DNA of 64,000 nucleotides, from the NCBI GenBank assembly GCA_977030845.1, contig OZ365109.1:56792001-56856000 (forward strand), read 5' to 3'. Below the pieces are notes generated by a model. The model made no database searches. It saw nothing but the letters and a program-made list of their open reading frames with translations, and was not told where the DNA came from. Of this stretch, positions 1 through 64,000 are shown one piece after another. Origin of the DNA: Fimbriosthenelais zetlandica. Its lineage: Eukaryota. How positions within the stretch are numbered: the first letter of the stretch is position 1; the number at the start of each line of letters is the position of its first letter. A program made the position numbers and the translations under genes.

Positions 1-344
1 GACTACAGTACTGTCAGCCGGCCATTAAAAAAATAAATTAAGGGTATTATCTAGAAATCATACACACAACCCCATTTTATTTTGTATTCTTTATATGTAT
101 GTCTTGCAGTTACACAAAATCCTCTTGGAAATTGCTCTTTCTGAAGCTTTATCTTTTTTCACTTTAACCATGGAGATATAGTGTTAAAAGGATAAAGAAA
201 AAACAGAAAAAACGAGATCAAATTCCTAATCACGAGGAACAATACCCAGAAAGATAAAAAAAATAATGATACATTAACACTTTCTTTTTTCTTTCCTATA
301 CAGAAGGAGGGAAGAAATATACAAATCAATAAATGTGAATGTTG

Positions 345-2774
345 TCATTGGTTTACTGGATTAATAGACATAAGAGAACCGAAGAGAACATGTTGGATGA
401 TGGGGAACTTGCAAAGAATCTGAAATTAAAGACAAAAATGTCATTCAGTTTATTAGTTGTTTTTGAGGGGGTGGGGAATTTCTCGATTCGGATGGGATTA
501 TTATATATAAATAAATTTGCGTCTCTCTTGATTCAAAATAGATTCCTTGAAGGAATGGAAAAACAAGTGAATAATATACTACAGGAACTAACCTCAGCTT
601 TGTACATTTTGAGTAGACCACCATTAACTTTCGACCATAGAGCCACACCACTGATATTCCAGAGTTGGTTGGAGTGTTCTGCAAATGGCCCGGTCTTCAC
701 CTGAAAAAGAAACGTAAACACACTCTTAACAATTTCAGTTTCTGAAAATCTCTAAAACGGCAGAAAAAGGCAGTTTTAATAATAAATGTTTATGGACATG
801 GGCTTACTTTATGAATGTATTGAACTGCTGCGTATAAAATGTAGTCCTTAGCGAAGGAGGCACACATGTCCGGATCAGGAAAAGAACTTGGTTTTAGCCG
901 TTTGTGATCTGAAATTGAATTAAGTTTAAAAAATAACCTTTAGAACCCAAAGATACTGTTGCGATATATTCGGAATACAATATTAAAAATAAATCCACAT
1001 TAGATTTATCCGCAAAATGTATGCAACAAAAGTACGATATACAGTTCTATAATATATCAAAGTCTAATGTAGATAAAATAGCCAAATATCTACCTAGGAG
1101 TTGTGCACTGCCCCAGTAGAAACATAAGAACTGGTAATCATCCAGGCTCCATACCCCCTGACTACCAGCTGGTTCCATTCTGTATGTCTGTTGGAGTTTC
1201 CTCATCAACACAAGATACCTGTCAATGAATACAATATTTAATATTGATATCTAATTTATTCTCAATATTGACATTTAATTTATTCTTGCTATATTATGTG
1301 CAAAAAAGCTACAGTTCCACACACAACAATGTTTAACGAAGAAAAGAACTTATTATTAGCTTACTGGCCAAACACACGAAGTATTGCAGCGGAGGAGTCC
1401 TCCTCAGCCAAGGCGCCAATCTTGAAGAGGCAGCAGAGGAAGAAGACAAAAGCCATTTCATGTCCTGAAAATTAAAATATAAAGTTATATAAATTATAAC
1501 TTTAAGTACAGTAAACAGAACAAATCCAAATATGCAGAATTCTAAAAGATATAAACAGAAACAGAAAGTTATTTTTGCCTCTAAGGGAATAAATACCTGT
1601 GCCATAATCGATCCTAGTTGAATTACCAAAACTTTCGACAAGGTAGGTGGCGACCTCTGGAATAGCTCGACTGAACTTCTCGCCAAGGGCTTCAGTTAAA
1701 ATAGTCTCTGCTTTCTGAATGATGAATGGTGTTTAAATGAAACAAATTTCAAACAGGCCTAGTAGAATCACCAACATTATAGACCAAGGTAAAATACGGT
1801 ACCGGTACCGGTACATTACAAATACATGTAACTGGAAGTGTATACTATGGTCCACACGTACTTTCAGGACAACAATAAGATATTTTACATTATTAATGAG
1901 GATGAGAAATATTGTTGAGATGAATATAGAATGAAATGTTTACCTCTTTGAGACGGGCAAACCAGTCCCTGTATGCCTTATTACCAAACCGTTGTGGTTG
2001 GTCAATAGGAGGGATCTCATCCACCCAAACAGACAACTGATCTAACAACGCCACCAGCTTGACAATCGCCTACACAGAAATGAAGGGTTTAAAGTGTACA
2101 GTACGGTGAAACAAATGAATCTTACATTAGAGTAATATGGCGCATATATTCTATTATTCTCATGTATCGTATTCTATGCAATACGTTTCATAAAAAATTC
2201 AATTTATACCAGGTAGGCCTAGGCCTACGCTACGGTATATTAGTAGGCCTATCATGCCTAAACATTTTCTATAATATTTTACAGTCAGAGGAGCTGAGTC
2301 AGAGTCAGGGAGAGAATGATAGCCGGAAAGAGCAGAGGGCGAGGGAGAATGGGAAGGATAAATGAAGCAGGGAAGGAGAGGGATGCAAAAGAGTGATGGA
2401 GAGGAGTTTCAATCCTTACATCAGAGACGGGATATTCATCGTTAATCTTCTTGTTTTTTACAGCTTCATTCATTCCCATGATGAATCCGAGGAATTCCAG
2501 GTAGGCCTGTGATAAACAAGATAAAGAATTAGGCTATGCCCCTGTACGGAAATCGATAGTGAAGCTACATAGTCATGATAGGGCATACCGATACAGTAGA
2601 CGCTGTCATAAGACATACGTCACATAGGTAATGATCAAAAATAGGCATGGCCACGGGAATAGCTGAGCAACTTACGCCTACCTCTGATTTTTCCCATTTC
2701 ATTGCAATGTCTGCAGGTAGAGATATTTGCTTCTGTGGAATCGCAAATTCATGAGTTTCCAAATTAACAGACAT
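345..2774 (-). CDS. PTPA: Serine/threonine-protein phosphatase 2A activator (PTPA/PPP2R4), spliced; 310 aa from the ATG at 2774
   Basis: Exons reconstructed by hand, all with GT-AG boundaries and consistent phases: 2682-2774 (acceptor at 2805), 2420-2506, 1944-2069, 1597-1714, 1365-1464, 1094-1218, 808-908, 593-700, 345-419 (TGA). The translation contains PTPA hallmarks [66 protein letters not shown] and KFPIIQH. Minus-strand AATAAA at 76-81. Confidence 0.96.
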
Positions 2775-2921
2775 TTTTTCAATGATGCAAACCCACGAAA
2801 TAGACCTGAAATTGAATTGGATCTCAAATTATTTTGATAGAAATACTGAAAACACTGATCGACCAGCCGCAGTTTACACTAGGTCTAGGCTCTAATCCTG
2901 TTGATTGGTGTCGTATTGAGA

Positions 2922-3003
2922 TAGCCCGAGAGACCCTGACTCTTTCTACACTTGGAATGACCATCCAAACCAGGACTGTTGAGAATCAGAGTTTCTCGGG
3001 CTA
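2922..3003. mobile_element. 82-bp mini-MITE in PTPA intron 1
   Basis: The left end TAGCCCGAGAGACCCTGAC matches the reverse complement of the right end (TAGCCCGAGAAACTCTGAT) at 16/19 positions. TA lies at both termini. Confidence 0.55.
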
Positions 3004-3217
3004 GTAACTAGGGCCTAGGCCTATTGAAAATGACAGTCTACTGCCGGGCATTTCAGACAGTGTTTTCCCAAAGGAATGACGCTTGATTTCATATATTAAA
3101 ATGTAACTGAGAAAAGTTCATATAGAGGAAAATATGTATCAAGAGTACGTACGATTAATACCTGTAATAAACACGAATGATCCAAATTTGTCAAACTCCT
3201 TCCTCAGAACTGCCTAC

Positions 3218-3252
3218 TCGGCTCTCCTCTGTCCACCATCTTGGTTCGCCAT
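3218..3252 (-). CDS. PTPA: Possible PTPA coding exon 1 (MANQDGGQRRAE), or a 5' UTR exon
   Basis: CAACATGGCG start context at 3252. A GA|GTAGGC donor after 3218 gives phase 2, which joins the acceptor at 2805 in frame with the ATG at 2774 (332 aa total). An alternative donor CAG|GTATTA near 3160 would make this exon untranslated. Confidence 0.45.
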
Positions 3253-3556
3253 GTTGGTTTCATGAACGCAGCATCACAAAAATTCTGGTTTTAAAACCTA
3301 AAATCCTTAATATATCCTAGTTATTTGAGTACATTTAGTAAGAAGGAACAGTTTAAATGAAATATTCCCAGCTATGAATGTTTAATAAAAAGATATTTAT
3401 GAGTTTATAACTTTTATTAGGTTGGTGAACGTATTATGAACGGTATCATATCTGGCTATCCATCTGGTCCGTTCACCAAACGAATAAGCCAAAACTTGGT
3501 GGGAAGCTCGACTTGTCATCCCCGCAAAAGATCAGCTGTTCTGAGGCACTGAGAAG
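3253..3556. promoter_or_regulatory. Compact bidirectional promoter shared by PTPA and CRAT
   Basis: Divergent 5' ends lie about 300 bp apart. There is a YY1-like AACATGGCG/AAGATGG motif on the PTPA side and a 10-bp inverted repeat at 3422-3431/3470-3479. Confidence 0.7.
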
Positions 3557-6500
3557 ATGCTACGGACTCTAGTCAGGAATTTGGTAAATTACATTTCATT
3601 TTAGGTTGCATTTAATGTCTGTACTTTATTAGTGTTCAGATAAGGTAACCTTAGGCTTACAAGGCAGGTCTTACTTTTACTCTTGCTGGTGACCATGGAC
3701 ATGGGCCATGGCAAGCTTGTTTATTGAGGGGGGAGGGCGTGTCCTGTTTCGAAACCTCCGTGTTCAATATTATAGATCTACACATCTATTTGTTTGGTAA
3801 TTTAATAAGATAAACTGAATTGCTTACACCTATCATAACCTGAACTACCGATAATAAATGGCCTAAATTCTAAAATTTGCTAAATGCTAAAAATGCTAAT
3901 TTGTTTTTGAAATAATGCTTTCGGGAATAGGCCTAGTCTATGGATGAAATAAATCATGTGGGGAGTTGGGATTAGTTACATAAATGATCATAAATTGACA
4001 CAAGAGACGGTGGAAATAAATATTTTATCGTCAAGATATGCATAGGAGGGCGGAATAAATAAAATACCCGGAAGAAAAAAAATATTTTGGGTCCGTCTTG
4101 CCATGAAATCCATGAAATACCATACATAAAATTGTCCATCTCTATTCTGAAAAGAATAAAATTGTGTACCGGTACAGTATCTCTCCTGAAGTACCGGTAA
4201 TTCAAATTGGTCAGGAAAAAACTGCAGCCCCCACTCCTTCCTTTCAAGGCTTATTATTCTAATGGTCACCCCCTCTTTTATCTTCATGACAATTTATAAA
4301 TTTACATAGGGGGCCTACCCGGTAGCCTACCAGTACGGCGAAAGAAACCCCTGCTCTCTCAGCCTGCCCATCCCATTAAAATGTGGCCAGTTTATTTGAC
4401 AACATGCCCAAAGGTGAAGGCTCATCTCAGAACTGTATAAGTACGGTAGGCCTACTATACATTTAATATATTATATGGTAACATTTCCACATTGAAATTA
4501 TACCAGACATTATAGACCTACAATTACCGGTCCCGTTTATACCACTTAGACCCTAATACTTCTAAATGCATTCTGGGCTAATTCTAACCACAAATTTCTT
4601 TTAGCAAAAAGTGGTAAAGACACCAAATTTCTTTTAGCAATTTCCAGTTGGCGTTAGCAGATGTCAATTTGAAGGAAACATTGCTAGTTCGATTTTTCCT
4701 TCAACTCTGATATTTGTGATTTTGCGGTGGTTAGGTGTGATTTTTATTTCGCAAAATTAGCGAATAACCGTCATTTTCTTTTAGCAAAGTAGCATTTTTA
4801 TTCGTAAATTGCGACGGTGCGATCGGGTAGAGCGAGCCCAGGCATTACACAATGATGCCACTCGTCTGTAGGTTTGGCAGGCTGGGCCGCCTGTTGCTAC
4901 TCTGTATAGGTTAAGTTTGGCTAAGGACCTAAGGATCTGGTTTTTAGTGTTCCCTTTTTGTTCTGTAATGAGTGATACTGGCAAATTCTGCACCAAGCTT
5001 TGTATAACTCGTCCAGAGTGTCTGCCCATGCCCTTCACTGCTATGTCATTCTGGAACCAATACAAACGGCCATGTACCAAGCATTTTAAAGGGATGCCAA
5101 ACACTTGGTATATAGTTATTTTCGTATAGTTCTGATCTTAGGTACCGGTAGTTGATTTCACTACAAATTATAGCTGGATGATGTCTTAGTAGACAAGAAA
5201 TCAGTTCCTAAACAATATCATTCGCCCCAGAGTAAGAGATTCATGAGAGTTGACCATCTTTAGCACGTATGATGTCACAGGAAGTCATTGCATAGCCATT
5301 GTTCTACACAGGGGGCGCCACTGAGCTGAGACTGGACTGCTAGATGGTGCCTCCGCGGTGTTGAACCATAATTGCATAATTCTGATTGGCTAACCAACAC
5401 CATGTGATATCATACTTGATTTCTTTCTACTGAAACAGCAGCCAGCTATAATTTGTAGTGAAATGAACTATCTAAGATCAGAACAACATATGTTGAAAAC
5501 GTTATACTAAGTGTTTGGCATCTCTTTAAGTTTATGGGCCTTCTGGTTAGTCTGGCGTCTTATCTATGATAAGAGATAAATCTAGTGAACTGATACCGTA
5601 CACTGACTAGATAGTAGGCTTACATTTTCTTTGGCCTTTACCCTCCCTCCAAGGTGACACTATTTTGTCACAATATATAGTTCCAAAGAAGTTCAATTAA
5701 ATGTCAGCCCCTCCCTTGGTTTGGGATTAATATGGATATAAGGAACAAGAATCTGGTATGTTATATGATTTGGTTTAATATAACATTTCTATCGCCGTTG
5801 ATATGAATAGATTCGTTACGGATAAGTGATTTATACTATTCTGAATTTATTTTAGTTACTGTCGTTTTGGGAACCTTACTGGTACCTATAAATACCCAAT
5901 TGTAGCGGCTTGTATATAATGTAGGCCTAATAATTACAATGTGTGTAATTATTTTCAATTATTTAATCACTTTGTAGCCAGTGTTTGATATTGATAACTA
6001 GTTCTGTGCCCCAGAATTAGCTTTTATTCGACATATTAAAATGCACCCATTAGATAACGCCCTGTAGACTGCTTATTCAACTACCATCACAATTTCGGCC
6101 TATGTTTATGGCCAAAATTATATCAAATTATAAATCTGTTTGTGATCAGCCCATAAATATAAGCGTGTAGACATTTATTATTTTTAAAATGTTTTCAAGT
6201 GGATTTTAATAAAACACAACTGTACACTGTGATAATACGATTAATGATAATGCTGATGATATGAATGATTTATTTTTGGAATTGGGTTATCATGACTGTC
6301 TGCAGTATCATACAATGTATTGTACTTGTACAAAGCCATGTATTTTGCTTATTTATATAAGCATACATTGTGAGTTAAATAATTACAATCAAATTATACG
6401 GAAACCTACAAGATTTACTTGAATAATGCATTGACGGCTAAGGGAGCAACTCAGGTCAGATGGAAGTTCCTGATTTAATGCAGACGTCCACAGTCAATCA

Positions 6501-9500
6501 TTCTGTTGGTTATAATAATGGAAAATTTGGCTCCCACATCCCTGGTATGATTTTAGTGCTAGGCCTAGGGTAAATCCTGGCTGTTTCTGAATGAAACACA
6601 AACAACCTTACCTGGCAATGCCATTGTCGTCACCCTCTGGTCTTATTTTCATTCCACCTGAACTTGGTTTTCCCGAACAATTATCCAGATCATTCACTGG
6701 TCAGTGAGTGTATGACTTACCAACATTTATCCCTTGAACTATACTATAGCATTGTAAAGCAAAACTTGGCTTTGATTAAACATTTATTAACCTCGCCCCG
6801 CACGTCTATAGTCGGGCAGATACTCTATCTACCCCTATATGCTATGTACCTGTATTTTGCTACTAAAATGTCAGTTTTTGAGGGCAAACTTGTACATGTC
6901 AGTGGAACTTGCAGTGCTTGCCATGCTTAAAGCCAGCCATTGGTTCACCCATCATGCTTGCAGCATTCAGCAGTAACCTGCTGCACATCCTGCAACCCAG
7001 GCAGCATGGATGCCTTATTGATTTTCCAGTGGGGCGGGGAACCCTTTTCTGCGTTGCCGAAATAGGGTTTCATAGAACCTTCATACCCTTGCTCAGAACC
7101 CCAAGAACCCAATACTACAGGTTTCAGAGTCAGTTCTTTCAAATATTCCATGGTGCCATCTCCCATTGAAGCATAAGTCTTCCAGGCAGGTTCTGTTCTC
7201 TATTTTTTGCGTCGGAACATACTAGGTTCATGCTGGGATGTCTTGGGTTTCTAATTGTACCTATTTGGGTTTTTACCTAAATGTATTTGCCATGCAACCT
7301 GAGTTTCTAATCGGGTGGAAGGCAGCCTGCTGTGGGAGGATTTGCTATCGGCAGCATAGACATGGAAAGTAAATTTGGGTGAAAGGACAGTAACTGTTAT
7401 CCTCGCCAAGTTTTGTGGGTTTTATCTTGGCATATTCCCATATGTATACAAAAGACCGCCCTCCCATCCCACACGAGGATCTGATCTAAGATGATCCAAT
7501 CCTTTTCCATCTACCCATGAACACATCCACCTTTTCTTAACAACATAAATACTAATACCCACGACCTGACACAAGGCACCATTCATGAATTACTCCCACA
7601 CACCATACATGATCATTCCAACCGTCCGTAGTCCTTGACAGTAATTTTCTTCTTCACATTCCTGGAATCACTGGGATACATTACATGTATATAACCAATA
7701 CCAATTTAATGCGCAGATGTATAGAAACTGACCATTCAACCGGGAATGATGTAAACATATGTAAGAAACATTGCATTGGAATGACATCAACCCAAGATTA
7801 TTTTCATGGATAAAGAGTACACATATTAAGGTGCTACTCAGCCAGTCTTCTACACTCAGTGAACATCTAGGTCGATGGACTGGATTTTTCCCCACTTTAA
7901 TAATGCTCTGAATGCCTCCCTTATCTGCTGAAATATTTATTTGAGAGGTTCCTCAACTATTTTACTTGGATAATGTTGCAGGGTACATAAACCAGGAAGT
8001 TTATGTAACCATGACTACGTGATCATTATACCATGCAATATAAATATTTACAGCTGAGACACAAGATGGATTCTTATTATCTTATATAGATAGATATTTC
8101 AGTCTTAACACCAAAGTGTATTTCATGACATGGGATCCAATACCTACCTTAAACATAGGAAGGCAATAAACCATTGTATGTTATTCCCATAAGCCATTAC
8201 ATGTAGTACTAATGCATTGTGTTCATACTGAGGACATGGATATCCTTCTAACCTATACAGGTACTGCTTAATATGAGCTGCTAGCTCACATATTGAGTAG
8301 ATGAAAGAAAATCACACCTGGGGAATACTTAGCTGTACCTAAGCTCAACATTTTTACCAGCTGACGCCAATGGCCAAGCAAATAATGGGAGATTTTCAAA
8401 GCTCTGAATAGATTGATTTCCATAGGCCTGAAAAATACTCATAGTCATAGAGCTACCTGTTGAAATTTGTTGGATATAACTAAAAATAGGACTTCGTTCT
8501 GAGAACCAAGTGGACAAAATCACTTTTGTTCAGTCACCTCTTGGCTAATGTATGCTCCCTGCCAGACCTTTTCAGGAGAGTTGAAGTGAACAGATTGGGG
8601 GTGAAAACTGTGTACAAAAGTGAAAGTTACTTCACTACTGGACTGTACCAACTTGGCAATACAAGTTAGTGCATTTTCTACCTGGATAACTTCAGATTAT
8701 GGAATACTGATTTTAGACTGTGCAGTACTCGGAGAAAAATGTCCACTGTGTATCCCGGAGTCGAACCTGTACTCTCACAGGAATCACTGAATGGCACACA
8801 TTCCCTCCTCTGTTGTTTTTGGAGGAGAAAGAAAAAGGTCATTAATTTATCATATATGGACAAGGTCGTTCAAAAGTTTGATTTCATAGGATTAGAAATT
8901 TTCCTTGGATTGTTTTGGTTGATTATTTTAGATTTGTATAATTTTATGACTTTTTCTATCGAAGTTGATGAGTTAACAATCTGTACACCTGTTTTCGAAT
9001 TTGGTTGAATATTTAAATAAACATGTCTTTATATATTTATCGAATTACGAATTTTAATTTTTAGTTCAAATATTCAATGCACCTTATTCGTTGTAGAAAT
9101 ACCCAAAACAATAAATGGGGAAATGAAATTTCCACTGTTATTTTTCCTGTCCCTTATGCCCCTATTATCATCCAATTTACCCTTTATCATCATATTACCC
9201 TTTACAGTGTTTCATTTCTAAATAAAATTCTTCATTTTTTAAGGCTACTGCCGGATGGAATGGCCCGATCCGGAATGGTAAGCGTCTGGTTCCTGTCATA
9301 CAGAGAGCCCAGGGTCGTATGTTCTCTGTCCAGCATACTCTGCCAAGACTACCTGTACCCGCTCTAGAACAAACCCTCAATAAGTTCCTACTCACCATTG
9401 AACCGACTCTCTCAGAGGAGGACTACAGCCATGCTGTCAAGGTATTCGACGTTTTACTCATCTTGACCATTTTTTATGCATAAATGTTCAAAAAAATCAT

Positions 9501-12500
9501 GACAATGTGGTTAATTTTTTGTATCTGTTTTAAACAGCATGATTTGCAAAATTTTACATTTTACCAATACCGTTATTGTGAAACTGGGTTGAATAAATTC
9601 CTTCTCTATGAGGATAAGAAATGCGCAGTTAGTTGCAGCTTACTTTCCAATATAAACTTTCCTTTTAGCTTATGTAGTTCATAAATGTAATTGGATGACT
9701 CGATAACTGGATGATTGAATACCAGAATAGCAACAAAAAGTCACGAACTTGATTTAGTTCAAACTTGTGTCACTGTCTTGTCCTACATCACTGGCCAACT
9801 GACTGTGATGTAACTTTTTGTCGCATGAGTGAAGCTATAAAGAATAAATATAGAATGAAAGATCCGGTTCACCTTCACCCACTGAAATCTCCATATATTT
9901 AATCAAATTGGACACTTATGCCAAGTCACAAACATTGTCCATGGTTGTGTGTAAGGGTGTCTGTTTATCTATAGAATTTAATCATGATTATTTAATGAAA
10001 TAAGATAAATTACTTTAGGTTGTTAGAGATTTCGGCAGACCAGGTGGGCCTGGTGAACAGCTACAAAAATTACTGGAAGATCGAGCGAGAGGAACAGACA
10101 ACTGGGTGAGCCTGAGTGTCTAAAATATTTACTAATTTTTCATTAATGTCTTTCAATGAATATCAGTGTATTGACGATCGATAAATCCTCTGTGTTAAAT
10201 AATCTTTATTTCCATTTCTGTCTGTGCGCATTATAGTGTACCTTAGGCTGCAAAATCACGACCAGTTTATTGCTCTGTAAATATCCTTAGACTGTGGTTG
10301 TATTTTCCAGCTATCAGACTGGTGGCTGCATGCTGCCTATTTAGATTATCGGTTGCCCGTGCCTATCCACAGTAATCCAGGTATTACATTCCCCAAACAA
10401 GACTACACAGACTTACATGGACAACTAAGGTATCTTCTTTAAAAAATGAAAAAATAGAAATATTAAAATACTGATAAGATAATAATAAACCAAGCATTAG
10501 ACAAAATTATATCCCTAAACAATTGCAGCGAGTGGTTATTTTTGTAAATATTTCTATAACATCTTTGTTTTCCTGCTATTTACAGAGCAGCAGCTAAAAT
10601 GATATCAGGCGTGATGGATTATAAAGTCATGATTGATGAGTAAGTCGAGTTTCTATTGTACATTGTTATGACTGATTATCATGAAAATAACAAATTAATT
10701 GAGTGGATAGATTTACTGATATAGCCCACATATGATATTGAGGCAAATGATATGTGCAATTATATCAAGTATTATATATATACTGATAATAGATATCATT
10801 CTGATTTATTATAGCGTTGTTGGTTGGCTATTTTTTATGTAGCCTTCATCGGATGTGAGGCCCAATGGGCCCATCAATTGTTTTGTTATTTGTTATCATA
10901 TTTCAGTCAATCATTACCAGTGGAGCAGCTTGGCGGGAAACCGTTATGTATGATGCAGTTTTATAACATTCTCTCCTCATGCCGAATCCCCGGCACTAAA
11001 CGTGATGGTGTGGTCAACTTCCCGCCTGACATGCCTGACGCTCCTAGACATATCATCATAGCACATAATAACCACGTTAGTTTTATATTCATTATTAACT
11101 TCTTATATATTTTCTTAACTATTATTTCATCTGAAGGCCATGCGAACTTAATTCACTATCTCCTGTACATTTGAAAAAGAATCATTAGTCAAAGCCCATT
11201 GCACAATAGGTTTACTGGCAAAATGTAAATCTATTCAGCATTTTGCAATGACCATAGCACACTGACGTAATCCTATATCCATAATTGGCCGTATTGTACA
11301 TTTTATACATTAAGTCCCCCCCAACTTTAGATGCAGCCATATTTTCTCCCGTTACATATATATCTTTATCATTATTACATTTTCTTCCGTCCAGTTTTTC
11401 TCGATGGAGGTGTATGGTTCTGACGGTCAGCCCTTCACCACTGACCAGATCTACAGCCAGTTATTGGACATCATGGACCGCTCCCAGCATGAAGCCACCC
11501 CTATAGGCATCCTGACCGCTGACAACAGGAACTCGTGGGGTAAAGCCTACTCCAAACTGTGTAAAAACAAGGAGAACAAGGCTAACTTTGATGAGATACA
11601 CAGGGCCATCTTCATGGTGTGTATTGATAAATCCATGGAACCAACCACTGACTATGCCTCCTTCATAGCTGGCCAAATGAACCATGGATATGGCAGCAAG
11701 GGCAATTCAGGCAACAGATGGTTTGACAAAACGCTACAGGTAGGGCTAATTAGGTGTTTGGTGGTGGTCGGGGGTTGGGTTCGGGGTATGGTGGAACCTT
11801 GCTTCGAGGCACAGGACGGGCCTTAGCTTTCACACATGCAGCAGACGCTCTGCTGTGTGTGTATTGGAGAAGGTGGGGGGGGGGGGGGGGGGTGTGTAGG
11901 TAGTTTAGCGGGAGAGGCACCGGGGTAGGGGTAGAGATATTGAAGCAGTACATCAAACCAGTGGAGTGTGGAGGTAATGTAGCTGTTGGTGGGTTCTAGG
12001 CACAGGTCGGGCCTTAGCTTTCACACATAAAGCAAGAGGGGCGGGGTGGGGGTAGTATAGTTGGAAGAGTAGGTTTTGCTACTGATTGTAGCCGGTGCTG
12101 GGTTTGAGGTACAGTACGGGTCTTAGCTTTCACACATACAGCAGGAGGGGGCTGGGTGGGGGGGGGGGGGGGGGGGGTAGTATAGTTTGAAGAGTAGGTA
12201 TTGTTACTGATCGTGAACATGTATTGTATTTCACATACACGAGCAGGTAGAAAGCTTCACAGGGGTCAAAAGCTAGGACATGGGCAGTTGTTCCAAACAC
12301 CCCCTCCTCACCACTGGTCAGTCACAATCAGTGGTGCGCAGCAACCATGTACACAGTGAGAAATCTCAGCCCAGATCAATCACCCCTACCCCTCCCATTG
12401 GTTGGCCACAAGCTGTGGTTCAGGGTGAAATCTTCACTAGTCAACTGAAACGACCAAGGCAGTGTATTAAACCAACTAGTCTATTGTAAAATTACCCTCC

Positions 12501-15186
12501 CTGCACCCGTCTTCTTTCTTTCCAATTCGGTTTATAGAAAGCAACAAACTAGCATTTAGAACTTAGGTCTTTCCTGACCCCTAGAATTCAGACTAAGCAA
12601 GCTTGCTGGCGACCTAATTGAATTAGTCATTTTGTGTATAACAACAGAGCACAGTTCGTATTTCAACAAAGGTGTGGTAATCGGATTACTTCATCAAGGT
12701 GGCTATCCAATTTAAATTGATTGCCAGGATCATTGATTAATTGAAACTAAGTGTATTCATTCCCTGTTTATCAAGGATATAAGACTCCTTTGGTGGCTGT
12801 AATTCTCCCTATAGCATACACTCATTCATCCTGATCATTCAACACCAAGGTACAATATACACCTTGAAACAAAATAACTCGAGCCTCTTTGTGCATTAAA
12901 TGAATTAACAAAAAATAAAATTTTGTTCATTTCTGCTAAGAAAGGGGCTTACTTTAAAGTTTGAAAATTAGGGTATAATACTTGTGTTGCAATGTGTTGT
13001 ATTTACACTCTTTCTCCCCTATATTTCAGTTCATTGTTGGAGCTAATGGTCTAATGGGACTCAACTATGAGCATGCACCAGCTGAAGGTCCTCCCATCAT
13101 CTCTGTAGTGGATCACACCCTTAACTATATGTAGGTATATAATACTATCATTTCTGTAATAATACTCCCCCTTTTTAATTTTATTACAGTAACAATTTAT
13201 TCTCCATTGCAGCTTTGGTTAATTGACAAAAATGTTCTAATGTAAATAGACACTGTGTGTATATCGATGAATATTTCTGTAAGATAGAATATATTTCCGC
13301 CCATTTCTGAAATGTAAATTTATATATCTTCAAGTGATAAGGACCATCCTGAACGATCGCCCGCTCCGGGACTGAAGTTACCCAGACGGTTAGACTTCCA
13401 ACTTAATATCAAAGCTGAGGCGGCCATTGAGGAAGCCAAACAAGGATTTGATGCGTGAGTCTCAAACCTACATTAAATGAATAATATTTAAAGCACTATT
13501 TCAAGTGTGGCCTTTATCCATACAGTTAATATGTTACTGAATTAGTTTAAAGGAAAACTGCCATGAAAGGTTAGTAAATATATATGCTTGTGAATGACTC
13601 CAATTTACAAATTCACTACGGTTTTCCTTTAATTTGTTGATTGTATTTTCAGACTAATTGCTGATCTTGATATGACAGCATTCACCTTTGATCACTATGG
13701 TAAAGACTTTGTTAAGACACAAAAGATGAGTCCTGATGCCTACATACAGCTGGCCATACAACTAGCCTACTACAAGTATGTCGTTTATTCTATCTATTGG
13801 ATTCTGTACACTTGCTATATCGTATAGAATCAATATTTATTATTATATAGACATTATATGAATATTACTCCAATGCTCCCATACTAGAAGCACTTCCTTC
13901 ATTCCAGATGTCAAATATGTAATTAAAATCGTGTTTTGTATTTTTGCCTCCTATTCTGAGAATTCCCAATGTATTGCTCTCTATAATGCCTCTAAATCAA
14001 ATAATAAAAATTTAAATGTTTCTAGATTATATGGAGTGAACGCTATAACGTATGAGAGTGGGTCGTTACGTCGTTTCCAGCATGGACGTACAGAGACCAT
14101 CCGATCTTGTTCCCTCGCCTCCGCCAATTATTGTAAAACCATGCAGGATGGGGACAAGTCTGCTGGAGAGAAAGCCCAGGCACTCCGAGATGCTGTCACT
14201 TCCCATAGAAACTATACTAATGATGTAAGTGGCGTCCGAATATATTTTATTTATTGATGTATCAATTTGAATAAATTAATGGGGGTTTTACTTTCAGCTA
14301 TATGAATTAAAATAAGGATTAGAAGGTAACGACCCAGCAACAACATTATATTTGGTATTTATGTGAATCAGACTGGTGATTTTTTTTAACTTCAGGTGGT
14401 TAATGGGCAGGGTGTTGACCGCCATTTACTAGGTTTAAAGTTGACAGCCATAGAGCATGGTTTGAATGTACCAGACTTCTTCATGGATCCTATATATACC
14501 TCAGGTACCTACTGGACAATCTCCACTAGCCAGGTAACTCAATGATCATTCTTCATTTTGTGAAACATTTCCTCTGGAAAAATAAAAATGTAGTACCCTC
14601 GATTTAAGTGCTAAAATCACACAGCTCAGTGACGGATCCACTGGGGTCGGGGTGCCTTAGATCTAACATATATCTACCCCCGCCCCCCGTGCAAGATTCT
14701 AGAGGATCTTTCCCTGAATGTCCTATCTAATAGCATCAATTGGAGGGTGATACTCGCATAAATGTCCTGTCCAAACATAATTTAATTTGATATCCTACCT
14801 CAATAGAATTTAGTCTCCCTTTTCGTCCAATTCACAAACCTAAATCTGAATGTTGACCTGGCTTTTAGCTAAGAGTAAATGAATCATTTTACTATTCCCA
14901 ATCCAGGGAAGGAAAAGATAAGTGAAACAACCAGTATTGATTTTTCTGTATGTCATTTATACAGGTACCATCCAAGCATAATGCCGTTTTGTGTTTTGGC
15001 CCTGTGGTTCCTGACGGCTACGGTGTTTGTTACAACCCCATGCCACACGCCATCAACTTCTGTGTCTCTGCTTGGAACAGCAGCCCCGAGACGGACTCCA
15101 AGAAGATGATGAACTCCCTGAACGAGGCACTCCGAGAAGCTCAGGCTATCTGCTCCCAGGCTCAAAAGATCGATGCTAAACTTTGA
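3557..15186 (+). CDS. CRAT: Carnitine O-acetyltransferase, 13 exons, 633 aa
   Basis: Exons, all GT-AG and phase-consistent, total 1902 nt: 3557-3583, 9244-9441, 10019-10105, 10311-10429, 10586-10639, 10907-11075, 11395-11739, 13030-13130, 13335-13454, 13653-13775, 14026-14224, 14396-14533, 14965-15186. Motifs: LPRLPVP, NWLSDWW, NRWFDK, catalytic His in YEHAPAEG, GRTETIRS (carnitine type; ChAT has VDN), STS, FGPVVPDGYGVCYNP and C-terminal AKL. Confidence 0.96.
4573..4841. mobile_element. 269-bp MITE with short CTGGGCT...AGCCCAG termini and a 5-bp direct repeat GCATT (hAT-like)
   Basis: GCATT occurs at 4568-4572 and 4842-4846, immediately outside the inverted termini. Internal repeats of AAATTTCTTTTAGCAA. 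Confidence 0.45.
5090..5525. mobile_element. Kolobok-like MITE with long imperfect TIRs and TTAA target-site duplication, in CRAT intron 1
   Basis: TTAA|AGGGATGCCAAACACTTGGTATA at the left end matches the reverse complement of the right end, TTAA|AGAGATGCCAAACACTTAGTATA. The inverted match continues for about 110 bp (GTTCTGATCTTAG, ATTTCACTACAAATTATAGCTGG). Confidence 0.8.
11805..12240. repeat. Three-copy G-rich tandem repeat in CRAT intron 7
   Basis: GGG(C/T)CTTAGCTTTCACACAT at 11818, 12009 and 12118, each preceded by AGG(C/T)ACAG. Poly-G runs at 11875-11892 and 12158-12177. Confidence 0.8.
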
Positions 15187-18100
15187 TGCAATACTTTATA
15201 ATACTAGTTTCAAAACAGATATAGTTCCAGGGATTCAAGTCTTAATGCGCATTTTCAATTCTTTTCCAAATTCCGTCTTATTCCCGAGTAAATTTAATAA
15301 TTTGGGGGGTCATTTATTTCAGAAAATGATAAAATTCTGCACAATTTATGAAACAAACGAAAATTGCAATATATAAAAACAATAATATTAAAAAGTGTAT
15401 TTTATATTTAGGGTTATTCTGACTTGCTTGACTTGCATCCCTGTAATTGAGATTAGTTATATGACCTGCAGAAGTAGTTTTGAGGATATTTTCTGTCAGT
15501 GAAGTGCCACTTCCACTACTGCTGATGTCTGAAGGTCAGCTGGCTGGATAGTTTTCAGTGATATAATGATTTCCCTTGGAGTAATTTTCCGCCCAACAAG
15601 GTAAGTTTAGTCAAGTGGAACGAGATTATTGCTTTAAACATATATACATGTAACTAAATTACCAGGATAGTGCATGCTTGCCTTTCGTATTTTTCTGGGT
15701 TTTTTTGCAAGCATTTGAGCCAAATTTCGTTGAGATCTGCTTTGTGATTTGAAAAGTTCCCTTTTTAATTTGGTCCATTTTTTGGACATTGGCTTACTAT
15801 TTCATCTGAGCTTTGCTGAATATGGGTCTCATAAACTTATTCCCTGGTCACATCAAACCAAATGCCAAACCATGTTAGGGTATAGATAGGTGGGTTTTGT
15901 AGCGCTTATGTTGATTTGACATTAATATTTTAAGGTGTAAATCTAATCCGGGAATTCAATATGTCTGCTGTGCAATGGTAGTAACTGGTTAAAAAATCAT
16001 TTGCAGTCTCGCTCATTCAGCGGTCCAGCTTTAATTATGGATTTGACTTTTACTACGCGTTTCTTCCACGAAACCTGTAGAACAAATTCCACCCAGCTAG
16101 TAATTTCGCGTCAAATTACAATTCGGTTGTAAAATACCTTAATTGGTAATTTTCAGACTGGCTGAGTGGATATTTGAGACATTTGAAATGGTCCATTACA
16201 GTTCAAACTCTATAGATCTAAATATATACTGTTACAATATACTGCTACATATATACTGTAAACAGTTAGCGCCAATATACTTAAAACCCCTTTAAAATCC
16301 CCAAAAGCTAGAGCATGATTGAGGCATGAATCTTGAGAAACTTTCTGAACCGATTTATTTGTGGTAAATATTTGTTTTCTTTTGGTACAAATGGCCATAG
16401 GGCTTTTCGCATAATGTACATAATTATGCTTTCAGTATACCAGGTATACAAATGGCTGCCTTGTAAATAGGCTGAAAATACATTTGATTATGGATTTCCA
16501 ACAATTGCTTATAATTTCTTGTAAGATTTAAAATAGCTGTGATGTGAAAACCATTTTATAACAAAATGTTCGTGTGTAGGCCTACTTCCCTCGAAATCAG
16601 AAATTTGCACAAATCATTTACAGCATTAACTTGTGAAGGTCTCTAGTTCATTTTTTTTTCTCACTAAAAGGTTTATTGGGATTTAATAATTACCATCTGT
16701 ATCAGAACATTTATACATTATAGTTAGGTTACATATAGACATACAGTTGACACCATAATTATTCGACCTCCATCACAATTTATTGTAATGAGCAAAACAT
16801 TAAATTTTTTAGTTATTTTGACAAAAGTAAAAGCGTAATTTAAATATAGATCATTGATAAAAAAAATGTCTATTTAAATTATCCTTCTGTTTGGGGTTAT
16901 GCCTTATCACAAATAGCTGAGAAATTTTACATTTGCCGAAAAGCGTTTAATGTAGCAGAGGTAGAATAATTTTGGGCCAACTTTAAACGGTTAGTCCTAT
17001 CTATCTAATAGTGTACAATAATTATACAGTGGTTTATGGGTTATACCCACCGGTTGCACAATAATATGTCTAGTACTGGTATGAAAAGAGGCGCTTGTGT
17101 GTGGAAGTAAAATTTGTCATATATCCTTGCACCTTGGGTTTATTGGTAATACATGTACACAGATGAGCATATTCTCTTGCTATACATTCATTTCAATATA
17201 TACATGAAAGAACTTAAATGCAATAAAATGATATTTTATTACTCAATGAATAATTTCGCAACATAATTAATATTGATGCTCTCCATTTTCGTAACATTTG
17301 TAATTCAGAAGTTCGAACTACGTATACCTCAACTTGAGGCTCAAGTAAAACCATTAATTTTAGTTTGGTCTAATTTTGTCATTTTCTGAAATTTTAAGCT
17401 GGATATTTGAATAGAATTGGTCAGGGAAATAGGGAAAAAACCGGGAATTTGGGCCACTCCCTTTTGTGGCAACACTGTAAACGGAGTAGGCCTATCTGTC
17501 CCGGTGAGGCTCGGCCTATTCCCGTTGGCGAGGCTTGTCCGCGCACTGTACTTGTTTACTTAGCCTAGCTTACGCTAGAGGGCAGCACTGCTGTAGCCCT
17601 GCTTCCTCTGTGCCTCTTAGTGCAAGCAAGGATGGTGCAAGGATAGAACTAGCCTAGTTCTATGGTGCATGGACTTCCTTATTTTTAAATTAAGCCCTGC
17701 TGTGTTAAGTAAGGAGAAAATGACAACCAGAAGACATGACAATCAAGTCATTTTGCTCATTTTCATATTCTTTGTGAACAGCATGTCACTTTAGTCGGAA
17801 TTCTAATATTAGGACCGAGGAATATAATATGTTTCTGAATTCCTTCTAAATTGTACCCTGCACGTAGGTCGACTATATGCTATAAAAGCAGCATGATTTA
17901 GGCGGTGGGACGGAAGGGAGCTAACACGGCTATGAAGGCCTATATTACACTTGAGGACAAGATCCTTGTGCAATCCAAGTTGGGAACTACTTGGACCTTG
18001 CCACACTCATACCACCCTCCCGTCCCTGTCCTCCTCACTCCAACTCCTATCCTCCCAGGCCCGCCTCCCTTCTCTGTTGTAACCACCGCCCATGGGATCT

Positions 18101-21100
18101 CTTTTCCAACCTTTCACTCCTGTCCTTCCATTACATGAACAAGTCTATATAAATAATTATAGTCTTTTATATTTTTATTATTATGTGGTCCAGTCATGTA
18201 AAAGAAAAATTTGGGATGAACGGATTAATTGGCTTCAGTACTATTACTATGGCTTTATTATGTATCAAATGTTCAGGATATGTCCATCATATATGGTTTG
18301 GAAAATTATTTCCCGCTCATTTCTGTACCACTTCAATAGTCATGAGTAGGCATATAGTAGTCCTATATGTATGGTGTAAGTAATTGGAGGCTTCCTGTAT
18401 TCATGAAAGTAAAACAAAATATATTATATACATGCACTATAGGCCTACAACAATTCAAACAAAAATTATTGGGATGAAGAACTTAATTTCTTTTTCATAG
18501 TTTGCATAGGCCTATGCATGCCTACTTTGGAGAATATTTAATTTACATTGCAGCAAACTGATAATACACAAATAACGTACCCTGAGGCATTGTTTGTTCT
18601 TAAAGGGACCTCATACACCATATACAAAAGCTGCATGCATGCATACATTGAATATAATATTGGCCTTACATATCCCCCGACCAATATTCATCGTTTTTCT
18701 TGGGAGCGAATCACTCATCATGAAATATTAATAATTGTACATGCACCTGGCATGAATATACAGATCTATGCACCTCTCCGGGTTATATTTCAGCAACTTC
18801 TCTTGGCTCTGTGTCAAGGAGCCAGAGGCCGGTCCTGCTCGGCCCGGGACGGTGTTGGTTTGCCGGAGGTGGTTGGCCCTCATGCCGGTACCTCATTCTC
18901 CATGAGTGCGGGGATCCTTGACCAGAGTTTTAACAGTGGGACATGGACAGAGACCACCCACCTGATTATTATTATAGGCGTTAGCCCTAGGGAGAGGCAA
19001 ACTCGTGTATATTGTTAATGAGGGGTCAAGCAAACAGAGGACTGCAAATAAACACTTCTAAAATGACAAACGCTCCTTTCAAGCCCACTGTCCACTCATC
19101 TTCAATGGCCTTTCTACATTGTTTGATTGGAAGTGAAATGTCCCCTTCAGTCCTATTTTCCTAACATGCCTTCTAAAATGACCTTTAGTTGAAAAACAGT
19201 TATTATTACGGGCGTTTTTACTGCAGTACAGATAGACCTATACATGTACATTATTCTGTGGGCCTAATCATATAGGCCCTATCTGTGGAAATATTAGATC
19301 AGATCATAGTTTCCCTATAGCATATTAATTGAATATTTTAAAATAATTACTATATCCCTATAACGGTTTATAATGCTCAAGTTTAGTAGGTCTTTTATGG
19401 ATAAAGAGGTTATAGCTTCTATTCCATTAATAATGCCACCTATCTGTTTATATCATTTAGTGAAGTTTTCAGTTCTAAGATATTTGGTTGTGTCAGTCTT
19501 ATTTCTCTTATCTGTAACTTGAGACATCATTCGATCTGTAGCATCCCAGCGTCATCCCTCATTTCCCCATGACCTCTTGACCCTGACGGAGGCCCAGTGC
19601 TCTATGGGATCCAATGAAGCATGACACTGTGGCCTCCTCACCAGGGCGGTGCCCTGGAGATGCCCCCGTTCCCCCTCCCACCCAGCCGGCCACCCAGTCA
19701 CCTCCTCCCGGCTGGTCCTTATTAACATGTGACGATAGACATGATTCTGTCGGAGCATGTAATGGGAACATATTAGAGTTTAGACTTGACAGCTGCTGCC
19801 TATCGCTTAACATGTCAATGGGGCGTAATTGTTTGACCCGAGGGCTTTTATCAAAGATCCGAGGATATATATAGCCCATAAGTTATAATAGGTCTATATA
19901 CATGTTTTCATGGAAAACTTGTAGCCTAAAACTTAGGGTATTAGTAGGCCCATTAGCCCTGTGATTAGGCTTACTCTTCCCATCTCCTTTTAATTCATTA
20001 AGTCAAAAATGCATGATCGAATAACTTAATTGCAGGTAGGTCTATAAGCGGCCTAAATCATACCTTAAAATCTCGGCCCATTGAATTTATAACATATTTC
20101 AGGTTGATGGTGGACATCAATTACCTTATAAAGGGGCCTCTTAACCCGTCCTACACTATGACATGAAAATATTGATTATCCGTAGTTATTGACGTATAGC
20201 CAAGATATCTATGTCCCTCATATAATATGTGTCCAAGCTGTGAAATTTCTTTATTGATGTTCTCTCCCAGGGGACTGATCTCATATAGATTGACCACGTA
20301 GGCTAGGTATAGGCCTACATAAACCCCCTGAGCTGAGGGCAAAGGCACAAGGGGACAGGACTAGATAATTATAGGCTTTGGCCTAGTAGCCTAGAGTGTC
20401 ATGTCATGTATATATTTGAGACACATCTCAATGAAGGATTTAAACCATTGGGTATTAACGATGCTATTTCGAGATATAAACAAGAATGTGAGTCCTATTA
20501 GCAAAACACCGATATCCTCTATCATGGCTCCAAAATGGCGTTCTATGATGACCTTGCCTCGTGTGAAGGTCATTCGTTAGCCACGGGAGGCTCGAGGTCA
20601 GCAGGCGCCCTGTCTCGACATATTACCTTGGAGGGCACAGCCTCCAGTCATAAGGGTAAATTCTTCACGGATAGAAAAGAGGGAGGGTGCCAGTCAAGGA
20701 AGGGAGAGTTGCCGTTGATGCAGGGGGTTTTTAAAAGTAGTTTTACTTCTATTCTATTCAATTTATTGACTCAGATAGGCCTCATAAACACGACCTTTAC
20801 AAGTGCATATTGTAAAGTAACATTGAATAAATGTATTGAATATAAAATAGGATTTTGGACAGGATAGTTCTAAGGGTTGGGAGTGATCAGTGGACATTAG
20901 TAGGCCTACACCAATATACATTAGGACCTCGCCAGGAGGGTGCACTATTCCGGATGCAACTCGCACTTGGTGTCCCCCATCTCCGGATCCTCTCCAGGGT
21001 TAAGTTGTATTTCGATCCGCGTGTGGAATTCCATTGATCAGACAAGACCACACACACTATCCCTAAGAAACGTTCCACAGGATACTTAATATATTTGACC

Positions 21101-22921
21101 CGGGTGAAACTTAAATTTATCAGACCTCCAGGCGTTGAAATGACCCGAGGTAAGGTTATTCTGGAGACTCACAGTGCTCCGAATCTTATTCGATTACAAT
21201 TTCAATTCAAAACGTAATGAAACATTCCCGGAATCAATTATTTGAGCTATGTTGAATTTATGTAAAAAGGACAAGGGGATTATTCAGTAAAGCAATATAA
21301 TTAAATAATTAGTGATGTCCATCATTTGCAGGCCCTATAGGCCTACTATGATTTACCATGAGTCCTTGACCTGCCATTGATCAAATTTCTTCCAATGAAG
21401 GATTATTTAGTTTAATATTAACTAATTTTTAAGGATTTAGGCGAAAACCTACCACCCCACCCCACAATTTATAACGTTCCCAAATCCCATTTCAGTAACC
21501 TCTATATTATATAAATTAGCGACAAAAAAACTTTAGGCTAATGCATGGGACGATCAATATTGCAATGTGTGCAGCCCTTACTGGTCTTTCCCTACAACAA
21601 GCGCAGGGGGAGCCCCAACAGGGTTTCAAAGACCCAACTATAGAGACCCAGGGGAAGAAGGGGCCTGTGGTCTATTTCCAGGACTACATACACAAAAAGG
21701 CCAAGTAAAAATCGCGATGAAGTATTGCTTTAAGGGTGGTCTTTACCGCTTGCTAAAGGATCTCCCCTAAATAGGTTCGTTACTTCAAGGCAGGGATGAG
21801 ATGGGAATGAGAGAACCAGCATGTTTTCCATTACCAAGGAACAAGTCTACTCTGTGAGACCTTCAATGGATTCTAGTGAACGATCTCTCAAGCTCTGCAA
21901 GAAATCTCTTAAAAACAAAAATATTCTCAAGCATGATTTTGCAACTAGGCCTATGTATAAATCTTTCAGTCGTTCCCATCAAACTATGAAAAAAGTAAAT
22001 AAGCTAATTACAACTACATGTATGTATGTATACAATTCGGAATTTTAAATACATTACATGCACATGTAGGCCTACAATGTTCTTATGTCATGAACATTCC
22101 CACATGCAGTGGAGGTAAATGGGATTATAAGTGGTTCAGTCCATTTTGTGAAGTGCAAATACACTCAACATCACAATTTCTGTGGGCTTTTTATTTAATC
22201 CATCAACCCTACAATTTTATTATTTCTTAAGATAATACACCGAAGGAAAATTTGTAAAGCGAGGAAATGATCTCAGTGCGGACTATATTTGTCTGATAGG
22301 ACAGGGTAATTTTAGACGATTGAGTGTGTTTTCTGATAGGCCAGTATTATTGATTGTCTGAGGTTCGGTTTGAGTGCAGAACTTGGGTATTGAGTCAAAA
22401 TAATTGACTCACGAGGACTCGATGACCAAACAAGGAAGAGCTATTTACAAGACCTCAATATGAAGTATTGATCTAAGGAATTCACTTGAAATCTCTAAAT
22501 CTCCAGCTCCTGCTCGTCCCTCAACATTGAGAACTCAGCCCTGACACTGTCGGGTAAATTTCGATTGGAAAAATGGTACTATTGTCCATCTAATTGGTTC
22601 TGAATCCCTACTTGATGTCTCTGAATTCCTATACACGTGTATTCACTATTGTATAAGACATCTTTATGCGTGTATAAAAACGTATACATGTTTATATCAA
22701 CATGAAATCTCTTATTTAGTTATTTAGGCGTATGACATTCCGTGTTTATAAAATAACAAGCTTTGATTAACTGACGCTTCCAACAGCAGCCTGTGGGTTC
22801 AACCACAGTCCCATCATGCGGTGGACGAAGGCCGGAATAAACAATTTTCCATCACCCATTCAAGACGTTTTAATCAATTTAATCAGAACAACTAAAGCGC
22901 CTTCTACACTATACCGATTAA

Positions 22922-22992
22922 TGATCTGATCAGATCAAAATCTGACATGCAAGATCTGCTCCCAAATCGCATCAGATCTGACATGTCAGATC
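22922..22992. repeat. Pair of perfect palindromes (16 bp and 18 bp)
   Basis: TGATCTGATCAGATCA at 22922-22937 and GATCTGACATGTCAGATC at 22975-22992. Confidence 0.85.
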
Positions 22993-23096
22993 ACTATAAA
23001 TAATTTTTAACATTGGAGCCTATGGGCGTTTCCAATGGACCCTGACAGGTTAGCCGTTTCAAGTTGGACCTCAAATCCACAGTGCGCTTGTGCGCG

Positions 23097-23159
23097 TGGT
23101 AGGTAGTCTAGAGGTAAGACACTCGCCTGGAACACGAAAGACCGGGGTTCGATTCCCTA
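23097..23159 (+). pseudogene. tRNA-derived fragment (tRNA pseudogene or SINE head), Asp/Val/Gly-like
   Basis: A box TAGTCTAGAGG, D-stem GTCT/AGAC and B box GGTTCGATTCC are intact. The anticodon stem is mismatched (loop CTGGAAC) and there is no 3' acceptor-stem partner. Confidence 0.65.
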
Positions 23160-23544
23160 TAAATCATTTTTCGCTGCTCCCTGGATCGCTACACATTTAT
23201 ACCGAAAAGCATTGTTGATTTGGTCTTTCTTTCGTTCGAGTTGCTGAGGGGAGGGGGCGGACGGGATGGGAGGGTGGGGTGCTGAATATTTTTCAATATT
23301 GATTGGAAGGCAAATCCAATGTAGACAGCTTAAATCCTGCGCTGCGTTTTGTCCTCTTCCTCCGCGCTCTCCCTTCTCTGCGTCCAATGCCGCCCCCTTC
23401 AGTGCCCCTCTGGCTCTGCGAAAATCCCGCCCGTGGCCTCTCCAAGCCCTCTGACCACTGAAGCGTTGAAAAAGTTGAGGCTATTTCTGGCCAATTTTCT
23501 CTCCAACTTTACCTCCTCCCATGATCCTTTGCAGCTCGATTTCT

Positions 23545-24552
23545 AAAAAGTCGAATATCTCCTCAATTAAGGGGTCTAAAATTACAAACTAAACGGATTA
23601 TTCTTAGTTGGGAAGTATTCTAAACAGTGGCCATGTTTTTGAAGCGAGCAAATTGATTTAGAATTTCGGATTTTGAAAATGGACTGAATTTCTTCAATTA
23701 GCATTGGAGTCAATGGAAGGAGGCGCCTGAGCGCCAGTGGCGACCCGAGATGTCATAGCGGCGGAAACGTGAACTACTATGCGCCAGCCAGCATAGCCTG
23801 AATGAAAGTGAAGGAAGAACGCCTAGCAAGGGTATAGGCCCGATGATATATTATGGGAAATAGTGAAGGAATGCCCAGCCCGGGTATAGGCCTTATGATA
23901 TGTATGGGAAATGGTAGGATGGACGCCCGTCATGGGCCTTATTACATGGGAAATGTTAATAGTTGAGAGCCGGACCGTGTTAGGACATATACTTTTTGTA
24001 TTACATTTTTGAATGAATAAAATTTATTTAAAATTGACATTTTGAAATGTGTGTTTTCATTCAAGTATATAGTGAAGTAGGAGGGGATGCCTATGAATAT
24101 GGGTCTGGGCCTCTTAGGGTAAATGATTTTTAAGCTTCTTTATCACACCCTTTCTTATCTGTTTTCAATTAACAAGATTCTGAAACCCATGAAAGGGTGT
24201 TTCGCAGCCATGCAATAAAACCTTTGTGCGTTGACTATAATCATAGGCGGAGTATCTGTCCCGGTGAGCCTATTCGCTGGCTTGTCATGCAGGCTACTAT
24301 AATCATAGCAGGCTAGTTCACCTTTTCACCGCTGGAAGTTTGGCGTCGCCACTGTCGCGCAGGCTTGCTCCTTCCATAGAGTCCAATGCTAAAGACCTCA
24401 AATTGACAACATTTTCAAAATCCGAAATTTTAAATTAATTTTATTTGCACAAAAAGTACATAGATACCTGGAGATGCTTCCAACTAAGAATAATCCGTTT
24501 GAATTGTAATTTTAGACCCATTATTTACGAAGATATTCAACTTTTTCGACTT
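23545..24552. mobile_element. About 1-kb foldback structure: roughly 240-bp inverted copies of one repeat family around a spacer with three ~50-bp tandem units
   Basis: 23545-23780 aligns to the reverse complement of 24310-24552 (GGGTCTAAAATTACAA, AAACGGATTATTCTTAGTTGG, AATTTCGGATTTTGAAAATG, TAGCATTGGA, CAGTGGCGAC). Tandem units containing GGGTATAGGCC...ATGGGAAAT lie at 23815-23955. Confidence 0.7.
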
Positions 24553-24844
24553 TTAATGAGAGGGCGCTGTTCAGGTTTTTAAAAGGCCAAATTATAGGCC
24601 TGTATACACTCGGCCGATTTGACAACTTCGCAAAAATCGGTGTTATCCTCATTTTACGTCTCTATTATTTTGATATTTATCAGTAAAGGTCATAAGTCAG
24701 ACATAACCGGGGTTTCGAGTGAAAATAAACCATATTAAGTAGATAAAGAGCCGATTGGAGTGGACTGGGAAACCGGCTCTGTAGCACACATCCATGTAAT
24801 CGAGAGTGACTTTTAACATTGCGCCTATGGGCGGGACACTTTTG

Positions 24845-25170
24845 CTGGATCCAAAGGATTTAGGCAGGTTAAAAGCATAGGATCGGGCTGAATTTGTAGG
24901 AGGGAGTTGGGGTGAGTACTGGGGGTAGACATGGAGGTCGGGGTGTAGGTTGGGGGCCGGGGAGGTGTCCGGGGGGCTAACTAATTTTTACCATTGAAGC
25001 CTATGGACAGTACCGGTACATAGAAAGCGACTCTAGTGAATTTACATGGGTTGGCTGTATGTCTATCGGGACTGGGGCTTGAGTTATGGGGCTGCGGGTG
25101 GGTTGGGGAAGGGCCGGGGTGGGTATAGGAGGGGAGCGGGGCCGTCGGAGTTGGGTGGAGGGGGGTAGGT
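24845..25170. repeat. G-rich interspersed repeat fragment
   Basis: The core GGATCC..AGGA(A)TTTAGGCAGGT is shared with 28057-28080, and GGGGT-rich tracts follow. The CATTGNNNCTATGG motif at 24990 is shared with 23013 and 24815. Confidence 0.45.
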
Positions 25171-27457
25171 ATATTTTTGACATTTTAATGTGGGACTTTT
25201 ATATTTGACTAACATTTGTATCAATCATTCAGATTAAGCTAAGAGGTATTGTGTCTTGAATGGTGGAAAATTACTTTCCCAATAGTTGCAGGTTTCAGTC
25301 CGCTCGGTGGTTGTCATGGTGCCACGTTATGTCACACGCTCAGTTGACCTCCTAAAAATGATCTCCAGACCTAGAGGGGATGGTACCTTTGTCATCCCAT
25401 AACTTACTGATACTCATAGAGGCAAAAGAAAAGTACTTTATACTTTCACGATGCCTCTTTACAGCAATCATATGATGGGTCATCAATTAATGAATGTGTG
25501 GAAACCAACATTATTCTGCCAGGGAACATTCCTGAGAACCATTATTTAAAAAAGATTAGCTGTATTTGCCCATGCAAGGTAGGGCCTACTAGCTGTTGTT
25601 ATAAACGTTTGGAGCCTATCCTTTAATGACCTTTTAGCAATTCTCTAATATGTTTCTACATAGGCCTAAAAGATGCATATGGAAACGCTGCTTATCATGG
25701 ACAACCATGAAATAGATGGACATGAAAAGGGTTTCAACAACGTTATTCTTTCACGACGACTTCATGGTTGATTTTGGCCCTAGAATTTATTTTAAAACAA
25801 GCCTTTGGAGACATGAAGTTGAATCAGCCCTTCTGTTCATACTTTCTATAATCCTGTCATAATTTGTCATCCCGCCAACCTCAGCCTGCATCATTCACCA
25901 GCACAGACGTGACATTCATATTAACAAAAACAGTGAATAGCTTCAGTTCCATGTGAATGACTAGTCAGCTATGTGAAGCGTAAATGACAACCTCCGGACA
26001 TGATCTGATTCAATTATAATCTTGGTCGGGAAACTGGAAAACAACGGCAGCCAATCAGCTCGCTGGGTCTGCTAGCCACATGACATGGCCCATCTCCTCT
26101 AAACAATAACTCAGAATGAGGCCAAAAAGACCAAAAAGTTTCCGTTTATACCTACTTCCGGTTATACAATAACTAAGCCCAAAAATTATCCCCATATTTT
26201 GTTCGAATAAAGATTGACAGCCAATTAATATTGTGCGTTTTCTTAATAAAAGTTAATTCCTGTCGAGAAAAAAATTGGCATAATTTGTTCCCCTCTAACT
26301 TCATTTGCTTAATTCACAGCACCTTTTGAGGTTCTTTCATCTGGCAAGTGTTGGAAGGATAGTAAAGATGATGTCGGTTTCCATCCCAGCCAGATTCGAT
26401 TGCAATTGAAGGCCTGAATCAAGAATTTGGGGAAATATTCTTAATATTTTCTCGCATTTTTGTTGGTTAATGTCCTAAACATAGGCCTAGGCCAGTATTG
26501 GGCCTAAGCATAAACAAAGACTTTCATTGTTTCGGCCTATAAAGATTTAGCATAATGATGGATGGAATTCCGGAGCACCTCATTGCTAGGGCCGCTAACC
26601 TCGCCAGTCAGTAGCCGAGATGACTGCTTAAAAAATTCACAGCATTAGGGTGATTATGGCGCGTCAAGGACAATAGAGGCACGGGTGGTGACATCACAGA
26701 GGTCATTACCCCTGGCCCTCCCGCGAGAGAGGACCGACCACAGGGGCAGGTCCTCCAGGACGGCTTATCATGTTAACTCCTGCAACCAGGAGAGTTACAG
26801 GATGATGTATGGAAACACACTGGCAAGGACGTTGTCTATGTCCAAAGAATATTTACTTGCCCCTAAGCTTGCCCGAAGGCTTAGGCCTAGGCATAGGCCT
26901 AAATAAAAGTCGAATTGGGCATATATAGGCCTCAGTAGGTTATATTAGGACCAGGTTTATAGGCCCTATAGAGCTGATCAATAGGCCTATCAAGTTTTAT
27001 TTAGCGATAAGAAATTTGATTTGCTCCTTGTCCTTGAAATAAGATAGAGGCTAGATCTTCATAAATCAAGCCTCCAAGGTTTATCAAAGAGACGCTGGAG
27101 AAGACCCTTTAAAAAGGTCGGCCTAGGCCTATGCTAAGGCCATGACCCCGGGCCCTGACCAGTGTTTACAATGGCTGAATATGCTTAAAACCTTCATTAT
27201 TCTTAATTTATCGCCATCTCGATCTCAATTTCCACAGAATTAATTTCTTAAACGCAAAACGAATCTCGGCCCCTAGCTGTTTATATGATGATAAGATATT
27301 AATGGAGGGATGCCTTTTTGGCACAGAGGCGGACTAGCCTGCTATCAGTGAGGTGCCAAACGGGCCTGAGTATCAATAGGAAGTAAAACGGTGGAAATTC
27401 ATTATCTTGTACTCTTTAGGAATTCATCCAAGTGGAGAGTCCACTGTCATTTAATCC

Positions 27458-27597
27458 GGAAAGTTCCCGCCCACTGTTGTCCCAGGCATAGGGAAAGCCC
27501 CAGAAACGTCATGACCTCATACTGACGTGCTATCGTTATGACGTTGTCACAACTCGCCACACGCATGCGTGTCAGTGGCGTGATGAACTACTTCCGG
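27458..27597. promoter_or_regulatory. Enhancer/promoter-like motif cluster (kappaB-like x2, CRE half-sites x2, NRF1-like palindrome, ETS)
   Basis: GGAAAGTTCCC at 27458, GGGAAAGCCCC at 27491, TGACGT at 27523 and 27539, ACACGCATGCGTGT at 27559-27572 and ACTTCCGG at 27590. Confidence 0.4.
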
Positions 27598-30500
27598 GGG
27601 CCACCTAACACGCCCATTAGCAGAACAAATACCAACGGGGATTACCGTCCCCACGGGCGATAAGCCCACCACTAATCCACGCCCAGAAATTATATGATAA
27701 ATCTCTGCATCTCACAGACGTGCTCCGCAGCGAGCGATCATCCGTGAGTCTTTTTGTCTCAGTCTCTAGATGATTCAGAGTTGCTGGAACCCTGCTGCCA
27801 ATTACTGGTCCCTCGGACAAATGCTAATTCCAATTAGCAGCCATGGTGTGAGGCCCTGCCGTGTACTCCTAATAAGGAGGCGTCAAATCTAGCGTGGCAA
27901 AAAGGACATTTTTGTCGCGCTAGATGGCGCGTATCTGACACCCAGCCTTTCTGTAAAGAGCGTTAGTTTTAACACTGCTCGTGTTCATGTTTCATAGACG
28001 GTAACGAGCCCAATAAACACCTATAAAAGTCGCGGATCTAATTGATCAGACGATCAGGATCCGGAGGAATTTAGGCAGGTAGTTCACTTTTCACTGAAAA
28101 CTGAAGAGAAGTTTCTTTAGTAATCTTGATATAGGCCCTATAATCAGCGCCATAGACTTTTCAAACCGGAAGTGCTCTCTGAGAGGTATTCTTTTTAACA
28201 AGGCATGCCTATACGTGCGTTTGACGATTCGGCGCCTGCAGTGATCTTCATACTTCAGGATGCCGTTTTAATCAAAATCTAATATTTTGAATGATTTTGG
28301 AAATATTGAACTACACATGTAGGGCCTACATGTAGGCCTAGACCTACTGAAATAATCCTACATTCAGGTCTAAGTTAAGCTATACCTGCCTAAGCCTATT
28401 GCTGATAGTTCACTTTGTTTTCCCATTACAGCTCGGTCATGTTTCGTGGTGAGTACCACTACAGATGTCCTTACCCATATACTACTCACATCATTCTGTT
28501 CGAATTCAAAATAATATGAGGTCGTACAGTTCCACTTTAAAAGCAATTGTAACGTTTTGTTCATCTTCTGCTTAGATAAGATGACTTTCAAAGGCATTCA
28601 GGGCAGCTCTTAGCAGGATGGATGTACCAACAGACATTTAATAATCACTACTCCACAGGTAGAGGGTGTAGAAAACACTCATCACCCCAGGGCCACCAGG
28701 CCAATATCCCATGAGAGTTTTTAGCATCTACAGCATAGGGAAACGTAGGGGGAAAGTAATGTTTCACAGCATAAGACCCGCTGGAGGAAGGCACTGTTGA
28801 AAATGAGAAATCACACCTTTAATTATAAAGAGGTGAGGGGTTTGTCTGGATACATGACTATAGAGCTGTTTAATTTTCCCATCGGAGTAATCCCCGGGGG
28901 CTGTAATTTATTTTAGAAAATGTACGAAATTAGGCTATGGAATAACATGCGTCTTTGCGATGAAACATACAGGTCCTGCCTTAATGGCACAGGTAATTAA
29001 TAAAGAGGTTATGCCTGCTGTGGTTCATATAAATGTGGCTTAGTTTAGATTAATTTTTGTGATTTAATTGATTTCCAAAAAGTATACAGTAGAATAGGCA
29101 TGAATCAAGAACATACGTCTGGTATATGATATTGGGCTTTTTCCTTCGGGTGATCATGCTGAGATGTGTTTACAGAGCAATAGTAATGGCCCCTGAGGAA
29201 AAAGCTTCGGAAGGTCTCCAATATCCATGGCAGCCTCATTGCCTGTCGAGCAAAATCCATTATAATTGTGGTAATTGCCTGGGTTGTGCTGTGTTGATAT
29301 TTCATATTGCAGACAAGGTACCCAGGGGCTTTTCACCTGGGCTCAGGCATATACAATGAGTGGAGGAGTGGGGAGTTCAATCCCGGCCAGCTGCTGGGAG
29401 GTGATAAGATGAGAGTTCCCACCACCCAGGGATCATACAAGATCACAGATCCATCTCTAACAGGCGAGTTGCTCAATTTCCAGCTGCTCGAAAACATCCA
29501 GAGGCAAAGTGGTCACTCTGGGAGATGATTAATATCAAGAGGGAACCACAATGTTGGTAATTGAACTGTCTGTCACCAGAAAAGCAATAGGATAGAAATT
29601 CCTGGCTTGATGGTGAATGAAAAACGTTCAGGAAGGCTTTGTAAAATATAAATCTATTGGGAATATGCTGGCGAATTGTGATTACCAGTATCATAAAGGG
29701 TTTGATATTACAGGATGTGGGAGTAAATTCCACCAATAACAAGGGCAATGTAGTTTCCAGAGACATTCATTGGGAATGTAAATCTTTCCAAATGGCAGTC
29801 AAAGTGTGATGTTTAGGTTTAAGTGTATCGATGATAGCGCACATCGGGTTTTGATTGAAGCCTAAGGGGGCCTGTGAGAAAAATATTCATGATGTTTTTA
29901 TAGGCAGGTGGCTCGATGAACATTTCGTGGGAAATGAGCCAACTGTTTGTATTCACCCGAAGCATATCTTACAAAACCATTGCTTTCGGTCCCTCAGTAA
30001 AGTATTCCTTTTGTACGTTCAATCCGTTTTTGGATTCATCTATACATGTATGTACATCAAACTTTCGGCCATTGCAAAACCAACTGTCGTCTATGTAAAC
30101 TGAATGGGCTGCAGTTGGTTTTGGCAGTGGGCCTTGTGCCCAATAAGTTACAATCACTACCATTTCATGAATGTATTAATATTGATGGATTCTCTGTAAT
30201 TGCGTTTTCAAGCAATCGATTATAACTTAGATGTGGGGGAATGGTTTTATGCAAGTCTATGGTTCTCTTTTGAACTGCGATGTAACATCCACGAGTAAAA
30301 GGGGAAGAGCTTGCGGCTGGGAAAAGAGCATCTGCCATTCAACATCATGGGAATTTTGCAGACAGATAAGCAGAGTATCTTAGTAAGTCTGTGAATGTTA
30401 GCAACACTGTGTGAAGTAAATTGCAAAGGTTCGAGAGCAAATACATGCATGCTTTAGAGTTCTCTGATCCCAACAATAACTCTGTTCCCTCAGCCATTGT

Positions 30501-33500
30501 GCCTTTGTTTTTGTGGTGTATTCAATTCCAAAGGATGCATAGCAAAACGATGTAGCCACTTGACAAGTTGATCCTCTTATATGGCACCTCTATTATAGGT
30601 CATACAACATGCATTACATAAGAAACATATAAATTCCACACATTTATATACATGGCCAGAATGGGACAGTTCAGAAATGGCTGCAAAATAAGGGTATCTC
30701 CAAAGTTCTATATGGTATCCCTGCATGACCATCATAAACAAATTCAACAACATTAATTTTCTATTTAGTTCTTAATAGTTATAATGCTGGAGATGAGAAT
30801 GTAAGTAGAGGGTATGGCTGAAACATTTCATCCCATTTCGCAGATTCATGCTTCCCAAGGGTCGTCTGATTGTAATTTATAACCTTTGTCTGCATGCAAA
30901 TTAATCTGATTATATTCCAAACAGTTTCAATGCAATTTCCTAATGTGGCATCTGAAGACATTATTTTGTCCTTGTGGGTGATGTTTTAGATCAAGATAAA
31001 TTTGATTTTAAATAACATGTTCTACGCCAGTCAGGAAGGGATGGCATCTCTTGTGCGTTAGTGCAATATGTCAAAGTGACATGAAGGTGAGGATGATTCT
31101 ATTCAGCATGATCTATATGGCGTCTTTGTGGTACATACTTAAAGTTTATGGACATACTCAATGTCTCAATAACCATCTGAGCCCACACAAGTGTGCCACA
31201 CACAGCCAGCGCTCCCATTTAATGCACCATTTAGTCCTGGGGGCAAGAACTGAATGACCCACTCTATTTGTCCTTGGATCCTCTGCTAAAGCCTTTTTAA
31301 AGCCTACGTTTGACGCCTCTGCACGAGAGTAGTACTTTAATGTTCTCCCAAGCTTTGTTTCTTCAATCCATCAAATGGACCTGGCTGGCTGGTCAGAACC
31401 ATGTAGGGTCACCAGATGGCCAGACCTTTAGGGGAATTTCGAGGACCACTTCAGGCAAATAAAGTTACCCCCTATTGCTCCCCACCCAAAGAGGGGCCCA
31501 TAGCCCACAGCATGTTCTCCGTAGTACAATGGTGGTCGTCAGATGGAAACAAAGGATACTTAATCACTCCGACAGCCCTTGGTCAGGAATTCAAGATTCA
31601 GGCAGGGACATGCAAGCTAGCTGGGCAAGAGATTATTATTCAGGTAATTTGCAACTCCCGCAAATTTGCAAGGTCATTGCATGCAGATGTCGGCAGCTCG
31701 AAATTCAATCATGTAAAGAGTGCTTTGGATGACCCCAAGAAATTAATCTAAATGTCAGTAATGCTTATCTCTGGCTGCAAACAGCTCTCCTTTTAACTAG
31801 GAAATCAGGAACGACCCCAGAGTCCCTTCCTTTTGAAATAAAAGTAGTACTGCCTTTTCTAGGCCCATATGACTTTGAAATCAACACATATTTCGTTCTA
31901 GGATATTCGGTATGCAAATTCAGAGTGAAAAATATTCATTCTTGCAATTTTTAATACCGTATACATTTATTCTGTAAAGCATGTCAAGAACACGGAGTTC
32001 CGAGCCAATTTTCCTAGTCAAACTTGAATCTTTTACGATGGTAGTAAATCAATACAGTATCGTTAACGTTTAGGTTTCTTTGAGTGAAAAAGAACCGGTA
32101 CCTAATATATTTCAAGATACAGTTCAAACATGTTTCAAACTGTTGCAATATAGATATATCTAGCAGTCAAATGCTATTTACACCCATGTATCTATCATCC
32201 AAGCAACGGTAGTTGAAAGAATGCCCACCTTGCTTTGATTAAAGAGTATACCCCCTAGGTCGACCACCGAGTTTGTGCCATCCCTGGCGAGCTACCACAC
32301 TGGGAGCATGGAAATATTAGACGTTAACAACAGCAGTGCGACACCGGAACACCTTCTGCTTCCGGGGGGAACACATTCCCTGCACACCGCATGGGAGGTC
32401 AGCGTCCGAGAGATGGAGTTGGGCGGTGACGATCGGCGATAGAGGCTCGTGGTATCAATCATAAAGCCCATATTCCTGACCCCTGAAAGATATTAATGCG
32501 ACCCGTCAATGAAGATGATAGGAAGGGATGTATCTGCATATTTGTTTGATTCATGTTATAATTATATGTATCTTGATACCTGCAGTAATGCCCTGAAGCT
32601 GTCCGGAATGCCTTTGATTCCTGCTCAATCGACTCAAGAGCTACTCAAGGACGTACCAAAAAATCACACATAAAGGTCACGACAACATCCTATACCCTCA
32701 ATCGTAAATGTATTGCCCCGAATGAAAGCATCGAAGATTTCTTCAGTAGGTTCAGAATGAATATATCTATAAACATTGTCTCGAATAGTCATTTTAGGAA
32801 AGAAATCGAGGCGTAAGAATCCAAATCTAAGTATCAGTTGATAAAATGCTATTATTACTCGAAAGTTAAAATGTCTTTAAAAATCCGTTTCAACTGCCTT
32901 AATTAACTTGTCGGTAATTTGAAATGATGGCAAACTTGGAACATTGCAATCTGTGGAGGTTTATATTTATGATCCAAAGACGAAGCCCAAAAAGGAAAAC
33001 TTGTACTAAGTTGTATTCACAACTGTACTTTTCCTGGTGCAACTCAAAAGATATGTACATGTACCGGTAGTGAATGTAGTCAATGAAAAAACTTGTGTGA
33101 ATGAACCTTCTGGTGATAAATGCAGTTGTAAGTGGAACAGAGACTGTAAACAGGCTACAAGCGACGTACAAATGGAAGCTGGATCATCTCTAGGCCTTGT
33201 ACCTTAACACATGGGACCTATAGGTGACTACTTCAAAGACTCGCTCCCTCCTACTGAGCGATAGCTCAGAACATGTTGGCGAGAGGAGCAACCCGACATG
33301 CTCACAGATACATGAGAACTAACACCAGCAGAGTCTCTATACTCTATATTTTCCTTCTTAATAGAACTGTCTAAAATATTAAAACTTGATGTTAATGATT
33401 CATGTACATGTATCTGGTCCATGAACTAAATTTAAATGTATTGTACATAGGTAATATATAGCTAATGATTAATTAGTTCACAGCTAAGGTAATGGAGCTT

Positions 33501-34246
33501 TCTGTTGAAACAACTACAGAAGGTAGGCCGAGCTTGTATTGCCAAAGACAAGCTTGATATCTCTCCTGTCTCTATATAGTGCCTTATCAGACATTTTCTT
33601 TAGAAGAAAGCTGTATAGTGTTTCCTGTCGGTAAGGCTTCACAAGTTCTTATCACCTTCATTAGAGACAGCAGGCCTGGGGCGAGAGCAAGGTGTTAACA
33701 GATAGGACACCTGAGTACTATAACAGGTACATTTAAGACATAGCAGTCTCGCTAACGGCATCATGGCGGCATAACCATCATCCCATCAGAGGATTCACAT
33801 ATCCTTTTTGCCCCAATGACAAGGACATTGCAAAACCGCATATTGCTTATAGACAGATCTTTTGTGGTTTCTCTGCGCAAATAATTTTAATAGAGAGTTC
33901 AACTAAGAACATTTAGCTCGAGATAAATGGCTATGAAGAAAAAATGAATATTAAATACGAAAATAAAAAATGGATGTCGCCTCTAATATATACGTAGCTG
34001 CCTAGCTGTTTCTGATAACACTTTGGGGTCATGTTTAAAGCAAGCTGACTTGGGCTGTCAAGTGGGAAACAGATCCATGACTAGAAGGCATCGTGTGGCA
34101 GGGAAGGGTTGAGTGATAATAATGTAACATGGTCTTATCTCTACGACTTTTACCCCCAACTTCAGCTGATGTAAACAATGCAAGGACCTTGAAATCTAAT
34201 CCATTGAGATTTTGGTGCAAACTTTACTTCCATTCCCATTAGAAAT

Positions 34247-34337
34247 CATCCTCCCCGGCAGGTCTTATACTCCGCTTACTCTCCGTTATAGAGCAGATCG
34301 GAGAACTCGGAGTGGAATGCGCTGCAGGGGGAGGATG
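34247..34337. mobile_element. 91-bp hairpin mini-MITE with a 9-bp TSD (Mutator/MULE-like)
   Basis: ATTAGAAAT is duplicated at 34238-34246 and 34338-34346. TIRs are CATCCTCCCCGGCAG / CTGCAGGGGGAGGATG, with an inner stem ACTCCG..TCTCCG / CGGAGA..CGGAGT. Confidence 0.75.
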
Positions 34338-34360
34338 ATTAGAAATTAGCTTGCTTGCTA

Positions 34361-36115
34361 CACTGCAAATCCACTGAACACCTAACGCGTTTAGAAACGA
34401 AACAGGGGCATTTATAATTGAAGAAATGTGTTTTTAAACTAAACATTATGTTTAAATGCAATGTTTAGGTGTCAGGTGTTTAGGCCTATATCCCCACATA
34501 GAGAGGACCAATGCCCCACACACAGCTTTTTATAATGGAAATTAAACACTGATGTTTATTATTGAGTGACTTCAATATAAACATGCCATTTATAACTCGG
34601 CCTCTTGCACATGCGCACTAGATGACTTCCGGGGAGAGTTTACCAGTTCATGGAGTAGCCATTGAGTAGCCAACAAGTAAGTCAATTTTACCACAATTTT
34701 CTGATTTTCAGGCCTTGTAAGGCCACGACTGTTCAATTAGAGAGGGGGTCGCGATCATGGGACCATATGCAGGAGTGAGAGACAAGTGACGCCGTGTGGA
34801 AAGGCAAACTAAGGTCCCTGCACATGATTGGGGTTCCATGATTACATGATCGCGACATCCTCTAAGTCTAATTGAATAACATGTGACGCTTTTTAAGGAA
34901 AAGATACTATTACCACTATTTATGCCGATCTAGAAACGTCAAGATTGGTTAAAAAACTTCCTGGTTGTGGTGGATTCATACATGGTAAATTTAATAAACC
35001 TGGAAATAATAATTTAAATTGCCCGATCACTTTCAAAACAATGTGTATACATAAACACTACACGTTAAGCTATGTAAACACCATGTTTACCAGTGTATCA
35101 GATTAAGATATTTCCTACAGAAATAAGTGCTATCTTTTGTAGGTAATTTAGAAATGGTGGCTATTTAATCATTTTTAGCACTGATCCATCAATAAACATT
35201 TATTTATTTCTGCAGGAACTTCCCGAAGAAAATTTCAACGGGAAACATGATGTGTTGCTGCCGTCAGCCTTTTTCAGCATGCTTGGGGTACTGTATAGAG
35301 ACCAGTTGAATTTGATCAGCGGATTAATTCATTAAATTCATTAATTCCTAAAATAATATTATGTGTAGGATATGGATATGTGTGTCCTCATTAGACATGG
35401 CTGCACTGTAACTTTGAATAATTGTTTCAAATTGTGTTAAAATATGGGGACCTCTCAACAGACTTTGAAAAATGAGACTTTTTCAAAGTGCGTTATTTAT
35501 GTAAAAGTCTAATACCCTTTGAAAAAGTAATATTTTTTCAAAATTTTCTACGCTTGTAACAACCAGCTTTGAAAAAATTACTCACATTGAAAAAAGTATT
35601 TCATAATTAATATATGCGGCAACCTCAACGCACTTTGGAGAAATATTTCAAAGTGTGTTAAAATATGGGTCCACCTCAACACACTTAGAATTCTTTTTTA
35701 AAGTCTGTTCAAATATGGGGCCACCTCAACGCACTTTGAAAAAAGTCCTTTTTTCAGATACAATTTTGTTGTCTTAATTAATTTTTATTCAAAACTTGCA
35801 TTGCTTTTTAATATCATATGTCAGCTTTCATTGTAACTTTGTCAAAGACCCAAATCCTAAACACCAGTGTTCATAATGTTCATGATAAACACTCTCGGGT
35901 GTTAACCGTTACAGTTAATAAACATGTCAATACGTTTTTAAACTAAACGTGTCGGTGTTTTTTTGTAAACATGTTGGTGTTTTCTGCAAAAACATCTAGT
36001 GCGTTTATCTCACTAAACGATAGTTAAACATGGTGTTTATCTCTAAACGCGTTAAAGTGTTTACTAACCGTTACAGATATAAGTGTTCACAACCTAAACA
36101 CTTGGACTTACAGTG
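34361..36115. mobile_element. TA-flanked CACTG...CAGTG element (CMC/EnSpm-like, non-autonomous, 1755 bp) with nested repeats
   Basis: TA|CACTGCAAATCCA matches the reverse complement of the right end, TA|CACTGTAAGTCCA. The subterminal TAACGCGTTTAGA at 34383-34395 is perfectly inverted at 36042-36054. AAACAC/GTGTTT motifs occur at both ends. Internal repeats AAATATGGGGCCACCTCAACGCACTTTG lie at 35430-35750. Confidence 0.65.
34731..34877. mobile_element. About 150-bp MITE nested in the CACTG element
   Basis: TTCAATTAGA...GTCGCGATCATG at the left is inverted as CATGATCGCGAC...TCTAATTGAA at the right. Confidence 0.6.
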
Positions 36116-39100
36116 TAACTGCATCAAAGTTACTTTAAAAAGACGAAAGACCAAGCAGGGATATTAAACAGACAAATGATTCCCATTGTTAGAAGTGATA
36201 TGAGCAAAGACAGATAGGGAATATCCAAATACGTTTTTGATTCGTCTGGATTGAATTAGGACTTGCACCGCCTTCAGGAGGGCATTTTGTATCATATCCA
36301 CAATATATGATCATATCAACATTGGCAGTGGAATCTCGGTCCCAGCAGGTACTTCTTTCTAACCCACCCGACCTACGCACTCACTTGCTCATCTCTACTC
36401 ATCCATTCGTCCATGAGCAACTCACACATAGTAACAGTGCCCAAAATATTTTATTCATAGCTTGGGACCATGTGTCTATGTCAGTTATTCTTACCACTTC
36501 CGTTATCGCATCATAAAACAAGGGTTGCTATATGCACCAATGCGGGCAAGACATCCGGAATTATGTGAAATATGATGATGTTTGGATATTTTATGATTAT
36601 TTCGTCCCCGGACGCTCAGGGACATCAATCCACTTGTAAGTTGTAAATGTATCTGCCATCTTTGCACCTTGGATTCCAATATCAGGGTATGGCTTCATGG
36701 GTTGGCATGAAAAAAGGCACCTCTGACTTTCATTAGTACACGGTTGTGGGTTTTTGTTTACATATAGACCAATTACTAAATGTTATAGAAATGTCTAGGG
36801 TCTGTATAGAGACGCGCCTCTATGGGATTGGATTGTTGTTTGTAAATAAAGAAGTAGGAATATAAATACATTGAAAATGAAAGACAGGCATGGGAATAGA
36901 ACCCGGGCCGCCAGGTTGGCAGTCGTGCTTGTGGGCACGCCGCACGGGGCATTACAGATGTGAAAGCTATAGTATGAGTGAATGAGCAAGATTGTTTTTG
37001 ATTTTCTGGCTGGTCACTTTCAATAATTTATCAGTTATGAATGGAATTGTTTAGCAAGCAAATATCATAGACTCGGTATCCACGATCATGCACATATTGA
37101 ACCATTCCTGAGGTCCAATTACCTTCAATTAAAACGTCCACAAAATGTCCTTGTTGAAATTTCGGGAGATAGGAAGAAGCCATTTCTAGTATAGTGTTTT
37201 GTAGAATAAACCTTGAGAAGTTTGAGTAGCCTGCAGAGAAGACGAAATCAAAGTGAAGAACTAGTAGAGAAGTGGTAGTGACTGGTGGAGGAGTGGTCGT
37301 GACCTTACTTGGGTCGCGTTATTTTTACAGTATTACATAAATCCAAGTCAATTGACCAATGCAGTTGGATCGGTAGCTTCTGGCTTGAAGCATATATATA
37401 ATTAGAATGGTCCAAGGCACACACAATAGGATTACAACTATGGGGTCAATTGGCAATATAGCAGGGAAATGGACAAATATACGATTTATTCATATAAAAT
37501 GGGTATAAATTTAATAAATAAAGACATATTCAGATAGAAAATAGTCAGTACCGTGTACTAAAGGCAAACACTCCAGCCAGGGCTGTCGTGTTTTATCGCC
37601 TACATTGAATATGATAGGCCTAAACTTAGGCCTACTCATAATTATGATCATGATGCCATATATATGCCCTAGAGGGGATCCGAATCTGTCAAGATTCTAC
37701 ACTCTGTCTTATGGGATATAAGATCCTACTCTGTATGGAGTGGGGAAGGAGTTGGCAGCCTCAAGGAAACGATTCACTTGGCTTGTTAGCATGCCCTCTT
37801 GAGTCTTCCTGACAGTTGATGGGTGTCAAGGGAGGAGATCTTACCTTGCCTCGGTTGCCCGATCATTTCACGGGCCCGCCCTCTTGCTGGCAAACCAGCC
37901 ACTGTGACTCACTCCCCTTGGATTGTTTTAACGAGTCCGTTGAGGTCATAATTGCAAGTTCAACGCATCCATCATCCAATCAAATCAGTAGACCGTCGTT
38001 AACCTAAGGCCATTGGCGGTCCAGCAAAAGATCTGCATCAATTGATCTTCACCTTTTTCATGTTTTATATGACAAAAGTGTGAAAAAAGAGCAATATTCT
38101 ACGCATCGGTGGATCTAAATTTTCTAAAGGCTGCTACTTTCAATAAGAATAAGGATTTATTATGTTCTCTGTATGCAGATTGAACTTTATCTATTCAAGA
38201 AACTCCCTCTTTTGTTTTTCACCCATCTTTTAGCCACTGATTAAAAGAGTGACACGATGAGCAAAACTCATCAGAGTTAGCAGTCAGTGTGGCCACAAGA
38301 TGGCACAGATGATTAATATGGATCCCTAGGGGATCAAGAGAGAAAATTCAATCATTGATAACAACCTCCGAGGCGCACACACATCCTCCCTGACCTTAAT
38401 TACCGGCCACTCTGATGGTCATTTGATCACCAAACTCACATTTCTAGGCAGATTACTGTCGCTCCTTCTAACAATTCTGATCTTGAAATCATGATGCTTC
38501 TCCCCTCATCCCCTTACTCAGTCTCAGTTAGTCCTACCTCTCATGTGTCTCTTATTGTTCAAGCATGTATCCCTCTGAGTACTCCCCAGGCTGAAGTTCA
38601 CCTCTCAGCATTACCTACTTAGTGATTCCGGAGAGGGATCGGAGAGGACCTTCTCCCATCTCGATACCCCTCCACCAACACCAGCCATTTGTCACGGCCC
38701 CAACAAGCTTGTCAAGATGGTTCATGATATCCAGCAAGGCATCAAACCAATGGGACCCATGGGCCACCTGCAGCTTAAAAAAGGCCACTCAGGCCGCTCA
38801 CCCAGCCCCAGTTCATATCGCCAACATGATCAATATTCTCCCCAGGCACAGTAACAACTTTTTACCATAAACTACCTATACTTATCGAGATTTTTTCAGG
38901 AATTTCCGGTTTTCATGTCCTGGTATATATTTTCGCTTTCATAGTATTATATGATAGGCCTATCGGGGAATAAATCGCCGATATCTCCTTTCAAATTCAA
39001 TACTGGAGACTCAGTTGGAGAGGACATATAGTTGGGACAAGCTTCTGACAGCATAATTGTTTACAATTAATTATTCCTATTGTAGGTCTACTTCCTATAT

Positions 39101-39686
39101 ACACTTTATGTATGGTATAAATATGGTAAACACGCTTGGTAAACATGGCAATTATATCAATATTATTGGTATACATACATGTAGCTTACTCCAGGCAATT
39201 ACTCCACGCCTCAATAACCGTCACCCCCCCCCCAACCCTAACCCCCATCCCAACCTCTCGGATCCTCCTCGGCTAAATGGAGACCGTATGGTCAGTTATA
39301 GCATGATGTAGCACTCTGTGTAGGATTAATTATCGCATCTATCCTCGCCCAGCCATGTAGAAATAACCGGTTATTTAATGAATAACTCGGTGATGAATGA
39401 AGGCAGACTGGCGGGAATCAATGCCAAGCAATTCTGTCATATAAAGATCTAATCAGAGATTGTTCATATTGAGGTGAAACCTCTTCCTGCCTCTACCGGT
39501 TACATCAGCCACTAAAATAAGCCCAGGTGACCCCAGTGGGACAGGTTGGTCGTATTAGAGATCAATTTCATTGATGTGGGCACTCTTCGATCGCAATCAC
39601 TGTCCTGATTTAGACTATGCTGTATGATCTATAGTTGGACCAGTGTGAGTAGTATAGGAGAGTTGTCTCATGCCGCGCACATGTAG

Positions 39687-39740
39687 TTCCGGAAGTGAGA
39701 TGACGTGAGATGACGTTGGAGACTGAGCATGACGTACGTC
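39687..39740. promoter_or_regulatory. ETS plus triple CRE-like cluster
   Basis: TTCCGGAAGT, tandem GAGATGACGT x2 (39697-39716), TGACGT at 39730 and palindrome GACGTACGTC. Confidence 0.35.
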
Positions 39741-40650
39741 TCCCTGATGTATCACTCCGCCAATAGTTATGACATGTGATGTTCCAAGTCAATGGAGGTG
39801 TAGGGCGCGAGGGGGACGAGGGAAGATTTATCTCTGGTGTTTGGCGTTGAATTAATTCAGACACGGATAATGGGGAGGCTCGCACCCAGACCTCACACAC
39901 GATAAGTGGGGCGTACAGCGACAGTGAAAGATTGGGCCAATATCGCCAATCGCAAGGCAGGCTGTCCGCTTGAATCTTCATTGATGAACGATAAAGAAAT
40001 AAGGTCCCCTTTCTCTGCTTGGTTGCTCAGGCGCTGGACAGGAAGGATGGGACGGGAAGGAAGGGGGAAAGTATGGATAACAGCAAGGAAGAGGTGAAGA
40101 GGGGAAGTAATAGTGGGCATGGAGGGGTGACCATCGGTGACCAGCCGGCCAAAGCTCTCCCCTAAAATGGCCATCGTTGATCAACAAGACGAGAGATAAA
40201 TCTTGACGCCTTATCTCTAGGTTCATCAAAACCCCGCCATGCGAGAAGCACCGATGGAATGAAAATAAGAAACTAATGTCATCTTCTTCCTTGATTATAA
40301 ATTGGTTATTAGGCAGCGTGAATACATTAATTCTGTCTCGGGTACTTTCTAATGTCATTCTGGCATGCAGGTCCTTAGCCGTGATAAATCAAATGTTATC
40401 ATCTCAGAAATTTGCTGAGCAATATTGTTATAATTACTGGGCGGGCTAATGGTCCATTCCATGCGCGTTAATATTCCATGCAACATTTTCATGGCCGACA
40501 GGCATATAAGATAACTTTAATTAATAGAAAAACATAGGTGCCTAGAACATGTAGATGCAGATAGTGCAGAGATAGAGGTGATTACTCCCATCTCGTTCTG
40601 TTGTCTTATGCCATGCTGCTATGCTACAAGAGAAATGTCATTAATTTCAC

Positions 40651-40690
40651 TTCTTCCGGCACTGTAGCCGCCATTTTGAATGAGACGTCA
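40651..40690 (-). promoter_or_regulatory. YY1/ETS/CRE housekeeping-type promoter signature
   Basis: GCCGCCATTTTG at 40667-40678, CTTCCGG at 40653 and GACGTCA at 40684. Confidence 0.3.
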
Positions 40691-42125
40691 TGCTCGTCTC
40701 TGGAATTCTCTTCCAACTTCCGTTTGGGTAGCTACACAGATCACGCGGCGATCAGGTTAAATCTTGGCCATATACAACCATTGTTTAACCATATAGGCCT
40801 ACAACCATTGTATAGCAACAAGGATATTAATGCTAATGCTATTGTCTTTATGAGGCTTATAGAAATCAATGGCACCGCCCAAAACAACACTCCAAAACAA
40901 ACATGGTATCGGTATTGTGCCTAAATGTAATGATGCGTGTGAGTCCATGCTCTCGGAGGACATATTATCTCTGGTGTGAAAATAGCAATTCAAATTTCCT
41001 GAAGCAAACAACTACTGTACTTTTTTTAACTTATAGGCCCTACTTGAAGCTCCCTGTAGAGATTTGTTGGATACATCCTGCAAATAATATGTATACATAT
41101 AGCCTATATAGCTCATGAATAAACTCATGAAGTCAATAAAAGTTAATGTGCAGTAATTGCAAATCTATATGTATGCATACTTCATTATTATGTACATAAT
41201 TATAATTATGAAGGTTGAACTCTATTTAAAATGATTAACTTAACAGTTATTTACGCCTTTCTATTTGAACTTTTGACCTCTTGTCTTCCCTCCTCTTCAG
41301 ATTTCTATTAGTGCATTGTCGATATATATTGAAGGAATACTTTAAATTGTCATTCAATCGACGAGGTGTGCGATTGAATTTAAATGGCCACTTACAACAG
41401 CTTTGTGGTTAAAAGGGTCGGCGTTGACAGACTGAAGTCAGATTGGCAGTAAGGTACGGCTTCTGCTTCACTGACACTGAATTTGTGTCACTTTAAATTG
41501 GATGCGATGCTCGGTTACGTAATACCTTATACATAGGAAAATAACTATGCAGATCTCCAGCCTGGGTAATCAAAGTCTTAAACAAATTTGGGATTTGCGA
41601 GTCTTTGAAGCAAAGAGTGAGTATAGACAAGAGTGACAAGGGTAAGATTGGATCTAAAGGAATGGTAGCCCGGGGCAAATAATCGGAGTAAAAAGGAGAT
41701 TTCAAAGAATCAATGTATATAGCAAAGAGGGCTAAGACTTACACCTGTACCGTTCATAATAATTATAATGATATAAGAATTTCTTCTTTTTTTCTTTTTT
41801 TTTTACCAATGATTGCATGATTGCATAATTATATATGTGGCTATTTAAACATGTTTAGGCCTACTACACATAGACCAGAAATAGATCCATAACAAACTCT
41901 AAAATGTGTGCAAATAAAGAGCTTATTTGGTATACTTGGTACACATAATTTGCAGTTTTATAAAGGGAATTTCTCTTTAAAAAGAAATCATTTTTTCAGC
42001 ACATCCGCGTTCTCATCCCTAACATTATACTCTAAGTGCACTATTTGTCATTCATTTCATTGTGGCCTCTTTAAAAGATATATTGGAATTGTGGTAAAAA
42101 GTGGAAAGTTTGCTGAATGACTATA

Positions 42126-44543
42126 CACTGTTAAAAATCCAAAATGTTCAACAGTCTGGCGCCGTCCATACCTAATATAATATTTGCTCAGATGGCGACA
42201 CTACCCTGTCGCCGTCCAGCCTACTCCTGAACAGCATGCCACCGTTTGCGTAAAGCTTCAGAAATGCCGCCGTCCGACCGCTGATATTTCCATTGTCTAC
42301 CTCACCAATACACATCATACCACCCCGGGGGGCTATACACCCCTAGCCACCCTCTAACATTTAGAGTCCTAACTACCCACTAGTAACACCTAGGGTGTAT
42401 CAGACAAGATAAGGAATAAGGCCTGCAAATATTATGATTATACCTGAAGAAATTAATTATGAGACAAGGGGATGTATATTTGAGAAAAATAATCTCTCTT
42501 TGAATGTATATGAAAAGTTAAATATTTTAGAAAGAATTGAATTAACTTCAGAGAACAAAAATTTTTAAATTTGTTCTGGTTACCATGGAAACCATGACAT
42601 CGCATTGAATTTTGAGATTTTAAATTTTGTTTAACAATTTTACCTTATTTGTAAATAAGCAACCGGGAATTATAAAGTAGGCCTAAAGTTACATATGTAT
42701 AATAGCCTATAGTGTTAATGCACACAGGTCCCAAGTACAGTAAAATTTCAATAAAATCTATGACTTGAAGATTCCTTCTGCTACTCAGAAATTAACGTAA
42801 CCAACAGTTATAAAGGCATGTATAAACATGTCGTTTCGTGGTGGTCAAATTTGGTCACGCTTAAGTGACCACCACCTACTAACACCTCTGACTGGAGGAG
42901 GGTGATGGGTCTTAGGCATTAGGCGGGTAGGAGAAGTCCTACCAGTGGCCTTCACTGCAGTGAGGGAGAGAGGGAGGTCAGTTTCCCGTCAACTTTGAAA
43001 GAGGGAAGACATGCTTGACATGCTTCATTCATACGCAATGGTAAGCAGAATCCTTCACCATGTTTTCAACCGCTTATTATCTTGGGTTTTGTAATACCAA
43101 TAATAAAAGCCGACATGATTAAACATTACGTTTGTACATTGTTTCATCCTAATTTGATTATCATTTATCTTGCAGATTCAATATCTCATGACATATTCGG
43201 TGGAAGTTCGACAGGCCCCGGATTTTGGTATGTAATATTATTTATAATTGCTAAGTGGCGCAAATGGTCGCTCACAGTCATCTTCATTTTTCAGGAAACC
43301 TGTGAATTACAACTTATATTATTAACATGCCTGTTGGATTTAAAGTCCCTATTTCACACATTTTTGTCGATAGTGTGGCTTTGTGGACGCCAGTTTGCGC
43401 TAAAACAATTGGCCAGTCTACAATATATAACCTTATATTCATTATTGTATTTTTCAGACATTAGCCTACGCGTCAGAGATTCGGATTTCAGGTTGAGAAG
43501 CTTCCATAACTGTTTTAAAAGAGGTGAGATTTGCACAAATAATAAAAGGTATCATTTTTAAAATATAATATATTCAGTTATGTCTTAGCCTGCATCTCGC
43601 ATTATCTACCTCGCACAATTATAGTACATGTATACGTTTATTTACAGACTTCGTGTAGGCATGGACAACAATAGACCCACATATAGCCACACTAATCCGC
43701 CTATTGTCTCTGCCCCGCCACATCCCTCCACCTGGGCGGACGTGGCGGGCAGAGTCTTCAAAGGGGGGATTATAATTCTTAAAGTTTGAAACATTTATTT
43801 GTTGCACTAGTAATGATGTGACATTCTCAATAATGATATTGTTTCAAAAGTGTGCAAAACAGTTGAATATATATGCTTTTTTCACTTTAAGATAGGGGGA
43901 AGTGGGGTTGATTGATTCCCAAAATCTACTTAAATTTAGACAGAACTTGCAAACTTTTGAGATGGCGCTTAATGGAGATAAATTTTGATTTAAAATATTT
44001 CTTTTTTACTGCTTACACAATTTCATTTATTTTCAGGAAGAGAGAGCGAGAGAGTTATAACAACACATGGCTCATTTGGTTCAGGAATGTCATGCCACGT
44101 CTCCAAAGGCCAAGTCAACACTTCAATTGATGATCTCTATAATTATTGTTTAATAAAAGTTGGGGGAATAGGGGTGGGTTGGGAGGCGGGGCGGGTATAG
44201 TGGATGGGGGGACCGGGGCGGGGGCGGGGGTGGGGGTGGGGGTAGAGGCTCATATTATGGACCAATCAGGGTGGGGGTAGTGGCTCATATTATGGACCAA
44301 TCAGGGGCCGGGTTTCATGTGGCGCTCAGTGTGGTAAAGGGATTAGTGGGGACGGCGCGCTGTTGTAAAAGCTTAAGCCACGAACAGCGGCACGTTGTTT
44401 CAGTGTGCGACTGTGCGGCGACGCATAGACGGCGGGAATTAATGCGCTCTGACGGCGCGCGTCGCAATCCCGAAAAACCCGCCGCCTGGACATGCTCTGA
44501 ATATTGTCCAGACCATGACAGGCTGTTAGGATTATTAACAGTG
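42126..44543. mobile_element. TA-flanked CACTG...CAGTG element (CMC/EnSpm-like, non-autonomous, 2418 bp) carrying spliced cargo
   Basis: The TIR CACTGTTAAAAATCC matches the reverse complement CACTGTTAATAATCC at 14/15 positions, with TA on both flanks. Three subterminal CGCCGTC at the left (42160, 42210, 42268) are mirrored by three GACGGCG at the right (44351, 44428, 44451). The interior is C-rich at the left and G-rich at the right. Confidence 0.75.
43011..43658 (+). other. Candidate spliced micro-ORF or lncRNA: exons 43011-43040, 43176-43227, 43458-43523, 43648-43658 (52 aa)
   Basis: Donors GTAAGC, GTATGT and GTGAGA. Pyrimidine-rich acceptors TTATCTTGCAG, GTATTTTTCAG and TTATTTACAG. Introns of 135, 230 and 124 nt. 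Phases 0/1/1 give MLDMLHSYAMIQYLMTYSVEVRQAPDFDISLRVRDSDFRLRSFHNCFKRDFV. No homology recognised. Confidence 0.4.
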
Positions 44544-47500
44544 TAATATTTACTGAAATCTTCAGCTCTTCAATATTTACCCCCTCTTCTCCCGGACACA
44601 GAAAATAACGGTTATTCTATTCTGTCGGGGTTGGGGGAGAGTATATTGTTCTTTTCACCTCTCAAGTATATTGAACTAGGACCTCCTTTCACATAAACTT
44701 TCTCATGATAAATAAAGTGAAGACACCCATATCATACTTGCTGTCTTGAAGTCAACACACGGGCGTGATGTTCTCCACCTTGGTGATCTACCAAATATAA
44801 AACATTGCACCTAAAGCTTGTATATATTGCAGAAATATTGTGGGAGTTGCGCTGTCAAATACTTCATATATTTAGAAATGAACCTATAGGAAACATACAG
44901 AATCAAGAATTAACGTGTCTCTCAATAACAGTCAAAATATTTTGAAATGCTTCTGGAGTATAAATACATTCTGTATTCGTAACTAAGTATAAATTGATAT
45001 TTAATTAACAATTGAAATTAGGACAAAGATAAGTTAATTTTGATATAAGGGTTTTTGGTTAACTAGTGAACCAAAGGATCTAGTTTTAACAAGAGATTTT
45101 GTTTGACACAATGCTTAAAGCAACTGCTACCTTTGGAAATCCAGACTTCAAAGCCAGCAGGTTGTAAATGGACGGGGTTAGGTGGAGGGATATCCGGATA
45201 GTAACCCTACTTAAAGAGTCAGAGAAAGAGCTCATCTTGGCCTCATCAAGTCTTATTGTGGCAGTCTACCTGCTTTTATCTGGAATTCAATGCATCCAGA
45301 GACTTGGCGATTCCCAATGAAAACAAGGCCACACGATCCAAGGAGCTCTGAGGCTGAAAAATTGTAAAGCCAAAGGATAGGCGGATTGATTCCTGTGTTC
45401 AGTACTTGAGTCTGGTAGTGAATAGAGAATGGTTAATCGCTAAGGACAATCGTGAATAATTTCGTCTTTCAGCGGATAAGCTTCTTTGACTTCCGAGGGC
45501 CCAATTACCTGAGTCATATTGCATAATTATGCCTGTAAGCAATTTGCAATTCGGAGATCACAAATATTCTAGATAAGCTTCACATCATAGAGGAAAGGTA
45601 AGTCTAAATAAAAATACAGAAACATGAAGAAAATCTCCATTATTTTACAGAAGCAGAATAACTAGATTCCCTGGACTATAGCATGTGGCCATCTAATAGC
45701 AACTTTGACTCTTACTCAACACGCCTGGGTGTTCACGTGACTAAGAGGTACCTTCTGTTGGTTACTGATCACTAATGGAGCTAATTCCCGGAAGAGAGCG
45801 CGCCTTTCTGGCAGGGGAGTAAAGTGTCACTTGTCGCGCAGGAATACACACATCACAGCTCTATGACCCTAATGAGATCCCTGTACGCCCTCTACCGCTC
45901 TCTGCAGAATTAAACCTACTTTCTCAATCAGTCTCTGAGCTATGATGGAAGTCACCTTTTCTATGGAGGAAGTTCTCGCGTGAGGAGTTGCCCCTGTGAA
46001 AATGACCCCGGATCCCAGCCCTACTTTTGCATGCCACCTGCGCCGGAAGTTGGCCAGCCTCTGAAGGTGTCGCGCGCACGTCGTCTCTACCATCCTTCCG
46101 CCAAGAATCAAGAAACCGGACAAGGCGATCTTTTATCATCGATGGATGTCGCGTCAAAAAGTACACCTGCTTCCAGTGTTTCCCCTTGTATTGATCTGTG
46201 ACCTCACACATTCCAGCTCCTTAGTTTCACACACCTGCCTGGCAAAAATCATCAGGCCCTTTCTTCCTCCTCCCTCCTATCTTATTTGCTTGCATGGATG
46301 GAAATCGGAAGGGCGCCACAATGCGCCATACTATAGTCCACATTATGCTGGCTCAACGTGAAGAGACCAGTCCCAGACGTGCCTAGATCGCCATCAATAA
46401 TTATTATATATTTAGTAAATTATATTTGTTATTTTGTGATCTAGGTAGACCTAATGGAAATTCAAAATTTATAATATTATAGGCCTATAAGATTACCCGG
46501 TATTATTTCAATTCTAGATATATACCGTGTTGATTTGATGTTTTGGCTATATTATACATATGTAGGCTATACGTAGAAGTTTGAAGAGTTGGCCAGGTCT
46601 ATCAGTGTATCCAACACTTAATAGATATCTACCTTGAATTGGAGCTAACTGGCCAGGTTGAGTGGAGTTAAACTGATTGACTCTGAAATTAATGGTTCTT
46701 CAGATATCTCTCTCGTATCTACGGGTCCCAAATTCGCCACTCAAGTATGATCATGTGCACGTTAAAAGCATAAGTACACATAAGTGGTTATAAATAGCTC
46801 CCCCTTGTCTCCGGTCTGACTTAGTGACTATTTAAAATCTCCTCTGGATGGCATGGTCTCTATAAAGATAGGTTTAATCGGCTGGCCGTTTTCTGGATAC
46901 ATACTATACAATTCAAAAGGTCACCAAGCTGTCTGCCAGCATCACCAAGGGCATAGGTCAGGGGGAACCAATCAGAGATCCCTTTTATACGGGCCGCTGT
47001 ATGAAACCATATCCCTTCATTTGATTTACAGCAGATTCAGCTTCAAAGGCAGTGATGATTTTGATAGAAACCTGGAAGATTTTAAAAAAACTAATATATA
47101 ACATTATATGCCTTCCCTTCTTTGGCCAATGTGATTGTCTATGGCGTGTATGCACATGTGTAACTTGATTAACTGAAAATCATGAAAATGTTCAAAATGC
47201 ACAGCAGGTGGGAACGAAAATTAAGACATATATATATAGGAATTATTACCATACAATTTAAATGACGGTGTTCCATCATATCACCCTTCCAAATACCATA
47301 TGAAATGCAAAGATGATCAAGGTCCCATTTCTAAGGGACTCTAAAAGGCAAAATATGTAATTCAATAGTTCTTAGCTTGCTGTATGTGTATTCCCTTTGT
47401 TCATTACAAACCCCCATCTCTCAAATCAATCCGCCGGGAGCCCCGAGGGCACCCAACTGGAGCTGTATTCATTTACCTTCCGTCTAAGCAACTAAAGATC

Positions 47501-50500
47501 TCAGTGAAACGATATGCTATTGTCTAAACAAGAAAGATCATATATAAAAGAATATTTTCTGTACAGATATGATTTGCAGTTTGGCCATTTAGAAAGCAGG
47601 TGATTTGTTTTGTGAATGAGAAGAAAAGCTATGACCTATGTGCACGATCCAATTTCTCACTATAGAAACTCGTGTTATATTTTCTTTGAATTTTGTGAAC
47701 TTGGTCTATAAATTAGTTCTGAACCATTATGCTTCTGCTGGACTGGCGGATTCTGCATCGCCTTGCAAAAATAAGGCCCAGTCACAAACGTACACGTAGG
47801 CCTACATGAAAAAATACACTCAAAAGTCGCCTATCGCCCAATCTGGGGGATAATACAATGCCAAACAATTTTAAATCTCTTTAAAATAGTTCAATATTTT
47901 CCCTTTATTACCCTACCTTCATACCAACAATACGAATTTCATGCACTAACGTTACTAGGGGATTACAGTGATTTCTCGTTTATCATTTGACATATGGCAA
48001 GGTAAATGAATGGGACTTTGTTCTATTAGCCCCTATTGTCAACTTCAGACTTTTGATGCACATGTCATTTGCATCTAGTTTCCTTCTATGCTGATTCAAC
48101 CATTCTATCAGCCATATCCATTTCAGTGTTGGTCGTAGCCATGAGGGATTGACTCCGTTCATCTGAATTGTGCATGCAATAAACAATAGGCAAATGGGTT
48201 CATCGATTTATCATATTAAGTCATTATGTAAATAGGAATTCGATTTTGTAATTTGAGTGCTTCAGTTGGGTATACCTAATGGATTGATTGGCAACAAATG
48301 TGTGATAGGAGATGACCAGAAGGGAAATTAATACTTTGTTGTTATTATCTTGGCGGGATCTTGGATCTTAGATACACGACAACTGATTTCATAATAATGA
48401 TGGGTAATATTAACCAGCTGTAAGCATTAATATTATGGGATGATGAATTTAGCGGAAATGAGAGACATAATTGTATGGGACGACCCTCAGCAAATATCAA
48501 AATTGAGGCATTTATTTTGCAGTTTAGAAAAAATATTTATTTCCATTTTCAGACAATCACAATTGATTATATCCCTAAGTCTATTCACATATTGTATAAT
48601 GTTTAATTTATCACAATCTATATATTCAAAGTAATATAGACTACATACATTTACTAAACAATAGTTATATGATATTGTAATACCGATAATATAATAATGT
48701 GTAGCATTATTTACACTCTGTACTCTATATTACGTTCCACAGTATATCTACACACGTATCCAATATAGGAATTTAACCATATTGGAATATATGCCATTAT
48801 GGCAAATACGGGATTTCTGATGGGCTGGATGGGAAAGATATATATATGTCAATATCTCATGTACAAAAATGTAACGGACACATATAGAAAAGTCCATTAC
48901 AGATCGCATATTATACCACAGATTAGATTAAATTTCAATCGAGTTTATCCATACATACCAACTCGGCTCGATATACATAAAATGTCACTTGCTATGTCCA
49001 CCAATCTTTAAAAATACAGAGTAAAGGGATATTGCAGGATATAATAACAACTCCCTAGCAGTCTATCAGAATACTGAGCATACTTAGAGCTCTCAACTTC
49101 AAAGTAACTTCTTTCTAATAGGAGTCTATCTTAGGCTACATTGTTGGTGCACCATTAAAACAATTCTATCAGACTGATGTGGCACTGTCTTGATAAGCAG
49201 TATACATTATTGCTTTTTTATTGCTTTCAGTAGTCAACTTTCACCCTCAAATTCATAAGTTGGTAATAATTGTGAGAATTCTGTATAAACGCATATTGAA
49301 AATTTCTACTAAGGTTTATAATTCGATGAGATTCTATTTTTTATACTCAGTATCAGATATTTACACGTTCTCCTATCGACAAAATATCATGGTGCAGTCA
49401 GACAAATGTTATAATTCCTCAAAATATACATATTAAAATATTACAAAAGGGTGTCAAATAAAAGATTTATCTTCCAATAGAGTTGAGGATTTGTGTGTCA
49501 TACCACATGGAATATAAGGTCGATAAATAGTGGATCTCGAGTTGCATATCTCGTGATAACTTTACTTGATAGGGATGTAGTGTTTGAAGTGTACCCTATA
49601 ATATGTGACGAAGGTAAGTAGAATTTTTTAAAAAGCCACTTCACGGGACACAAAGAACCACAAAGGATGTGCTTGACACACTGCTGTGTAATGTCAAAAC
49701 GCTCGCACCTCCATTACATGGAAATGCATCCCATGCTCCGGTTTGTATTTACATGGCAAACATACTACGTCTTCTGAACTTCAATCGGGCAATTTCCGAG
49801 CGCTTCCAAAGCGAATCTTTACAATTTCCCTCACGGTTTAAGTGCATCTTATCATGGGAGCGGGGTTTACAGGCGTGAGACAAGCGTTTAAGACTTATGG
49901 AAGGTGGAGTTCTTTAGAGCACACCTCATCATATCTACCTGACCATGCATCGAGAGGAAAGATTAAAGAACAAATGATCGATTCGTGAGAGCAAACAATC
50001 TCAGCTCTGAAAATATTGCCCAGCCGTGAAGGGGGAGGGATGGTTGTGTCCCAGGGAGCGGTTAAATACTAGCTGGTTCGTTGACACCTTTTTGTTTGTT
50101 TGCTGCGCTACTGGGGCTGTTCTTCCATGTCAACAAGAGAAGGTGAGAGGGGTAGATAGAGCAAAAGAAGAGGCCGAGGATCTTCTCCCAAACTAGCGGA
50201 CGATCACTCAAGTCAACACGGTTGGGATACTTGCCTCTCACCACAGCACCCTCTACTGTACATAGTAGGTATATGCCCTCTGCATAGCCCTTCTCCCCTC
50301 GAGCCCTCGGGGCACAGACATGGCCCTTACAAAAGGTCCCACGTCTGAGCACCCTCCAACTCAAGTGTAATTATCATCCGGCTAAAGTGTTCATTGCTTC
50401 CTACTGCGTCTGTTTTCCTCAGAGATTTTCCTCAGAAAATATATCACTCATGTCTATCACCCCTACCCCATTGCCCTCTTGGTAGGACAAAGCTTTCCGT

Positions 50501-52625
50501 GTGCACATTTCCACCCTACTTTTTACCTAATCCAAAAAACTGATCTTCTGTCATCAGCACACGTGCAATTCCCCATTCTGTAATGCATGGGAATTTCCAG
50601 GTTTTCACCATTGTTATTTGTGATCTTAGATGTGAGGGATGAATTTTTCCTGTCTTGAAATGTGAAATGATTTGAAATGGGTGTTTGATGTTTCTAAAAA
50701 ATCAATAGGCCTATGCCATCAAGAGCTTTTAAAGAAGGCCATTGATTGTTCATTGTTATAGCTATGTCTGGATGGATGCCCTTTGCTGGTCTCTTTCTCT
50801 CTATATGCCCTCCTCTGATGGGACACAATAAAATTGGGCAAGGCATCAGTACAATGGCAACCATAGTATGGCTAGGGCATATCAGGTCAAAAGGTGAGGC
50901 TGGCGGGGGACATAATGGACATCTTGGGAGTTCCGGCTAAGCAGTGTCTTCAAGGCAAGTGGTGCTGGAAAAATTGCTGAAGCAAAATGTCCCGGCCCTT
51001 CCTCGAATCACATTTGCCCCCTAATGCCCCCAATTTCATTCGCGGCACGGGCGGCGAGAAATTCCTCCCGCTCACGCCATATGCGAATTATCGTGTCGGC
51101 GGGTAGTGAAGGATAAATAAGCTCATCTATTTCACGACCATTTTTGGTTGTGTGGACGATACCACATCTCTGATCCAATCTAGCCTGACCATCCCTCAAG
51201 GGGATCCAAGTATAATGCCGAGCGCCAAAGGAGGAGGACTCGGCCCAAGTTTGTAGCATTCCACCATTGTCTGCCTTGGTCCTCTGTTACTTACCAAGTT
51301 CCCTATATCACTGTCTATGTGACACAGACACGCATCTTCTTTTGTGTAGAAACCATAGATGATACCCGCTTTAATACAATGCTACACTTCCTCTGTCTTT
51401 GATAAGACTGCTGACTTTCGACCGAACCTTTCAAACGTGATGTATTTGACACTTCCCCAACTAAGTGGTGAAGATCTTTAGGGGTATTGACAAACCATAC
51501 ACATCGCCTGATCCAAGTTTATCTTTCCTTTCCTCTCTTGTTTGTTGAATAGAAACCTTTAGGTCTATCCAGGTATACATATACATCCCCCTCAATAGTT
51601 CTTTAAAACTTATCAGTTATCAAATATAAGCTCATTGAAATTGAACAATGGTGGTTAACGGGGGAAATTTATAAACATGGTGAAAATTCGTACATTCAGT
51701 ATTTCATCCCCAAAACTTGCACTATGCATTGTAATATGATGCTGGTAACACGTTAGGGAAAATATTCCAAGCTTCTCAGAGTAATTCAAGAACCACGGGT
51801 GTTATTTACAAGGGAGGAGGAAACGTTAGCTCTTCATAGTAAGATTACATCATTTCCAATTTACCAAATGCCAGGCCCGTGTCAGATTTGAAGGGCCGAG
51901 TCACAGTGCCTGGTTTGATCGATCAGAATATGGTCAGAAAAGTATGTAATAGAGGGCTAAACACGAGAGACACTGCTGACTGGCTGGTACAGCTTTGCTC
52001 GGTTTCAAATGGTGATACCATCTGGATTGGCTATTTGATCCAGCCTTACATAAGGTGTGTTATTAGCGAGGTTGATTGGAGGTGTAAATGGATATCTTTA
52101 CCAGCTGACTCCCATCCATACATCAAAAGCTCCTCTGGTTGATCACTGGGGGTTGTTTGTATGTAGACGTATTATAGCTCCCCTCTGGCAAGGTGCTCCA
52201 TATCATTATATAGCATAAATAACTTCACATATACATCCGAGAAGGTTCAGGAGTCCATCAGTAATTAATCAACTCTTAACTCTGTAGTCACTAGGATCAT
52301 GTAGAATCTGATGGATAAGGGCATCAGATGATCCATAATATATTATAGGAGTCCGTTTGTTATAAAAGTTTGTCAATAAATAAAAGGCAATATTTTACAT
52401 GTCAAATTCAATGATGAACTTCAAAAGGTACAGATCCGTGGATTAAACTGTAGAGAGTAAATTCAGTTCTTGATTGTCAGATTGTCAAAACGTCGGTATA
52501 ATTTAGGTAATCCAAATGAAAAAGTTTTTGATAACATTAATGTATCTGTTTTTTCAATGTTGTGCCTTTTGAATATATATTTCTCACTGAGTAAGTGTCA
52601 CATAGTATTTGGCGATGATTTGTTT

Positions 52626-53948
52626 CTATTTGAGATAGAGGTAGGGTTTCACATTCATGACCTCTTCATCATGAGCCCAGCGTTGGTTATGATGATCATG
52701 GTTGGGACATATTATAGGGCCTTCAGTAAGGGCTGAATCAGGCCCTCCTGTCTCCGTACTCACAGTGCCTACACTCGCCTGATCATAGTGCTTTGGTTTC
52801 CGGTCACAACAGCAGCAGAAGAGATTCCGGGCCAGGGCACGGGCTTGATACCTCAGGTCTGTATCGATGAGCCAGAGAAGGGGACTGAAGCCAGCCGAGG
52901 CATAGCCGAGCCACACACAGGCCGACCAGACCATGGGATCCACACACATGCCCTCACAGAATGGAATCATGACGTTTAGGACGTAGAATGGAGCCCACAT
53001 GACGACCACCGACAGGTTGACTCCGACCACCGAGGCCGCGACGTTACCCACAGACGCTGTATCGACGAGCGCCAGGAAGTTGGAAGTGGAGTCGGGACAA
53101 CAACGCTGTTGGTAGAGAATCTGCGAATCGTTCATTCCATACAGGTGAGATTTGTGGATGCGCGTTCTTGATCTGAGAGCTGAGACAAGGATTGCCATGG
53201 TGACAAGAAGTCCCATGAATCCCGGTCCGAAGAAAGCAGCCAGACTGATTCCAATGGCATACTGACGGGTCATGCTAACGGCGCAAACTTCCTCAAAGAT
53301 CATGTCTGCGTCCTTGTACATCTGAAGGGCAGGGGGGATGATAGTTCCCAAGGCAACAATCCATGACCCAAGTACCAGGCCTAGAGCCCGCCCGGTACCC
53401 ATCCTTCTGTGGTAGTAGTAAGGTCGGAGGACATAGATGAATCTATCCACTGTTATAACGAAGGCCGACCAGAGAGTTAGAGAACTGAGGAACATTTGTA
53501 TGAGAAGCCATGCTCGACAGATTGTAGGGCCAAATGTCCAGCGTCCGTGGACTTCTGTGTTCACATTAGGGGGTACGACCATCACCCCCATGAGAAACTC
53601 CACAAAGACAAAGTTTATGATGAGTAAGTTGAGCGGGCGCACCCGTCCAAGTTTGGGACGCCTGGCAGCTGTGAAAAACATGTAGAGACATGATAAAAGG
53701 ATCCAGACAGCCAAAGCTGATCCACAATAGATAACAGCCATGCTTTGTGGTTTATGTATGACTATCCTCTCCGCTGATTTGTTCTGAAAAATGACCACCC
53801 AGGCGTCATGCCATAGGGTACCGTTATGGTAGGTGTGTTTGTGGTTAAGTCCAACACCCCAATGGTCGGAAACTTGAGGGTGAGTGTGGTGCGGCTGGAG
53901 GGGGCTGGGCCCGGCGGCCGCGGCCAATGATGGCACAATATTCGCCAT
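52626..53948 (-). CDS. Intronless class A (rhodopsin-like) GPCR, biogenic-amine-receptor-like orphan, 440 aa
   Basis: Long ORF with seven hydrophobic segments. It has N-glycosylation sites NGT and NKS, the ECL1/TM3 pattern GRWTFGPTICRAW, DRF, WAPF, WLGY and a C-terminal CCCC. The first ATG is at 53948; the track's extension to 53984 uses a non-ATG start. Confidence 0.93.
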   Translation of the reverse strand: MANIVPSLAAAAGPSPLQPHHTHPQVSDHWGVGLNHKHTYHNGTLWHDAWVVIFQNKSAERIVIHKPQSMAVIYCGSALAVWILLSCLYMFFTAARRPKLGRVRPLNLLIINFVFVEFLMGVMVVPPNVNTEVHGRWTFGPTICRAWLLIQMFLSSLTLWSAFVITVDRFIYVLRPYYYHRRMGTGRALGLVLGSWIVALGTIIPPALQMYKDADMIFEEVCAVSMTRQYAIGISLAAFFGPGFMGLLVTMAILVSALRSRTRIHKSHLYGMNDSQILYQQRCCPDSTSNFLALVDTASVGNVAASVVGVNLSVVVMWAPFYVLNVMIPFCEGMCVDPMVWSACVWLGYASAGFSPLLWLIDTDLRYQARALARNLFCCCCDRKPKHYDQASVGTVSTETGGPDSALTEGPIICPNHDHHNQRWAHDEEVMNVKPYLYLK

Positions 53949-55840
53949 TATAATTTGATTAGTCACGATCGTCCGACAACCCAATAGAAACTTCTGATCG
54001 ATGAGGGTGAGATAGCGATAGGCTTATTGCTTAACGCTTAAGACGGTTTTAAATGAAGCAACGAATGAGGCTCATTAATATCTGTCACCAAAGTTAAAAA
54101 ATAAAAAGTTTGTTTCACTTCTGTTAATTGGAGATATTACTTTCAAATGCTTTCGATTGGTGTGTGGCACCTCTGGCAATCCTTATGAATTATTCAAAGA
54201 TTGATTGTAATGATTGGGTAATTTGTCCAGTGTATTTTGGTAAACCACAAAGTATCTTGCTGACCCTTGAGGCCGGTCCACTTGCCAAAATTGCAGTCAG
54301 TGTAGTGGAGTGGCAGAAACACATTCATTGAGGTCCATGCACTAGAAGTTGTGTATGTAAATAAATATCACCTTGTGTTAAATTATTATAACCAATTCAG
54401 GACGACGTCCAAATGCACATGTGATGGATAAACCAACCCCTTTCCTTCGGCTATAACTGTAGGAAGGAAGGAACGTCTCAAAAGGTGAACACAGTCACAA
54501 CAATATACAGATGCCCAGTGAAAAGGTAGGACACTTCCTTCAGCAATTACTTCTCAAAACACTTGGCTGTTTGGTGGGCTTCCTGGGTTTATTTTTACAC
54601 TCCGTCAACTTGATCTCAAAGTTATACACCCCGAGTTGGGAAATACACATGAGAATGCCAGTTCAGACAAGCCTTTTGCCTTGAGCTTTAAGATGTCTGT
54701 GTGTACTTTTACGTCTCCTCCAGGCTATTTTCCCCTCCAACTTATTCCCTGAAGAAAACAGCTGCAGTGAAGCGCACTTATCTCCTCAAACTTCACAGCT
54801 GTGAAGTGTTCCTCTTTCACAGAGTTGGCAAATTAAAACAAAAAACCAATTAACACCCCTATCAAATTTCTGATGTGCCGACAGACCAGCCGTCAATGGG
54901 TTTCTGTCATCGCTCAGAAAAGCACCAAAAAATCAGATCAAAAAAAGCTTTGATTTGCGCCCAAAACTTTCTCAATCCGAGCTTGATTGATGCGTGGTGA
55001 TTTGATGATATATCATAAAGTTGTTCTCCAGCTGTGTGCTTGTGTTTTTGTCCAGGGGATCTGTGTTATAAGATCACCGGAACCAAGAGAACATGAGAAA
55101 TATCCGCCTCCTTCTCTTAGCCCTCTCACCCTCCTCCCAAATGTCGTCTGCCTTGGACTGGTCAGTGTCCAATGTTTCGCGCCCTCTTTCACTTGCGCCG
55201 CGGTCTCTGGTTGTGGTCAACGTCTAACTGAAGAAGATCCACTTTAAGAATGCTTTTATCTCTCCACCTCATCCTCCGCGACCGCATGTCCTCCCGCCGC
55301 CACCCTCGGTATCTTTAAGAAATGATAAGTAAAATTCTCCAGACGAAAAGCCTGGCGTCCTCGGTATCTCTCAATGTATGTAAATAATGTTAAATGCTCA
55401 GCGAAAATAAGGCCTAAATAGGGCCAATAGTCAGATTCCAGACGAGATGCGAGAAGAGAAATAAAACACCTGGCTAGTCACATATATCTCCCTGAACAGG
55501 TGGTGATCAACTTCTCAAGAGATGTAGCGCACAGGTGAGATAATCAAGTGAGGTAAGTCTTTTTGGTAGGTAGGTAGGCGTGAGTATGAGAGAAGAGGGA
55601 GTGGTAAGTGAGGGATGAAGCGATGTAGAGTGATGCCAGGCTTGTTCTGCTGCTTGGTTGGGCGAGCTTGAGTTATATAGGAAGATTCCCCCTCTCTTTC
55701 TCTGTGTGTCTCTCAGTCCTCCGTCTACCAGAGAAGCGCTGGTGTGTGTGGTGGGAGAGAGCGAGGAGGAGGTGGAGTGTGTGGACGGTGAGGGACCAAG
55801 AAGAAGTAGAAGAAGGCTGGCCAGTATATGACGCTGATCT

Positions 55841-55859
55841 TGCCCGCCAGATGGCGCTG
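55841..55859 (+). promoter_or_regulatory. Strong CTCF-like motif upstream of the GPCR
   Basis: TGCCCGCCAGATGGCGCTG matches the bilaterian CTCF core CCRSYAGRKGGCRS. Confidence 0.45.
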
Positions 55860-56229
55860 ATGAAGCATATTGACCCGCCTACAGCACTGAGCAGACGACA
55901 AATTCCATCCCTCTCTATGGATACCGCCCGGATTCCAGCCAAACTCTCATCTTTCTATCATCTTGGATGTCACAAGTGGAATAGAGAAGGCAGATCCAGT
56001 CCCATTCTTGGCTTCAAATCTTCCACCGCAGCTTGTTGCGATAACAAAATCTTGACCTTTTTACGGGATTGTTTTTGATATAAGGATGCATTGATCTTCC
56101 TATATGGGCGTCTGATTTCTGGTTTTGTAATAGGAAGGACGTCCAGGCTATGGATATGAAGTAAAGAAAAACTAGTAGTGTGCTTCGATATGCTCCCTAG
56201 AGACAATGTCCCGTCCCTGATCTATTGTT

Positions 56230-56421
56230 GGGGCTTGTTTCACAACAAAAGTGAGACAATTAAGCCCCTGGCAAGTCTAGGAATGTAGCCTTTTTTTCTC
56301 TTAGAACGTATTCCGGGACCTCTTTCAAAAGCAATAAGCGCGGTATTAGCCTTATATATAATAGCCCTAACATTAGCTAATGCGCGCTTATTGTGGTGTA
56401 TTACTTTTATGAAACAACCCC
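56230..56421. mobile_element. 192-bp MITE (GGGG..TGTTTCA family)
   Basis: GGGGCTTGTTTCACAA ... TTATGAAACAACCCC, with an internal stem CAATAAGCGCG..TTAGC / GCTAA..GCGCGCTTATTG. Same terminal family as 63518-63816. Confidence 0.6.
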
Positions 56422-59400
56422 TCGTCATCCTGATTTATAGCTTATCAGCTTATAGTCCACTGATCTATAATGGCGCCAGCATTATATCCAGGCTCGTTTC
56501 ATAATAGAAACAATAATAATTGATTATGAATGGGACCACACTGGCTTTAAGGGGCTTTATACTTTATCCAAACTATTTCTCATTCTCTATTAATCTTCAG
56601 TATATTACTCTGCATGGTGACTTGGGGGCAAATAGCTTAGTCTCACAATACATCTTGTGACAAATTAAAAGATGGAGTAAAAACATAGACTACTCCCCGA
56701 AGATGGTCTTTTACGTCAAAGTAATTAAATAAACTGTTGTATGTTGACAGGAAAGTACTGAAAATATTCAAATAAAACATCTATAAATAGGGCCTGAAAT
56801 ATATTCTGATCTTCCCTTCCTAACAATAGTTACATTACTGGGCTATCGTATAGCATCTATCTTATTCTGAAACTTGTATAATAAGATATGTATATATTTT
56901 CTGCTTCCTTTTCCCACTCACTGCTCCTATATCAGACGAAGAAAATGTGAGAGTATACAAAATGAAAAATACACATTATTCTTTAGTGCTAGATTCAAAC
57001 ACCTTCTCTGAATCCGACTTCTTCCACCAATACACGTGAAAGAAACGCATAATTATGGAGCCTCGCCTTAATAACTTTTAATTACAATTAATGAAAAAAT
57101 AATCAAATGTTCCGACTTGGATCATCCTATATTACTGAGCATAATTTGGTCAAAAGTGATGTGTTCATTGACCTTTTTGCGAAAGGGTCTTGGTGATGGC
57201 GACAATTATTGCCGAGTTATTTGTGACGATAATAACAGTTGATAACTCAATTATAAACATTAACGAGGAAGCGCCGGTAGGACACTTATGGCCCGAGGGA
57301 ATGGGGGTATTTTCAGCACATACCTAAGTGAGTGTTAATTACATGTTTTAGCTATAAGACGAGCTTCATGTGATTGTTAATATCTATAGCCAACGTGAAT
57401 CACTGTCATTTTGGGTGGTCTTGTGACAGCGGTGATAATTTTGATAGTAATAATATCTTTTAATCTTATAAACTTTTGGTAAATACCTTATTCCTTCTGG
57501 AGACATGGACATGAAAACCATTAATCAATGCAGGATGTGCATGCACTCCTTTCACAAGTAATTTCTACATATTTCTACCTTCATAGTTTTTATATCTTGT
57601 CTGACAACTTTTACTAAATGGTAAGAAAGGAAAAAATAGAAATCGGATATATCAATCAGAATGTTATGACTCTTGACTCATTGCATTCTTGCACCCAACT
57701 CTCCAAAAGATATATGATTTCTTGTTTAGTCATTTATAAATACTTTCATCACTGATATGTACACTTGACCCTGATCGTACTGATCGCATTACCCTGCAGC
57801 TGATGAGCTTAATATTTTTCCATGGAGAATTCATGAGTTCATTTTCCTGTGAGATATTGGCCAGGTGTTATGTCAGTGGAAGGTCACAAAAGCCATTTGT
57901 TGCCAAGACGAATGTTTCACTGACAGAAGTATCTGACTGCCTGCTCAAGCCACAACAGGGTGTTCACTAGGAGGTCACTTACTTAGTTATCTTTACGTGA
58001 TACTTAGCCTTTCCATGCTTTTGGCATGAGGTTTTGGTGGATACAGCATGACATATGTATATCTTGGCCCTCCTCCTCGCCCTTGTTTGATGCCATCAAC
58101 CTTCGCCACAAGGCGCTAAAGCCCCATAGATCACGCTGGTGGGTGCCCTCTATAGGCCAAGAAGCTAAGATAGGGAAGGGGGCTTTATAAGGCCTAAAAT
58201 GACAAATGGCATTATATATAGTTCTCAAGAGGTAAAACCCGAGACATTTAAAACCTCGATTAAGCCTCGGATTTGTTCTTTTACATCTTTTTAAGAATTC
58301 ACCACAATCTGCTCCGGAAGTGACCTATTGTGGTGACCGTTTTCTTTGACTTTGAGTTTGAATCATACTATACTGATCGAGGGTTCATACATTGCATGTG
58401 CATGCATGAATTCTGCAGTATATTGATCTTATCTATTGGGCATAATTACACTATTATTGCTTTATGCGTTACTAGGTTACTATGACAATTGTCATGATTG
58501 ACATTTCATAGATAATTTGTTGTCTTTGGACTACATATTATCTCCAGGAATATTTAGGAACGTCGTCTTTGAATTTCTTATCCAATTGGGTGATTATTAG
58601 ATCCAATTAAAGATAAAAGGCCATTATATTACACATAGATGGGCCCTTTGAAAAGTGATGTAATCTATCTGGAATAATTGGTATTTAATTGGAATTAATA
58701 TGAGGAATGGTTTGGGATCATTGCTGAAATAATCCACACACCCTTCATGTAACAAGCAGCAGACAACAGTAAGAATAACATTCAAATTCCAGGTTTTCCC
58801 TGGAATGTATCCATGGGTCAAAAGTTTGAATAAGGTTGGTTGTTTCTCTTTGTGAATTCCTGGTGTTTACATGCGTCTCAAATGTAAGATAAAGTCAGTG
58901 GATAGTTAGTGTTTGGACCAGGGCCGATATAGAGCTAGACTTAACAGGTCCTTGCCTGATGCCATATATCATCACAGTTTTACATAGCACTGGACCTGTT
59001 TAAGGCAGAAGCCTGCACCCATTTCAAGTGTTTCGAACCAGCCTGGTCACATGCCTCATGCTCTCCTCCCCAACTTTAACAGTCTGTTAAGCTGATAATA
59101 TTGGATAATGGACAATTCGTCGCATGTAAAAGGTCCCTGCCAGACATGTACTGTGGGTTTCCTGAGATAACCAAGGGATTCCATTGGTATCAGACGGCCA
59201 GAATGGGGGCTTTCCCTCCAACAATAAAATAACCCTCGGAGTAAACAATGCCTTCACCCTTCTCTGTCCTCTACAAATTGAAAAATCCTTTTGAGGAAGA
59301 GACAAGGGGGCATCATCAATAGTGTGCATGAAAATGGGCATTGGAGCGCGACCCGAACATGTGCCCAATATGTTACATATACAATGCATGTAACCTGCAA

Positions 59401-59929
59401 AACATTTTAAGCCCTGGCTGGATCGAAAATGGCATAATCTCGTCAATGGATTGATTCAATTATAGCAAGAGGAGGTCGCCTGGTTTGGTTTCTATAAACA
59501 CGATACTTGAGGCAGATCTGCAGCTTAAGCCCTGGGTAAAGGAAGGAGAGTAGATACATAGAGAGATGACACCCTCTCTGTAATGGCCGCTCCCCCCATG
59601 GACAGGTGAAGGAGAAGATGAAACGCCCTTCACTTACAGTCCATACCACTTGTCAAGGATTGATAGCCTTCCCCACTCGTATGACCTTAGTTAATTAGTT
59701 TCCAAGACAACCATGTCAATCATGATGACCCCCTGAGTTTAATCAAAAGGTGTGAATGGAAAGGTGTGAGATTTTTGTTCTCGACATTCCATGGTTTCTG
59801 TGCGGTATCGGAGTGCCGTGCTGAGTGCATTAGCTCTGCTTCATATATCTTTAGATGCATCGTTTTGGACTTCCTTACTACATTTATATTATTGATAAAT
59901 GGTGCAAACGCCTTCCCTCCCCAGTTACA

Positions 59930-60165
59930 TGTTCCTAATGTCATCCAAACGGGCGTTGGCCTCTGTAGGAAAAATGAGCAAGAAATCTTTTGAAACACGC
60001 CCTGATTCAAATAGCGGCGAGCCAACAGAAATCTTACAGCTGCTCAAGATCTCTTTAAGACAGGAAGTAAAAGTATCATGTTTGAGTACATTTCCTTTTT
60101 TCCCTGAGCACGCGGCTTCCAGCGAAACAAAAGCAGAGGCTGGATGCTGGCACGGCCTCGGCCCA
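59930..60165 (-). pseudogene. Possible decayed DIRS-type tyrosine-recombinase fragment
   Basis: The minus frame reads PASAFVS...VLKHDTFTSCLKEILSSC, followed in shifted frames by AHFSYRG and NWGGKAFAPFI. These loosely resemble the YR motifs PAF...LT..F...LK..L, HSFRRG and W.S.A...Y. Judged by eye only. Confidence 0.25.
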
Positions 60166-63100
60166 AAGACCCGAGGTCATTGCCTTTCAGTTTGTCCTCG
60201 GGTACTATGATAGGCAGTGGGGCCAGCTGCAGGACCCCAGAGAGCATAGCGAGTCCCTAGTGTGGTGCTCAAAACTGACAGGGAATAATGATTATTTTAT
60301 AACAGGGAGAAAGGGTGATGACAGGAGAAAAATGTGCGTGTAAGACGAGGCTAGAGTAGAATACTTGAAACCCACAAATTGCTGGCAGATCCAACAGTTT
60401 ATTTTTTTTGGTTAGAATATTTCGCAGACTTCAATGTGGTAGAGCTTAGCTGAACCACAGCTCAAATACTGCCTGTGTTACTATTTATAAATTTCCCCAA
60501 CTGTAAAGTATATTGATATTATATACATGTTGTTAAGAGTCTATTTATATTTCAATTAAAAGTACCATAGATAGTGTTCCATGTTTTCCTTTATCATGAA
60601 GTTAGTATTAATCTCTTATAAACCCTTTACTTGTAAGAGGACAGGTAAATGCCACTAACCAACCAGGGCCCTTTGAAGGACAATTGGGGTGCAACCTGCT
60701 CTATCCTAAATGTGCTAAATGGGTCTTCAACAATCCTAGGCCTATATATATTCTTGCTACCACTCATCACCCGCCTTCGTTATAGACATGATTATACATA
60801 TGGTTCCCATGAAGATACACATGAAACCTTGTGAGTATTCATCATTTCCACGGTGCTTCCCTGGAGGTTTATCATTGTTAGATAGTTACACTCCTGGCGG
60901 GTCGAACCAGTATAGGAATGGGTGGTTTTAGTGCTAGCATGGAGCAATAGTTCTCGATCCAACCTGACACCTCCGTGACAAAAGGTCAGAAGGCAGTTAT
61001 ACGATACCTTACATGTGTATTGAAAATAGGAAACATTCGTCCAGATCTTATTCATATATATCTGTATTTCCAAAAACTAATTATATTTCAAAGGGAATTT
61101 AATGATTCTATACATTCAGCATAATTATGCATCCCTTTAAGAAAAGGGAGATGGATGCGTGGAAGTATCAAGCATTTTCGGAGAGAAATGTGTCTGAGAC
61201 AATATACTTTCTGGAATCTTATGGAAAAGCCCATTTAGTCGGACTTACTAGATTTTTCCGTAAAACTCCAAAAGTTGAGCAATTGACCACTATCATGATC
61301 ATGCTTCATTGTCATATAAAATATTGGACCATAGGACAAATGTTAGCCATGCATGAGCAACAAAATCGTATCTCAGCAATGCATAACCGTAATGCATAAT
61401 GTAAAATACCAAGTTGATTTATACACCTACCAGACAAGCTTCAGCAGGTCAATGCATGATACTCGCATGGACGCGAGAGGCCATGGTATAAACGTTGACA
61501 CACATTATAAACCTATGCCCATCCTCAAATAAATATATACCAACATTTGGCTGAGCAGCTTAGGTTTCAGCCCATACATGTGTTCAGGAATTATCACAAG
61601 AACAAAGATGTCCAACAGACGAAAGCTTCTTTCGAACCTCATGCATGGTCATGGTCTGTTTTATGTTAGGATATTCCCACAAGTGTACGGAAGGATCTTT
61701 TCTGAACAATATATCACTGAAACCTGTGGTTTGAAGATATCGACCCATTCTTTTCAAAGTTGGGAATTCAATCAGAGCTCAGACAAAAGATGTTTTTGTT
61801 ATTCCTAGTTTCAGCTATAAATACATGTGCTGGCCTGCACATGGCAAAACTATAGAACACCTACACATATGGGATGAATATTTACATTCTGTTTATATTT
61901 TTATTATATTTTTCAACAAGTCAGTATTAAAAATCTTCCCACATTAATGAGATTGAAGCATTGAAACAAAGACAAACGAAAGCAGGTGGATTATTCGAGA
62001 GGCCACCAAAACACAAACCAGAATAAGTGTTCAACCGCTTAGAGTTCCAATAGGCGCAGAGAAAAATAGTTCCAGCTCCTAAGAACCGTCACTAAATGGC
62101 TTTTTTTGTCCTCGTTCAATGGAGAACATGTGCAAAGGAAGGAGGTGGGGCTGTTTAGCTGTGGCCGGATCTCGAAAAGGGCTTTCTTTACGATTAGAGT
62201 CGGGTGGGTTGATTGGATCGTCGGAACAGCGAAAGCTACTTTCAACACGTCGATTAGAGTGGGAGGCTGTGATAGGCAGTTGTGATGGTGAGGTATGAAA
62301 GGGGTTCAGACCCACCAGGTTGGGCCCTGTCGTCACCTCCTCTCGTTCCTGGTCCATAAAGCTCCAGTCTACTAAACGCTGCATCAAAGTCCACTATTTT
62401 TCTTTTATCTCTGAACTTACCCATCCCAATAATAAATAAATTATGAATTGCTGTTAATGATAAAAACCGTGGGTGTATAGGTGCTGCATTCGATGAAGAA
62501 ACCAACCAATTCGCAACTGCCGTGAACTGGTTCGACCTTTAAGTTAGGCTGGATCAGCACCATTATGAAGTACGTATTTTAAGGTACTCTACCATAACCT
62601 ACTTCAGTTTTTGATGTCCAACGCCCAGGCTGTTCCATTCCGAAACGAGACATTTTTACAATATAGACTGTATTATAACATAGGGCTAAATAGATGGAGG
62701 TGTCTGCTTTACATCTGGGGTTAACAGGTCCCTCCTCTTGTGAATCTATTTTAACATAAAATCCCAGCTTTGTCATTTTCCTCTGACTCTCCCACTTGTA
62801 CATTGACCAGGCTTCATCCTAATAAGTTAGATTTCTATTGTTGTAACAGTCTGCAAGCACCCATCTTCATTTTTATGGTGATGGTACCAGACCCAAACAC
62901 AGCATCAGAAAAAAAATACCATCGAAAGTCAGTTCAGCAGCAAATGCAGTGAGTGATAATTATGTGAATTTACCAATACACACAACACTCAGCAAATGAA
63001 TTTTTTTAGGGAATTAGCCTAGCCATGGATTTAAACCGAGGGTTGCCAGCAATTAATCATTGCAGGCTATAGGCATAGTTACCATGGCTTTATTATGAAA

Positions 63101-63517
63101 CAAGGGTAGCCTATCATTGGCTATAGGCCCATCTATACTAGATCAAGTCCCACGAGAACAAACTTATGTTCTAGCTGCAAAGTTGGGCCAATATTCTTGA
63201 AGCCTCCCGCGATGTAAAAATGCTGATAAAAACAAGTTAACATCCGCACAATTGATTTTCATGTGTTTTGACCTCCCTTCACTGTTTCAATTGCGGAGAA
63301 CTCAGCAGGATCATCTCATATGTAAGAATATCCAGTGACGTGCTTAGCGTTTCCAAGATGACCCCTCCACACCGTATCTCCCGTGACGGTTCATTATCCA
63401 CCTCCACAGGGAAGACTTCTCTAATGACCCAGTGATAGCTGACAAACTGTGAGGCGTCACGTCACCACGAGATTGCTTGGAGAGTATCCGAATCAAAGTT
63501 GACAGCTTGTCATGCCC

Positions 63518-63669
63518 AGGGGTCTGTTTCATAAAAAGTAACGACCAATGGATTTATAGGACACATCGCCTATCTCCATCTCCCTCATGCCTCTTTCTCC
63601 CCCGCCCCCCCCCCCCCCTCCCTCTCTCCTCTCTTTCACACTCAGTCTGTCTCTTCCTCCCTCCCTTCA

Positions 63670-63730
<61 letters not shown>

Positions 63731-63816
63731 CACTCTCTCTCTCTCTTTCACTCACTCTCTCTCTCTCGCTTATAAATATTCTTCATTATTGTCATATCTT
63801 TATGAAACATGCCCCT
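63518..63816. mobile_element. About 300-bp MITE containing a poly-C tract and a (CT)n microsatellite
   Basis: AGGGGTCTGTTTCATAAA ... TTTATGAAACATGCCCCT. Confidence 0.65.
63679..63724. repeat. (CT)23 microsatellite
   Basis: Uninterrupted CT run, with further imperfect CT repeats to 63768. Confidence 0.95.
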
Positions 63817-63872
63817 CGTTGACTGACAGCGGGAAACGCAAGAGTGAGAGGAAGACAGGAGGGAACGCCCGG

Positions 63873-63973
63873 CATGACGTGACGTCGTACTGATTACAGA
63901 CGCTGTACGTCATGGGGAGTCACATCATCGGAGGAGGTCAGATAGAGTGATGGGATCAACCAGATTATAAAAG
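63873..63973 (+). promoter_or_regulatory. CRE-rich TATA promoter candidate at the window edge
   Basis: TGACGTGACGTC near 63875, TACGTCA near 63906 and TATAAAAG at 63966-63973. Confidence 0.35.
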
Positions 63974-64000
63974 CCTCTCATCATGGGCCACATTGCAGAA

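What the first reader, a model, noticed from the sequence alone, without database searches (positions are those of the whole stretch)
42126..44543. Pack-CACTA-like element: an EnSpm/CMC-type transposon wrapping a spliced mini-gene and a CCAAT/GC-box promoter
Seen: a 15-bp near-perfect TIR starting CACTG, TA on both sides, and a 3+3 mirror array of CGCCGTC subterminal motifs. Inside are a phase-consistent four-exon ORF, a further acceptor at 44036, AATAAA near 44152, and GC boxes plus a 35-bp tandem duplication carrying CCAAT (44234-44268/44269-44303). Known: CACTA/EnSpm elements use subterminal transposase-binding repeats, animal members often have 2-bp TSDs, and gene-fragment-carrying Pack-CACTA elements are described mainly from plants. 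Inference: this is a non-autonomous element carrying captured or exonised cargo in an animal genome.
Basis: partly seen in the sequence, partly recalled or inferred. Interest (0 to 1): 0.75.

Follow-up and report, generated by a model that had tools for sequence, protein, structure and literature searches.

The report
Young non-autonomous CACTA-type transposon copy
This 2.4-kb stretch is one of roughly a hundred near-identical copies of a non-coding cut-and-paste jumping gene of the CACTA/EnSpm (CMC) kind, and the "captured spliced mini-gene" inside it is no better than chance, so it is a well-defined but ordinary repeat.

Summary
Window 42126-44543 has CACTG... termini (14/15 inverted repeat) and a TA duplication on both sides. 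All six CGCCGTC motifs of the 64-kb window lie in its two ends, three facing in from each side. It is one copy of a young family: about 113 left ends and 91 right ends in the 447-Mb genome, nearly all paired 2.3-2.6 kb apart. Twenty copies were fetched and 19 aligned; subfamily-A copies differ 0.4-1.1% from their consensus. All 20 share the whole interior. Transposition is shown directly: all 22 complete copies checked have matching 2-bp duplications (TA 18, TG 3, CA 1), and one paralogous empty site holds a single TA. Termini, the 2-bp YR target and the subterminal motif arrays fit CMC (CACTA/EnSpm/Mirage). A transposase-bearing CMC element in the same genome also has CACTG ends and a TA duplication. 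The "Pack" reading is not supported. The interior is family-wide, not cargo of this copy. The "four-exon ORF" has only 52 codons, which is chance level. It is stopped in the sister subfamily and broken in many copies, and no ORF matches Pfam. The GC-box/CCAAT module is a conserved family feature of unknown function. No autonomous partner was found and no RNA data could be obtained. The scan noted what is probably another copy before (s1-183047).

The parts
42124..42125 (.). left copy of the 2-bp target-site duplication (TA)
   Evidence: a single TA at the paralogous empty site
42126..42140 (+). left terminal inverted repeat CACTGTTAAAAATCC
   Evidence: the 24-mer starting here has 113 hits in the genome and 0 in the reversed control
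42156..42276 (+). left subterminal array: three direct copies of (G)CGCCGTCC at 42160, 42210 and 42268; presumed transposase-binding sites
   Evidence: (family D4)
43707..43755 (+). GC-rich internal hairpin (about 20 bp of stem)
   Evidence: -34.9 kcal/mol, z = -4.4; seen as an inverted self-match in other copies
44160..44243 (+). G-rich (GGGGYG)n tract with three GGGCGG boxes; its length varies between copies
44234..44303 (+). 35-bp tandem duplication, each unit carrying GACCAATCA (CCAAT box); 2 units in all 17 subfamily-A copies aligned and in L060, 3 units in subfamily-B copy L048
44340..44500 (-). right subterminal array, CpG-rich (22 CpG in 200 bp of the consensus): three inward-facing CGCCGTC at 44351, 44428 and 44451, plus a fourth, oppositely oriented copy in the consensus that is mutated in this copy (about 44480)
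44529..44543 (-). right terminal inverted repeat (reads CACTGTTAATAATCC on the - strand); the variant shared by 33 copies
44544..44545 (.). right copy of the target-site duplication (TA)

Best explanation
Window 42126-44543 is one insertion of a young, non-coding, non-autonomous DNA transposon family of the CMC (CACTA/EnSpm-Mirage-Chapaev) group. Shown: the element is bounded by CACTG...CAGTG inverted repeats. It duplicates a 2-bp YR target, usually TA. It exists in about 100 copies that share the full 2.4-kb body, and it has deletion derivatives down to 125 bp that still carry duplications. Inferred: a CMC transposase made elsewhere in the genome binds the CGCCGTC(C) repeats clustered in the first ~150 and last ~190 bp. 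It cuts at the CACTG termini and reinserts the element at a 2-bp staggered cut. Several CMC transposase lineages with 670-950-codon open frames are present in the genome. The body is carried along passively. The exon-like signals, AATAAA, G-rich tract and duplicated CCAAT unit are family features. They are most simply leftovers of the parent element's untranslated or regulatory sequence, or just sequence that drifted. They are not a captured working gene.
For: Family and fixed spacing: the left 300 bp and the right 300 bp each hit 40 scored places at 95-100% identity. The 24-mer of the left end has 113 hits and the 22-mer of the right end 91, nearly all pairing at 2.3-2.6 kb. All 20 fetched copies align to the whole element at 96-99%, or 88-92% for subfamily B. 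Subfamily-A copies differ 0.4-1.1% from their consensus; the window copy differs 0.83%. Transposition: 22 of 22 complete copies have matching duplications, TA 18, TG 3 and CA 1. In 88 flank readings the flanking dinucleotide is always Y-R. Paralogous empty site: the repeat interrupted by copy L050 is uninterrupted in L065 and holds a single TA there. Longer end-pairs are the same element with later insertions, for example an 8.7-kb Harbinger with a TAA duplication. CMC assignment: 5'-CA..TG-3' termini with 2-5 bp duplications characterise the CMC(T) group (PMC12730594). Animal CACTA relatives with 2-bp duplications are described (PMC1636069; PMC6004678). In this same genome a 15,160-bp element with CMC transposase ORFs ends CACTGCAAATCC... 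/ CACTGTAAGTCC... and has a TA/TA duplication. No coding capacity: no ORF is conserved between copies and there are no Pfam, Rfam or tRNA matches.
Against: No autonomous element with these termini or this subterminal motif was found. All long end-pairs are nested insertions. A pattern search for other CACTG termini followed by the same motif array found only satellites. The first 11 terminal bases differ at 4 positions, ungapped, from the one transposase-bearing CMC element I could read, so Repbase's 1-11 rule is not met against that element. PF02992 gives only one weak hit in this genome. The superfamily call therefore rests on terminal, duplication and subterminal features only.
Confidence: 0.8

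Rival explanations
1. Pack-type element: the body, or part of it, is a fragment of a host gene picked up by a CACTA-type element. It still works as a spliced mini-gene, and/or its GC-box/CCAAT module acts as a promoter.
For: The exon-like sites have good consensus (GTAAGC, GTATGT, GTGAGA; pyrimidine-rich CAG acceptors), and most are kept in both subfamilies. The G-rich/CCAAT module is present in both subfamilies, with 2-3 units. The right end is CpG-rich.
Against: The interior is common to about 100 copies, so any capture happened once, in the family's ancestor, and not at this locus. The ORF has 52 codons and is at chance level. Splice-like sites are not enriched. There are in-frame stops in 'exon 2' of subfamily-B copies L048 and L060 and of L050 and L057. 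There is a 118-bp indel inside 'exon 3', there are frameshifts in L045, L046 and L058, and splice sites are lost in 8 copies. Divergence between the subfamilies is fairly even along the element, with no excess conservation of the 'exons'. No Pfam match. A donor gene could not be searched for, because the own-genome search scores only the 40 best places and these are all family copies.
Confidence: 0.08
2. Non-autonomous member of a different TA-duplicating superfamily: Tc1/mariner/pogo, or a PHIS (Harbinger/ISL2EU-like) lineage with 2-bp duplications.
For: TA is the duplication in about 75% of insertions. PHIS lineages with TA or 2-bp duplications exist (PMC12730594). No CMC partner was identified.
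Against: About 25% of insertions have matched TG, CA or CG duplications, which a strict TA target does not explain. CACTG termini and multi-copy subterminal motif arrays are CMC hallmarks. The one Harbinger read in this genome has a TAA duplication and TAGGGGTGATCC termini.
Confidence: 0.1
3. Two chance inverted neighbours or independent short MITEs.
For: None found.
Against: The ends pair at a fixed spacing with the same interior genome-wide, and an empty site exists.
Confidence: 0.01

Closest known systems
Animal CACTA/EnSpm-related (CMC) non-autonomous elements with 2-bp duplications, e.g. SmTRC1 relatives, ENS1_Cis and CMC-NA MITEs, and Repbase 'EnSpm-N' type entries (PMC1636069, PMC6004678)
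   Same: 5'-CAC...GTG-3' termini, a 2-bp target duplication, no coding capacity, and mobilisation in trans is assumed. Classification rests on termini and duplication when no partner is known.
   Different: It is much longer (2.4 kb) than a MITE and has a strongly conserved body. It has clear CGCCGTC subterminal arrays. The target is YR, mostly TA, rather than any dinucleotide.
Maize En/Spm (dSpm) and plant CACTA elements
   Same: CACT(A/G) termini, short motifs repeated in direct and inverted orientation in both subterminal regions, a GC/CpG-rich region next to one end, and internally deleted non-autonomous derivatives.
   Different: Plant elements make 3-bp duplications. Here no transposase or TnpA-like gene is linked to the family, and the terminal pentamer is CACTG.
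Pack-CACTA / Pack-MULE elements of plants (from my own knowledge; no paper on them was read here)
   Same: A non-autonomous body between transposon ends, with exon-like signals.
   Different: Pack elements carry recognisable fragments of identifiable host genes, and the cargo often differs between family members. Here every copy has the same body, no donor is known, and no protein similarity exists.
15-kb two-gene CMC element of the same genome (C1:62696522-62711681; L072/L073)
   Same: CACTG termini and a TA/TA duplication. Its right terminus CACTGTAAGTCCAA resembles CACTGTTAAAAATCCAA if a 3-base gap is allowed.
   Different: No DNA similarity beyond the terminus, it lacks the CGCCGTC motif, and it encodes a transposase.

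Membership tests
Class II cut-and-paste DNA transposon (non-autonomous) | Terminal inverted repeats at precisely conserved boundaries in many copies | tested here: met
   All 21 full copies start CACTGTTAAAAATCC and end ...AACAGTG, and their flanks are unrelated.
Class II cut-and-paste DNA transposon (non-autonomous) | Target-site duplication created on insertion, with an empty site available | tested here: met
   22/22 matched 2-bp duplications, including TG and CA. A paralogous empty site holds a single TA.
Class II cut-and-paste DNA transposon (non-autonomous) | No transposase ORF of its own | tested here: met
   The longest ORF is 159 aa and is not conserved. There is no Pfam match, and tblastn with two CMC transposases finds nothing.
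CMC (CACTA/EnSpm-Mirage-Chapaev) superfamily | 5'-CAC(T)..GTG-3' termini | tested here: met
   CACTG...CAGTG; criterion from PMC12730594 and PMC6004678.
CMC (CACTA/EnSpm-Mirage-Chapaev) superfamily | Short (2-4 bp) target-site duplication | tested here: met
   2 bp.
CMC (CACTA/EnSpm-Mirage-Chapaev) superfamily | Subterminal arrays of a short repeated motif in both ends | tested here: met
   Six CGCCGTC, 3 + 3 mirrored, against 0.94 expected in 64 kb. The arrays are conserved in the family consensus.
CMC (CACTA/EnSpm-Mirage-Chapaev) superfamily | An autonomous partner with the same termini that encodes a CMC DDE transposase with C(2)C / H(3-4)H motifs | tested here: inconclusive
   CMC transposase lineages exist in the genome, but none lies near a family terminus. 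No long copy carries a transposase. Further loci could not be fetched.
CMC (CACTA/EnSpm-Mirage-Chapaev) superfamily | Repbase rule for non-autonomous elements: same duplication length and terminal bases 1-11 matching a classified element with at most 1 mismatch | tested here: not met
   Against the one transposase-bearing CMC element read here, the duplication length is equal, but bases 1-11 differ at 4 positions ungapped. Repbase itself was not available, so this is a test against a single element.
Pack-CACTA (gene-fragment-carrying CACTA) | The interior is recognisably derived from a host gene (donor identified, or protein similarity) | tested here: inconclusive
   No Pfam or Rfam similarity. 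A donor search in the genome was not possible because family copies fill the 40 scored places.
Pack-CACTA (gene-fragment-carrying CACTA) | Captured exons give a conserved or expressed ORF | tested here: not met
   A 52-codon ORF at chance level, broken in subfamily B and in many copies. Expression was not testable.
Tc1/mariner | Strict TA target duplication | tested here: not met
   Matched TG/TG (3) and CA/CA (1) duplications; about 25% of flanks are not TA.

The most novel reading that the evidence does not exclude
The conserved CpG-rich right end, with its G-rich tract and duplicated CCAAT unit, is a working promoter present at about 100 recently inserted loci. It would then either drive an unrecognised non-coding or spliced transcript of the element, or read out into neighbouring host genes. 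In addition, the 2.4-kb body would descend from a host gene fragment picked up by the family's ancestor, which would be a Pack-type capture in an animal that has since amplified.
Probability: 0.1. Interest if true: 0.5.

Novelty: new member of a known kind. Interest (0 to 1): 0.2.

Why it matters
The element has clean boundaries, a demonstrated empty site, about 100 copies and under 1% divergence. That makes it a good marker of very recent, possibly ongoing, DNA-transposon activity in this invertebrate genome, and a clear example of the 2-bp, mostly-TA target of animal CMC elements. It is useful for annotating the genome's repeats and for interpreting other copies that first readers have flagged as 'multi-exon inserts'. 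It does not show gene capture or a new mechanism.

Tried and rejected
1. Autonomous partner. All end-pairs more than 3 kb apart were fetched (L054, L059, L061-L065, L070). All are the same element with nested insertions or fragments. tblastn with two CMC transposases found nothing in them or in the window.
2. PF02992 in the own genome gave one weak hit, a decayed CMC transposase at C39:3790273. It has no family termini or motif within 17 kb.
3. A protein search with the CMC transposase of L072 found about 9 further lineages with long open frames. I did not use pattern output to read letters around that limit.
4. The pattern CACTG(not T)...GCCGTCC...GCCGTCC, meant to find sister families with the same binding motif, hit only satellites.
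I did not resend it, so read laying could not be used. No RNA-seq junctions and no polymorphic empty allele were examined.
6. Rfam and tRNA scans gave only sub-threshold chance hits.
7. A metagenome scan for the left 24-mer gave 0 matches.
8. Organism identification through the neighbouring GPCR in the protein atlas was uninformative.
9. The 5' end of the 15-kb CMC element was checked for a comparable GC-box/CCAAT architecture. It has none.
10. The spliced model was never joined for any search. Exons were only read in place, and the simulation used the element by reference.

Full report
WHAT IS THERE. The sequence at 42126-44543 begins CACTGTTAAAAATCC and ends GGATTATTAACAGTG, a 14/15 inverted repeat, with TA immediately outside both ends. 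The heptamer CGCCGTC occurs six times in the whole 64-kb window, against 0.94 expected; none of 100 shuffles reaches six. All six lie in the element. Three are on the + strand within 150 bp of the left end (42160, 42210, 42268). Three are on the - strand within 190 bp of the right end (44351, 44428, 44451). The 35-bp tandem duplication with CCAAT (44234-44303), the AATAAA at 44152, the acceptor-like AG at 44035-44036 and the GGGCGG boxes are also present as described. A scan of the window for other CACTG...CAGTG pairs with matching flanks found only this one.

IT IS A FAMILY, NOT A ONE-OFF. In the window's own 447-Mb genome, the left 300 bp and the right 300 bp each match 40 scored places at 95-100% identity, out of 125 and 101 first-look candidates. 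The left-end 24-mer has 113 hits and the right-end 22-mer has 91, with none in the reversed-pattern control. Almost every left end has a right end 2.3-2.6 kb away in the right orientation. I fetched 20 copies with flanks. All align to the window copy over its whole length. Most are 96-99% identical; the copies of a second subfamily, whose right terminus reads GGATTTGTAACAGTG, are 88-92% identical. In an alignment of 19 copies, subfamily-A copies differ from their consensus by 0.4-1.1% (the window copy by 0.83%). Three copies differ by about 2.5% and the two subfamily-B copies by 4-5%. By right terminus there are 33 copies of the window's variant, about 41 of ...TTTGTAAC... and 16 of ...TTTATAAC.... 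But the interior is equally not special to this locus.

IT HAS TRANSPOSED, WITH A 2-BP DUPLICATION. The 21 full copies have unrelated flanks and matching dinucleotides on both sides: TA in 18, TG in 2 and CA in 1. A 125-bp deletion derivative (33 bp of the left end plus 96 bp of the right end) at C10:21506109-21506233 has TG/TG. Over 88 flank readings from all held loci, the flanking dinucleotide is always pyrimidine-purine: TA about 75%, CA/TG about 22% and CG about 3%. One copy (C1:5764324-5766746, L050) sits inside another repeat, and an uninterrupted copy of that repeat lies in L065. At the matching point the uninterrupted copy reads ...cccttaTActgttggtaaac..., while the filled site reads ...cctttaTA[element]TAgtgttggtaaac.... 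This is a paralogous empty site with a single TA. It fixes the boundaries and the 2-bp duplication.

LONGER COPIES ARE NESTED INSERTIONS. End-pairs 3.4-14 kb apart were fetched. Each is the same element interrupted at one point, or a fragment. The 10.6-kb case carries an 8.7-kb PIF/Harbinger element at family position 1461. That element has a DDE_Tnp_4-like ORF and a MADF-like ORF, termini TAGGGGTGATCCACC and a TAA duplication. None contains a CMC transposase.

WHICH SUPERFAMILY. CACTG termini, a 2-bp duplication and arrays of a short motif in both subterminal regions are the hallmarks used to place non-autonomous elements in CMC (CACTA/EnSpm-Mirage-Chapaev). The CMC(T) group shares 5'-CA..TG-3' termini and makes 2-5 bp duplications (PMC12730594). 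Animal CACTA relatives with 2-bp duplications have been described since SmTRC1 (PMC1636069), and CMC MITEs have been classified in exactly this way (PMC6004678). It carries CMC-type transposase ORFs, ends CACTGCAAATCC... and, on the other strand, CACTGTAAGTCC..., and is flanked by TA/TA. Bona fide CMC elements of this genome therefore have the same terminal pentamer and the same duplication. With its transposase as query, the genome shows about nine further CMC lineages with 670-950-codon open frames, so sources of transposase exist. A strict-TA superfamily (Tc1/mariner) is contradicted by the matched TG and CA duplications. The one Harbinger seen here looks quite different.

The weak point is that I could not find the autonomous partner. 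No transposase lies near any family terminus. No other element combines a CACTG end with the CGCCGTC array. Against the single classified element available, Repbase's 'bases 1-11, one mismatch' rule is not met: there are 4 mismatches ungapped, although the termini are similar if a 3-base gap is allowed. I therefore put CMC membership at about 0.8.

THE 'SPLICED MINI-GENE'. Read out in place, the four 'exons' are 43011-43040, 43176-43227, 43458-43523 and 43648-43659. They give 52 codons, ending three codons into the fourth. I never joined them for a search. The test of chance used the element by reference. With donors GTRNG, pyrimidine-rich YAG acceptors and introns of 60-450 nt, 54 of 60 dinucleotide shuffles of the element contain a spliced ORF of at least 52 codons with no more than three introns; the mean best is 88 codons. 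Donor- and acceptor-like sites are no more frequent than in shuffles. Across copies the model does not hold:
- Both subfamily-B copies have in-frame stops in 'exon 2' and 118 extra bases inside 'exon 3'.
- L050 and L057 have stops in 'exon 2'.
- L045, L046 and L058 have a 1-bp deletion in 'exon 3'.
- L055 has lost a donor, and L049 has lost the 'exon 2' donor region by deletion.
- Six copies lack the last acceptor.
Divergence between the subfamilies is fairly even along the element, and the 'exons' do not stand out. Seven ORFs of the element have no Pfam match at E up to 1. No ORF of 70 aa or more recurs intact across copies. Rfam and tRNA scans are empty. The mini-gene is therefore not supported by the sequence.

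THE 'PROMOTER'. The G-rich tract is a (GGGGYG)n array whose length varies from copy to copy. The CCAAT-bearing 35-bp unit is present twice in every subfamily-A copy and three times in one subfamily-B copy. The last about 220 bp are CpG-rich: 22 CpG in 200 bp of the consensus, with a CpG observed/expected ratio of 0.72 for the whole element. This module is a conserved family feature next to one subterminal array. From general knowledge, it recalls the position of the promoter and GC-rich downstream control region of maize En/Spm. It may be the remnant of the parent element's promoter or leader, which would make the right end the element's 5' end. That is inference only. The 15-kb CMC element read here has no comparable module.

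HOW IT MOST LIKELY WORKS. Shown: precise CACTG...CAGTG ends; a 2-bp YR duplication; an empty site; about 100 young copies; deletion derivatives that retain only the ends and still carry duplications. Inferred: a CMC transposase supplied in trans binds the CGCCGTC(C) repeats, brings the ends together, cuts at the termini and integrates the element at a 2-bp staggered cut with a strong preference for TA. The 2.4-kb body is a passenger.

CONTEXT. No convincing coding ORF lies within about 10 kb of the element. The nearest long ORF is a single-exon GPCR at 52626-53984 on the - strand. No effect of this insertion on a host gene is apparent.

VERDICT. This is a real, sharply bounded, recently amplified non-autonomous CMC-type transposon. 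The structural observation is confirmed. The 'Pack', mini-gene and cargo interpretation is not supported. It is an ordinary new member of a known kind. The scan had already flagged what is probably another copy of this family ('CACTG-ended insert carrying a multi-exon, phase-compatible but stop-containing transcript', s1-183047, 2479 letters). I could not check that identity.

Noticed in passing
L062:659-9385 (G000:C23, inside a family copy): An 8.7-kb PIF/Harbinger element is nested at family position 1461. It has a TAA duplication, termini TAGGGGTGATCCACCGAGC, a DDE_Tnp_4-like ORF (7229-7738, -) and a MADF-like ORF (943-1557, +).
   Followed up: partly
L066:201-325 (G000:C10:21506109-21506233): A 125-bp MITE-sized deletion derivative of the family (33 bp of the left end plus 96 bp of the right end), with a TG/TG duplication. 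It shows that the ends alone suffice for insertion.
   Followed up: yes
G000:C21:46156-48063, C21:200548-202455, C22:3884334-3886241, C22:3983308-3985215, C23:2621189-2623096: Five copies are all exactly 1908 bp. They are either a deletion subfamily that has amplified, or one insertion carried along by segmental duplications. Not resolved.
   Followed up: no
window 43707-43755: A GC-rich hairpin (CTCTGCCCCGCCAC...GTGGCGGGCAGAG) lies inside the element: -34.9 kcal/mol, z = -4.4. It is present in other copies too and gives only a sub-threshold miRNA-model hit. Its function is unknown.
   Followed up: partly
L072+L073, 523-15682 (G000:C1:62696522-62711681): A 15,160-bp CMC element with a four-fold internal tandem repeat of its transposase ORFs, termini CACTGCAAATCC / CACTGTAAGTCC and a TA/TA duplication. 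The right flank of family copy L041 matches its left subterminal region at 89%.
   Followed up: partly
L068:7346-8823 (G000:C39:3790345-3791822): A decayed CMC/Transposase_21-like transposase remnant (ORFs of 292 and 210 aa). It is the only PF02992 hit in the genome, and it falls below the cut-off.
   Followed up: partly
L065:1238-1623 and the flanks of L050: An unidentified interspersed repeat (about 86% identity between the two copies). It is the target of one family insertion and is itself nested inside another family copy.
   Followed up: no
window 52626-53984 (-): A single-exon 452-codon ORF whose nearest atlas clusters are rhodopsin-type GPCRs (GPR75-like and prostanoid-receptor-like, scores 0.96-0.97). 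It is the only ORF of 200 aa or more in the window.
   Followed up: no
window 18924-18938 (-): A 13/15 match to the family terminus (CACTGTTAAAACTCT), with no partner end and no CGCCGTC motif nearby. Probably chance.
   Followed up: partly
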